The notes under the pieces were generated by a model. It had not been told where the DNA came from and did no database searches. It saw only the letters and a program-made list of their open reading frames with translations. The position numbers were made by a program, and so were the translations under genes. Source: Vitrella brassicaformis CCMP3155 (taxonomy: Eukaryota > Protista > Chromerida). Taken from it: a DNA stretch of 64,000 nt. Where the stretch lies: contig CDMY01000040.1 in NCBI GenBank assembly GCA_001179505.1, positions 62,001-126,000 of the forward strand. Reading direction: 5' to 3'. Shown here piece by piece: positions 1-64,000 of the stretch (positions are counted from its first letter, which is position 1; each line of letters starts with the position of its first letter).

Positions 1-1418
1 ACACTCATCATCATCAGCAAAATCTCCACAAACCTCCGCGTCACTTCCGCGTCGACCGACGGATGCACGAGGGCGTATGCGTGCTGCGCGGTGAAGTTAT
101 CCCTCTCCAGTGCGAACAGGACGTCCTCCGGCACTCCTGGCAGCGGCTCCTGCTTGGGCGGCACCACAATGCTCGGCGCAGGGAGGGGAGGTTTGGGGGG
201 CCGGGGAGGGAGGGGGTGAGCTGATGCCGGCCGAGATACAGAGGCAGCGACGGCCGGCTGGACGGCTTCGGCGTCCAAGAACCCCTGGGAGAGAGACATG
301 AGCGGAGGAATCGTCACCCCGATCGGCCTGTCGGCCTCTCGCGATTCGCCCTGAACAGTTATTGTTGGCATCTCTGGCGATGCAAAGCCGCTGGCACCAT
401 AATAGGGCGCGAAAGCTGGCGGGGCGCCGCCGGCGGCCGGTGGAGGGGGTGGGGTCTTCTGCAGCTGTCTTTGCAGCGCAAAGATGGTGCGGTGGTGCTT
501 CTCATTGATGTACAGCACACAGGCCAGCAGAAGGAAAACGAAGACCACCAGAATCGCCCACTCCTGCGCAACAACACCTAATTCTCCTCACAGAGTCTCC
601 TGCCTGCCTGCCTGCCTGTGTGTAGATGTATACTCGTGTCTCACCAGCCAGAAGTTCCAGTCACTCAGCTGCGTGGGCCCTGTGGAGCCCTCCAAGAGGG
701 CGACAAAGAGGAACCCCGGCAGGCTGGCCAGGAGAGGCACATAGAAGGCTACGCCATAGAAGGACGCCAGGATGCCGATATAGATAAGAAAGAAAGGCAG
801 CAGCGTGCTCGAGTGGGGGATGAGCGGCACGCCGTCAAAATTGCAATCGACCTCCACTGTCCTTTCCACGGGCGCAGTCGCGAGACACGTCACAGTCTCT
901 CTGCAGAAGTCATCGTGCTTTAGGCCGAGCATCAGCGCCACCAGCCTGTCGCAAGATATGGGCCACACGATGAGAAGAGCGCAGAAGTACGGCAGCATCG
1001 GCACCCGCTCGAGCGCCTTTGGCGGAAGAATGGGATAGATGCCGCCCAGAATGACAAGGAAAGCCTGAACGCCGATCTGAATGCCGAACAGGGTGTCTCC
1101 CAGATTGTCGGTGTCCTCCTCTTTGTTGCCGTATAGCATCCATGACCGCATAATGAACAAGCCCATCTGCACAAACAGTGCGGCCACGCCGATGCGGAAG
1201 GCCCGCGTCGAGGGGTCCAACCGCGCCCTCTGCTCCCTCCAGAAAGCCTTCTCGAGCTCCTTGTCCTCGAACCGCATCAGAAACAACTGCTTGGGCATCA
1301 TGGCAGCCAACGCAGTACTCGTCGTCTCTGCCGGTTTGGCTGCGGCCTCCAGGTCAATGCCGTCTGGTGGCGGGGCAGTGGGCGTCTGCTGGGGAGAGCT
1401 GCTGAATGGGTTCGCCAT
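1..1418 (-). CDS. Multi-pass membrane protein, 3'-partial (runs off the window start); N-terminal anchor resembles those of membrane adenylyl/guanylyl cyclases and TM-anchored phosphodiesterases
   Basis: Exon 1418-645 (ATG..WNFWL|GTGAG) splices in phase 0 to a CAG acceptor at 563 (EWAILVVFVFLLLACVLYINEKHHRTIF). The frame stays open to position 1. Contains an 'RFEDKELEKAFW' motif before about 6 hydrophobic segments and an E-x3-R-x2-F motif after the last TM, then a Pro-rich linker. No catalytic domain lies inside the window. Confidence 0.5.
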
Positions 1419-1980
1419 GACGCAGCCCTTACGATAACCGGAGTACGTGCTGCGGCAGGTGAACGCCGCAGCCAAACGAGGACGAGACCCAGTGCAGTGC
1501 CATCTTGTGGTGGGGACCGCGAGAAGAGATCGGAAGAAAGACTGGGGGCTTTGGTGGGGCAGCCGTTTCGGGGCAGTTTCGATCGCGTGCGAAAACTCAC
1601 GCCAGCAAGAGGCTCTCAGATACTCTCAAACTGTCGTTGTATGTAAGACACAGACGAGGCACCATACTGCAGCGCGAGACACCAAAGATCTATGCGCCTA
1701 TGACTTACTACTTGGTGAAGAAGCTCAAAAGATCTGAAGAGACGCGGACCGTGTGCAGTACGCCAGCCACACACACAGGCGCACACACCCCACAACAGAC
1801 AAAGCAACCCCGTTGGGCATACATCTATTGCTTGGCTACGCTCACTGTCTGTCTGTCTGTCTGTCTGCCTGTGTGTCAGTGTGTCTGTGTGTCTGTCTCG
1901 CATTGTTGGAGACACTGGATTGCAAACAGCCGGCGGCACTTACTCCTGTCTACCTCTACAGGCCGCCCACGATGCACTAG

Positions 1981-3672
1981 CTAAGTAGCAAGGAACTTGT
2001 TGAGGGGATGGTCAGCCTGCGGGTTGTCATTGGTGACCTTGGGGCTTCTGTCGCTATGCTGCCTCTCCTGCCCGGCGCCCGTCACCCGCACCAGTGCCTG
2101 GAAAACACTCGATGACCTCCGTGCCCCTTGGTCAGGTGACATCACAACCTGCCGGCTTTTCCCTGGTGTTTGGCTGGTCCTGCGGGAAGTGGGGGAGGGA
2201 TCGTTTGGAGCGACTGATGGGACCTTGACCAACCAGCCATCCAACACACGTATTCATTATTTCTACATGTGTCTCCATCCCACCTGAACAGGAATGGGAA
2301 CCGAGGTGCATTGATTTGCCTGGACATCATGCTGGAGCCCTGTCGAGACCCTCGTGGCGATTTGGTCGTCGCCCCGGTCGCCGTCCCCCGCGACGTGGGG
2401 CTCATTGGGGTGACCGCAGGGCTTCTTGACGTGTTGGTCGATCGACGACGGGCCTCGGCGCGAACTGCATTCATACATGGACACAACCAATCGTTGAGTT
2501 GCTGCATGCTTCGTTGGTTGGTTGGCGTAATTACGTCTTTCAGCTCTCCAGTGGCTGGTGGCGTCAAATCCCTCTGGAAGGGCTATCAGCGCCTGGACCA
2601 ATAGAATCAGCACAGGAGGATGGTGGCTGTGATGAGTTTGCGTGTGTAGGCACGCGTGCTCACCCTGCCACCCCTCCGAGAAGGGGTCACATCTCTGACA
2701 CATGACAGAGACACAAGAGATAGAGTGGGCCACAACCCGTCCCTCCATCCCTTTGTTCCTTACTGTCCGGTCGGGCTTAACAGCCCCTCGGAGTCACAAT
2801 GCGCCGCAGTCGCCGATATGGACACCTGTCGCCTCCTGTCGGCCTTACCCGCACTCCCACGGGAGCTGGCACTGCCCTCACCAGACGACTCGCCCTCTGC
2901 ATCTCGCAGGAGAGAGGCTGGCGGTTCGGACAGAGACAGTGGCGCCCGTGGTGGCCCCACTGGAGGGGGCAGATTCTCAGGGGCTGACGGCCTATGACGG
3001 CAGCCACCTTGCTGGGTTGGCGGAGGGGCGTTGGCGGGCTGATGCTGGCTGCTCGTGGGTGGCAAGACGGTCTTCTCAAGTGGTGATGGGACGGCTTTAG
3101 GCTCTGATGAGAGAGTGCCCAATGTTGTAGCGCCAACGGACGCTGGCGACCCGCTGTCTTCCCCAATGGAGCCGGGGAGGAGGAGTGGGCGTGCCTCGGG
3201 GCTGGCATCATCGACGCCGCCATCCTGAATCAAACCAAGACATACACTGGGATGGGTTGTTGTGTCGTGTCCCATCCCACCTCAGCTAAGTTGAATCTGA
3301 ATCCCCTCATGGCCACCGTCCCCGGTTTCCGCCCACCCGCAGCGTCGGGCAGGTCTGGAGGATCGCTGGGCCGTGCCGGCAGGAAGACACCATTCGCGTC
3401 AGGGGCATTGTCACCTTCGTCCTTATCTCGCTCGTCACGCTCGCGTAGGTGCGCTGTCTCCTAGTCAACGACTGCAGGCAGGCAGGGAGGCAGACGACAG
3501 GTGCCTTCATTCTTGGGTTGTCTGTGCGTTGTTTAATGTGGACGGGACCTCATCTCTGGTCCCGATCGATGTGATGCTGCCGGCGCGACTGTTGGACCTC
3601 TTGGAGCCGTGGGGGCTCACTGCTCACACACACACACACACACACACATATTGTCCGACCCTCCGAAGGCAG

Positions 3673-3704
<32 letters not shown>

Positions 3705-6700
3705 GGGCCCACCGAATGGATGTGGTGCGCCCGCTGCTCCACACGGCAGAGCAGATTAGCCACGAGCTCCTGCGTGCATGCGACAGAGATGAGACATACA
3801 TGGTTGGACGTGCTGCCCCGTGCAAATGTATTGATTGTGCGTGTCTTCCGTACCTCTGATGAGTCAACCTTGCGAATGCTGGGTTTGACAACAGCGGCTG
3901 ATGCCCGCCCTTGTGATGCCGAGGACCGCCTCGGCGCGATGCCCTTTGCGACCCCGGGCGGCAAGCCCGCCGAGCTGCTGCGGCTCCTGAAAATCAGACA
4001 GAGAGCAAGCAAGACAACGTATGGGGACGTCCTCGCAATGGATGTCTCTGCGTGTCGCCCATATACTTTGATCGCATGAAGATGCTGTCGCCGTCATCGT
4101 CCATGAAGACGCGAGTGCGCCGATGGTGACGCTGAGAGACATGAGAAATGCATCAGCAAGCAGCAGAGATGCATCGTGGCACGCTCCAGCTCACTCACTT
4201 TGGGCTCTGTGTCGTCCATGTGGTGGTCGTGGTCATCATCGTCGTGGTCGTCAGACCCGAAGCTGCCGCCGCTGCCTCCCTTGGCCACCCGACGCCTACT
4301 GCCCAATTCAGACAGCAGACCCTGGGTGCTGTGAATCGCATTCATCAAATCTACAGCAACCTACACACACATACAGACCATCACGCGCGCACACACACAG
4401 GGTCAGTGTGCATTCGCCGAAAAAGTGGATGAAGTGACTGACTTCTTGCAGCTGGGTCTTGGGGTCGGCTCCCTGCACAGAGAGGGTCTTGCTTAGGGGG
4501 AAGAATGAGTACAGGTGGTGCTCCAGCTGCTCTATCACATACTGCTCGGATCCGGTGAACTCAAGTGGCTCCTTTTGTGCGAGATGGAAGAGCAAGCCAA
4601 TGTATTCCCACAGATCATGTTCCTTGTTCAGATGCACAATAAATCCAGGGCCATATCTGCACACACACAGACAGCACGGCAAACCTTCGTTGAGGGCTTC
4701 TTCTTGCTTCGAGTTGGCCGACCTGTTGATGATTGGCCTGGTGAGTCCGCACACGAGGCACTCATTCTCCAGTGTCTCCATAAAGATGCGATGCTCGTCT
4801 CGTGCCTTGCCCAGCCCGTCAACCAGAAGAGCCAGTATCAGATTCAACATGTACATGTTGATCACCAGAAAAAACGCAAAGTCAAAAAACCACCGGGGGG
4901 GGTTGTTTGGGTCCATTTACATCGAGACACACGCAGACGGCCACACGTATGGCCGTCTCTCGCTCTGTAGCCGTATTAGGTGAGTGACTGACTGACCGGA
5001 AGTAGAAGAGTGCGTCTCTTTCGATGTTTTGCAGCTCGTCCTCATTGCGGTCAAACAGCGACTGCCGCCCGGCGTCGTACCAAATGGGGCGAATCACATC
5101 TGCGATGCCGCCATTGGCTCTGAACCCCATGTTGGCGGTATACAGGAAGACATTCAGCAGAGAATTCCCGTAGTACGTGCCCTGCATCAACACATCATCC
5201 GCACACATGTGGGTGCATGTTGGTGTGGTGTGTTGAGACAGCCCTACCTGCCATGAGCCGGGCCAGATGGACATGGCGCGGTTAAAGAGTACGTAGCCGG
5301 CAGCCGAGAAGACAAAGGCCAACACGACCGACAGGGCGAAGAGGCGGGCAATGACGCCAAGCTTGCCCTTGATCTTCTTGAGAGTCCCATCAAGACCTGC
5401 ACACGCACACAGACACGAGACATCGATGAAGGTGAGGCGCTCAGCCACTCAGGCGCCCACCGGACACGATGATAAATTCCACGAGCGTTATGGACACGAA
5501 TATGGGGTGGAGGATGAGCCCGAACAGACAGAAGATGGCATAGCATAGCCGATACCAGCTGTTCCAATTGTAGAACAGAGAACCTGACAAGCACACACAT
5601 CACACACACACCACAGCGTTGATGGGAGTGATGCCTTGATGAATGGGTGCACGAACTTAGAAAGAAAACGGTGAATGCCAGCTTGTCCCTGCCCTCCGTG
5701 ATGCTGTCGAAATGCCTCACCCACCGATGCAGCCAATAGCTACACACACACACGTGTACATAGTGGCGCTATTGGTCATTCATTCACTCACTGAAAAGAC
5801 GGTCCGCCGTCAGGCAATGGGCCCGTGAAGCTCCTCTTGGCAGCGCTCTGATGTGTCAGGGTGGACATGCTTCGCGCATATCCGAGGGTGGACCTGCTCT
5901 TGTGGAAGTCCTTGCCCCTGGTCTTCGGTGAGCCCTCAGCCACGATGAGCCTTGCCTTCGGCGACACCTCGGTCACATTACGCGACGCCCTCTTCTGAAT
6001 GATCTCGTCTGAACCCAATGGAATCGCCTCTGTTGACAAACTGACACACACATCACACAAGGATATTCGTGGCGCTGTCCCCGCGCTTCCCCCATTCACA
6101 CACCTGTTCATGACGTTCATGGGCAGGTAGTTTGATGTCTCAATGGCGAGCATAATAAGTGCGACCCCCAGGTGAATCCAGCCGGCCGATGTGAAGATGT
6201 AGTCGCCCCACGGGTGTGCCCAATGGAACTCCCAGGTAAAAGACAGCGGTGCTTGCAGCTCCTCCTCTGACATGCAGTAGTAGCAGTCATCTTCGTTGAA
6301 TCTCTCGATGCCCAGGGGCGGGTGGTTCTTGTTGTTGTTGCCAAGCATAAGGAACACAGCCATGATGCTATTCGCTACCTACGTGCATCATCACAACAGG
6401 AATGTGGGCATCTGTACGTATTATGGTGGTCGGCACTCACGAGTGAGAGTCCGAATAGGACACACGAGATGGCGTAGCTGCTGGTCGTGCTGAACCAGCT
6501 GCCCATCCAGCCGATGCGCCACTTGTCCAGCCATGCCTGCCGCTTGGCCACCCATCGGCTGCAGGCAAGGATGGTCATGCCCACGCCCATAATGAGCGTC
6601 AGGTGCCGCCGCTGGCTGCCCAGCTCCAGCTTCTGGAATAAGATCTGGCGGCAGAGATTGGGGTCGAGCGAGAAGAAGTAGATGAGCTCGGGAGGCACAG

Positions 6701-8859
6701 GGAAATACAACACCTCTGCAGGAAGCCACTTGGTGAGTTGCTTATGTGCGCTGTGTCTCTGAGTCTTTTCTCGCTCACCAAGGACACCATTGCGATCGAT
6801 TTCGACTCGTGCGACCTTGAGAACGGCCCGCATCCGTAGGGATGCCCACCTCTCGTTGAGGGAGGTGTTGCGGACCCAAAACATAGACCAGCGCTCCATA
6901 CCACGCAGCGACGGATGGCCGGCTGAAGCATTAATGGGACGGACAGGGAGACAGACACATCGGTGCATCCATGTGCTGCATCTGTTATGTATGTGTGTGT
7001 ACCTACTCGGATGGAAGATGTCCATTGAATCCGCCAGCTGGTAGAGCAAGGCCAGCACCTGACTCGACGCCTCCGCGTCCAACGCCTTGACATTGTCCGC
7101 CATCTCCTGTATGGGTCGTCACAGGCAGACGCCACGGAATTATCTTGTAGTCGACGAAAATGACTGGTCGGCTCACCCGTTCGAGTATTTTGTAGTAGTG
7201 TTCTATGCGTCTGAGAAGCACCTGTTTCTTGAAGTGGAGGATGAACTGCAGAATGCAGTCTTCCTCCTCTGGGCGACCCTAACACAACCGACACCCATCC
7301 TCCCTCCTCTTTTCCCATACATGGCGCTTCAGGCACGTGTACGGACCTTTTCATAAAGCTCGAGCAATGACACAAGGAATGTCAGAATAGACTCTTCCAG
7401 CGACTCCTCGTTGCCGTCTATCTCTCTCTCCTCCTCCAACACAGACTCGGGCAGCTGCTCCAGCAGACGGAACGCCTCCAAATGGAGACCGTACACAAGC
7501 GTCTTCACCTGAGCACACAAACGCGCAAACACCGTGGCACGCACACCCGTATATGACAGCTCCCTTGGCGCTTGTCCGACGACGAGTGGACTACCTGATT
7601 TGCGTAGCAAGGGCCCTGCAGAGTCTCGGTGACGGTGCGGAGGCACCTGTGGATGATCTCTATCTTATTGTTGGCTATGTACTGCTCAGCGTTGATCAAC
7701 ACGGTCCTCACTGTGTCGCACAGCCGGTCCATGATGCCCAGAGGATTCAATGCCCTGCAAAGAATAGACACAGATGCAGAGACTTGATACACCATCCAGT
7801 TCGGTGTCTCATTGGCGTCTCCATTTTCGACCTTTGTGAGATCTTTTGATGGTGCTCACAGAGGGCCTTGACGCAGTTTAGAAAAGCGGCAAGGAATGGC
7901 TGCGACGCGAGACCGCTCACAGACCTGCCATACTCGTCCGTGCCGATGGTGCGGCCCTCTACCTGAGCAATGCGAGACAGCAGCGCACCATGCCGCCCTG
8001 CCGTCTGGTCGACGTCGGATGGCACAAAAAAGTGTATGCACAGCTCGTCGAAATCCATGGGGCTCGTGTCCAGCTGCTGCGAGGCCAAGTCGCCCAATAT
8101 GGTCATAATACAATGCAGCAGTAGACACAGCAGTTTCTCCATGCCCATCAGCCCCTGCTTCACGCCAAAGTTAACGAAGCCCTCCTCGTCCTCTGCTGCT
8201 GGTTCCTCTTCCTGCCGTGTCTGGTTTGTCGCGTCCACGCCGTCGTTGGTGTGGTTGCCCAGGCCGTCGTCTTCCTCATCTTTCAAATACACCTCCTCCA
8301 ACTGGTCAATCACCCGCTCCCCAATCATCCGCAGCGCCTCTGTGAAGCGGACATAACCGATGAAGGCGATCGATGGCGGCAGGTTGAGACGAAAGGCAGA
8401 TGGCGGCGGCGTCTCCACACACCGCCGAAGCAGCGTCCCAATGGCGTTCTCGCTCGTGCCGGTCAGGGCCATCGTGCCTCGCCGTGGGGGTGCAGGCACG
8501 CCTGTGTCGTGGAACACGGGACTCTCGAACACGTTCCTCTCCGAGAGAAGGGTCATGATCTCCTGCAGCCTCGTAGATAGCATATGCAGAGAGTTGTAGT
8601 CGAGTGCTGTGGGGAATGGCGGGACGGAGCGAGCGAATTCCTGAATCCATCGGATCTCCTCCTCAATCTCGTCCTCCCACGCCAGCACGAATGCGCTGTG
8701 CCGCTTGTGCTCGCCGCTGCCCTCCCCTCCAGGTAACACCGACGGCAGCCCGAACCAGGTATCACGGATGGTCGTGGTTGTGCGAGAGCGGAAGGTGACG
8801 CCTGGCCTCTGATCATAGGAGTGCCCCCGCCTGGGCGGCGACCTGAAGTCCTCCTGCAT
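1981..8859 (-). CDS. IP3 receptor / ryanodine receptor-family Ca2+-release channel-like protein (RIH-associated domain + ion-transport domain + C-terminal CxxC..H..H region), multi-exon; 5' start and 3' tail exons approximate
   Basis: Ordered family motifs on the minus strand: FLNCVKALCEHHQ (cf. FLQLLCENHN); TVTETLQGPCYANQ (~7597-7630; cf. LTEYxQGPCxENQ); VEIDRNG..EVLYFPVP (cf. IEIVR..IVFPVP); several TM exons; pore GFRANGGIAD (5098-5127); WFFDFAFFLVINMYMLNLILALLVDGLGKARDE (TM6); ECLVCG..HLNKEHDLWEY..FTGSEQYV..FFP (cf. CFICG..H..EHNMWHY..YTGPESYV..WFP). Introns are GT-AG with microsatellites. Confidence 0.85.
3625..3704. repeat. Adjacent (CA)12 and interrupted (TC)n microsatellites, representative of the many intronic microsatellites in the window
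   Basis: Read directly from the sequence. Confidence 0.9.
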
Positions 8860-9698
8860 CCTCCTCCTGCAGTCTGCTTCTCAAAACACCCGCATGAGTG
8901 AGACGGACGGAGCGGGGAGGGGTCGAGTGAAGGATGTACGCCTCCCGTCAATTGCCTCCCCTCGAAGCGCCGACCCGATGTTGTATGTTGTCCTGATTCC
9001 TCACAATCTCACTCCTTCGGTGGGGGCAAGTGGGGGTGTGAGACGCCATCATAATGCAAACCGCTGCAGACATATGGATCTTTGCGAAGGTCGAGATCCT
9101 CTGGCGGGGTTCCAATTAGTCTATCCATGTGCACCCTCCACGCAGCCATCCATTCCATCCATCCATGCACACCAGCTGCACACTATGCGGACAGACACAA
9201 ACGGAACAGGGGAAAAAGAAGGCAGGTCCACCCGTGCAGTCAGTCCATCCATCCATCCATCCAGAAACAACACAGCACCGCCGCGCAGCCACAGCCACAG
9301 CCACACGCACGTATCAACACACCGTCCAAACAGCCAGGGTAAAGCCGCCAACATGATTTTTCCATCACGGTGCTTGTGAGTGCATCTGGCCCTTCATTTC
9401 TTTACCGTTGCGTCGCCGAGCCAATGCAGCACAAGGAAGAAGACCCTTCCTTGTTTGTGCTGCACTGAGCAGGCCGACGCAACGGTAAAGAAATGAACAG
9501 CCGACGGCGGCAACAAGCAAGACGAGCAGACTCTCACTACTCGACAGCCAGACAAACAAACCCATCCATCCATCCATCCATCCAATGCGTCCGACCCCGC
9601 CCACCGCAGGCTCATCCAAACGCTACCTAGCTTCACGTATCAACAAGCAAGGAAGTATGCCCACTCCCGTCCCCTTCTATCAGCCCTTCTATCGGCAT

Positions 9699-10796
9699 CT
9701 ATGCGCCTCTGTACTTGATGACCTCCACCTTGTCCACAAACTCCTCGCTGCAGAATTTGGCGAAGGCCTCGTGTGCGAGCAAGAGACTCTGCGCCTCTTC
9801 GCTGCCCAGGTTCACCATCAGCACCACCGTCGGGATCACGTGCCCCTTGTACACCTCCCAGACGGTGTTGTCCGGGATCACACCCGCCGGCCAGATCTTG
9901 TCCTTGAGCGACCCGAGGGCCATGAGCGTCTCGGGGCATCGGAACTCCTTGGGTGTGACGCGGATCACCGTCAGGAACGACGTGCCGCCCTGGGCCTGAT
10001 GAGGCACGGCGGCCGCCGCCACGCCCTGGGTGCCCTCGCCACGCACACGCCCGTACGTCATGACCGGCAGGGCACCTGGCATGCCACCTGAAGACACACG
10101 ACACACGCACAAGGGCAACAGATAGTCAGGTCAGATGTATCGATGTCTGCACGTCGGTGTGCGCTTACCGGGATACATCGGAACTGGAACCATATAGCCA
10201 CCGCTGCCAGTCGAGTAGCCGCTGAGCCCCTACACCAGCAAAGATATCCAGAGACCACAAGATCAACAAGGTCAGGTCCGCGCATGTGTCGACAAAAAGA
10301 CGATCTGATCTCCTGCCTTTGTAGGGTGTGCATTCGCGTACCAGAGGGCTTCCAGTGCTCCCAACCATCGGCATAACCATGGGCATCTGCACGTATGGAG
10401 CAGGCATGGCTGCCCCGCCCGCCGTGCCGTACCCTGCTACGGTATATCCTCCAGTGGTGGTATAGGTGGCGCTACCGCTATTGCCACCTGTGGGGTAGGT
10501 GGGGTAGGTGCCTCCAGTGGCGTCGGGCGCGTTCGGACCAGCCTGCACAGTGGTCGAAGCTGGAGCAGCGGCGGCGGTCGCAGTGGTGGTCGGAGTGGCC
10601 ATGGGCACGGCAGTCGCCACGGTGGCCGGCACGGTAGTCGGTACCGAACCTGAAAGAGCGCCACAGAGGTGATGAAATGCACAGGGATGCATGCTCTCGT
10701 ATTGTAGGCATGTTGTGTTGCGTGCGGCTTCTCACCCATGTACATGGCAGGATACCCGCCCGCCGTGGGGTAGGCCGAAACGCCGTACGAATACAT
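9699..10796 (-). CDS. Hypothetical protein, 4 exons; Tyr/Gly/Ala/Thr/Pro-rich low-complexity N-terminus plus a ~120-aa globular-looking C-terminal domain
   Basis: Exons 10796-10736, 10649-10342, a short exon (GLSGYSTGSGGYMVPVPMYP) and a final exon ending KYRGA-TAG join with GT-AG sites; phases were checked at the first and last junctions. No family recognised. Confidence 0.7.
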
Positions 10797-10913
10797 ATCG
10801 CCAACAAGTCTACCAACAACGCCCAGGCTCTTAGGGCTGAGTGAAACACAACTCAGCTGTGTAAACCACCAAGCAACGCGGAGTTCATTCATTCAAATCT
10901 GCCTAATCTCACG

Positions 10914-12229
10914 ATGAAGGTCTTCATTTTGACGCTGGCTTTGAGTTGCATCATCCTCTGCAGTGGTCTGTTGGCTGCATCCGGCTCCCACGCTTCGGTC
11001 AAAGCGGAGGCGCAGATCCAGGCCCGCCTGATGGCGAAGGAGCGGCTGCTTCCTGTCGTTGGCACGGTGAATCATGACCCCCACACACAATCTCACACAG
11101 ACCGTCACTTGAATCATTCATCTGTTGCTTTGTGTTGTGCTGGTCTGCCAGTTGCTTCGTCTGTTCCTCACCCGCACTGGTGAGGCGCTCCCTGCACCGA
11201 CACAATGACACGTCACGACACACAGCACCAACATCTTGTGTGGTCATCTTGTGTAGATCCCAGCTACGACGATCAAGAGTACGCCAGAAAGACGCAGGCG
11301 CCGCAGCCGGTCATCATTCTGAAGAAGGCCGAGATCAACCAGCCCATCCCGACTTGGTTCAACGAGCCCTTCACCGAGAAGGCCCTTCAGCGCATCTCTG
11401 CCATGGATGAGGAGGACAGCCAACACCGCCACATCGACAGAGGCATTGCCAAAGTCATGTGGAATCTGAGACAGGTGCGGTGGGTGGGTGGGGATGAAGA
11501 GGACCCACGATGAGAGGGGTGTGTGTGTGTGTGTCTTCCTCCGCGCACAGGAGCTTGAGGCGCCTTACCTCAGCACTCTCATGGACCCTGAGCGAAGTGA
11601 AAGAGAGACAGAGAAACGGCAGCATTTGCATCACTTTCTTTTGTCATCGTTCAGGTGGCGAGTTCGGCTCAGGCAACTTGCTGCGCACGTCTCTGAGAGG
11701 CATCAAGGAGACCCTCGACGACAAGCTGCCCATTGCGGCCCAGTACATCACGGGCAAAGCACAGATCGGCACCCCGTTCACTGACTACATCAAGTGACAG
11801 AGAAAGACATCACAGCAGCAGGGAGTTGACAGGAACAGCCAGCCGAATTGATGGCTTCTTCCCCATTATTCATTTGTCAGGTCTCGTCAGACGGTTCGCT
11901 ACCAGCCGCCATTTCTGACCCACTACAACCGAGCGTATAAGACCATGCACCCCAACAAACAGCACTTCGCCTACCTGAGCGACAAGACGCCGCAGCTGAC
12001 GCCGCACGAGGCGCGCCGCCTCGTCAAGCTGCTTGGACGCGTCAAAGAGATGAGGATGATTGCAAACCGACTGTGTGTGTGTGTGTGTGTGTGTGTGTGA
12101 GATGCGCGAATGAATGCGCTTCGCGTGTGTTGGTTTCAGGTGATCAATGAGCAGTTCACACCTACTCTCGTCGAGCGCGGCGACGTGTATCGGCATCGCG
12201 GCGATGCAAAGGGCGTGCCGCCACCATGA
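10914..12229 (+). CDS. Hypothetical secreted protein (signal peptide), multi-exon; 3' end uncertain (11797 if unspliced)
   Basis: MKVFILTLALSCIILCSGLLAA signal peptide. Phase-consistent exons 10914-11066, 11152-11179 and 11257 onward. A probable splice ATC AA|gtgac..tcag|G TCT continues into SRQTVRYQPPFLTHYNRAYK. The donor before the last exon is ambiguous within a (TG)n tract. Confidence 0.6.
12072..12099. repeat. (TG)14 microsatellite at a probable exon/intron boundary
   Basis: Read directly from the sequence. Confidence 0.9.
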
Positions 12230-12883
12230 TTCTGACACCCGACACATGACGGCTGGCAGACAGACGGGCAGTGTCAGTGAGAGACAAATGACGAAAATGA
12301 CGGTTGATAACGCATGAACGTCCAATGGTCACACGAGTCTATACAGCACGCAGAAAGGTGCCTCGCCCCAAAGCATGTTGTTGGTGTGCGTGATGACAAA
12401 CAGCGTAAATGACGACATGTGTGATGAGTGCGGACCTAAAGCGGACACGCTCTGCCTTAGGTGCACACACACAGACACACAGACACACTTCCACACACAC
12501 GCCAGCCAGACACACTCACTTATCCGCACCCCACGACCACATACACCTGTCTCAATATGGCCTGAAGAACCACATCAGGCAACCCACACAGACCGGCCGA
12601 TCACACCATAAGACTTCAGAACACACACTCGCCAGTACGAATATGGCCGTTCCACTGGCGAGTGTGTGTGTGCTGCATTCCTACGGTGTGATCGACCAAC
12701 CAACCACAAATCGCCGCTTCCAGTGCACACAGTTTGTGCATGTCTGAGGACTTGCTGATTGTGCATGAAAGGCACAAGCCTCCACACGACATGGCACACC
12801 CTCTTGCCCCGCCCATCACACCCCCATCCTGACTCAACTCACGACCCAGTATCACCATCACACCACACCGCCTCTGTAGCCAT

Positions 12884-13929
12884 TCATGATGCAGCTGATG
12901 CAATGATCCTCTCCACCTCCGCCGGCCAATCGAAACGAAGGGTCCCTCCGAGTGAGGGTGGCACGCTGTCTTTCCTCACAAACAGCCAGAAAGGCTCGTC
13001 GGATTGGTTGTCGTCTGGAGAATCAGTTTTGACAAAGTGCACCCGGTCCCTGATCTTCTTTGCGAGCAGCCCAAGCACGAAGTGGACGATGCTGCTGATG
13101 ACGGGGGAAGCCCGCAACACATACACACGCCGCAGCTTGCAGGGGAAGCTCTCCTTCCACATCATGACGCCTCTCTTGATGTCCGCCAGAGTGAAGTGGC
13201 GCAGCAGCCCCAATGTGATGCCGCCCACGTCGAACACGAGAGCGACGCCGTGCTGATGGCAGGCCGGATCATCCGTAAGCAGCTCCATCAGAAAGCAACC
13301 TGAAGAAAACGCACAGCAACGCAATGCAGACAGGCGAGGAAACACACACACAGCCATTGCAATAATGCATTGCCCGGCTGCTCATGCGTCCACTTACCCA
13401 TCTTCTGAAGGCTTTCGATGGAGATGCGCTGCTGGGGAGTGATGCGAGCGTTGATGCTGTCCAGTACCTTCCCGTTATACACGAGCATCGGCCGGCCATC
13501 AATGTCCCTGACGCATACCAAAGGAGACCAGACCAGATAGACCGACGGCATGTGTCTGCAATGGATTGCAGTGGTGCTCCTCCCCTCCGCATGTACCTTG
13601 TCGGTCATGTACCTTGTCGGTAGGATCCAGTGCAGCCCGCTGAGTAGAGCCGCCTTGACGTCCTCAGTGCACTCGATGCGATACGGCCACCCAGCTGAGT
13701 CGCGAAAGCGTGAGAAGTTCCGGGCCACAGTGGCGGCTTCTTGCTGGTGCCAGTCGCGGCACATCAGACACTTGCGCAGGAAGGAATCGGAGAGCACCAG
13801 CGGCTCCAGTTCAGCAGCAAGCTGGGCCACCCGTTGCTGCGCCTCATCTTCGTCTTTCGGTGGAATGGCGGCCTCCTTTGTCCTTGACGTGAGTGCGCTT
13901 TGCAGATAGTCCACAACGTCCTTCAGCAT
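12884..13929 (-). CDS. CRAL-TRIO (Sec14/alpha-tocopherol-transfer-like) lipid-binding protein
   Basis: CRAL-TRIO-N-like SDSFLRKCLMCRDWHQQEAA..FSRFR; RDIDGRPMLVY; GVALVFDVGGITL..ESFPCKLRRVYVL..LLAKKIRDRVHFV..VPPSLGG, all typical of the fold. Three exons. Confidence 0.85.
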
Positions 13930-14930
13930 TGCTTCACACAAAAAAATGGGATGAAAGAAAAACTTGATTCACGCGTCTGTACAGATGCCAGTGTGGCTCA
14001 CCTCGTTCCAAAGCATCTCCCGCGTGCGAGATCTTCCTCTTCCTCACTGTGCGAGCTCAAATGCCAAGCTCGCAGTGAGGATTTCTCCAGCTGGAGTTGA
14101 ATTCAGGGCGTTGAAGACCGCCCTTTAGCCTGTCGGCATGGGAAGTGGCTGCCTAGCCTCCCCATGAGCTTCAGACGTGCATCTGTTTTGTCGAATCCTG
14201 AGAAGCCCCGCTGACGAGGCCCTCGCTGTCCGGGGGTCTGTGAGGCAGCGCTTGGAGGACGTGCATTGGACGGTGGCGACGAGACGCCGTGTCTCTCTCG
14301 TGCGCTTCGTGAGAGACGTTGCGCGTTGACGGTTGGTGGCTGCCCGGCACTCGCGACCTTCGGCGCATCGCTGGGAGGACGGCAACGCCTCCCTTTGGCC
14401 GGTGTCAGACGGCGGGAGAGGCCCTCTTCGCTGCGTGATCGGTGAGCAGATGCACGAAGGGAGGGATGCATGCATTGCGTGGTTGAGGTTGTCGTGTGGG
14501 TGCTGCACGGCCGTGTGGATGTGGTGTGGTGGTTGTTGAAGAGGTGCCTTGATGGATGGATGCTGTATTGGCTGTTTGGGTCTCTGTGCGTGTGTGAGGT
14601 TGCAGGCAGTATAGAGATCTTTGTTGAGAACCCGAGAACCTCACAAGGAGCTGGCAACAAGCGGCTTCAGACAGCGGTGAGTGGCCGATCGGCTGCTCGT
14701 GTGGTGTGCGCATGCCCTCTGTTCATTTTGGGTGTGTTGGTGTCTATTGTGTGCAGATCTGTCGGACACGAGTCTCCCTGCCAGAGATCCCGTAGCGCAT
14801 CGCATTCTCCGATCAGTCATCAGGTATGCGAACCTCCCCGCTCAAGCCAACATGCACCGCCTCTTGTCGAAATGCATCCCTCCATTCGCTTCTGTGTTGT
14901 TCTCTCAGATCGCTTAGGTTTTGTCCCACC

Positions 14931-17900
14931 ATGTTCGACGATTCGAATGACGACCCAGCCCCTGCCCCTGCCCCTGCCCCTGCCCCTGCTGCTGCTGCGG
15001 CGGCAGCTGCACCCGCTACCAACACCAATACCAACCAGGACGCCATGTCGGCCGACTTTTTGCCGCGCGAGCTCATCTTCTACTCGTTCGAGTTCGCCCA
15101 CTCGATTGACGTCATCAAGTGCGGGCGCGTCAACCAGCTCTTCCGCGAGCTGACCAACGAGACGCGGGCCTACCGTCTGCTGTCGATCGGCAAGGAGACG
15201 GCGTGGACCAAGCTCAACGAGACCATCATCGACTCGCTCCGTCCCCGGCTGACTCAGACGGTGGAGATCCAGGTGCGGCGGGAGGGCGAGGCGCTGTCCA
15301 GCAACCACCTCGGCACCATCATCGAGATCCCCACCACCACACTCGAGAACCTCACATTCATCGGACCATGGAGGGAGAGTGACACGCGACCCCCACCCCA
15401 CCCCCCACACGACTACGACGGGCCACTCGACTGGTTCGGCCGCCGCGGCATGTACGACGCAGGCCCTGGCGTCGGCCCGCCGCACCCATTCCACCACATG
15501 CCCGGCATGGGCCGAGCCATGCGCCATGGCCCGGTGGGCGGGGCCACACTCACCATCACCGGACCGGGCGGCAGAGGCCAGGCCGCTGCGGCCGGCGGGG
15601 CTGCTGCCGCCGCAGCTCAGACACAGACACAGACAGGCGGGGCCACACAGACCACCGTCGTGACATCGTCGACCACCGGTGCACAGACGTCGGGAGCGGC
15701 GGCTGCAGCAGCGGTGAGCAGTGCGGGTGCCGCGTCGGCCCCTGCGACCAGTGGGCCGACCGCCTCCCCCCCTCCACCCCCTCCCCAAAGCGGACCAGGC
15801 CCCATCAGCCCCTTCGCACCTATGTCCGCGGCCGCGGCGGGGATAATCAACACATCAACACCATCGGGTGCGTCGGGTGCATCCAGTGCGGTGGCCAACA
15901 ACACGTCGAGCAGTGCGGGTGCGGTCAATGCGACCACGAGTGCCACCACGAGCGGCGCCGTAGGCGTGGCGGTGACGGTGTCGGCGGGTCCCGCCTCCGC
16001 GGGTCCAGCGCCGCTCACGAGCAGAGCAGTGTGGATGGACCGTCATGGGGGCGAGCGGGTCCGCATGGGAGGGCCCTTCATCCCTCGTCTGCGCGATCGC
16101 GATCGCGATGGGCGCGCCAGCGATGGGCCGGCTGCGACACCAGCAGCAGCAGCTGCGGCAACGGTGGGAGGGGGCGGGGGTGCGGTTGGGCGGCAGGCAG
16201 CGGGCGGCGGTGCAGCCGCGGCTGCTGCTCCTTCTGCTTCTGCGTCTGCTTCTGCGTCTGGGACCGCCACCGCGACGGAAGAGAAGCAGCCGGTGGTGTT
16301 CAGCAGCCTCCGTTGCGTGCAGATCGGTGACTCGGGTGAGGGCTGCTCGCAGTGCGTGCCGCTGGCCCTCGACCGTCGGTGGCAGCTGACGGCACTGGAG
16401 GTGCTGATCATCATGGGCGACTCGCCACGCAACGAGCGCCTGGAGCGGTGGACGGCCTGGGTGCGCCACACCAAGAAGCTGCGCGAGCTGGTGCAGCATC
16501 TGCGGGACTCGCACCTTCTGCACGCGCTGCTCGAGGCGGCGGCGTCGCTGGATGACCTCACGACCATCGACGTGCCCAGCCCCAATCGGCTGAGCCACGA
16601 GGCCGTGGAGACCATGGCGACCCGCCAGGCGCCCCTGCAGACGCTGCGGGTGCAGAGCGTCAATACGCGCATGCCCGACCACCGGGATGGCATCAACTTC
16701 CTCAACAACCTGTGCACCAGATTCCAAACACAAGGTGAGCACGAGGGCCGGCGAGGGCTGCCAACAGATCCTTAGATCCACTCAAGTGTTGTCCTCTGTT
16801 GTTTGTCAGGTCGTCGTTTCGAGATAGTTTGCCCGAAGTTGCTGCTCGCGTTTGGGATGGACACCACCACAGCCGATCGCACGCCGTCGGGCGGTGGCGG
16901 TGGTGGTGGAGGGGGCGGAGGAGGCCCCAGGGGCCGCCTCACAGGCTTGCCACAGCCGCCTCCTCCTCCCCCAGCACCCACATTCCCATCACACCCACTC
17001 CCGGCACTCGGCAACTCCCCACCCGCACCAGCACTGCCCCCTGCGCCCCCCGCCAACGGCGCATCGCTCGTGTCCAACCCATCCCGTGCCGAGCGCCGCA
17101 GGGCCGTCCTAGACGACGAGGACTCGCCCACATCGTCACCCGACCGACGAGACTGGGGGTTCGACGTCCGGACGACTGGCGGTGCGGCGGGAGGGGCAGG
17201 GGGGCTGCGTGCTGGACCCCTCGGCCGTAGGAGCTGGCTGCGTCGGCGAGCTCGTCTGCGTGGCGCTGATGACCCGCCCTGGGTGATGGTGGGTGCCAGC
17301 CGTGTGGACAGGGACCGCGACGAGCCGCGGACGGAGAGGGACAGGGGCAACCGAGACATGGACGACATGGAGGAAGACTTCATTCCCAGGTTCGCCCGCC
17401 GAACCGCCAACTACACGGCCGGCAGTGGTGCCAACACCACTGGGGCGGCCGCGGCCGCGGCCGCAGCAGCAGCAGCAGCACCGGCTGCTGCACCGCTGGT
17501 CAGTCGCCCGGTGGGAGGCGGATCGTCTGCTGCTCAGGGGGGCCAGGTGGCCGTGAGTGGTGTGGCACAGGCAGGAGTGGCGCCAGTGACATCGTCGGCG
17601 GCGACTAGTGGGTCGGGGCAGGGGCGTGGGTCCCTCTTCGACGCCCTCTTCCCATCTGCAGCCCCGCGTAGCAACCCCCCTCCCCCTGCCCCTCCACCAC
17701 CCCCACCACCCGCTGCCAGCAACGCAGGGGCAGGACCGGCCGTTGCGGGCGCCATCACCAGCTCTGCGGCCGGTGTGTCATCGGACGCCGTCATGGCGCC
17801 AGCGGACTCGCCCCCTAGAGCTTCCCGTGTGAGTGGTCGGTTCGGTTCGCGTTTCTCCGGCCTGCTGCCCATGTCTACCCAGGGGGGCGACGAGGTGGCG

Positions 17901-20070
17901 CGGCCCCTCCGAGCGGGCGATCTGATGATGTCCCCTCCCCGGCTCCCGACAGAGGACCGCGCCGACGATGTAGACATGGCGGCGCCGTCGACCGACACGG
18001 TCATGGCCAGTGGAAGCGCCAGTGGGAGTGGTACCACCTCGGCAGCAGCAGCGGCCGCCGCGGCACCCAGCAGCATGTCCGTCACTAAGAGCGAGGAGGG
18101 CGACAGCAGCAACAGCAACAGCAACAGCAACAACAATGGCAGCAACAGAGGGGCGGGTGCGGGTGAGGTGGCGCGGCCCAGCCCGGCCGCCCGTCGCAGG
18201 TCTGGGGGCATCGTGGGGGCGCGTCGCGTCCGTCGCGATGAGGATGACGACTTTTTTGACGATGACGAGGACTTCTTCATGGGCCGATACCGGCGCGACC
18301 GCGACAGAGACCGAGACCGAGACAGGGACAGGGAGAGGGAGGATCGCGAGCGTTTGGGGATGCGGCGATTCATGGCGCGCATGGAGGACGAGGATGACGA
18401 CTGGTTCGACGCCATGGACATCGACGATCGCAGCCCCAGGAACGCCAGACCAGCCATGCCACCCCCACCCCCGCCACAGCAGACCGCGGGAGGTGCCACC
18501 CAGGGGCAGGCGGCCGCTGCGAGTGCGAGTGCCAGTGCCAGTCAGGGGGCCGCCACAACCACCAGTAGCGCAGCTGCAGCAGCGGCAGCTGCTGTCGCGG
18601 CACCGCAGGTCCCTGCGTCGGCCACGCACACAGCCATCTACCCGGGCCCCGTGCCTGTGCCGGGCCACTTCCTGCTGCTCAACACCAACCCACCGCCGCC
18701 ATTCCTCAACACACAGGTGGGTGGGTGGGTGGGTGGGTGAATCAGTGGCTGGATGGATGGATGTGGGTGGAACGAAATGAATAATGAGAGGCATGCATCA
18801 TCGATCCGATCATGGGCTGTCTGTCATTTTGTGTGCGTGTGCGCAGAATCCTGGTCCCCCTGTTCCGGGTGTGGCTGCCAACCCGCCCCCCATCCTCCCG
18901 GCGCCGCCCATCAACCAGCCCCCGGCCACGACCGTGGCGACGGCCAACGCTGCCAACCGCCCGCCGCCCATGTCTACGACTCGACAGCTGCGTTTCGTCA
19001 TCGAGAAGATGCCCCTCTTCGCCAAACACGCCAGCGAAGTGCGCGTCATCGCCACACCGCAGGTACCTTTGTTTGTATGGATGTCTGTCAGAAGATCGCC
19101 CACACGGATGGTCGCATACTTGACGTGTGTGGGGGGGTGTGATCACATCAGGGCACCGAGCGTTTGGTTGACGGTCGCCCTGAGGGTCGTGTGGTGTTCA
19201 CGCAGCTGGTGTCGATGACGGTGGAGTTCCCCATGACCCACCAGGGCTCCTACATCCTCGCCCCATCCATCGCCGAGGCCTTCTACCCCACACTCAAGAA
19301 ACTCACCATCCAGGGCGTCTGGGACAACAGCAACGGCCAGACGCGGCCACAGGGGGGCGGGGGAGGGGGAGGGGGAGGCGGCGGGGTCACATCTGCCTCT
19401 GACCGGTCGGTCAGTGGACAGGGGAGTGGTGACTCGCTGACGGCCATGGATGAGGGCCGCGCGTCGCCGTCGAGTAGCTCGTGGGACTGCGACGGGCTGC
19501 ACAAGCTGCTCATGGGGCTGTGGAACCTGGAGGAGCTGTCGTTCGGACGATTCCCGCCACCTGACCTGCAGGTCCGTACACACAACACAACAAGAGAGAG
19601 AGAGAGAATCCATCACTCTCACACACACGCCCATTCGGCTGTCTGTCGGTCTGTGTGCGACTTGGCGGATTGATCAGGTGACGATTTTGACGTCGTTCCG
19701 TCAGCCCAAGTTGAAGGTGCTGAGCCTGGTGACGAGCGAGAAGGACCTCGGGAAGCTCTGCGACGCCCTCGTGCAGGCCTCCAAGTCATCAGAAGACGGC
19801 GAGGGAGGCGGCCTGCCGGTCGTCCAGACCTTCCGCATCAACACCTACGAGCCGTACGTCTTCGACTCGGCCCTGCGGCTGCTGCCCGAGGTGCTGGCCC
19901 TGCCGTCAATGCGGCAGCTGCGGCGCCTGGAGTTTGCCGGCTCGCTGGTGGACAAGTGGAGCAACCGGCGTGAGCCGCTCATGGCGGTGCTGTTTGGGGC
20001 CGGCTTCATGCTGGCCGGCATCAGGTCGGGGCCCGAAGACGTCCGATGCGTCTCCTTTGTGCCCACATAG
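14931..20070 (+). CDS. Large F-box-like / LRR-like protein with very long Ala/Gly/Pro/Asp/Arg-rich disordered inserts, 5 exons
   Basis: Exons 14931-16734, 16810-18716, 18847-19062, 19152-19571, 19678-20070 join with GT-AG sites. F-box-like FLPRELIFYSFEFAHSIDVIKCGRVNQLF near the N-terminus. LxxLxL-type repeats (LRCVQI, LEVLII, LQTLRV, LKKLTI, LEELSF, LKVLSL, LRRLEF). Confidence 0.7.
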
Positions 20071-22146
20071 AAAGACATCAACCCTAAACAAGCTAGAGAG
20101 ATATGCTAGTGTGTAACGGAATGCATGTGGGCGTGTGGCTGGGTGCTCACTCCCTTGGCTGGCTGGCTGCGTGTGCTGGTGGTGTGTGGGGATGCCTGTG
20201 GGTGGCTGGGTAGCTCCTGGTGTCTACCTGCGTACGCACACGAAGGGCCGGGCAGGGCATTGTGTGGTGTGGCAGTGCAGTCAGTGGTCTCCTTTTTTGT
20301 CTCTGTCGGTCGCCCTGATCCCATCCATCCATCCCTGCTGGCTGAATTGTGTGGTGTGTGCTGTGTTGACGGGGTGGGGGGCGGGTCGGGGCGGATGCTA
20401 TGCTGCGGTGTGGTGTGGAGTGGGTTGGCGGGAGCAGTCCACTTGCATGGCGTATACGAATGGTCCAGTCAAGAGAGAGAGACGGTTTGTTTTCCTTTCT
20501 GCTATCTCCGGCGTGTTAATGTTTTTGCGGCATTTGTCGCCGACGGTCACTGAGAGACGAGACGGCAACGCAGCCGTCCGTTGCTGCGTGGCCCGGCTGT
20601 CGGCGAAAGGAGGCAGCAGCAGGGGACACAGCACAGCGCGGGACACAAAACATCAGCAGTGAGTGTACCTGGCAGTGTTTTCTCTCTTCTCTCTTCAACC
20701 AAGCGAGCAGTCGTGTATCTGCATGCCTTTTGTACTCACCAGACTCACCCCGACTCACTCACCTTTTTGCTCTGTGAGACGGGATGGATGCATGGATGGA
20801 TGGACGGATGGATGGATGAACCGGCCATGCTCTCTCCATCGAGGGACTCGACACGCGCCGCACCTCTCACACGCACGAGGGATCGATTTTTGGGACTCGA
20901 ACGAGCAGAGCAGTGAGATGGGTGGCTAGTGGGTACGGTAGGTACCGTCACGCTCTCACTGGGTTTCTTGCACACACACGCACACCACACATGGACGGAC
21001 CATGTCTTATTGCCGCTGTTGGCCTCATTTTAAGGGGCATTCTGCCGGCTGCATGCCTGCCTGCCTGTGTAATCCAATGGCTTGCCCCACTTTCTGGGTG
21101 TTCGTGTGCATCCCTGCCTGCCTGCCTGCGTGCTGACTCTTGCGTGCACCGTGCAGCAGTGGGCGACGGTAGAGATTGAGGGGTGGGGGAAGCAGGCGGA
21201 CACGGACTGACACACAGACAGGGGACGAATGAGTGAGCGACACTGCTTATGTGTGTGTGTGTGTGGAGGGGGGGGAGGGGGGGAGGAGTGTTTAATCAAT
21301 GAGTCTGTCCCTGGGGGCGAACGAAATGAGCACACCACACACAAACCTGCCTGCATATGAATATTTGTAACATGACTTAACATGATGGGATTGCCGAGCC
21401 TGCTGGCCGGAGCAATGCATTCGAGTGCCGTCTGGAAGGGGGTGAAGTCGGCCACGTCGATGGTCTGCTGCACCCCCTTGCCTTCGGCCGCGTGATGCAT
21501 CGCACCAACTGGCAGAGAGGCAGCCATCTCCACCTCTACTCTGTCTCGCTCTCCTAGTGCTTCTGTTCGCCTGCCTGCCCGCCTGTCTGCCTGTCCGATT
21601 TTCGTTGAGCGTACACAAATCTCTCTGTCCGCCACTCTCTCCCTATCCACCCACACACACGTGCTGGTTGGTTGGTTGGTTGGTCGAATGGATGTTCGGT
21701 TCGGTGGCCGGTTTGTCCTCTCTTATTCACCTCACTCACCGCGAGCCCAATGCAATGAATGCGTGTGTGTATGTGGTATGGTAGCGAGCCAGCCAGGGCA
21801 ACACGACACGACACAACACAACACAACAAGGCCCACGGTTCTCTCTCAGACCATTGTAGACTGTTTGTCTGAAAGTGTGGCTGCCTGTCTCTCTCTGTCT
21901 CTGTCTGCCAGAACGTGGTGCTGTTTAAACTGATGTGACGCATGATGGATGGATGGATGGCTGGATTGGTGTGAACTCAACAACCACAGTGAACCGCAGT
22001 GGCTGCATGCCATGCAGGCTGTCGTCATTTTGTGACACACCAAACGCAGCATAGCATTGAGGCGTCCGTTCACGCACCATGATAACACATGAAGTGCTCG
22101 CCGTCACCCACCCGCCACTCATCGCGCACACCTCATGTCATCAGCG

Positions 22147-22305
22147 ACGTTGAACAAGTTTGGCATGAATCGGTCATGACAGAAGGCCAGTCTGGTCAAG
22201 GGCTTCAACGAGCACCTCGGCAATGACGACTGCGGGTTCGAATGGCAGCAGCTGGGTTACGTCGACAAGACCACACGACTATTTGTGGCCCTGGGCATCG
22301 AGTGA
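22147..22305 (+). pseudogene. Isolated coding-like relic (C-terminal fragment of an unknown gene)
   Basis: Reads TLNKFGMNRS*QKASLVKGFNEHLGNDDCGFEWQQLGYVDKTTRLFVALGIE* with coding-like codon usage and an in-frame TGA at 22177-22179. No upstream exons found. Confidence 0.35.
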
Positions 22306-22653
22306 AGGTGTGATGTGGGAAAGGAGACGGGCCGGAGAAGGGCAACGTGTTTCGTGTGGCTGGCTGCCTGCGTGACTGACAGTTTTGATGAATGCACGGA
22401 GTGAAAGACGGGCCATCAGTGCATTGTGTCACCCAGGGAACACAACAAAAACGCAGAGGGGACGGCTTGTCGAGAAAAAGGCAAAATGCGTCCAATGTGT
22501 CTAATGTGTCCACAGATACATGTACACAACCACCGTCAGCACTCAACCACACACGACAAGCGACCGCTCTAATTACTACATGCTGCTCTAGACACACAGA
22601 CACGGTGAGAGACACCCCGCAAACAAATCCCGCCCCCCTCTCCCCTCTCTCAC

Positions 22654-23397
22654 TCACTGTCCCTTCTTATTGGCTCTCGCCTCGGCCACCTCCCGATTGA
22701 CGTGATGTGTGGCCTTCCAATACACGACGATCTGCAGCAGCAGCGTCCCATTGAGGCATAGCGCCGTCACGTGGCCCGTCAGCACAACCCAGTCGTCGAT
22801 CTGCGTCACCGTCGTGAACACTCTTGCCGCATTGCCGGCCGCCTGCATGCCCATCGTCAGCAAAGACAGCTCCCCTGTGTGCCCCTGCCGCAGGTTCCGG
22901 ACGATCTGCGGCAGCCGCGACGCCACTGAGATGGGTGTCGGGGCGAACCCCAGTATCGGCAAAGCTGAGTGGGGAAACGGCCCCTGGAGCACAAACGTGA
23001 AGAAGGCGGCGAGGACACAGGTCAGGGAGCCGCGAATGAGGTGGTGGCCGGGCTGGAAGGACCAGTAGAGCAGCACGAGCAGGATGCACTGGATGGTGAC
23101 GAAGGCCGACTCGCCCCAGTTGCTGATGGGATAGCCCTCGAGCACGTTGTAGCAGCAGTAGATGGCGTTGGCCAGCAGCTCGATGATAAAGGCCGCCTCC
23201 GACACCCCATGCACAGACTGGCTCTTGAGGATCCGCAGGATCTGCGGCACCTTGACAATCGTGGCACCGGCGATGACGCCGAGGCTGAGGCAGTTGGCGA
23301 CGAACTGCTTGGTGCAGTCGGTGTCCAGCTGCCCTGACAGCACCGTGTCCACGCAATGCTGACTTGTGAGGCCGAAGAAGGGCTTCTGCAGATCCAT
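22654..23397 (-). CDS. MPDU1: Mannose-P-dolichol utilization defect 1 (Lec35) homolog, PQ-loop membrane protein, single exon
   Basis: 247-aa ORF with two PQ loops (IVKVPQILRI, ASRLPQI), GYPISNWGE and TGELSLLT..GNAARVFTT, characteristic of MPDU1. Confidence 0.9.
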   Translation of the reverse strand: MDLQKPFFGLTSQHCVDTVLSGQLDTDCTKQFVANCLSLGVIAGATIVKVPQILRILKSQSVHGVSEAAFIIELLANAIYCCYNVLEGYPISNWGESAFVTIQCILLVLLYWSFQPGHHLIRGSLTCVLAAFFTFVLQGPFPHSALPILGFAPTPISVASRLPQIVRNLRQGHTGELSLLTMGMQAAGNAARVFTTVTQIDDWVVLTGHVTALCLNGTLLLQIVVYWKATHHVNREVAEARANKKGQ

Positions 23398-23494
23398 AGC
23401 GACAGGTCACCCGCAGAATTCAACAGCCGACAATGCGCGTGAGGAAGATGAGACTCCCTCCTTTCCCCTTTCTCCCTTCGGCAGCAGTGGTTTC

Positions 23495-24207
23495 ATGGAG
23501 CACCCTAGGCCTTCCACTGCGAGCTTGGCTGCTTTTGCAATCGTTTCTTTTTTAAGCCGAATGACGGAGCATGGCACGAATACGTGGTGGCATTCGCCCT
23601 TTTCTTCGCTGATCTCATCTCTCCTGCCGTCGGACGATGCATCTCTGCCGCTTGGCCCTGCGGCACATGAGGCGGACCTCGACAGCGCCTCCACTCGAGA
23701 TACGGGGCGTTCCGCTGACCACGATCCGCCAACAGTGATCCATGATGCGCCTGAAAGAGATCTTTTCAGAGATCTGTGAGTGGCACAGACAGGACCAGAC
23801 TCATCCAGAGGTGTGTTTGTATGTCCGGCAGGTCTTTCGTCTCGTGTCTGTCGTATAGGAGTCTTTCGGGTGATGAAGGCGATGAAGGCGATGGATACTG
23901 GGACATCGACGACTTCATCTCGGTGTGCAGCGAAGGCGCCGCTCTCCAGATGCCGTCCGTCTGTCCAGCAAGGCAAGAACCACATCGCCTGTTCCCCTCT
24001 CCTGCTGGCGGGGAACGAACACGAGAGAGGCCCTGTGGCGATGCTGGGTCGTCCGACGCAGCCAGGAGCTCGTTCAAGATCCCCGCCATTGCTATCGACA
24101 CGAGTGACAGCTGCCTGGCTCTCCCGCCGGCCGAGCACGATGGATACGAGTCGCCTCTGTCGAGCGTCACTGTGCAGTCCGGTCAGTCAGCGAGAAGAAG
24201 AAATTGA
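23495..24207 (+). CDS. Possible hypothetical Ser/Asp-rich protein, divergent from MPDU1
   Basis: Two open segments (MEHPRPS..DLFRDL; SLSGDEGDEGDGYWDIDDF..) separated by a GTGAGT..TAG interval. No homology recognised. Confidence 0.3.
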
Positions 24208-25344
24208 AGAAGACACGCTAATGGACACATATTGTCGGTGTCGTCGTCACATGTCTGTGTCTGTTGCAATATGCAGCTCTTCCGCCCTTGGCTGCTTCCC
24301 CGTCTTCGCCTGCTGCTGTGCCCCTTCAGCCACGGGTCAAGAAGATGCAGCCGCGAAGGAAGAGCGAGAGGCAGGTAAGTAACGCTCACACGTACATGTC
24401 CAATGGATTCACACATGTCGAGTTGGTGTGTTGGTTCGTTTCGTCAGTCTTATCGCGCCCAGAATATTAATGGCTGTCGGCCGCCGAAGCACCCAGCAGG
24501 TGCGTGACGGAAGTGATGCGTAGACACACACATACGCATCACACGCACATGTGCTGCCTGCCTGCCTGTCTGGATGAGTGCATTCAGGGCCAGCGCCCGA
24601 CCCTCTATTTGTCATTCGGGGTCATGTGGCCGACAGGTGGGTCCCTGTGTGCGAGGGTGTATGTTTCTCTTCGCAACCACGTGTTGATGGCTTTGTGGTT
24701 ATGTGTGTCTGATGTGTCAGGTATTTGGATGCGTGTCGTGTCAAGCAGCGAGCAATGGGGATGGAGCTGACCAGCAAACCATGCTTCCCAATCGCCAACA
24801 TGGTATGTATGTATCTGCGTGTGCATCGCACAGACATGCATGGCCTGCGAGCATTCTTATGCCCTGTGTGTCTGTGTGTGTGTCTGTGTCTGTGTGAATG
24901 TGCAGTACACGCCGCGCATGGTCACGCATTCAACACACAGGCAGACAGGGAGACAGAGAGACATGTAGCGAATGTGTGTGTGTGTGTGTGTGTACTGCAG
25001 AGGCCTCTGATACCACCGACAGAGGAAGCGTCGCCCCCACCGATTGAGTTGTGTTCATCATCGCCATCCCCTGTAGCAGATGGATATCTGAGTGAATAAG
25101 TGATGGTGATGTGATGATGAATGCCCATCCGTCCATGTGTAGCTGAGTGTTGGTGTGAGTTCCTTTATCGACATGAGCGCGTTCGTGTGTGTAGCGTGTG
25201 CTAGTCAGTGGCTAGATGTGGGTGTGGTGAGCTGTATGGTGCATGGGGCGTGTGACTTTATCCATCACTCGGTGTTTATTTGTGGAGCATCGTGTCGATC
25301 AATGTCGGTCTGTGTGTCTCTCGCTCTCTCTCTTTGCCGATAGA

Positions 25345-26113
25345 TCAGAGGCAGATGGTGTCTTCTTTGCGCTGCCACTGAGACGCTGCCACAACACACA
25401 CAAATAAGCTGAGGTATCGGTATCTATCTCTGTGTATTCTGGCCAACTGACCATTCTGCTTTTTGCGATCAATCAACCAGTCGCATGCCACAACCGCGAT
25501 TAGGACGGCGAGGCACAGCAGCACGACAGACCAGCCAAAGCGCATGTCATTTCGCAGTCTGCGCCAAACAAACACACACGCCTTTCCTTTGTGTCTGTCT
25601 GTACTCTTTCTGTGGGAGCGTCACCTCCGTCTCTCGGCAGCGAGCCGTTCTTCCAGCAGCAGCTGTCTGTCTTCGCTGTCGGTCTTGATGATGTGATCCA
25701 CGGCCGCAAATCGGTCAGAGTAGTCCTGACAAAGACAAACAGAGTGCATCCCATCCATGGGTGTTTGCTTCAGTATTTCAGCCATGACTGCTGCTGAGCG
25801 TGTCCCCCCTCACCTCAGGCAGCTCCCGTTCGCTCATTGCCCTCACGAGACTCAGTGAGGTGTCCTGCTGCTGACCGTCCATCTCTGTCACACACACACA
25901 TAGACAGACACACAAACAGAGAGAGTGAGTGATTCCCATTCTGCGTGTCTCTTGCTGTGCTGTGTCTCGTGTTATCAGACCGTGAGCGAGGAACTTGTCG
26001 AGCTCTGTTCTCAGCCGCGCGTTTCGCTGCTTGAGTGCGCTGTCTCTGTTTGCGTGTGCATGTGTGGCACACAGCAGCACGAGCAGGGCGACGGCAGACA
26101 GAAGGCGAAACAT
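25345..26113 (-). CDS. Small single-pass membrane protein with signal peptide and short helical/coiled ectodomain, multi-exon
   Basis: MFRLLSAVALLVLLCATHAHA signal peptide; internal exons (MDGQQQDTSLSLVRAMSERELPE; DYSDRFAAVDHIIKTDSEDRQLLLEERLAAERRR); TM FGWSVVLLCLAVLIAVVACDWLI followed by DRKK. Flanked by AG/GT sites. Confidence 0.55.
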
Positions 26114-26601
26114 GGTGTGGCGACCGGGTAATTGTGTGTTTGATTTGATTTGGGCCGATCAATGCAATGCGCATATATGTGTGTGCAATGTGTATGTGGA
26201 GATCGAGGTATACGTATACGTATACGTATATCGTTTGTTGGTTGACGTGACGCTTTTTCCCATTCATTGAAGGCGCACAAGACACACCCAGATCGATGAG
26301 TGGCGGCAGCGGCAGCGGCGGGAGAAAGGCCATGCATTCATGCAAACAGGGGGGTCTCACCCATGAGCCATGCACACGAAGATGTACACGTGACATGCGA
26401 TCGATGGCAGACAGCCACACGAACATGAAGGGGTAGGGCTGTCAAACACTCTCTTCACATCAAGCGGTGGATGTGTTGGTAGAGGCGCCTGTCTGGCTCT
26501 GATTGCAATGTATGCGTGTCAGCACACGAAAGGCGCACCAGAACTGGACACGGCCTCCCTCTCTCTCTCTCCACTGTGTGTGTCTGTGTGCGCGTGTGTG
26601 C

Positions 26602-29390
26602 TCATTCCTCCTCCTCTTGTTTGACGACAACATCCTTTTCTCTCTTGACGGCATTCTCTGTCTCTCTCTTGACCTTCCTTCTGGTCTGGCTTGGCCGCAG
26701 CACCACAGTGCCATCTGTCCTCTCTGTCACGCGCACTCTCTTCTTGCCTGCCTTCCTCAGCTCGCCAGCCAGGTCAAACGCGGGCCCGAAAAGGGGCGGC
26801 TTGTCCACACGCAGCACAACACACTTGAGGGCAGGGAAGTTGGAAAAGGCCTTGACCACACACTCAACGAAGGTACCGTGCATTTCGCGCGTTTCGTTTA
26901 CGTGTGCCTGCCCGGCGATGTGCACATCGATACACGACACACGGCCGCTCTCCATGAACTCCCGACCTGCCTCGCTGCAGCTGAACTTGACGTAAGAGCA
27001 GCAGTCAACGTCAAGTTTCACCTGCACCTCTACCTCCTTGCCTTCGCTCGACATGAACCCTAGGCCATCAGGCACCAGTGTGCACGTAGCCCTAGGCTTA
27101 TCATATAGATCGGGAAACTCGAAACATACCTTACTCAGAAAGGGAGAGAGGGCATGCAACACGTCACCCGCCCCACACTCATAGAAGTCCTCGCCCCACC
27201 CCTCCTCCTCCTTGTGCGACACGACCACCGACGAGACGCGTGGGAACACGGCCGCCGGATTGCTCGTGATGTAGGACGGGAGCGTCTTCTTGCCGCCCCC
27301 TGCCATGGTGGTCAGCTCGGTCGCCGCCTCGCAGACGAGTGAGTCTAGGCCGGGGATCTTCTTGACGTGGTCTGATCTTCTGCATGCGTCGAGGGTGACC
27401 TTGTCAGCCTTTCGGCAGCACAGCTCCACTGTGGCGAGGCAGTCGGCGAGGGCCTCCCCATCGCCGGTGAAGGGCAGGTGGAGGTGGAGGTCCGTGGAGG
27501 TCTTGTTGGCATCGCGGAGTCGGTTGTACCTGCAAGGGGCGTGGCGGCGAGCGAGGGGCAGGTGGAAGTACGTCTCGCTCGCCGAGTCAGCACTCAGGAG
27601 CTTGGACCGGAAACGATGCAGCTTCTGAATGGAAAGATACATGCAGACACGAGTCAGTGTTGAGTAAGTTTTTCCATCAGCGTGTCCAACAGCCGCCCAC
27701 CCACCCACCTGGATGTATTGCGATGTCTGCACTTCGGCGAGTCCCATCTCGATCTCATCCAGCGGGCCGATGTCCGTCGCGATGTGGTCGATGAACGCGT
27801 CATCAGGCACCTTGCCGTAGTACAGGGACTGGCTCTGCTGCTGGAACGACACGCGACCAGTCAACGACGTCAGGCTCTGGGCTGCATCCATCACACGCAC
27901 ACAGAAACACAGAGAGCTGGGGATGGCTGGCGGGCCCTCAGGCGTCGGTCCTCTGCTTGCTTATATACCTGAGGGTGTGTCTTTGAGGAAATTCGCCACT
28001 TGGTCGAGCCGCACCTCATGCGAGCGGCCGATATCCTCCTGCAATAAGCACAGGGCATGGATATGTGACCTCATGAATGCATCCTCCCTCCCTCCTTCCC
28101 TCCCTCCCCCACCTCGTCAGATATGAGGTGCAGCGACTTGATGCCGCTGTCTCGGATCCACTGGCGAGGGCCACGCGTGTCGAGGTTGACCAGGCCGAGG
28201 TCCTTAAGGACCGGCAGCTGGTACTCGCGGTCCTCTGCGATCTTGACCCACACGCTGCGGATGGACGCCGACTCCAAACGCTCAAACACGATCGGCCCCT
28301 GATTGATTGATGCACGGGATACACAGCGCGTGTATTATCAGTCGGTCCTTGTCGTGTCCTCCCCTCGCCTCCCCTGCTCACGTTCTTGTGTGGCAGGCTG
28401 ATGCGGCTCAAGTTGCCCTTCCTGTTGCGCGTGTCGCGCTCGAAGGGAAGGTCGTTGCCCTTTTTGTCGGTTGGCGGCTCGTAGGGGCACTGCAGGTCCA
28501 CACTCTCAACCTTGGCCGAGAGGCTCTCCAGCAGATACACCAACGACGGCGTGGGGCGATGGTAGACGCTGATGCTCACACACTCAGACAAACGACGACC
28601 TGCATCAAGACACCACACCCAAATGAATATGACAAAGGTACCCATCCGCTCCCCTCTCTCCTTCCCTGCTCACCTATCCACTTCTCAGCGATGTCCATGG
28701 TGGGTGATGCGTCGAGGTCGAGTATGGGGTGCATGCCGGGCTGCTGGGTGAGGGAGCGGAAGTGGCCGTTGACGCTCGACAGCGACTCCATGCACGACAC
28801 GAACCCGACCAAGGCCCCCAAACCCGCACCACCACCCATCCACAGAACCTCAGGCAGCTCCTCCAGAGGAGACTTGACCTGACATTCAATCAGTCACACA
28901 ACAGCCAGCCCATGAAGTGATGCTGTTTCCCTCCCCTCTCCTTGTGCCTGGTCGCATACCTCCTCAGCCTTCGGATCCAACGCATCAATGTCCAGCCACC
29001 ACACACACACACGTAAAGGACAGAACCGACGAAAAATGACTGATCCATCCATGGGTGCACCCCTTTGCTTCCCTCATCCATTTGTACCTCCATCTGATGG
29101 CCCTCCTCTGTCGCTTGAGCCTTGGATCTGCCGCCCTTCTTCTTGGGTTTGGCCTCGGCAGCCGCCTTGTCCGCCTTGTCCTTCTTATCCACCCGCTGCC
29201 CCTTCTTGGCAGCCTTGGTGGTGCGGCGGCCCCTCTCCTCCCACTCTGACCCATCCTCCTCACCGCCACCACTGCTCACGTCCACATCCATTGACGGCTT
29301 GCGCTTCCGACCCACACCTGCCGCAGCCTCAGCAGCTGCAATGGCGGCCTGGCGTTTCGTCATGCGATGCTCAAAACCCTCTGACGCCAT
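26602..29390 (-). CDS. F-box-like / LRR-like hypothetical protein (lineage-expanded-type family), multi-exon, with a Lys-rich NLS-like N-terminus
   Basis: Exons MASEGFEHRM..GRKRKP; VKSPLEELPEVLWMGGGAGLGALVGFVSCMESLSSVNGHF (F-box-like); YHRPTPSLVYLLESL; a long final exon ending KQEEEE*. Start codon uncertain. Confidence 0.6.
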
Positions 29391-29403
29391 CGCTGCTGGC
29401 GAT

Positions 29404-30384
29404 ATGGTCGCAAGCGCTACTTGTTCTCGACAGCTCGCGCGGCAAAGGTGGCGGTCGAGAAGAAGGGCAAGAACAAAGGACGTCAAGAAGGCCAACACCA
29501 AGCCACTACGCCTGACGACGTCGAGATGTCGGCACAGATCCAAACACAACGAGCGGATGGGCGAGAAGATGTGTCTGCCGTGTTTCGTGAGGTCATGAGG
29601 AAGCGTTGGCGGCTTGGTTGGCGGCTCTGGCCGAGGTGGCGGGGCAACTTCAGGCACAGATCAACATGGTCAACGACGCAAAGGCTAAGGTGAGTCAATG
29701 AGGGAGCAGAGGGGCGAGGCGAGAGGGCGAGGGTTGGTGCGTGTCGTGTTTGTTCCGCACAAGCGCAGCAGATGTTGGATGCGAAGGCTGCCCTCCCCGC
29801 CCCCGACACATTCGCCGAACAGAAACACATGCAGGTTAGCCGCCACACACAACACAGGTACCTTTGTTCCATAGACATCCCGCCTCTCCTTTTGCTGTTC
29901 AGGAGGTTGACCGCCACTACCGTGTGCTGACGGCCATGGTGAGGTGCGAGGCGGACATCAAGATCTCCACCGTGGACAAGACGGCCAAGCAGCAGGTGGA
30001 AGCATGTGTCAAGAAGCTCGACGTCATCCTAAACACCATGGACAAACTCAACCAAGATGAGGTGGGCACCACACACCCGCATACACACAAAAAGCTCCGT
30101 CGAGGGTGGGTGGGTTTATCATTTCTCTGTGCGTTCTGTGGTGTATGTGTTTGTAAGGTGAGGTCTGGTTTGGATGAGTTGCCTGAGGCGCTGTGGATGA
30201 CGACCGAGGAGGGCTTTGGTTTGGGTGCCTACCTGGGCTACCACACCTTCATGACATCCCTCTCCACCATCAACGCACATTTCAGCCACCTCAGCCGCCA
30301 GCCCGCTGCCCACCCCATCGTCGACATCTATGCCAGTCCCACCAAACGCACCGCAGCCAAACTGCCCAGTGAGAGATAGCACAC

Positions 30385-30417
<33 letters not shown>

Positions 30418-30899
30418 GTGTCCATTCTCGAGTGCGTGTTTCATATTTGCAGGTCGTGTGTCTCAGTGTCGCTCCTTGCATGTGCATCACCGCCCCACCC
30501 CTCGGCTCGTCACTTTGCTTGAGCAGCTGGCGGCCACCATCGAGACCGTCGAGCTCCAAGGCACACGGCAGCGGAGAGGGCAGAACACCGCAGAGGTGCC
30601 GAGCAAGGAGAGCCCCACTGCGTTCCCCAAGCTGCGCAAGGCGACGGTCGGCTCAGTGTGGGAGGGCATCGCACCCGGGCTTGGGTTTGCAACGCGTCGT
30701 CGGGCCTTTCGTCCCTGCACTTCATCATCAGGCCGCTTCTCTGGGCTGCCCGACACCTGACGCCACGCCATTCATGAGGTGCTGGTCATATTGGCTGTAT
30801 TCAAGCTCACGTCGCCAGTGGAGTGTTGATGGCACACAGTCAGATGGCCATGGTGTCGACGATTTTCCTGAGGACGAAGACGACGAAGAGGATGAATAG
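29404..30899 (+). pseudogene. Disrupted paralog of the 26602-29390 gene, in head-to-head orientation
   Basis: VRSGLDELPEALWM..GLGAYLG..PIVDIYASPT and HHRPTPRLVTLLEQL align with the minus-strand gene and have the same flanking intron positions. Apparent frameshift at ~29597 (VM|EEALAA) and another near 30710. Boundaries approximate. Confidence 0.55.
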
Positions 30900-31254
30900 T
30901 GCATTGCATTTGCTGGTTGCCTCAATGATAGACGTTTATGGTCATGGAACAATGAGTTCAATAGCATTCAAAAGTCAGTCAGTTTCAAAAGATAACGAAT
31001 TCTGTGTGCAGTGTGGGTGTCTGTGGGTGAGGCAGCTCACGCAAAGGGCCTTTACAGATACACGAAGGCACTTTGCTCAACATGTCTGTACAACACGTAC
31101 TCTCCACGCACACGCACACACGAACATGTTTTACACGTTGTCACAAATAGACACGACCAACGGTGGACTCACCTACGGGTCTGACGAGGCCTTACTCTCT
31201 CATAGTCCATCGATATCCTATCCACTCACTGCAGCTCATCTGCGCTGCACTGGC

Positions 31255-34200
31255 CTACAGCTCATACCCGCGGGCTGTCGTCTCGACCTCGTCCTTGTCG
31301 GGGTCATATGTGGCAATGAGCAGCTCCTCACCAGCCTTGATGTCACGGGTGGCAATGATGGCCACCTCCATGTGGTGCTGCTGGCCTTCCCCCCTCTCCC
31401 TGCCGCTGCTGCTGCCGCTCCTCCTCTTGCCACTGCTGCTGTTGTCTCAACCAGGTCTGGGGCAGGCCCCTTGCACCTCACCTCAATCCACTTCACCTGC
31501 ACAACAAAGAAACACACAAACAAACAAGCAAACAAAGAAACAACCACCAGTGAAGTTTGGATGATGTGGCATATTGGGATGTTTCTGTGTGGCAGCGACG
31601 TACGTTGGCGTTGGCTGGCGGGGAGGGGTGGGCGACGTTGATGAGCCACGAGGGGTCCAGCTCGGGGCAGGCGAGCACGAGCTCCTGTATACACGGACAA
31701 TGCATGTAAAATGAACACACATATCACCACCCACCCACCCACCCATCCACTCAGCCTACCTTGGCCTTGATAAGCACGAGTGGGTAGAACATGTAGCCCT
31801 TAGCTAAGGCATATGGCATTAGCTCACGAACCTGAGCGGATAAGCAGGACGAGCCATGATATGAATGAGGACTCATGGGGACACTTGACTCGTATAGTCC
31901 AGCCCACCGCACCTTGTTCATGGCAGCCTCGTCATCGACTTCGGCTGGGAAGCGGAATCCCAGCGTGTGGGTCACGGTTTCGCCTCGCCGGCGAGCGATG
32001 GAGGTGAAGAGGCCTCTCTGGCCCGGCGGTGCCACCAAAGACTGAGCTACATACGTCTTGCACTCCTGCATGACGACCAATGAACAAACGGCAAGCTTCG
32101 TTTACCCATCCTCCCTCTCTCTCTGCTGGCCTCCTCCCCACCTCTAGCCTATTGAGCATTTGATGATATCTGGGGAGGTCGTCACGGCGCAGCAGCCGAT
32201 GGCGGTCGACCTCATCTGCTATCTTACTGTACGCGTCACCATCCTGACATGCCGTGCAAGATAGAGGCACACAGACAGCGACATGAGATGTGCTCGATTT
32301 GGATGAATGAATGCTACCCACCCAGCCACCTACTAGACGTGTCTCTATGAAGCGCACCTCTGTTGGCCTTTGCTCTCCCCTCTCTCCTCTGCCGCCGCCG
32401 GGCCATCCTCGCCCCCGTGACCCCTCGCTGCGGTGAGGCCGCCATTCCGCTGTGCTGACGACCTGAGGCGGTTTTTGAGGGGTGTGCGCGGGCGGGGCAA
32501 CGGGGGGCTGACAGCTGCAAAGGGGCTGCGATCCTCACTCACGTCGGCAACTTCAACAACACTCTCCAAGGGCACATCATCTACAGGACTCGCTTCTCCC
32601 TCCCGTCCCCCCTTGCCCCTCAGTCCACCGCGGCTCTAACTCTCCGACTGCGATGCTCCCTCCGTGAGGTCGCTTCCCTTCTGAGGGCCGTGACGCTGGC
32701 CAGAAGGTGGAGAGGCCACCGCCATCGACTCACGCGCCGCATGGGGATCCTCACCTCCCACACCCATGCCCATGCCCTCCCCCTCTCGCTCGGCGCCACC
32801 ACCCTGACGCTCGCCCCGGCCCATCTCGTCACCACCTCCACCCAGAGCCTCGCCCGCACCCCCGAGGCCCACAGACGCAACCCCGCCGCTGATGGTGGGT
32901 GCCGGTGCTGACGGCTTTGCTTTGGGTGGGTATCTGAGGGCCATCATGGCGTCGAAGCGCGTCTTGTCGTGGGCTGACGGTAGGGTTGCGGTGGCCGCGG
33001 TGGCCATGGCCTCCAGCTGCTGTGGGGGCACCCGAGCCGTCTGGCTGGCTGCAGGGGGGTTGATGGTGATGGGAGGGAAGGCAAGACCCACGCCGCCCAG
33101 GGCAGGCGGAGGTAGCTACCCGTGTCCTGAAGAAACACGTACATGGAAGGAAGAATGGACACACAAATGGATGGATGGATGGATAGTCTCTCTCATGTGG
33201 ATCTTCGTGTGTGTGTATGTGGGTGGGCATCTGCGCACCTTCACGCCGGGGATGCGGCAACGAATGCCTGGCGGTGCAGACCTCCAAAACAAATCACCGA
33301 AGGAAATCGGGCCGAACGTGGGAGCAGGGGTACCGTTGCCGATGTTGCTCGGTGGCTGGATGGGCAGAGGCGCGGCAGCAGCAGCGGGGGCCGCGCCGGA
33401 GGAGGCGTTGGCCACCGCCTCGCACCCCATGGCCTCTTCTCCCTCTCCCTCTCCCTCCCCCGCACCACCACCCCCACCGAGCTCCTCCCCACCAACAGCG
33501 ATGGCAGGCTCGGCCACCTGCAGCAGCACGTCCGCCTGGCCATCTACCGGGGCGGGTGGGGGTGCGACGGTCGCTATGGGCACGTCGCGCTGCTCGAATC
33601 CCAGCTGGGAGGATGCAGATGGGAGGAGCACCGCATCGGGCACATCGGGTGCGACGTCGGCGTCCATAGGAGAGCGATGCCCAAGCAGACGGCCGTCGGC
33701 AGGAGTCTGCCGGTAGGGGATCTCGCGACGCGCCGCGACCGAGGGCGAGGCGAAGAGGGGAGAGTGCGCCGCATGTGATGCGCAGGGCCGCTGCGATCGG
33801 CGTGCCGTGTCCTTCTCCCTTGGTCTGTGGCGCCTGCACGGCTCATAGGTCTCCAGGACCTCTGCGACGGGGCCGTCCGCATGTGGGCTGCCGGTCGCGC
33901 CTGTCAGCCGATGACCTGACGCCTTGGTCTCAGATGCAGGGGCGGGGAGTGTTTTGGGAGGGAGGGGAGGGATGAGAGGGCTTCCGCGTGTGTGTCATGG
34001 CCGCATCAGACGGCGAGGCCACCATCGGCTGGTGGTGGGACGGGATAGCAGGTGGGAAGAACGGCACGCCATCCTGATGAGTCGGAGAGAAAAAACCACC
34101 GATCCATTGACAATGGTATGTGTTTGGTTTCTCTCTCTCTCTCTCTCTCTATCTTGTCCACCTGCAGATCCTCGACGCCAAAGGAAGTACTCATGTCCAT

Positions 34201-34800
34201 CTGAGAGATCAATCCAACCATCCATTCAATCAATCCGACGCGTCAGACACGTAAGGCATGTCTGTCTGTCTGCCTGTCTGCCTGTATGCGCACTCCTGTG
34301 TCATCCAGCCCCAGCAAAGGCGGCCCCTCCAAATCGACGGCAACAGGCAAAAGATGCGACCTCAGCTTTTTGCCCTCCCGCTCCTCCTTGTAGGGGCCCG
34401 TCCTCTTCTTCCCTCTCCCTTGCCTGGCCTCCTGGGACTTTGGCAAGAGGGTGTTTGTGGACGAGCGCGAGGGGCCTTTGTGCGTTGGCAGGTGCCGCGG
34501 ATGCCTTGTGGTGCCCGCTGCCGTCATTGCAGGCTGGCCATGATGGGCGAAAGCGGCGCTCGCGGCCAGCGGAAAGGCCACGCCGCTGGATGGGATGGCA
34601 TTGGGGGGGAGGGGGAGGGGGAGGGGGGCCGTGGAGCAGAAAGGGACCGTCGGATGAGGATGACGGTGAAGGGACGGGGCGTGGCTGCTGTACATGGCTC
34701 CAGATGGCTCACTACGGTACATGGTGACGTTCTTGCCGCTGCCGACTGCTCGCCGACTGCTGCGAGTTGCCGCTCCAGCGCAATTGGCAGCGGCAGACAA
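31255..34800 (-). pseudogene. SET-domain (lysine methyltransferase-like) gene with multiple reading-frame disruptions
   Basis: SET-like segments KTYVAQSLVAPPGQRGLFT..RRGETV, SWLINVAHPSPPANAN and EVAIIATRDIKAGEELLIATY (ATRDIKAGEEL at 31321-31353). In-frame TAG at 32636-32638 with the frame continuing beyond it. 1-nt deletion at 33096-33098 relative to the copy at 51386-51389. Further frame breaks near 32360 and 33930. Confidence 0.6.
32755..33597. repeat. Segmental duplication, copy A (direct repeat of ~51030-51886)
   Basis: Long near-identical runs seen by eye (e.g. ccctccccctctcgctcggcgccaccaccctgacgctcgccccggcccatctcg), including an intron with (GATG)n. Identity not computed. Confidence 0.9.
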
Positions 34801-35075
34801 TAGCCAATACGTCCTTTACGTAGCCTTTACATTATTGCGGTCGTAACAGGAGATATCTTCTCTCTCTCCTCCTTCCTTTCTGCGCATTTACGTGCGCCGA
34901 GGTAAATTTCTCCTCCCTCTTATACCTAAACCAACAGACAGAGGGACAGAGAGACAGACACCACAGTGAGAAGCGATGGTCACAATGTGCTCTAGTGTCA
35001 TCTGCCTGCTGGCCTCTCTGCGTCCACGTGTGGATGGATGGATGGATGGATGGAAAGGGGGATCGTGTTCTTATA

Positions 35076-35375
35076 NNNNNNNNNNNNNNNNNNNNNNNNN
35101 NNNNNNNNNNNNNNNNNNNNNNNNNNNNNNNNNNNNNNNNNNNNNNNNNNNNNNNNNNNNNNNNNNNNNNNNNNNNNNNNNNNNNNNNNNNNNNNNNNNN
35201 NNNNNNNNNNNNNNNNNNNNNNNNNNNNNNNNNNNNNNNNNNNNNNNNNNNNNNNNNNNNNNNNNNNNNNNNNNNNNNNNNNNNNNNNNNNNNNNNNNNN
35301 NNNNNNNNNNNNNNNNNNNNNNNNNNNNNNNNNNNNNNNNNNNNNNNNNNNNNNNNNNNNNNNNNNNNNNNNNNN
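35076..35375. other. Assembly gap (300 N)
   Basis: Run of N characters. Confidence 1.
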
Positions 35376-37130
35376 GATTCATTCGTATATGCCTCCCTAA
35401 CATCACATGCGGATGTAATCTAAGCACAGACTATACTAGGCACGCGGGCTGCACTGATCAACCAATGAGCTCGTGCACGTCCTTTTCGTCATCACCACCG
35501 CCGTCCGTGTCGGCGCAGTGTCTTGCCTCACGCCTGGCGCGGCGACCATCCCGTAGTGACCGTCTGCGGGACGGGACGCCACCTGGCGTGGCCACTCTCG
35601 GCCAGCTCGGCGCCGCCCCTGTCCGTGGCCGCACGTCGGGGGCCGCTGCGGTGCCGTGCCGTGCTGTGGGCGACGTCTTGCACCGCTGGTCGCCGCGTTG
35701 GTATGCTTGGGCGTCTTCTTGCCCTGCGGGCGGACGAGGAATGCCGGTGGCAGTGGGGATGGGATGGCGCCGCTGGCGACGGCCTTGGCGTACTCCTCGT
35801 CCTCGTTTGGTAGTGCGGACACTCATCTGAATGAAGCATACACACACAGGGCCCCACACAGTGATAGAGATGGACATGACATCCACACCCGCCTGTGGTG
35901 TAAGTGATAGAGTGGGTGGCGCTGACCTCCATTGCGAAAGCGGCGGGGATGGATGGATGTGCATCAGCAGCGAGAGGAAGCGAGAGGAAGCGCCGTGCGG
36001 CTCCACATACGTTTGGCTCCTGCTGGCGGCCTTGCCTGATCCCTTCTGTCACGCCGTCGAGGCCCATACCGAGAGAGGGGCGCTGAGGGAAGAGATGCTG
36101 GTGCTGGTGGTGGCTGTGAGAGGGGGAGAGCTGTGCGGCGGCCACCGGCGACAGGCAGGTACACCAACAAACAATGCGCTCAGTCAAATACTGCAGGGAA
36201 GGGACAAACAGACAGACAGACAGAGAGCAATGGATGGATGGATGGATGGATGGATGTGTGTCATGTTGGCCTCCCTCTCCCTGCCTCCCTCTCCCTCTCC
36301 TCTCTCCCTCTGGATCTGTCCTCACCTCAGTACAGGGCAAGTGCGATGTAGGGAAATCTCGACGCTGAGGCGAAGGACAGCGTGCTGCAGGAAGACACGA
36401 TGAGTCAATCAGCCTGCGCGACAAGGAGAGGGACAAGCAGGCAGTAGGTGAGGTGGCTGTGGGTCTCAGGAGGCCATGCAGATACGTACGTTTGTGTGTA
36501 CATAAGAATGGATCTTTTGAGTGAGGGGATGGCCGATGGGTCAGGCAGGCGTCGTCTGTGGGTGTCGCTTAGCATCGGAACGTCTTCCTCACGCCTGATC
36601 AGGCCCGTCTTCCAATGGGGGGAGAGGGGCGGGCGTGAAGGAGGGGAATCTTGCGGTGAAGGAGGGGGATCTTGCTTTTGGGACACCCATCTATCCCCAC
36701 CTAGATGCACAACGGCAGATGGCGCATCAGCAGCGGCCCTTGCAGCAGCGGTTTCAGGAAGTACCCTAAGGGCATGTTTGCCGAGCTCGCAGCGCCTTCT
36801 CCCTCCTTCTTCTCTCGCACCCCCTCCTTATCTCCGAAACAACCGTGAGCAACGTGCACTCAGTTTGGTGGTGTGTGAGCTGTGGTACATAAGCTTCTCT
36901 CTTCCTGTTCGCCTCCATCCTCCGGCCATGCAGCGAACAGCTCCCAAGGACGACCTTCTCAAGCTCCGAATCTCGACTCCCCGGGTAACTATCGCTTGAC
37001 GAAGTTCCCATCAAGAAGGTCAGTTGATACCAGGATACACAAAGGCACAAACGCTGTGTTTAAGCCTATTCTCTGTGTGTGCGTTTGGCGTGCGTGTGCT
37101 TCGTTTCCTCGCCAGGTGGTGAATCACTGA

Positions 37131-38498
<1,368 letters not shown>

Positions 38499-39977
38499 TA
38501 CAGACAGAAAGGGGGAACGGGCAAGAGGATAGGGGAAGCAGGGAGGGAGGGAGGAGGGAGGGAGGGATGCGCTCGGTCCTTTTGCTGAAAAGGGCCCCTT
38601 GTTGTAGCTTAGCAGCCAGACTAGCTCAGCTGATGTGTACCGTACCGACCAGACCTGTTGTGTGTGGAGAGGCAGTCCAGTCAGCCGCCCGGTCAGCCCG
38701 CCCATTCCCTCCATTCCATTGCAACCCAGCCCATCTCCTACGCGAGGTGTATACAAGGAATTCATACAGTACAGTGTGTGGTATATATGGAGTATGTAGT
38801 GAGGTAGGTGCAGCCAGCCATCGCACTGTCGTCTGCTAGCTACTTGCAAGCATGGTTAAAGCTTCGTGAGGTGTCTGTCTGTCTGTCTGTCTGTGTGCGT
38901 GAGTTTGTGAGTGCAGTGGGTGCGTGCGTGCGTGAGGAATATGTGTTTCCTTCGTGTGCAGATGGATGTGTAGTGCCGACAACCCCTTGCCTTGCCTGAA
39001 TGCCTTGTGTGATTTGCGGCAACGTGTTCCGACAATCCCTTGCCACACACACGTATGCATGCATGCTTGCTACACGTCCTTCATTAGCCATTTCTTCATT
39101 CGTCTCACCTCACGCGCCGTCACCTCTCTGCACAGAGTCTCCCTCCCTCTCTGTCCACACGCCGTCCGTCCGTTCGTCGGGCTGGCGGGCTGGCGGGCTG
39201 GCTATCACGCGCAAAGCCACTCAGTCAGTCGTCGTGACGCAGGCAGGCAGGCAGAAATGGGCAACACACACACTCTCTGCGACACACACTTAGCTACACA
39301 CCGAGACACACGCGCGACACAGTAAACGACAGACAGGGGCCCCGAGGCAGGCGCACGCAGGACAACACAGCACAGCACAGCACACAGCACAGCTCAGCTG
39401 GCATCGTGGCTGTGTGTGCGTGCTGGGTGAGGTGAGTGGGTGCCAGTGGGTGAGGGGGGGCGGGCTGCCAGTCCCCAACTCGTACGGACACACGGGTACA
39501 GAGCGATATGACTGACATGAGGTCGAGAGAGGGAGGAGTGTACGAGGGATTGCAGCAAATACACAAGACGAACAACAAACAGGTGTCTTCCCAATAAATC
39601 CATAACACACAGAGAGGTCTATGGACGTATGGCCGGCCAGCTGTAAGAAGGAATCAACCGATGGATGGATGGATCTTGACGGGTGTAGGCATGGCATCGC
39701 ACACACACACACACAGGCAGGCAGGCAGGCACACTGGTCGACGGATGGATGGATGGGTAGCTTGATTGATAAAATGGTGGGCACGAATGCGCTGACGCAG
39801 GCAAGCAAAAGGGACACACAGCCCCCTCCCACCCACCTTCACAACACACACACACACACACACATTGGCTGACTGACTGGCTGACATTGGCACACAAACA
39901 TACGTAAGCAAAGGGGCGGGGCGGGTGGATGGGGAGGGGTCCATCCATCCATCCGTGGAGGCGAGGCTGCCAATCGA

Positions 39978-42099
39978 TCAGCGGACATTATCTGCTATGA
40001 AGTTGATGAAGCGCTCTGGCGTGCAGAAGGGCACACAGCACACATAGCGCGAGAATGATCATATGTCTCTGGTGTGGTGTGTGTATCGGTCGGTGTCGTA
40101 CCTACCGGCATACTGTGGCGGCGGGACGCACGAGATGCCTTTGCGGTCATAGCGGACGGACTTGACGGCATACTCCAGGATCTTGCGATTGCTGCACACA
40201 CACACACACACACAAACACAAACACAAACACAAAGAAACAAACCACACAGCATTCACTCGTGGGCCAAGATGTGTGTGTGAGTCGGCTCCGTCGCTCACT
40301 CGTAGAGCGTGAGGAAGTCGATGATGCCCAGGTAGTAGATCTGCTTCTCGTCAGACGACAACATGCCGCCGCAAAACTCCTGCTCACAGGAACCACAATC
40401 CACAAAATACATTGACACATTGACCCATGCCGGCGGAGAGAAGTATATGTTATGTCCCCCTGTGTCTGTCTCCACTTGTCCCCTGCTCAAAGCTCACCTC
40501 ATGGAAGGGCACCCTGGGTCCGGGCGGTCTCCCCTGCAAGATGGCCTCGTTGTCGGTATCGTCGCCTCCCCCGTGTGGCTGAGACGACCCCCCGCCCTCT
40601 CTGGGCGTGTAGACGGCATCGCCGGCTCCAGACGCCGACGCACCGATGTTGGTGGACGACCCTGGGGAGGAGCGGAATGGCGCCACGGCCATCATGCCAC
40701 GGGTGGGCGTGTGGGACGCCTGCACGCGGCTCGCCGGCGTGTCTGACAGAGGCAGCTCCTCGGGATTCGTCATGTCTAGTGACCACAGCCACCAACACAA
40801 CACACGGAACAAAACAATGAATGAATGAATGCACACCGAGCGAGAGAGGGTGTGAGTGGGTGTACCTCCCTACCTCTGTCGTGTATGCCGAGCAGCAGTG
40901 AGTAGTCGATGATGTGGTGGTCTTCGAGGAAGTGGGCGTCGCTCGTCAACTGGGACACCAGCGCGGCACGACGCTCGGAGCCCAAGTTCAACTGAACCAA
41001 CCAATATAATGGAGGACGGGTCGGTGCGTCAAGGACACTCCTTGGTCGTGTGTACCTACCTACCTGTTCCCTGCGGACTCTGAAGTCGTTGTCTTTGAGT
41101 GCGACAGTCCGGTCTGGCGGGTCGCCGAGCTTCTCGGGCCGCGTCGACCGCCCCACCCAGGAACCCTTCAGGTCGTACCTGACACATACATCCACTCATT
41201 GACACACACATACAAGGGCTCATCCATCGGGGGGTGGGGTGAAAGCCATGATGCACTTCTTAACCACAAGGCGCACCTCCGCTGTATCTCGACGGGCGTG
41301 TTGAAGAAATTGCCCATCACCACAAAGTACAGCTTGACCACCTCTGCAGCACCAACAAGGACAAGGAAGGACGACCCGCCAGAGACGGACGGACGGGCAA
41401 ATCGATGACTCTCCCTCCTGCGTCTAGGCAGATGGAGTGTGCGCTAAGTTACTTGTGCTAACGAAGGTCTTCTTGGTCAACCTCAGGCCGTGCAGCCCAT
41501 AGAACCTCCACACACCACACACAAAGACACAAACGTCTCCCTCTGTACGTGTGTGTACTTGGCTCCCTCCCTCCTTCGCTCCCTCCCTCCCTCCCTCCCT
41601 CACTTGCAGAGCAGCGTGTGTGGGTTTGCCCTGAGGTATGCGTAGTAGTCCTTGAGGAGGCTCCTGAAGAACCGCGCCTCTGCGGGCGTCATGGTCTTGA
41701 TCATGAACCGCCCGTCGGCCGTGTAGTAGAAGAACGCGCCGCTCTTGCCCTCACTCGACAGCTCAGACAGAGACGACAGGTTACCAAGCACCATGTTGCC
41801 CTGCCAGGCGGGAGCCAATTATGATATGATTGCCGACCGGTACACGCACGCAGAAGACATGTGTTGTGATGTGATGTGTTGTGGTGTGGTGTGGTGTGGG
41901 TTGCTGACCATGAGTTGCTCCGGTCCGACGGACCGCAGGTACTCGTCTGCGTCGACGCCAAACCTCTCCCGAATCTTGCGAAACACAAATGGCGCGTAGT
42001 CGATGAAACGCGTCACCTGAATCAACCCATACATACATACATGAGAGACGATGCCCCCCACCCACCCACCCACACACACACAAACGCATCTCCTGCCCC

Positions 42100-42132
<33 letters not shown>

Positions 42133-45100
42133 GGCGCTGACCGTGAAGCTCTTTGCTGCCGTGTCGAGTAGGTGTCCCAGCCGAGGTGCCAGGGTGAGCT
42201 TCTCCTTCATCTCAAAGTCAGCCGACATGATCTGCCGGTTGGGGGCGTTCTCGATGCTACCCACTCCCTGACGGATACCCAACATCATGTTCAGAACCTG
42301 CACACACACACAGAGACAGACAGAGGGAGTCAGGCAGGCCCCACTGACTAGGACAGAGGCATGCACGTGACTGACCAGGTTCCAGTTCTCGTGGCCAAAG
42401 TGGATGGCGAGCCCCTTCTTGGGACCCAGCAACCGGTACTGACGCTGAGTCCTCCTCCGGTGCCGCCGATCTGCACACGCACAGACAGAGAGGGAGGGAG
42501 GAGGGAGGGATGGCGGCGACGGGCTGGCTGGGTCGAGTGCACAGACGGGCGGGGGGGCGGATGGATCAATGGATGGATGGAGGGACGTACCTCTCCTTGT
42601 GCCGGTGGGGATGTTCTGCATCACCGAGGCCCTCCTGAGGGATGAAGCAAGCAAGGAAAGCCAGACAGACGGCAGTGTGATGCAGTGCAGTGCAGCCCAT
42701 GCAGTCAGCCCCATCTCCGTCCATCCTTACCCGCCGGTGCCGCCCATCCACCCGGTACTGACATGCATAGGCCCACACCCACACCCACAGGTGAACCACA
42801 GATACATACCAACAGTGATGTCCCGTTGTGGTGCGTTGTATGGTGTGGTGTGGTGTTGTGTGGTGTGGCGGTGTGTGGTACCCACCCTGCTCGGTCGACG
42901 GGCATGGTGACGCTGCCGGGGCCACCCCGCACGTATGCCTCGACGGCAGGCGAACGGACAGACTGCACCAGCCAGCCAGCCAACCGAACAGACAACAAAC
43001 AGCACACGTGAGGCACATGGGTGGGTGGTGTGGTGTGCATGATTGTTTTGTGTGGGTGGGTTGGGTGGGGATGAGGTGCTTACGGGGTCATCGATGTCGT
43101 TGAGGTCGAGGGGGAGGCCCGCACGGCCGTCGGGGAAGGACACCTTCACCTGACGCATACTGACACCACACACATAAGCACACAAGAACGGACCCGGTCC
43201 TTCCCTCAGAGTGGCAGAGTGGTGTCCGTCTGTCTGGCTGGCTGGGTAGGTGGCTCACGTGCTCGTGTCGGGCTCCCCTTCCTCCCTCTCTAGCGATTCT
43301 CGCCGACTACCAAGCCTGCACCAGCCAACACACAGACAGACAGACAGACGGACAGACGAGAGATGGACGGGCCGACGACATTGAATGTCCGATTGCCCGA
43401 CCTCGATGCGGGCAGTGAGGATGTGGTGTCTGAGATGCGCGTGTCCTTCGACACGACCGGGAGGTTGGCGGGCGGCTCCACAGCCACGACGCCCGAGTCC
43501 GTCATGACGCCCTCCACCGCCACGGCAGAGGGCGAGTGGCCCCGGTCCAGCCCCGCAATCCCATACGCAGGATGCTCGGTGCTCGACGACTCGTCCACCG
43601 TCCTGACTCATGGACGGACGGATGAATGCATGCATGCATCACAGCGACAGACACCACTACAGCGTGACGATTAGTTGCTCGGCCGTGTCCCCCCCATCTA
43701 TCCATCCCTACATCCATCCCTCTGTCTGTCTGTCTGTCTGTTGTGCGGTGCAATATGGCTGGTCGGGTGCCTTGCCTTACGGTTCTCTGTCGATCATGTT
43801 GAGGAGGGCCAGGACCTTCTGCTGCAGCCTCAGCATGTATTGGGTGTAGCGCGGGTCCATACGGCCAGGAGGGGCGCTGAAACGACCAGCATCGCCCGCA
43901 TCCTGGGACGGCTCGGGCGGCTGCAGGGGGGTGGGGGCCGGCCTTTGGGGCGGCATGGTCAGCCGCTCAGTCGGCTTCACCACCTGCGTCATGGCCTGCG
44001 GGGTCAGCGGGGGCACCTCTACCTGCAGAAAGCGCACGTACGACACACAGACAGACAAGACTCCCTTCTTGTTATCTCCGGACATCCATCTCTGTCTGTC
44101 TGTCTGTCTGTCTGTTGTGGGCCGACCTTGGCTTTTGTAGGAGCCCTCTCTGCGCCAGGTTCGCCCTCGCCATCGCTCCTCTCCCTCTTGACGGGGAACC
44201 GCATCGGCTCTGCAGTTGTGGCGGCCATGCCCACCACAACCTCCTGCGGCTTCAATCCTGGCGCCCTCACCACACCGTCACGGCCGCCCGTTTTCCTTGT
44301 GTCCTCTTGCCTCTCCCCGTCCTTGACACGCGCACCACTGGTATCACCAGGAGGGGCAGGAAGGGCCGCGGCCGTCGTGACAGGCAGCTTGTTGTTGGCC
44401 TCCTCGGCCGCTGGTGGCTTCTGCCCGTCCTGCATCGACCCCGACCCGCCTAGGATGGTGGTGAGCGACGTCATCAGCCCAGACGTGACCACAAACGTCG
44501 ACGGGTAGTCCTCGGCCTGCGACCCCGTGCCCTCGACGGGTTCGGGCGGCGTAAGGGCAGTGGTCTCTGGCGGCCGTGCGGGGGATGTGGTGGGCGCCCG
44601 AGTCGAACCGGTGCCGGGCGGCGGCGACCTCGGGGCCGATACTGCGGGCTGGTCGAGGTCGCCTGTGTCTGACAGGGGCGGGAACAGAGGCGCCAGGACG
44701 GGTATGGGGCTGGACGTGGTGAGGGAGGGAGAGGGGGGGCAGCTGGACTGGGCGGCGGGGAGCAGAGGAAGAGCGACGGGGGGGGAGGGCGTGGGGCCCG
44801 CTGGGGGCTGTTGCTGGGGTGCTTCTTGTTGCTGCGGGGGCCGGTCGTCGGCCTCGGGCCTCTCGTGAGGAAGCGCCTCGGGCGGGACGACCAACGGAGG
44901 GTGTCGAGCGATGCACACAGGCCAGCAAGACCACTGCAGACAGACAGGTCAACCAACCAGTCAATCAACCGACAGGCATCCATCGCATCCACCGCACCCC
45001 CCAGCCACCTGACCTGAGGTTTGCGTGGTGGCTTGGTGGCCCCACCCATCGACACTGCCATCTCTCCTGCCTCATGCCCATCGTCACCACCGTGGCCCTG

Positions 45101-47634
45101 CTGCCCCACGGGCGCGAGAGCCTGTCGGAGGTAGTCTGCGATGGCCTGGTCGAGCCGCTGGTCCAGTCCCGCTTGGCGCATCCAGCCCGTGTTGAAGGTC
45201 AGCGAGCTGCGCAGCGTGCCATTGCTGGCGGCGAGGGACCCGCCGCTGCCGTAAGTGCCCTTGCTGTGGCCGGGGCCGCCCGAGGAGGACTGCTTGGGGT
45301 CAGATGACGACCCGTAGGGCTGTGAGGTGCCATTGGATGACGAGAAGGGGTAGCTGGAGGTGTAGTTGTAATCTGAGCCCCCGCCGACGCCCGCCCCTGC
45401 CTCGCCATAGAGTGAGACGAAGGGCACCGACTCGGTGGGCCGCCTTTGGGGGGGTGGGTGCCGTTGCGGGACAGGTTGTGGTTGGGGGGTCTGTGGTGTG
45501 GCAGGGGGTGCCGAGTGGGCGGCCGGCGGCTGGGGCGACGCCATCTGGGAGGCGCCTACCGATGCCGTCTGCAGGCTGCTGTCGGGCCGCCGGTCGCCGC
45601 TGTCCATGCGGAACAGCACGGCATTTGCGTCAAGAAAACCTGTGCTCACCTGGTCACAGTTCCAACACAGATAGGTACACGAACCCATCAATCCATCCAT
45701 CAATCACTCTTGAAAGGCTGTCGGTGCGTCCGTCCGTCCACGAGGTGCGTACGTACCATGTTATCGACAGTTTTGGTGAGGAGGTCCCTGATGGCGAGGA
45801 GTTCGTGTCGGATGTACCTCATGCGGCCGCTCTCCCGGGGCGTGTCGGTGGAGAACCGCGGCGACACGGCCAGCATGCCGTCGCGGCCGAACTGGGCTGT
45901 GGGGTCGCGCAACAACCCACTCACGCCGGGGGTGCCCGGAGATACACCCACTCCTGAACCAAACAACACAACCAGCCCACCGACATGACATAGAGGCGGG
46001 GTCGGTCCGTCGGTCGGTCGGTCTGTCTGTCTGTGCCAGAGAGTGAGTGTCATTTGTGATGACGGACCGCTTCGCTTGTTGGGGCTCCTGGCAGCGCGGG
46101 AAGAGCTGAAGCCAAAGGGAAGGACACCTGACAAATACATATGAGACATACAGCCACACAGGCGGGGAAAAGGGGCGTGCCGCGCTCCAATTGTCGGTGC
46201 GCTCGCTGCTCACCGAGAAGAGCCAAGAACTCCGGGCTATGCTTGACCGCATTCTTGTAACTGCAATCGCAGAATCAAACCAACCAAACCAAACCAAAGG
46301 AATGCAAAGCAACGCAGCGAACGAAATACACAGCAGCCCACTGCACGTGCAGATCTGTCTCTCTGTCTCTCTGTGTGTGTGTGTGTCACCGACTCTTCGA
46401 GTGTCATTCTGAGCTTGCCGTCCTCTCCCGGGCTGGCAAGACGCATGAACAAGTGCTGCATGTTGACGTCCGACAAATCCACTGACCAGCCCCATCGATC
46501 GATGGATGGATGCCAACACAAACAGACAGACAGACAGATGGTGCGCTCGTTGTCCAACCATTCGTTGTGTGCAGTGTAGACGTGCAGGTCAGTCAGGTTG
46601 GTATGGTGTTTACCTACCTTCGGGTCTGCCAGGCACAAGTGACGATATGGTCGTGTCGACGCACCGCACCATGGCCTTGAATTCGTCATATGTGATGAAG
46701 TTGGGGTCCATCCCACGCTCAATCACCACAACCCCACCCCGACTCACACCGCCACCACCACCACCACCACCAGCACCAGCCGCAGTTGTCGTACTTGTGG
46801 CGGACACACCACCCTGTGTGCCGCTCGATGGCACATCTGGGGTGGACACGCTCCGTCGGGCGGAAAGGGCTGGCAGTACGCCGTTGCACCTCCCCTGCAC
46901 CAGCTTCTCATCGTCCCGTGAGTCCTTGTGCGGCAGCTCCTTGCCGTCTGGTGGATGTGACGGCCCTCCAGCGGCGGCCTCAGCGGCAGCCCGCTGCTGC
47001 TGTGCCCGGTGGAGGCGGACACTGTTGGCGTTGAGGATGCGGAAGGAGAGCTCGAGCTTCTCGTCCTCGCTGCCGCGAATCATTATGCCCAGGGACGTCA
47101 CAAACTCAAAGAAATCAAGCTAAGGGACACATAGACAGACAGACACAGAAAAGCAGAGCAGAGCAGAGCAGACACAGATTCGCTCGGTCGCTGATGAGAT
47201 CGACGGACTGACAAGCAGCGCTATGAGTGCAGCCTCCCTGATTGCCTGTCTGTCTGTCTGCCTGTCTGGGTACGTCAGTCGATCTGTCGCACGTGTAGAG
47301 CCCATGTGCTTGTGTCGATGTCTGTGTGTACCTCTCCGTCATTGTTTTGGTCGAAAGCCTCGAACATGCTGTCGGGCAGGAAGGGGTCGTCGAGCATGCC
47401 CAGATACCCAAGTGTTTCCCGAAATCGGGCCTTGCTCATGTGGCCCGTCGGGCAGATGCGGCGGAACCTCGCGTAGAGCGCCTGAATCTCCTTGGGCGTG
47501 AAGCGGTCCTGCATCTCTTTGCGCACCTTCTGCAGGGTCTCCACATCCACGCGACGCGGCACAGGCGCATCAGCCGCCGGGTGGTCGTCGACGACGCCAC
47601 GGACGCGCCGACAGCTGCCCAGTCCACACGACAT
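39978..47634 (-). CDS. Phosphatidylinositol-4-phosphate 5-kinase with an N-terminal neuronal-calcium-sensor-like EF-hand domain (PIP5K/NCS-type fusion), many exons
   Basis: N-terminus RFTPKEIQALYARF..FEAFDQNNDGE|LDFFEFVTSLGIMIRGSEDEKLELSF (NCS/recoverin-like). C-terminus DYAPFVFRKIRERFGV, SEGKSGAFFYYTADGRFMIKT, YDLKGS, LKDNDF, IIDYSLLLGIH, YYLGIIDFL, PPPQYA..RFINFI. The intervening minus-strand exons are low-complexity; continuity into a single gene is inferred. Confidence 0.85.
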
Positions 47635-48099
47635 CGACTGACGGTAGGCCGCCGCCTGCTATGGCGGTTCCGGCAAGTTGATAGAAAGAAGCCTGGCAAG
47701 CTGAGTAGAGGGCCAAATCACAACAAGTGGAGCACAGCTGCTTCCACAACGACGGCAGCCCTCCAATCCTTCTCAAGAGAAGAAAATGACGTTTCCACCT
47801 TTGCTTAGCTAAGCTCGGAGACGCTGAGCTCGCAGATTGTCTCTGTCGGGAGCAGCGGCAATGCCCCTGTGGTCACGATAAATTGTCGACGGAGGCCCCT
47901 CACACCCACCCACAGACACAGCCCAGGTATGTATGTACGCACCGCATACAGCCACGACGGATCCATCCACTCGCTCCCTTGGTCCATATATCCCATTCAG
48001 GTGTCATTTCCCTTCTCTCCACGTGTGTGCTGCTTGGGTTGCTAGGTTCTTCCCCTGTCTGTCTGGCTGATTGATTGATTCAACTCACACACAGGCTGG

Positions 48100-49396
48100 A
48101 TGGTGTTGTTCCACCTGAAGGGCAAGGAGGCCCAGCACGAGTTCCTCTACGAGTGCCCCGCCAGCACGCCCACCGCGGCCCTCATCGCCGACCTCGTCCG
48201 CGTCCACAACACGCGCCTCAAGGTCATGCGACTCGCAGACGCATGCCTGGGGCTTGCCGCACACGGCCCGCTCCGGCCTGAGGAGACCCGCGGCCTCTCG
48301 GACGAGGTGGCCAAGCTGTCGGAGCTGAGCTTGGACAAGGGTGCCACGCACCCCGACCCCTCCAACTACCGCACTGGAGTGCCGCCCACGGCAGCCACGG
48401 CAGAGGTGCTCAAGCGGACGGCAGAGGAGGCGCAGGAGGCCGTCTCGCACAAACAGGTGGGTCGCACAAACAGACAGACAGGCGCACACACGATGGGCAA
48501 CTGATCGTACGATGCTTTGTGTCGTGTTGGGTGTGTCCCCTGATGTGTCCATTGTCGTCAGGTTGGTCATCGGGTGTGCATGACGGTGTCGCGTTTGCAG
48601 GAGTCGCTGGACAACTTGCGGGGTGCGGTCATGATAGCCTACCCGGCCTACCACAACCTCCCTGAGTGGGACCCGGCGCGCATGATCCTCGAGGACAAGG
48701 ACCCCCTCGAGGGCACACACGAGGGCAAAGAGGTACATACGGGCGGGAGGGCCGACGGCTGGGTGCCGGGTGCACCTGTGTGTATCTGTCTCTGTGTGTG
48801 TCGGTTCAGGTGTTGTGCGAGTCAAGTACGGGTTTGTGGTGGGCGGGGAAGGAGATGCGTCGCGGCAAGCTGGTCAGCGACTTCCTCGGCCGCAACGAAA
48901 AGACCAAAGTGGTGGCGCGCCTGCAGCCCGCCAACGCGGGTCGGTTCGTGTGCCGAACATGAGCAGATAGATGGGCAGAGAGCGAGCACCTCCATCCATC
49001 CATCCATCAGCTGTCGACCTGTACTTCATTTCTGTGTGTATTCCTCTCCTTGGTTCTGTTGTCTTGTCCGTAGGTGCGCCAGTGCGCGAGCCGCGTGTGG
49101 ATGAGGAGACGCACAAGGCCATGCTGTCGTTCTACCACAAGCGGCAGCAGGAAGACAAGGTACACACCTGCCCGATATATGCCATCCATGACCCCACCCA
49201 CCCGCGATCACCTGCTTGTGTTGAATTAGTTAATTGGTGTGCTGTGCTGTGGTGTGGTGTGGTGTGGTATCTGGAGCAGCAACTGGAAGATGACGAGGAC
49301 GATTCGTATCTCGGATCGGCGTGGGCCAACCCCCGAGGCCTCAAAAACGCCCTCGTCGGCGGCGGCAAAGACATCAAGTGGAAGCCATTCAACTAA
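48100..49396 (+). CDS. CFAP298: Cilia- and flagella-associated protein 298 (C21orf59/Kurly/FBB18) homolog, 5 exons
   Basis: MVLFHLK..EFLYEC, HGPLRPEE..GL, LRGAVMIAYP..LPEWDP, LWWAGKEM, GRNEKTKVVARLQ, GAPVREP, DDSYLGSAWAN..LK. Exons 48100-48456, 48562-48732, 48810-48939, 49074-49159 and a final exon. Confidence 0.85.
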
Positions 49397-50316
49397 ACTC
49401 TCTGCCTGCCTGCCTGTCCAGGCGTGTGTGGGTGAAGTTGACGTGAGTAGCGTTGGGGAGGCTGGGTGGATGGATGGAGGGATGGGCTGACTGACTGACT
49501 GACTGTGTATAGGGATGGTTGTCTGTGCGGTGTACACTACACGGGGACGCTTCGCTTCGGTGTGGGGGGTCGGTTCAGTGGATGGACGTCTGCTGATGGT
49601 CTGAGGGCGTTCATCATTCAAGCGTTTGTCCAGCTGCGCTCAGCTCAGCACAGTAATCGTGCCATCTGTATTAATAGAGTGACTCACCGATCCGTCCGTC
49701 TATCCTACGCTCAACGAGCGTAGGAACAGGCAGAAAAGCACTTCCATCCATCCATCTATCCATCCATCCCATCCCATCCAATCGCACGCAGCACACAATG
49801 TCCATTTTTTCAATTTAGCGATACATACACCCATCCTGTTTGTACCGATCCATCCGGCCGTCCGGCCGTCCGCGCATCCACATCCATGAGCAAAACGTAC
49901 ATCGTCTCAGTCGGCGACAAAGGAAAACGACGACAGCTACATGAGGCGCCAGATGGCACTCTGTACCTCTCAGCGGGGAACCAAAAGCGGATCCCTTACG
50001 TCTCTTTCCAGCTGACCTACGGTCAGCGGACCCAGTCGTGGCTACCTCTTATTCGAAGGTCATTGTCGTATTCACCGATGCTTCGGACTCCGGCAAAAGG
50101 GAAAAACGCGTTGCAGACAAGCCGCCCGTCCCTCTCCCTCTCCCTCTCCCTCTCCGTGCTATCCCCTCCCTCCCTCTACCAGCGGACACCACGCATCGAC
50201 ACACATGCACTCATTCATGCCCTCATCGATTCACTCGGCCCTCACATCCATCCCATCCCCCCCCACCCCACTCCGGCTCACCCCTCCCTCCCTCCCTCCC
50301 TTTATCTGTCTATCTA

Positions 50317-53300
50317 TCAGCCGACATCGATGACCGGTATGAGTGCAGGGCGTGCAGGGCGCCATCCCACATGGCGTCCCATGAATCCTCCCTGCCCTCC
50401 CCCGTGTGGCTGTCCGACACTCCCACTGCCCATGGGTCGGTCCTGGGTGGCTGGTGGTGCTGGTGGTGGGGCGAGCATGGCTGGCGCGTCGAGTGGGCTG
50501 CGGATGGGAGGGATTGGATGGACGAAGACGCCATTGACGAAGACGCCATCGACGTCGACGCCTCCGTTGCCGAGCGGCTGCCTCTTGCGTTTCTCACCCA
50601 CGCCGCCACCACCTCTCACACCCGCACCCATACCTTGCACACCCCAAATGCCACTCGATGACGACTGGTACTGGTGCTGGTACTGCTGAGCCGACGAAGT
50701 GGAGTACTGCAAGACACTCAGAGGGGGCAGCGGATGGCTGGTGCTGTTGTGGACCTGCCCGCCCACAGAGGGGCCGCCTCGGGCGGCGCCATTGAGTGTC
50801 TCCCCGACAGCTGGGTTGCTGCTCACGCCGATGGCCGGTAGGGCGCCGAGCGAGGGGTGACTCGACCGGTGGTTGTGCTGGTGCTGGGGGCGGTGGACGG
50901 GCTTGTGTTTGGGCGTGGGCGTCGGCGGATGGTGAGGCTGGGTGGTGGGGCCGGCCTGCCGCTTGGGAGGGGGCTCGGGCATGTCCTCCTCAGCCTCCAA
51001 ATCGATGACTGGCGCCATGCCCCCACCAACACCCACACCCATGCCCATGCCCACACCCACACCAATGCCCTCCCCCTCTCGCTCGGCGCCACCACCCTGA
51101 CGCTCGCCCCGGCCCATCTCGCCAACACCTCCACCCAGAGCCTCACCCGCACCCCCGAGGCCCACAGACGCAACCCCGCCGCTGATGGTGGGTGCCGGTG
51201 CTGACGCCTTTGCTCTGTCTGGGTATCTGAGGGCCATGATGGCGTCGAAGCGCGTCTTGTCGTCGGGTGACGGTAGGGTGGCGGTGGCCGCGGTGGCCAT
51301 GGCCTCCTGCTGTGGGGGCACCCGAGCCGTCTGGCTGGCTGCAGGGGGGTTGATGGTGATGGGAGGGAAGGCAAGCCCCACGCCGCCCCAGGGCAGGCGG
51401 AGGTAGCTACCCGTGTCCTGAAGAAACACGTACAAGGAAGGAAGAATGGACACACAAATGGATGGATGGATGGATAGTCTCTCTCATGTGGATCTTCGTG
51501 TGGGTGTGGGTGGGTGGGCATCTGCGCACCTTCACGCCGGGGATGCGGCAACGAATGCCTGGCGGTGCAGGCCCCCAAAACAAATCGCCGAAGGAAATCG
51601 GGCCGGTCGTTGGAGCAGGGGCACCGTTGCCGATGTTGCTCGGTGGCTGGATGGGCAGAGGCGCGGCAGCAGCAGCGGGGGCCGCACCGGATGAGGCGCT
51701 GGCCACCACCTCGCACCCCATGGCCTCTTCTCCCTCTCCCTCTCCCTCCCCCGCACCACCACCCCCACCGAGTTCCTCCCCACCAGCACCGATGGCAGGC
51801 TCGGCCACCTGCAGCAGCACGTGCGCCTGGCCATCCACCGGGGCGGGTGGGGGTGCGACGGTCGCTACGGGCGCGTCGCGCTGCTCGTGCTGCTCCTGCT
51901 CAGCCGGGGCCTCCAATGCCACCTCTCCCTGGTGCTCGCCAACGTCCTGGGCCATCTCGGCGTCCTTGGCGATCTCGGCGCCCTCGATACCCGACACATC
52001 TGACGCCACAACAAAGGAGCGACAGCAGCAACAACGACGTTGATGGTGACTGGTCAATGGATTGGTGTCGTGTGGTGTCTGTGGTGAGATGACTGACCTA
52101 TGTCATCGGGTTCACACCGGGCCGGCGTGCGATTGTCGTCAGCAGGGGGCGCATCGACTACGGGCGCCGGTGCGAGTGGTGGAGGTGCGAGTGCGGGTGC
52201 AGCGATGGGGAGCTGGGCAGGCTGGTTGGTGTTGGTGTTGGGGTGGGGGGGCAGCCCGGGTGGCTGCACTCCGTCGACGAGCTCCAGCTCCTCCTCCTCT
52301 ACCTCCAGGTCGTCGTCGTCGTGCTCCTCACCCTCACCCTCGCCCTCCTTCTCGCCTGCGTCATACACACAACCAACAGACAAACAAACAAACAGATATC
52401 ACATGAGATGCGATGGTCACAGTGTGCTTTAGTGTCCCCGTGTGGATGGATGGCTGGATGGAAACCCACCGTTGTCCTCCTGGGCGGCCTCGTCCTTCTT
52501 GGCCGGCCGACACTCCTCGCACAGATACTGAACGAACCAATGGAGGCAACGAACAAAACCAAACAAACGAGCAAACAGACAGGGAGCGATGGGGGGAGGG
52601 AGGGAGGGAGGGGCGAGAAGGATTACAGACATGGATACAGTGGCGTGAGGTGCAGTGCGTGTGCGTCGTGTCAGCTTGCTCACCTTGGTGCGCCAGCGCA
52701 TCGGTCCGGGGCCCTCCATCTCAGCTACCGACAAACCCGTGAACCTGACCACCACACAGAAAGAAGAAACAGATGACAGACCCCAACGCACCGGTGAGGA
52801 CGGTTCGCGTGTGTGGATGGCATGTGTGGGTGTAGGTAAATGTGTGTATGTGTGTGTGTGGTCAGTTACCGATGGCCACATGCCTTGCATCTGGTGACGA
52901 TGAGGTCGTTGGTTGTGCAGCCGAGGACCCGCACCGAGGTGGGCGAGGCCCTGTCCATCTTCTTGATCTCCGACTTGGCCACTTTGCCCTCACGGACGAG
53001 ATCCTCTACCAAACCTGACCCACCGTCACAACACACACACACATCCATCCATCTGCATGTTTGGTGCATGTGTTGGTTGACACGAATGGTGGGTGACGTA
53101 CGCTTGTAGAGCTCGCGACCGGTCTCCTCGGCGTTGAGCTCCATCCGCCACACCAGTGCACATGGGTGCCACCTGCACACAGACACACAGACAGACAGAC
53201 GCAGACACATAGACGACCATTTCTGTCACCCATTTGTGTGCACGTGTGTTGTGTTGTGTTGGCTCACTTGGCCACTCCGATGAGCTTGCCGCACTTGCAT

Positions 53301-55423
53301 GGCTTGGCCTTGAGCGCCTTGGCCAGCCACATCTTGACGCACACCTCGTCGTAGGGGAGGAAGTTGACGGCCTCCGTCATGTTAAACCTGCACATACATA
53401 CACACACACACACACGGGCAAACACATAGAAGACAGAGACAGACAGCCTCATTGGATAAGTGGTGGACAGATGGATGGATGGATGGATGAACGGATGGAT
53501 GTGCGTGAGTACCCGAGGTTGAATCCCTCGTGGTAGGCGCCTGGCAGCGTGACGACAAAGTCTCCCTCCTCCTGAACTATGCTGCACTCGACACACGACG
53601 CACCACCCACTCGACAGACACAACAATTAACCCATGCACGGACGGACGGACGCACTCATTCCTCTGGCCTCCCTCCCTCCCTCCCCATAGCTCACCGGTA
53701 TACGGGGATGCCGGCCTCGATGAGGATGCGGGGGTGGATGAGGATGGCCTTGTGCCGGATGTACTCACCGCTGAACATACCAAACAAACAGACAGACAGC
53801 CAACCATGCGCAGACAGACAGACAGACAGAGAGATGGATGGATGGATGGTGTGTTGCCTGGCTGGTTGGCTGGCTGGCTGGTTGGTTGGCTGACCACCGA
53901 GCGAACTCCTCGGGCAGGTGCGATTTCGCCAACTCGTCCACGGCCCCGCTGAACGCGGCAGGCACCACATACCACACCCTAACAGACAGACAGACAGACA
54001 GACAGATTGTGTGTATGGTTGTGTTGCCGTGGTGGTGTTGTGGTTGTGCGTACTTGGCCTTGCCCATGTGCCAGCCCTTATGACTGAAGTTGATCGACGG
54101 CAAATCCAAATCCTGACACACAAGCACACACAGACAGACAGACAGACAGAGAGAGAGACGAGGGGGAACACTCCATTCATCCATCCATCCACATGGCCTC
54201 CCCACCCTCTCCCTGTCCACCGACTCACTCACCTCTTTGTGGAGGCCAAAGGCCGAACAGAACTTGCCTGAGTGACCGCAGAAACAGCACCAGAGACGCT
54301 AACGGCTCTTCCCTCCCTCTCCGTCTGTCTGTGTGTGGTGTGGTGTGATGTGATTTGTGCTGTGTAGTTGTGTCCTACCGAGGTATGAGTATGGCGTGTT
54401 GATGCCGGCCATGTAGGGCATGAGGCGCACGGCGTTCCCCAGGAAGAGCCCCAGGTTGAGCCCCGGGCACTTGTCGATGCCGTCAAACATCGTCTTGTCG
54501 AGGTTGTCCGCGTAGTACCGATATCCGCACTTGCCGCTCGTAAACTGAATGAAGCCATGCGTCCGTCCACCACACATAACACACAAGACAACACCACAAT
54601 AACACAACACAACACAACACAACACAACACAAGACAGCACGGTAGCACCACACCACACCAGTTCCTCAGTGCATGTGTGTACCAGGTTCCAGACGTTCTT
54701 CTCGGTCTCGGGGTTGAAGGTGCTGGTGATCGGGAAGGGCGTCGGGCCGTCGGCCATGTCCATGAACCTCTTGGCCTTGAACCTGCAACACACATCCACA
54801 CACACACACACAACGCACCGACACAGATGGATGGATGGATGGATGGGCGTCGCATCTCGTGGTGTCCATCCATGCATCCACACGTCGATGCGCGCATGGT
54901 GCTTACGTCCTCTTGTCATTCCGCATCTCGATCTGCATGATGCCCTCGGCCGCGCCACGCCGCTTGACCACTGTACGCCCACACACAACACACCAAAACA
55001 ACACCAATACAACACAGATCCTCTCTGTTTGTATGTGCGAGCGGCCATCCATCCATCCATTCACTGACCCTTCTGGCGGGTCTTGTGGGTCACCCTAAGC
55101 TTCTCGAAGAACGCTTTGTCGAACCCCTTGGCGGACGAGCGAAACTCAGGGGCTGGCCGCAACTGCACCACCATACACACACAGACAGACAGGCACAGAC
55201 GCACCCCCGTCCGCAGCCCCACAGCCCCACAATGGTGGTCATGGCTCTGCCTGCCCGTGTCTGTCGTGTGACTTATCCATCCATCGCTTTTGTCGTGTGT
55301 ACCAGGAGGCCGCCCTGCTTCTCGCCCTTGATGAAGAGTTCCCGCCACTTCTCGGGGGTGAGGTTGCCATCTGCCGGGATGGGCGTCGCCTTGATGTCTA
55401 TCACCTTCTTCTGCCAGCTGCAC
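50317..55423 (-). CDS. KDM4/JMJD2-like JmjN-JmjC histone demethylase with a C4 zinc-finger-like segment and a long disordered C-terminus; start and end approximate
   Basis: YYAD, AGINTPYSYLG, AFGLHKE|DLDLPSINF (HxE at 54233-54241), AKYWYVVP, CGEYIRHK, IVQEEGDFVVTLPGAYHEGFNLG|FNMTEAVNF and PCKCG match the KDM4 catalytic and Zn-binding pattern. A JmjN-like segment lies at ~55100-55420. Confidence 0.85.
51030..51886. repeat. Segmental duplication, copy B (direct repeat of ~32755-33597), inside the JmjC gene
   Basis: Same sequence block as copy A; this copy keeps an open frame (DTGSYLRLPWGGVGLAFPP). Confidence 0.9.
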
Positions 55424-55858
55424 ACATCACAACACGACACCAGGAAGCGCTATGCCTTCCCAGCAGTGCAGCCGCATATCCCCTGTGCTCCTCTCACTCT
55501 TCGAGCTCAACAGCCGCCGCAGGCTGTCCATCCGACGCACCAGGCATCGCTACCTGCTACCCACCAGCAGGAAAGGACACTCCAGGTGGAAAGCTCGCAA
55601 GCTAATAATTCCGTGAAACCGCTGTGAAGGAACGCCAAGGAAAGTTTTCGACCTCCTCCTTCACCTCTGCTCCTTCCCTGCACGACAAAGTAAGCGGCAG
55701 AAGAATCCATCAGCTCCACCACACGAGCACACGGACACGCACAAGCCAGAGTCCCATCCATCGCCTTTTCCCTGCCTGTCTCCAGCCAACCGAGCACTCT
55801 TTCCGCCTCATCGCCTTCCCCCGCTGCTGCTGGCTGCTTGCCGCCTGTCATCTTCAGC

Positions 55859-57700
55859 ATGACCCGATCTCTCCTGCGTCTGCTGCCGTCACTGGCCGTG
55901 TTGGCCTCCATCTTGCCGGTCTCGCCACACGCGAGTGGCATCTCTGATGTGCGTCGTCTCGAGAGCTCCGCCACACGGTGGCTGATGCAACGGGCGGGGC
56001 TCGGCTTGTCGGGCAACATCGCGCTTGCGTCGGGTGCCACGGGTGGCGCTGGTGGGGCGCTGCGAGGCATGCAGAGACGACCTGCGTCGGCAGAAGTGGT
56101 GAGAGGGACGGGGGAAAGCGTCTCGCATCATGGTGGCATGTGTCTCTGTGTCCTCTGTGTTGTGTGGTGATGCGGTGCAGCTGGTGAACCAGACCTTCAC
56201 GTGCAGCTTCCCCGAAGACGGTGAGCAGAGCAGACAACACCACACCACAGCCCAGTTCACTCACTGAATGAGCTTATCATTGTGTTGCTATTCGTTGTGT
56301 TGTGTGGACCAGACTGCAGCAACGATCCCGACCACCACGGTGAGCTGTCCAACTACACGCACTGCTTCGACGGCCGTCCGCACGCCCACGACTGGCTGCA
56401 CTGGATCATGGACATCGACATGAGGTGCACCGACGTCTACAACGAAAACGGCACCGAACTCGTCACCTGCAAGGACCTCGCCCCCTACCAGCAGGAGACG
56501 CACGACCTGCTCTCGCACTGCCAGGAGGACTCGGACCTGATGATCGGCACCTGCTACTACGTCTGCATCCAAGGTCGCACGACACGGGAGGGAGACCACA
56601 TGGATGGATGGATGGATGGATGGGGTCTGACTGGTGTGGTGTTGGCGTGTTTGTTTGCAGGGCGTCCTGTGTACCGGTGTGAGCTCAGGTTCGACCCCGA
56701 GAATAAGCACCTCATGCGACACGAGGCCATCAAGAAATGTAAGTCAGTCGACCTAGAGGCAGGCCAACATAACATACATACATACGCACCAACCCAGCCG
56801 CCCAGCAGTGACCTCTCACTGCCTCACTCACCCACCCCACCGACGTGTGCGTATGGCTCCGTGGCTGCAGGCAACTGGAATGCCGTGTGCCTTAACGCGA
56901 CTACAGAGCTCAACCAAGTCGTCTGCACAGGGTAGGCGTCAGCGCTTTTCACGCACGCACCTCAACACACTCCTACAACCACATCTCACACTTCGCCTTG
57001 TCTGTTCGTTGGTTTGTTTGTTGGTTGGGTCCTTCTTCCCTTCCTTCTTCAGTTGGGACGACGAGCAGCCGCACCCCAACGCCGGGTCGGGTTCTGACAT
57101 CGGCCCCGGCCAGAGCTTCGAGAGGCAGACTGCGGACGGCTCAGCGGAGGAGGAATCGCGCCTCCCGCCCCCACCACAAGCACTCAACGAAGACGGCTCC
57201 TTCTCGGAGGCCAACGTCCCCACACAGCAGAAGGCTGCAACACCCGCCACACAGTCGGAAGAATCAGAGAGCCGCAGCGAAGGCGTGGCCGCGACCGTGT
57301 CTGAGCGCGTTGAGTCGTCGAGGATAGCGAGCATCGACGGCGGCAGCGACGGCCGGCACATGGCGTACGAGATCATAATCGGTGTGCTCGCCGGTGTGGT
57401 GGTGCTGATTACGGCTGGGGGCGTGGCGTGGTGGTGCTACCGCAAGAAGGGGCTCCTCAGGAGCGGAGATGTCTCACCTTCTGTCAGCCATGTCTACCCT
57501 GGAGGTAGGTATCGATGAGCCAATGGGAGGGAGGGACTAGGGCTGGCTGGGACACGTGTCTCTGTCTGCTTTGTTGTGGGTTGTCTGTTGGTGCAGGCGG
57601 TGGTCCGATTGTTGTAGGCAGGCCTGCCTCAGACTCAGCCGTGCAGGTGTGCACTGCACGCAAGACAGAGAGACAGACGGAAATAACACCGGCACCAAGC
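55859..57700 (+). CDS. Type I membrane glycoprotein: signal peptide, Cys-rich ectodomain, Ser/Glu/Ala-rich stalk, TM, short cytoplasmic tail; 3' end approximate
   Basis: MTRSLLRLLPSLAVLASILP signal peptide. Phase-consistent Cys-containing exons (LVNQTFTCSFPED; DCSNDPDH..GTCYYVCIQ; GRPVYRCELRF; NWNAVCLNATTELNQVVCT). N-glycosylation sequons NQT, NYT, NGT, NAT. TM IIIGVLAGVVVLITAGGVAWWCY followed by RKK. Confidence 0.7.
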
Positions 57701-60700
57701 CATGTCGACACATTCTCTGCCTGCCTGGCCTGTGTATTGGACTCTGTTGATTGGAACTGTTCAGCTCGACAACTCTCAATCGTTCAACCCTGGCGACCCG
57801 CCAATCAAGCCCAAGACGGCAAAGTCTGCACCACCAAGTCGGCAAGTCACGGCTGTCTGACCAACTCAAATAAGCAGTCAGACAGCACGCGACTCTTTAC
57901 TTTTCGTTTCCTCTCCCTCCTCTTCTTGCGTTGCGTTGCGTTGCCTGTGAGCCATGCACCCATCCACTCATCCATCCCTCTCGTCTTTTTTTCATGGGAC
58001 GGGGGAGCGGAGGCCGGCCGGCTGGCAACTTTCTCTGTCTGTCTGTCTGTTAGATGGCCCTGCATTCCCTGCTGCAGTGCCTACTCTGTGCCTGTGCCTG
58101 TGCCTGTGCCTGTGTTCGCCTGCCTACCCTGTCTGCCTGCCTGCCTGCCTGCCTGTCTGTTGTCTCTCCCCGGTTGCCTACCAGCTCTTAGGAGAGGGAT
58201 TGTTGTATATGTGAGTGACGATGCCTGCGTTCATGCGCGCTCTCGTTGATGAGGATGGAGGCATGGCATTGTATTGATGGCGTGCGTGGCGTGGCAGATG
58301 ATAATCGCAGCCAGCATTGATGGCTGCTCGCTGCCAGCTGACGGACTGACTGCCTGGGGCGGAGTCGTGTGTGTGTGTGTGTGTGTGTGTTGTGTGTTTC
58401 CCTTCCTTTTCATCCGTTTCCTGGTGCCAGTGCGCACCTTCCTGGCGCCCATCGGATCGGTGAGGGCGGCGCGGGACGGCGGCTTCCACCGCACTCGCGT
58501 GCTTCTCATCCGTATGTCTGTGTTGTGTTGTGTTGTATGTCTGCGTTGCTCCATCGGCCACTCACAAAGACCCGATCTTTTTGTGGCGCCTCGTGGGTGG
58601 TTGGCTGGAGATCATTCAGTGCCTTCTGTCGATATATCTGGTGAGACAGCTCTCCCTTCGTATGATTGATTGATGGCTGGCTGGCTGGCTGGTTTTTCTA
58701 TACGCCCCTCTGTGTGTGTCTCTCTGATGTCCGTCTGAGATTGACCTCTCGCTCTCTCCCTCTCTCTCCTCTCTATCTGCCTGTCTTTCTGGCTGCCTGT
58801 CTGTCTGTCTATGTATGTATACGTGGGTGGACGGATGCGACTGCGGAGAGACATCGTGTGGGCGAGGGGGTGGCCGTCAAGGGGCGCTTTCACATCCTTG
58901 CCCCTCCCCTGCCCAGCCAGCCAAATGAATTCGTAAGTGAGATCTGCTACCACAGAGCGAGAGAGAGATAAACACAAGGGGGCTGCCTCGACGGACACAC
59001 GCACCACTGCTAGCCTTCCCATCTCCGTGTGGGCTTTTCTGCAAACAATCAACACGCTGAGTTTAGAGAGAGAAAATGGGTCGTCTAGCGCTGTGTCGGT
59101 CGGTCGTTGTCAATGTCGGTGTCGATGTCGATGAATGCCCCTCTGCTTGCATTCCATCCTCCCTCTCTGTCTCTCTCTCGCAGCGCATGCAGACAGCACA
59201 GCATGCGCGCCGGCGAGCTTGGCCAAACAGGAAGGGCTTGAGGCAGCTGCTGGTGCGCCCGAAGGAAGAGAGTCGTATTTCGTGTCCCGTGCGTTGGTTG
59301 GTACCTGATGAGTTGTGTCTTGGGTTTTGGTGATGGGTGGGCTGCATGGATGGGTGGACGGGGGAGGGGGGAGGGGCATCACATTATATGATCATACCGA
59401 CTCTTTTTCGCTCTGGTATGCCGGCCCTTCATCTTTCTAACTGACTGACTGGACCACCTCAATAGGTGGCCTCTCTGCCTGCCTGTCGTGGTGTAACTAA
59501 ACCTGTGTCGCACTCTGCTTGGTACACACACACGCTCATGTGTTATCGCACCAGCCTGTTTATTGGCTGCCAGGGCATCGCGGTCGCATGGCTGGTTGAC
59601 TATTGAACGTTGAGCTTTCTTGTAGGGTCTTTAAGGCTGCCGTGCTGCTGCACCGCCCTATCGGGGGACCGAGGGAGGGAGCCACAGCCATCCATCGTGT
59701 TTGTTGCCTTCACACTTGCACGCACATGCACACACAAGTGAAAAGGGGGGGCCTTGCTTTTTGCGGACCCTTGTTGTGGCCACTGACCGTGTCACTCACC
59801 ATGTCTCTCGCCCGCGTCTGGTGTCGCTACCGTTATTCCCTTTTGCGTTTCTTCGGATTGAGGAAATGGCCATACCATTGAGATGGTCGCCGCTTCGTCA
59901 TTCACCCATCCACTGAGTGTGTGTGTTGTGTGTGTGAGAGAGAGAGAGTGTGCGTGGGTGTCTTTAAGTGACGCGGAAGTTGTTTGACGTGTCAACGAGT
60001 GAGCGAGCTGCCTCGCCATGTTGTCGACCTTTATCCATCCATGCGTGAGCTCCTGTCTGATGGGTGGGTGGGTGAGTTGGTGGGTTGGTTGGTGGGGGCA
60101 CTGACATGCACACGTACGTACGCACTCTCTCTCACGCAGTCCCTAACACGACTGGCGCACAACCGACCGATGCGTGTGTGTGGGCCCCTTGCTGCCTTGG
60201 ATCGGGGCGTATCTGTCAAGGCACATGGAGGGATCTTGTGTGTGGGATGACGGCATCCCGAAACCATGTGGTGTGATGTGATGTGATGGAATGATTGCAC
60301 GGAGGCCTGCCCACTTACTACGCCATTGGCTGGCCGACTGGTGTCTCGGGTGAACTGCGTGGCTGGCTACTGTCTGTCTGTCTGTGTGGATGCCCTGGCC
60401 ATGCATACACACGAACAACATACATACATACATGCATACATACATCCGAACAAACTACTTGCTATATCGCTAGATTTGTGGTACCACCTACCTGTGCCTG
60501 CGACGTGATCGATGGTCCATGCAGCACACGCACACGCATCCTCACGCCTATCGCTCCCTGAGTGAGCACTTGTCTCCGCAGTCGTCAAGTCCATTCCATT
60601 GCATCCCATGCATCAGTCATTCCTTCAGGTGAATGACTGACAACCATATTACTATCCGTACAGACATGCACAAAACCACCCAGCCCCCTTTTTAGTGCAC

Positions 60701-60983
60701 CGTCCCGGCCGGGCCGGCATTCTGTGTGCATCCTTGCTGTGTGTCTCGACGTGTCCTCTCTCCCGTATGTGTGGACTGACTGACTGACTGCTTGCTTCAT
60801 GGTTTGTTGTTGCGCCCACTCGCTGTGCATGGTCGCCCTACCGGGCAAGTGGGGGACAGGGGAGTGAGTCTTGTGTGGTGCTGGGTCACTTGGTTGGTTG
60901 GTTGGTCAGTTAGTCGGTCCGGCGACTGAACGCACACACGATGACTTTATCTTGTCATTTGCCGCCGTGTTAATGCGAATCTT

Positions 60984-63019
60984 ATGGAAAGGGCAAGAAA
61001 GTACAAATGGGATAGTACTGAAAGCCCCAGCAACGATCGGGCCCCAAGGACTCATTCATCGAGAAGATGGCGATGGATTGTGAGCGTGACGGCTCGCTTG
61101 ACGCCCTTGAACAGCCGGCAGTGCCGTTGGATTGTAATGAGACCTTCAAGGCGACAAATGATGACCTCTCGGTCAGCCCCCGCTGACACGAGGCAGAGAT
61201 CATCACTGATTCAAGCTGTGTGTCTTCTGCAGGGACTTCATGCACCCGCAGAAGCCCACGACATCGCACAAGTCCAGAGTGACGTCGTGCACCCGGCCGA
61301 GTCTGAAGCAGCACCAGTGGAAGAACTTCAGCAAATCCAGAGGCAGCTGAGGGAACTGGAGTCAGCTGGTAAGCTCACTCTAGCTCACTCATGGAGACTG
61401 GCAAGCAAGACCGTCCACGACTCAAGCCCGTGGCATCCCTTGCTGCATGTTTGTGGTGTGGGGCTTTGTCACTCAGGTCAGTACGACCGTGCGGCAGCCT
61501 TGCGCGTGCATCACGACCGGGTGCGGCAGGAAGAGGAGGAGCGACAGCAGCGGCTGGTTGTCGAGGCACAGTCGGAGGAGCTCCAGATGGTGGCCAACAC
61601 ACCCATCTCCACTCGTTCGTGGACTTGATCCATTTCTGCGGCCTTCGCTTTGTTCAGGTCGAAGACTGGCAGAGACAGCAGTTTCTCCAATTCAGGTGGG
61701 CGCACCACATGCAGCAACGGCGGTCTATGCCTTTGCATGGCTGCCTTTTGTTCCTCCCTGTGTGATGCAGCAATGCATGGGACAAGTACATGGCCGATTA
61801 CGAAGCGACAGCATATGCGTCGCTCGAAAGACTGCAGGTCAGCTACATTCACACGCAGAAGAAGCGGTCGTGTACCAGCCAGCCGTGGGTGCGTACACGC
61901 GCGTGAGGTGCAGGAGCAGCATACCAACGAGGTGGCGGAGTACCATAGAAGTCTCGTGTCATATTTCCAGGCGTAAGATGCCTTATTCCCATCGCCGGCC
62001 CAGAATGGACACCGAGTTGTGTGTCTGTGTCTCTTCTTGAAAAAGGCGGAAAGCGAAATCCTCAGTTTCCCTTCTGGAACTGCGCAAGAAGCAGGCTGCG
62101 CTTGGTAAGCCTGTTGCTGTGACGCTGTTTCGTAGATGGGCCATATGTTTTCCTTTGCGGCTTGACTGCAGCTCGTCTGGGTGCTTACGGTGAGGCTCAC
62201 ATCGTCCAGGTGCAGGCAGATCATCTGGTGAGCGTCTCCTTCCCTCGAACGCAAATCGGATAAGCTGGTCTTGATGGCATCCTCACAGGAGCGGGAAGAG
62301 CGGCGGCAACATGAAGCCGCCACGTCAAACCTGATAGCAAAAAAGGTAGGTGAGGGGAGTCAGGTTACGGTAAGAAGGGCGATCTAATCCCACTTTGCCT
62401 TTTGATGGTGGCCTCAGGAGGACAAACTTCGGCAGAGCCAGCACCTTGAGCTGCAGGCGTTGCTGAGACGGATACAGAGAGATCGGGCGGAGCAGATAAA
62501 GAAGAGGCAGATCGACTCAGCAAGACTGATTCAAAGAAACAAGAATCTCAAGCAGGATCTGTAAGTTGTTGCTGGGAATCAGTCTTGCAGATCTGTTTCC
62601 TCATAAGTGTCTCTGTGTGTGTGTGTGTGTGTGTGTGCAGACTGAAGAGACAGGTGGGCAAAATGGCAAAGAGCCCACACCTGCACAAAAGCATCTGTCA
62701 TTCATTCTCTTGTGTCTCCCAGTTCACTGAGGCACAACGCGCGGGCCAAGCGATCAAGCACGTCTTGGGGAGACCGCTGGATTCACACACCGCAACAACA
62801 GCAGCAGCAACAACATCCAATGCGTCCCCATCAACATGCCTGCGGCGAACGGCTGACGACTTCTTTACCGATGAAGTGCCTTCGATGAAGAGTGCTCGAC
62901 TCACGTCACGAGCAGCACTGACAATGACCTATGGCGAGTCTCAATGTGCGAGAGGTATACTCACATGCCCCCCCCACACGCTTATTGACCCCTCCTTTCT
63001 GTTGTTCATCCAGCCGTAG
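60984..63019 (+). CDS. Probable coiled-coil protein, multi-exon; boundaries uncertain
   Basis: Exon-like Gln/Glu/Arg-rich segments EELQQIQRQLRELES, RQEEEERQQRLVVEAQSEELQM and QHLELQALLRRIQRDRAEQIKKRQIDSARLIQRNKNLKQDL (~62416-62560), flanked by AG/GT sites. Confidence 0.45.
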
Positions 63020-64000
63020 TCCGCAAATGACAGCCGGAGTCTTGTTTGGTGGTATCGGGGGATGAGAGGGTGGGAGAAGGTAGATGCAAGCACGTGGGAG
63101 ACGGCTTGCATCTACGTGCTTGCAGACGCCCGAAGATTCGCTTTCCATGTCCTTTCAGCTCTCTTGTTGGCGCGTTCTTCCTGACGCCGCTTGCTTCTGG
63201 CTGAGGATATCACAGCCCGCCAGCCTTGTCTGGATTTGCTTCCTTGAATCCGCTCTGCTTGCGTGGACACAGCTTAGTTGCTAGTTTGTATGTGTCCTAC
63301 ATTTGTCACATGATGACGACACTGCATATATCATACAGAGAAAGCATACACACAAGAATAGCCTTCCTTATTTCTGGAAGGCTGCATTGCGGGCCTCCTC
63401 TGCCTGCACGTTGGTCAGTCGTCAGGCCTGATGAATATACGCCATGACATACCGGTGACCGCCTCTTCCCTCACGAGTTCTCTGTCCGCTCTGGACTTAG
63501 GCTCCGGACTGGTGTGTACAATGCATGCTTTGCTATGTCTCCCGTTCCCTCACGATGTGTCGATTGCACATGCGAGGAGCGAACAAAAGGTCAAGAGGTT
63601 CATGTACACACACCACATAGACAATCACTCGACGTCACTCGAGCAAGGGAGCCAGGGGGGAGAGAGAGCATAGCACGGCCACGTCGGCAAGTTGTCTGGT
63701 GGAGCGCACTCTCTCCTCACGTTGAGGTGATGCAGCTTTCCTTGGTGCAGCAGAATTCGATGGCAGGCAAGATGGGGGCGTCTCGCAAATGCGAGCCGAG
63801 TCATCCCCCCACCGGGTGGGTAGTTGGTGTGTCCCCCCACCTAGCAGTCTTTGCGTCCGTCCAAACATCATATAAGTGGCCCGAGTGTACGCACACATCG
63901 TTTCCGACGTTCGATGCGTCGTTTCAACTTCGCTGCCGCCCTGTTGGTCGGCCTCTCCACCCTCAGGCAGCCCCTCCTGGTGGCCCAGCGCAACTATGAC

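Follow-up and report, generated by a model that had tools for sequence, protein, structure and literature searches.

A gene on the minus strand of a 64,000-nt stretch of Vitrella brassicaformis CCMP3155 nuclear DNA (contig CDMY01000040.1, 62,001-126,000; this whole stretch is called the window and all positions refer to it) is, as judged from its sequence, a member of the RyR/IP3R superfamily (TC 1.A.3), of a short Ca2+-sensor-plus-pore form and not a demonstrable IP3 receptor. Since a 169-nt insert shifts S6, the linker and the tail to the +1 frame, the main mRNA encodes a 1049-residue protein ending ahead of the pore-lining helix. Most probably the gene was disabled only recently and is still expressed, which makes it a young pseudogene; it resembles a decaying or recoded relic more closely than a functional IP3 receptor. 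The joint reading, in which a short superfamily gene, Ca2+-gated if intact, has most likely become a young pseudogene, is given an even chance.

The gene is transcribed and spliced with its ATG at 8859, as seen in RNA contigs and cDNA. The RNA evidence consists of the JGI cDNA contigs L001 and L002, which start in exon 12, and of Logan contigs from four runs including X1, X5, X6 and X7; all the data behind the frame reading are short-read, and contig assemblies drop rare variants. The X6 contig (5471 nt spliced, depth 89.5) begins at 9022 and is unspliced to 7832; a separate transcript with deeper coverage ends near 9055. Within the stretch 18 GT-AG introns are spliced from the transcript, every intron ascertained being GT..AG, and the first reading frame (ORF1) runs uninterrupted for 1049 codons across 12 of them. 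Intron 7594-7509 was picked among three equal-length candidates on splice-site quality. The range 1981-8859 proposed in the earlier note is correct at its upper end, which is the ATG of this transcript-supported frame, and extends too far at its lower end, channel homology ending near 4440. The features, all on the minus strand, are as follows.

8860-9022, minus strand: 5' UTR (X6 RNA contig start at 9022; in-frame TGA 8883-8881, seven codons upstream of the ATG)
7832-8859, minus strand: exon 1, N-terminal region, 342 codons from the ATG at 8859 (ORF and phase)
7595-7754, minus strand: exon 2, RIH_assoc core (..VTETLQGPCYANQ) (Pfam; alignment to 6dqj_A)
7508-7347, 7278-7177 and 7106-7007, minus strand: exons 3-5, helical region from RIH_assoc to the pre-TM motif (GT..AG joints)
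6693-6806, minus strand: pre-TM motif VEIDRNGVL / EVLYFPVP, split by intron 6778-6716 (exon-wise translation)
5248-6602, minus strand: exons 7-12, S1-S5 with the cytosolic S2-S3 loop (hydropathy peaks, profile matches, six GT..AG joints)
5050-5181, minus strand: first part of exon 13, pore helix, GGIAD (5112-5098) and ..GRQSLFD (profile, MAFFT alignment, genome profile search)
4881-5049, minus strand: 169-nt extra segment in exon 13 (cDNA and RNA contigs; no family-profile counterpart)
4881-4890, minus strand: end of ORF1, GTT TTT TGA C, stop 4884-4882 (sequence; ORF map of the spliced RNA)
4723-4895, minus strand: S6 (RWFFDFAFFLVINMYMLNLILALLVDGLG) and CLVC zinc-finger half (4760-4749), in the +1 frame relative to the pore (IP3R1/RyR matches, profile)
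4443-4656, minus strand: exon 14, H..EH zinc-finger half (4634-4617), TGSEQYV (4556-4536) and FFP (IP3R1 match, profile)
4360-4199, 4131-4067, 3986-3854, 3769-3713, 3620-3549 and 3471-3281, minus strand: low-complexity C-terminal tail exons of the second reading frame (ORF2)
1607-3306, minus strand: further spliced transcript (same transcript contigs, more GT..AG introns to 1607)

The four motif blocks noticed earlier (RIH_assoc, pre-TM, pore, and S6 with tail) are all present on the minus strand in canonical order, and the matches to a family profile of 2506 states are colinear and confined to this strand. The assignment to the IP3R/RyR family was thereby confirmed. The RIH_assoc domain (PF08454) was detected on exon 2 alone with 31.2 bits (Pfam cut-off 28.5) and recovered at 30.8 bits by a six-frame search of the genome. 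The pre-TM motif resembles what we take to be its IP3R1 counterpart, 'IEIVRLDRTMEQIVFPVP'. The profile places S3/S4 at hmm 2139-2173 and S5 from hmm 2197; S5, the pore helix and the filter together match hmm 2197-2257 (i-E 3e-8), in which the exon 13 pore piece covers hmm 2224-2257. The selectivity filter is GGIAD, a variant that 2 of the surveyed homologs share (7 have GG[IVLM]AD), and the ..GRQSLFD end of the pore piece aligns with the family S6 start. S6 with the CLVC half matches hmm 2262-2324 (i-E 2.7e-14) and exon 14 matches hmm 2321-2397 (i-E 2.3e-23) as well as IP3R1 residues 2628-2697; the intron lying inside the zinc finger, between its two halves, is confirmed by cDNA. S6 and the tail match IP3R1 (6mu1) with an E-value of 4.4e-12, and for RyR1-3 the values lie between about 1e-9 and 2e-10. 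All near-invariant family residues, namely the Phe and Asp of S6, C, C, H, H, Y and FFP, are retained in ORF2. Of the two Pfam domains named in the earlier note, RIH_assoc is above its cut-off; Ion_trans (PF00520), which is split over seven exons, is matched by the S6 exon alone (14.4 bits, cut-off 25).

About 370 residues precede RIH_assoc in the ORF1 protein. Exon 1 contains no domain by Pfam and gave no family-profile or Atlas match, and its product is predicted by AlphaFold to be all-helical with low confidence (pLDDT 37). Downstream, Glu386 (7627-7625) is the counterpart of IP3R3 E1946 in the alignment to 6dqj_A residues 1901-1958 (VTETLQGPC vs LTEYCQGPC). The RyR1 equivalents of the sensor glutamates are E3967 (for IP3R3 E1946) and E3893 (for E1882). 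In the last part of exon 1, ALCEHHQ looks by eye like the E1882 motif LCE(N/G)HN; neither phmmer nor the profile aligns it. In human IP3R3, E1946 coordinates Ca2+ and its role has been shown (PMC9522344).

The label of IP3 receptor could not be maintained. Profile positions 1-1780 have no match anywhere in positions 1-22000 of the window, exon 1 has no Pfam match to the IP3-binding core, MIR, RIH or SPRY, and a six-frame search of the genome, made exon by exon without a positive control, found neither PF08709 nor PF01365. The transcript 5' end near 9022 and the in-frame stop before the ATG leave no room for an N-terminal ligand-binding region. The gene is therefore no IP3 receptor in the strict sense, being without Ins145_P3_rec (PF08709), MIR (PF02815) and RYDR_ITPR (PF01365), and it should not be annotated as one; nor is it a ryanodine receptor in the strict sense, since it has no SPRY, RyR repeats or N-terminal RIH and its protein is far too short. 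The product would comprise about 370 unrecognised helical residues, an ARM3-type RIH_assoc, a six-helix channel with GGIAD, a zinc-finger linker and a tail. Because the E1946-equivalent Glu and the TGxExYV linker are kept and every ligand-binding module is absent, an intact version would probably be a tetrameric store channel gated by cytosolic Ca2+ (Ca2+-induced Ca2+ release) and not by IP3.

An intact gene is contradicted by both DNA and RNA: a spliced transcript from 9022 does support the gene model, but the pore and S6, which a superfamily channel would be expected to have in one frame, are in different frames of it, a point that the earlier note had missed. The 169-nt segment comprises 163 nt together with one unit, the second, of a 6-nt direct repeat (TTTGAC). 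The two units flank it exactly at the S6 start, and 169 is not divisible by 3. The segment is 100% identical in the JGI cDNA contigs, the X6 and X7 RNA contigs and the genome, in which it occurs once; it carries a hairpin with an 8-bp stem (GACGGCCA..TGGCCGTC) and the intron-like start GTCAGTCA, also seen in intron 4442-4361. Without it, the spacing from filter to CxxC would be 61 residues, and the 108 homologs in which both motifs were found have 59-75 (mode 64). In addition, GRQSLFD of ORF1 and PRWFFD of ORF2 occupy the same family columns. ORF2, in the +1 frame relative to ORF1, opens after TAA 4919-4917 with an ATG at 4916, overlaps ORF1 by 32 nt and runs without a stop through 293-353 codons, over which five or six introns are correctly spliced. 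It stops at 3309-3307 on the genome sequence and at 3552-3550 in the JGI cDNA, from which 13 nt of exon 3986-3854, present in the genome and the other RNA runs, are missing; this indel in the coding tail suggests relaxed constraint.

A pseudogene of this kind has a precedent, since Paramecium CRC-III-1b, as described in PMC3213138, carries an insertion that leads to nonsense transcripts while the flanking introns are spliced normally. The near-invariant residues and the long open frame of ORF2 argue against this reading, or imply that the break is very recent or that ORF2 is still translated. A depth of 89.5 would also be unexpected for an mRNA with more than 10 exon junctions after its stop, if nonsense-mediated decay operates as in animals, and a minor or stage-specific processed RNA is possible, contigs dropping rare variants. 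The extra segment might be removed from some RNA, unconventionally or only at a given stage such as zoospores, to give an in-frame channel, which we regard as unlikely. Either the 169 nt would be excised between the TTTGAC repeats, restoring both the frame and the canonical 61-residue spacing (..RQSLFD|FAFF..), or a 76-nt intron GT(4992)..AA(4917), weak at its acceptor, would be spliced out, which also restores the frame (..FYFRS|MDPNN..); the 76-nt sequence has the start of intron 4442-4361, a typical intron length and a GT-rich end like other introns, and a branch in the assembly graph might explain why the X1 and X5 Logan contigs are interrupted at 4902 and 4915. However, exon 5181-4723 shows no splice joint in the four RNA runs or the two JGI contigs, in which the other introns of the stretch are removed. 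There is no AG between 4916 and 4880, no canonical intron could excise the 169 nt, and an AA acceptor would be at odds with the GT..AG ends of the transcript's other introns. Moreover, no protein of 161-513 aa with an insert-free junction was found in a collection of 5.8 billion proteins. That the gene is an intact, divergent IP3 receptor, with a frame break due to an error of assembly or base calling, is very improbable. A change of a single base in the C8 (4902-4895) or T6 (4889-4884) run would join the frames and only short-read data lie behind the sequence, but the genome assembly and three RNA assemblies agree on the length of both runs, and the JGI cDNA, with its 13-nt indel, does not simply duplicate the genome data. 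Joining the frames would in any case leave a 56-residue insert in place, and neither the gene nor, by six-frame search, the genome has an IP3-binding region.

Translation itself might bridge the break. In this rather improbable case, a programmed +1 ribosomal frameshift at GUU UUU UGA C would give a working full-length channel of about 1400 residues: with the weak stop UGA-C still unread in the A site, the Phe-tRNA would slip off its UUU onto the UUU that overlaps it, yielding a 56-residue extra luminal loop before S6 with the junction ..PPPVVF|DFAFF.., the truncated ORF1 product being the default. Known +1 frameshift sites are CUU UGA C in E. coli prfB and UCC UGA U in antizyme. The Vitrella UUU UGA C resembles them in having a slippery codon followed by UGA and would likewise need a +1 shift, and the ORF1 stop lies in a near-ideal slippery context, which counts against a pseudogene. 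The shift needed is exactly +1 and falls inside the 32-nt overlap, the site has the form X-XXU-UGA-C with three prolines (Pro-Pro-Pro) immediately before it, ORF2 is fully conserved, and the shifted VVFDFAFF matches the family S6 start (R-v-l-f-D-l-s-F-F) as well as the ORF2 frame does. On the other hand, with no orthologue found the site has no comparative support, and the 56 extra residues look non-coding (..AVCVCLD.. from a GT-rich stretch; intron-like start). They would nearly double the loop of 59-75 residues measured in homologs, and 56 open codons would arise by chance at about 0.1-0.15 in GC-rich DNA (a rough estimate). No 3' stimulatory structure stands out either (fold z-score -2.1). 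That the break is functional, the shift at UUU-UGA-C, perhaps promoted by a Pro-Pro-Pro stall, choosing between a complete channel and a pore-less 1049-residue sensor fragment, is improbable; if true, the apicomplexan/chromerid lineage would have here its first recoded ion-channel gene. The least probable arrangement, to which we attach hardly any weight, is a split channel: one polypeptide from ORF1, covering the sensor up to the pore loop, would assemble with another from ORF2, covering S6 up to the tail and translated from ATG 4916 by termination-reinitiation. The ORF2 ATG does follow directly upon its upstream stop, 32 nt ahead of the ORF1 stop, but no short transcript beginning near 4916 was seen, L001 and L002 starting in exon 12, and reinitiation behind an ORF of 1049 codons is not known in cellular eukaryotic mRNAs. 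The interrupted S6 with its RF2-like stop context offers a cheap, well-defined case of recoding versus pseudogenisation in a culturable alga.

Set beside metazoan IP3R (6mu1, 6dqj), the gene shares RIH_assoc with the E1946-type Glu, the FPVP pre-TM motif, S5, the pore helix, the filter, S6, the C2H2 zinc-finger linker and TGxExYV. It differs in the absence of the beta-trefoil/IP3-binding core, ARM1 and ARM2, in having about 370 residues before RIH_assoc instead of about 1900, in its GGIAD filter (GGVGD in IP3R) and in the frame broken before S6. RyR1-3 resemble it in S6, linker and tail (2e-10 to 1e-9) and in the presumed gating by Ca2+ alone; they have SPRY, RyR-repeat, RIH and MIR domains that are missing here, and the Vitrella protein is about a quarter of their size. 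Among alveolates, Ladenburger and Plattner 2011 (PMC3213138) describe Paramecium tetraurelia CRC-I to CRC-VI as superfamily members with six C-terminal TM helices, like this gene. Several of these groups likewise have no recognisable InsP3-binding domain, and one such CRC is RyR-like, activated by caffeine and 4-CmC. According to the same text, one CRC measures 2021 aa, and the Vitrella protein would have about 1050 aa from ORF1 and about 1350-1400 aa with the frames bridged. The same paper describes the pore-to-TM6 loop as elusive or shortened in groups III and V, whereas the Vitrella loop is lengthened. No specific sequence affinity to the Paramecium CRCs was observed, the named best matches of the Vitrella tail not being ciliates.

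The host is indeed a chromerid, as the earlier note had supposed. The note's premise, that apicomplexan parasites show IP3-dependent Ca2+ release without having any IP3R/RyR gene, is in agreement with the literature (PMC3194816, PMC9799330), and cADPR elicits Ca2+ release in these parasites as well. Its proposal of this copy as a bridge or search seed did not hold. The best non-self matches show 33-42% identity in the most conserved 140 residues and come from choanoflagellates, diplonemids, chytrids, Thecamonas and similar scattered lineages, not from alveolates; outside the conserved core no exon matches any relative, and no orthologue was found. On these comparisons the copy would serve poorly as a query for any hidden channel in apicomplexans. 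RIH_assoc and the S6-linker occur at only one further locus of the Vitrella genome, on contig C897 (about 132-147.4 kb). It is a long form (profile about 820-2427) with 32% identity to this gene in the linker and with its pore and S6 in one frame; a deletion of 9 columns falls precisely on its GGxGD filter and, like this gene, it has no recognisable IP3-binding core. The literature search returned no report tying Vitrella or Chromera to IP3R. Two members in Vitrella, the closest photosynthetic relative, indicate that the family survives on the chromerid side of the split, so the apicomplexan loss postdates that split or was already under way then. Neither copy is canonical, one being without the ligand-binding half and having an interrupted S6, the other being without a selectivity filter, and the loss of classical store channels may thus have been in progress in this lineage ahead of parasitism.

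The further spliced transcript downstream of the channel frames contains, in a different frame, a third ORF of 282 aa, rich in S, P and R and without a Pfam match, and this part of the transcript includes a cassette exon at 2694-2664.

The window consists of GC-rich eukaryotic DNA with introns, and its source, Vitrella brassicaformis CCMP3155, is a chromerid, as the earlier note had guessed. All the landmarks of an IP3R/RyR-family channel named in that note were recovered on the minus strand at ~9.0-4.4 kb, on stop-free pieces. Homology searches were run exon by exon, and the exons were joined solely for following the reading frame. In Pfam, the single exon 7754-7595 matched RIH_assoc with 31.2 bits (cut-off 28.5). 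The piece 4916-4311 was similar to the S6-linker-tail of IP3R1 (6mu1, 4.4e-12), IP3R2, IP3R3 and RyR1-3 (2e-10 to 1e-9). The similarity is split into two blocks by an intron that lies within the zinc finger. A family profile of 2506 match states, built from 40 full-length relatives, was searched against the first 22 kb of the window, where its matches lay on the minus strand only and in colinear order:

Profile positions 1780-1819, minus strand, RIH_assoc
Profile positions 2139-2173, minus strand, S3/S4
Profile positions 2197-2257, minus strand, S5-pore
Profile positions 2262-2324, minus strand, S6
Profile positions 2321-2397, minus strand, linker and tail

The gene is a real, new and divergent member of the known RyR/IP3R family, in the right lineage.

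RNA evidence, in the form of assembled contigs and not raw reads, revealed that the gene is transcribed and spliced. Logan contigs from four runs were placed on 3300-9299; among them, one spliced contig of run X6 (5471 nt) starts at 9022, and the pieces from runs X7 and X1 agree with it. The JGI cDNA contigs L001 and L002 match the intron-free version of window 5185-1607 at 100% identity. After refinement, every joint corresponds to a GT..AG intron of 52-92 nt, the cDNA junctions 3712-3621 and 3280-3225 being canonical GT-AG on inspection. The spliced RNA contains a single ORF of 1049 codons (ORF1), which begins at ATG 8859; a TGA precedes this ATG by seven codons. This TGA, the X6 start and a separate transcript of deeper coverage ending near 9055 make the 5' boundary firm. 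The upstream minus-strand neighbour (window 9055-10900) ends ~33 nt before the channel transcript start and has several-fold deeper RNA-contig coverage; its ORF at 10130-9702 (minus strand) has no Pfam match. Further upstream lies a CRAL_TRIO (Sec14-like) lipid-transfer gene (window 12887-13968, minus strand; PF00650 at 2.7e-11).

In the channel gene ~370 residues precede RIH_assoc, versus ~1900 in animal IP3Rs. Exon 1 gave no match in Pfam or the ESM Atlas and no significant alignment with PDB or the family profile, and its single-sequence AlphaFold model (pLDDT 37) was unusable. Neither Ins145_P3_rec nor RYDR_ITPR was found in the genome by a six-frame search, carried out exon by exon and with no positive control; genome-wide searches covered the assembly of 72,700,666 bases in 1064 contigs (figures as in Woo et al. 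2015, PMC4501334). With the IP3-binding half missing, the 5' boundary firm and neither domain recovered from the genome, identity as an IP3 receptor is unsupported. The predicted protein is a short form in which an ARM3-like region is followed by channel domain, linker and tail.

The glutamate in ..VTETLQGPC.. corresponds in the alignment to E1946 of human IP3R3, the charge of which is needed for Ca2+ activation (PMC9522344). The second sensor glutamate may be that of ALCEHHQ at the end of exon 1, a residue aligned by no tool in the PDB and family-profile comparisons. The TGSEQYV linker is retained. Since Ca2+ sensor and gate are present and all ligand-binding modules are absent, the best inference is that the product would be a Ca2+-gated store channel, similar to the RyR-like channel of Paramecium that has no InsP3-binding domain (PMC3213138).

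The reading frame is broken between the pore and S6, within exon 13 (5181-4723), which is unspliced and contiguous in all RNA contigs:

5112-5098, minus strand, pore motif GGIAD, in the ORF1 frame
4884-4882, minus strand, TGA stop of ORF1, from the frame map
S6, minus strand, in the +1 frame (ORF2, with linker and tail), open after TAA 4919-4917

In relatives, the filter and the CxxC motif are 59-75 residues apart, most often 64 (counted in 108 of the 142 relatives with a CxxC motif, those in which both motifs were found). In the Vitrella gene the distance is 61 only without 169 nt (5049-4881), and ~117 if these are read through. ..GRQSLFD of ORF1 and ..PRWFFD of ORF2 occupy the same columns of the MAFFT family alignment. 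The HMM is in agreement, the ORF1 piece stopping at 2257 and the ORF2 piece beginning at 2262; in the genome profile search, the two pieces share 12 model positions. The 169-nt segment carries a 6-nt direct repeat, TTTGAC, on both flanks and occurs once in the genome. A mobile element was rejected, the 163-nt insert having neither a second genomic copy nor terminal inverted repeats. A canonical intron cannot remove the segment because there is no AG between the ORF2-frame stop (4919-4917) and S6, and no GT-AG, GC-AG or AT-AC pair restores the frame across the break. Word searches for isoforms gave nothing beyond P0001. The segment contains a hairpin with a perfect 8-bp stem, GACGGCCA TACGTG TGGCCGTC (window 4935-4958, minus strand), and the 191-nt region as a whole has a fold z of -2.1 versus shuffles.

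The simplest account is a recent disabling insertion: the inserted segment would have inactivated the channel gene while its transcription continues. In Paramecium, CRC-III-1b is an exact precedent for such an insertion-disabled, still-transcribed gene (PMC3213138). Against a pseudogene, ORF2 keeps every family-invariant residue in the alignment, and ORF1 ends with GTT TTT TGA C, which comes close to an ideal +1 slippery site. These two features keep two rivals live. Removal of the extra segment by a rare or stage-specific unconventional excision is unlikely. The joining of ORF1 and ORF2 by a +1 ribosomal frameshift, for which both features speak, is also rather unlikely.

An apparent break due to sequencing error is highly improbable. 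The JGI cDNA contigs (L001:900-1045) lack 13 nt (GGCATCGCGCCGA) of window 3854-3986 (minus strand), which the genome, X1, X6 and X7 keep. The cDNA thus does not just duplicate the same data, and it nonetheless has the identical 169 nt. A split channel, with ORF2 made by reinitiation, is very unlikely. The gene is a tidy test case for recoding versus decay.

The sole other family locus in the genome (C897:132000-150999, plus strand; L009/L010) is a long form: it covers family-profile positions ~820-2427 and scores 31.1 bits for RIH_assoc. In its pore (L010:5403-5675), 9 columns are deleted exactly where the GGxGD selectivity filter would be (YGFRS---------APLW). The tail of the channel gene, searched against 1.84 billion proteins, gave 2737 matches at E<=0.001, with at most 42% identity. 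The named top matches were Salpingoeca, Hartaetosiga, Diplonema, chytrids, Thecamonas, Rigifila and Platysulcus, together with one Colpodella/Colponema transcriptome sequence which may derive from prey. With the same query, the ESM Atlas returned generic Ion_trans fragments only. Exon-wise phmmer against the top 153 matches detected no relative outside the conserved core, and a single block of ~180 residues is alignable with relatives. The literature bears out that apicomplexans have no IP3R/RyR family gene (PMC3194816, PMC9799330), and our search of it found no paper tying chromerids to IP3R. Of the bridge proposed earlier, the use for dating the loss stands; as a seed for parasite searches the gene is weak, the best identity being 42%.

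The 13-nt indel changes the frame of the tail, which has 293 aa in the cDNA and 353 codons in the genomic version. The indel may reflect a difference between strains or have arisen as an artefact; AGG repeats flank it. Window 591-1625 (minus strand), immediately downstream of where the transcript ends (1607), holds an open frame of 345 codons that has several hydrophobic stretches and no Pfam match. Past the ORF2 stop, ~1.3 kb more of spliced RNA with further GT..AG introns was observed (window 1607-3306, minus strand; L002:1314-2162). It contains a third-frame ORF of 282 aa, rich in S, P and R and with no Pfam match, and L002, but not L001, includes a cassette exon (2694-2664). Candidate explanations for this RNA are a second gene that the assembly has merged with the first, a 3' UTR rich in introns, and a further decayed coding region.
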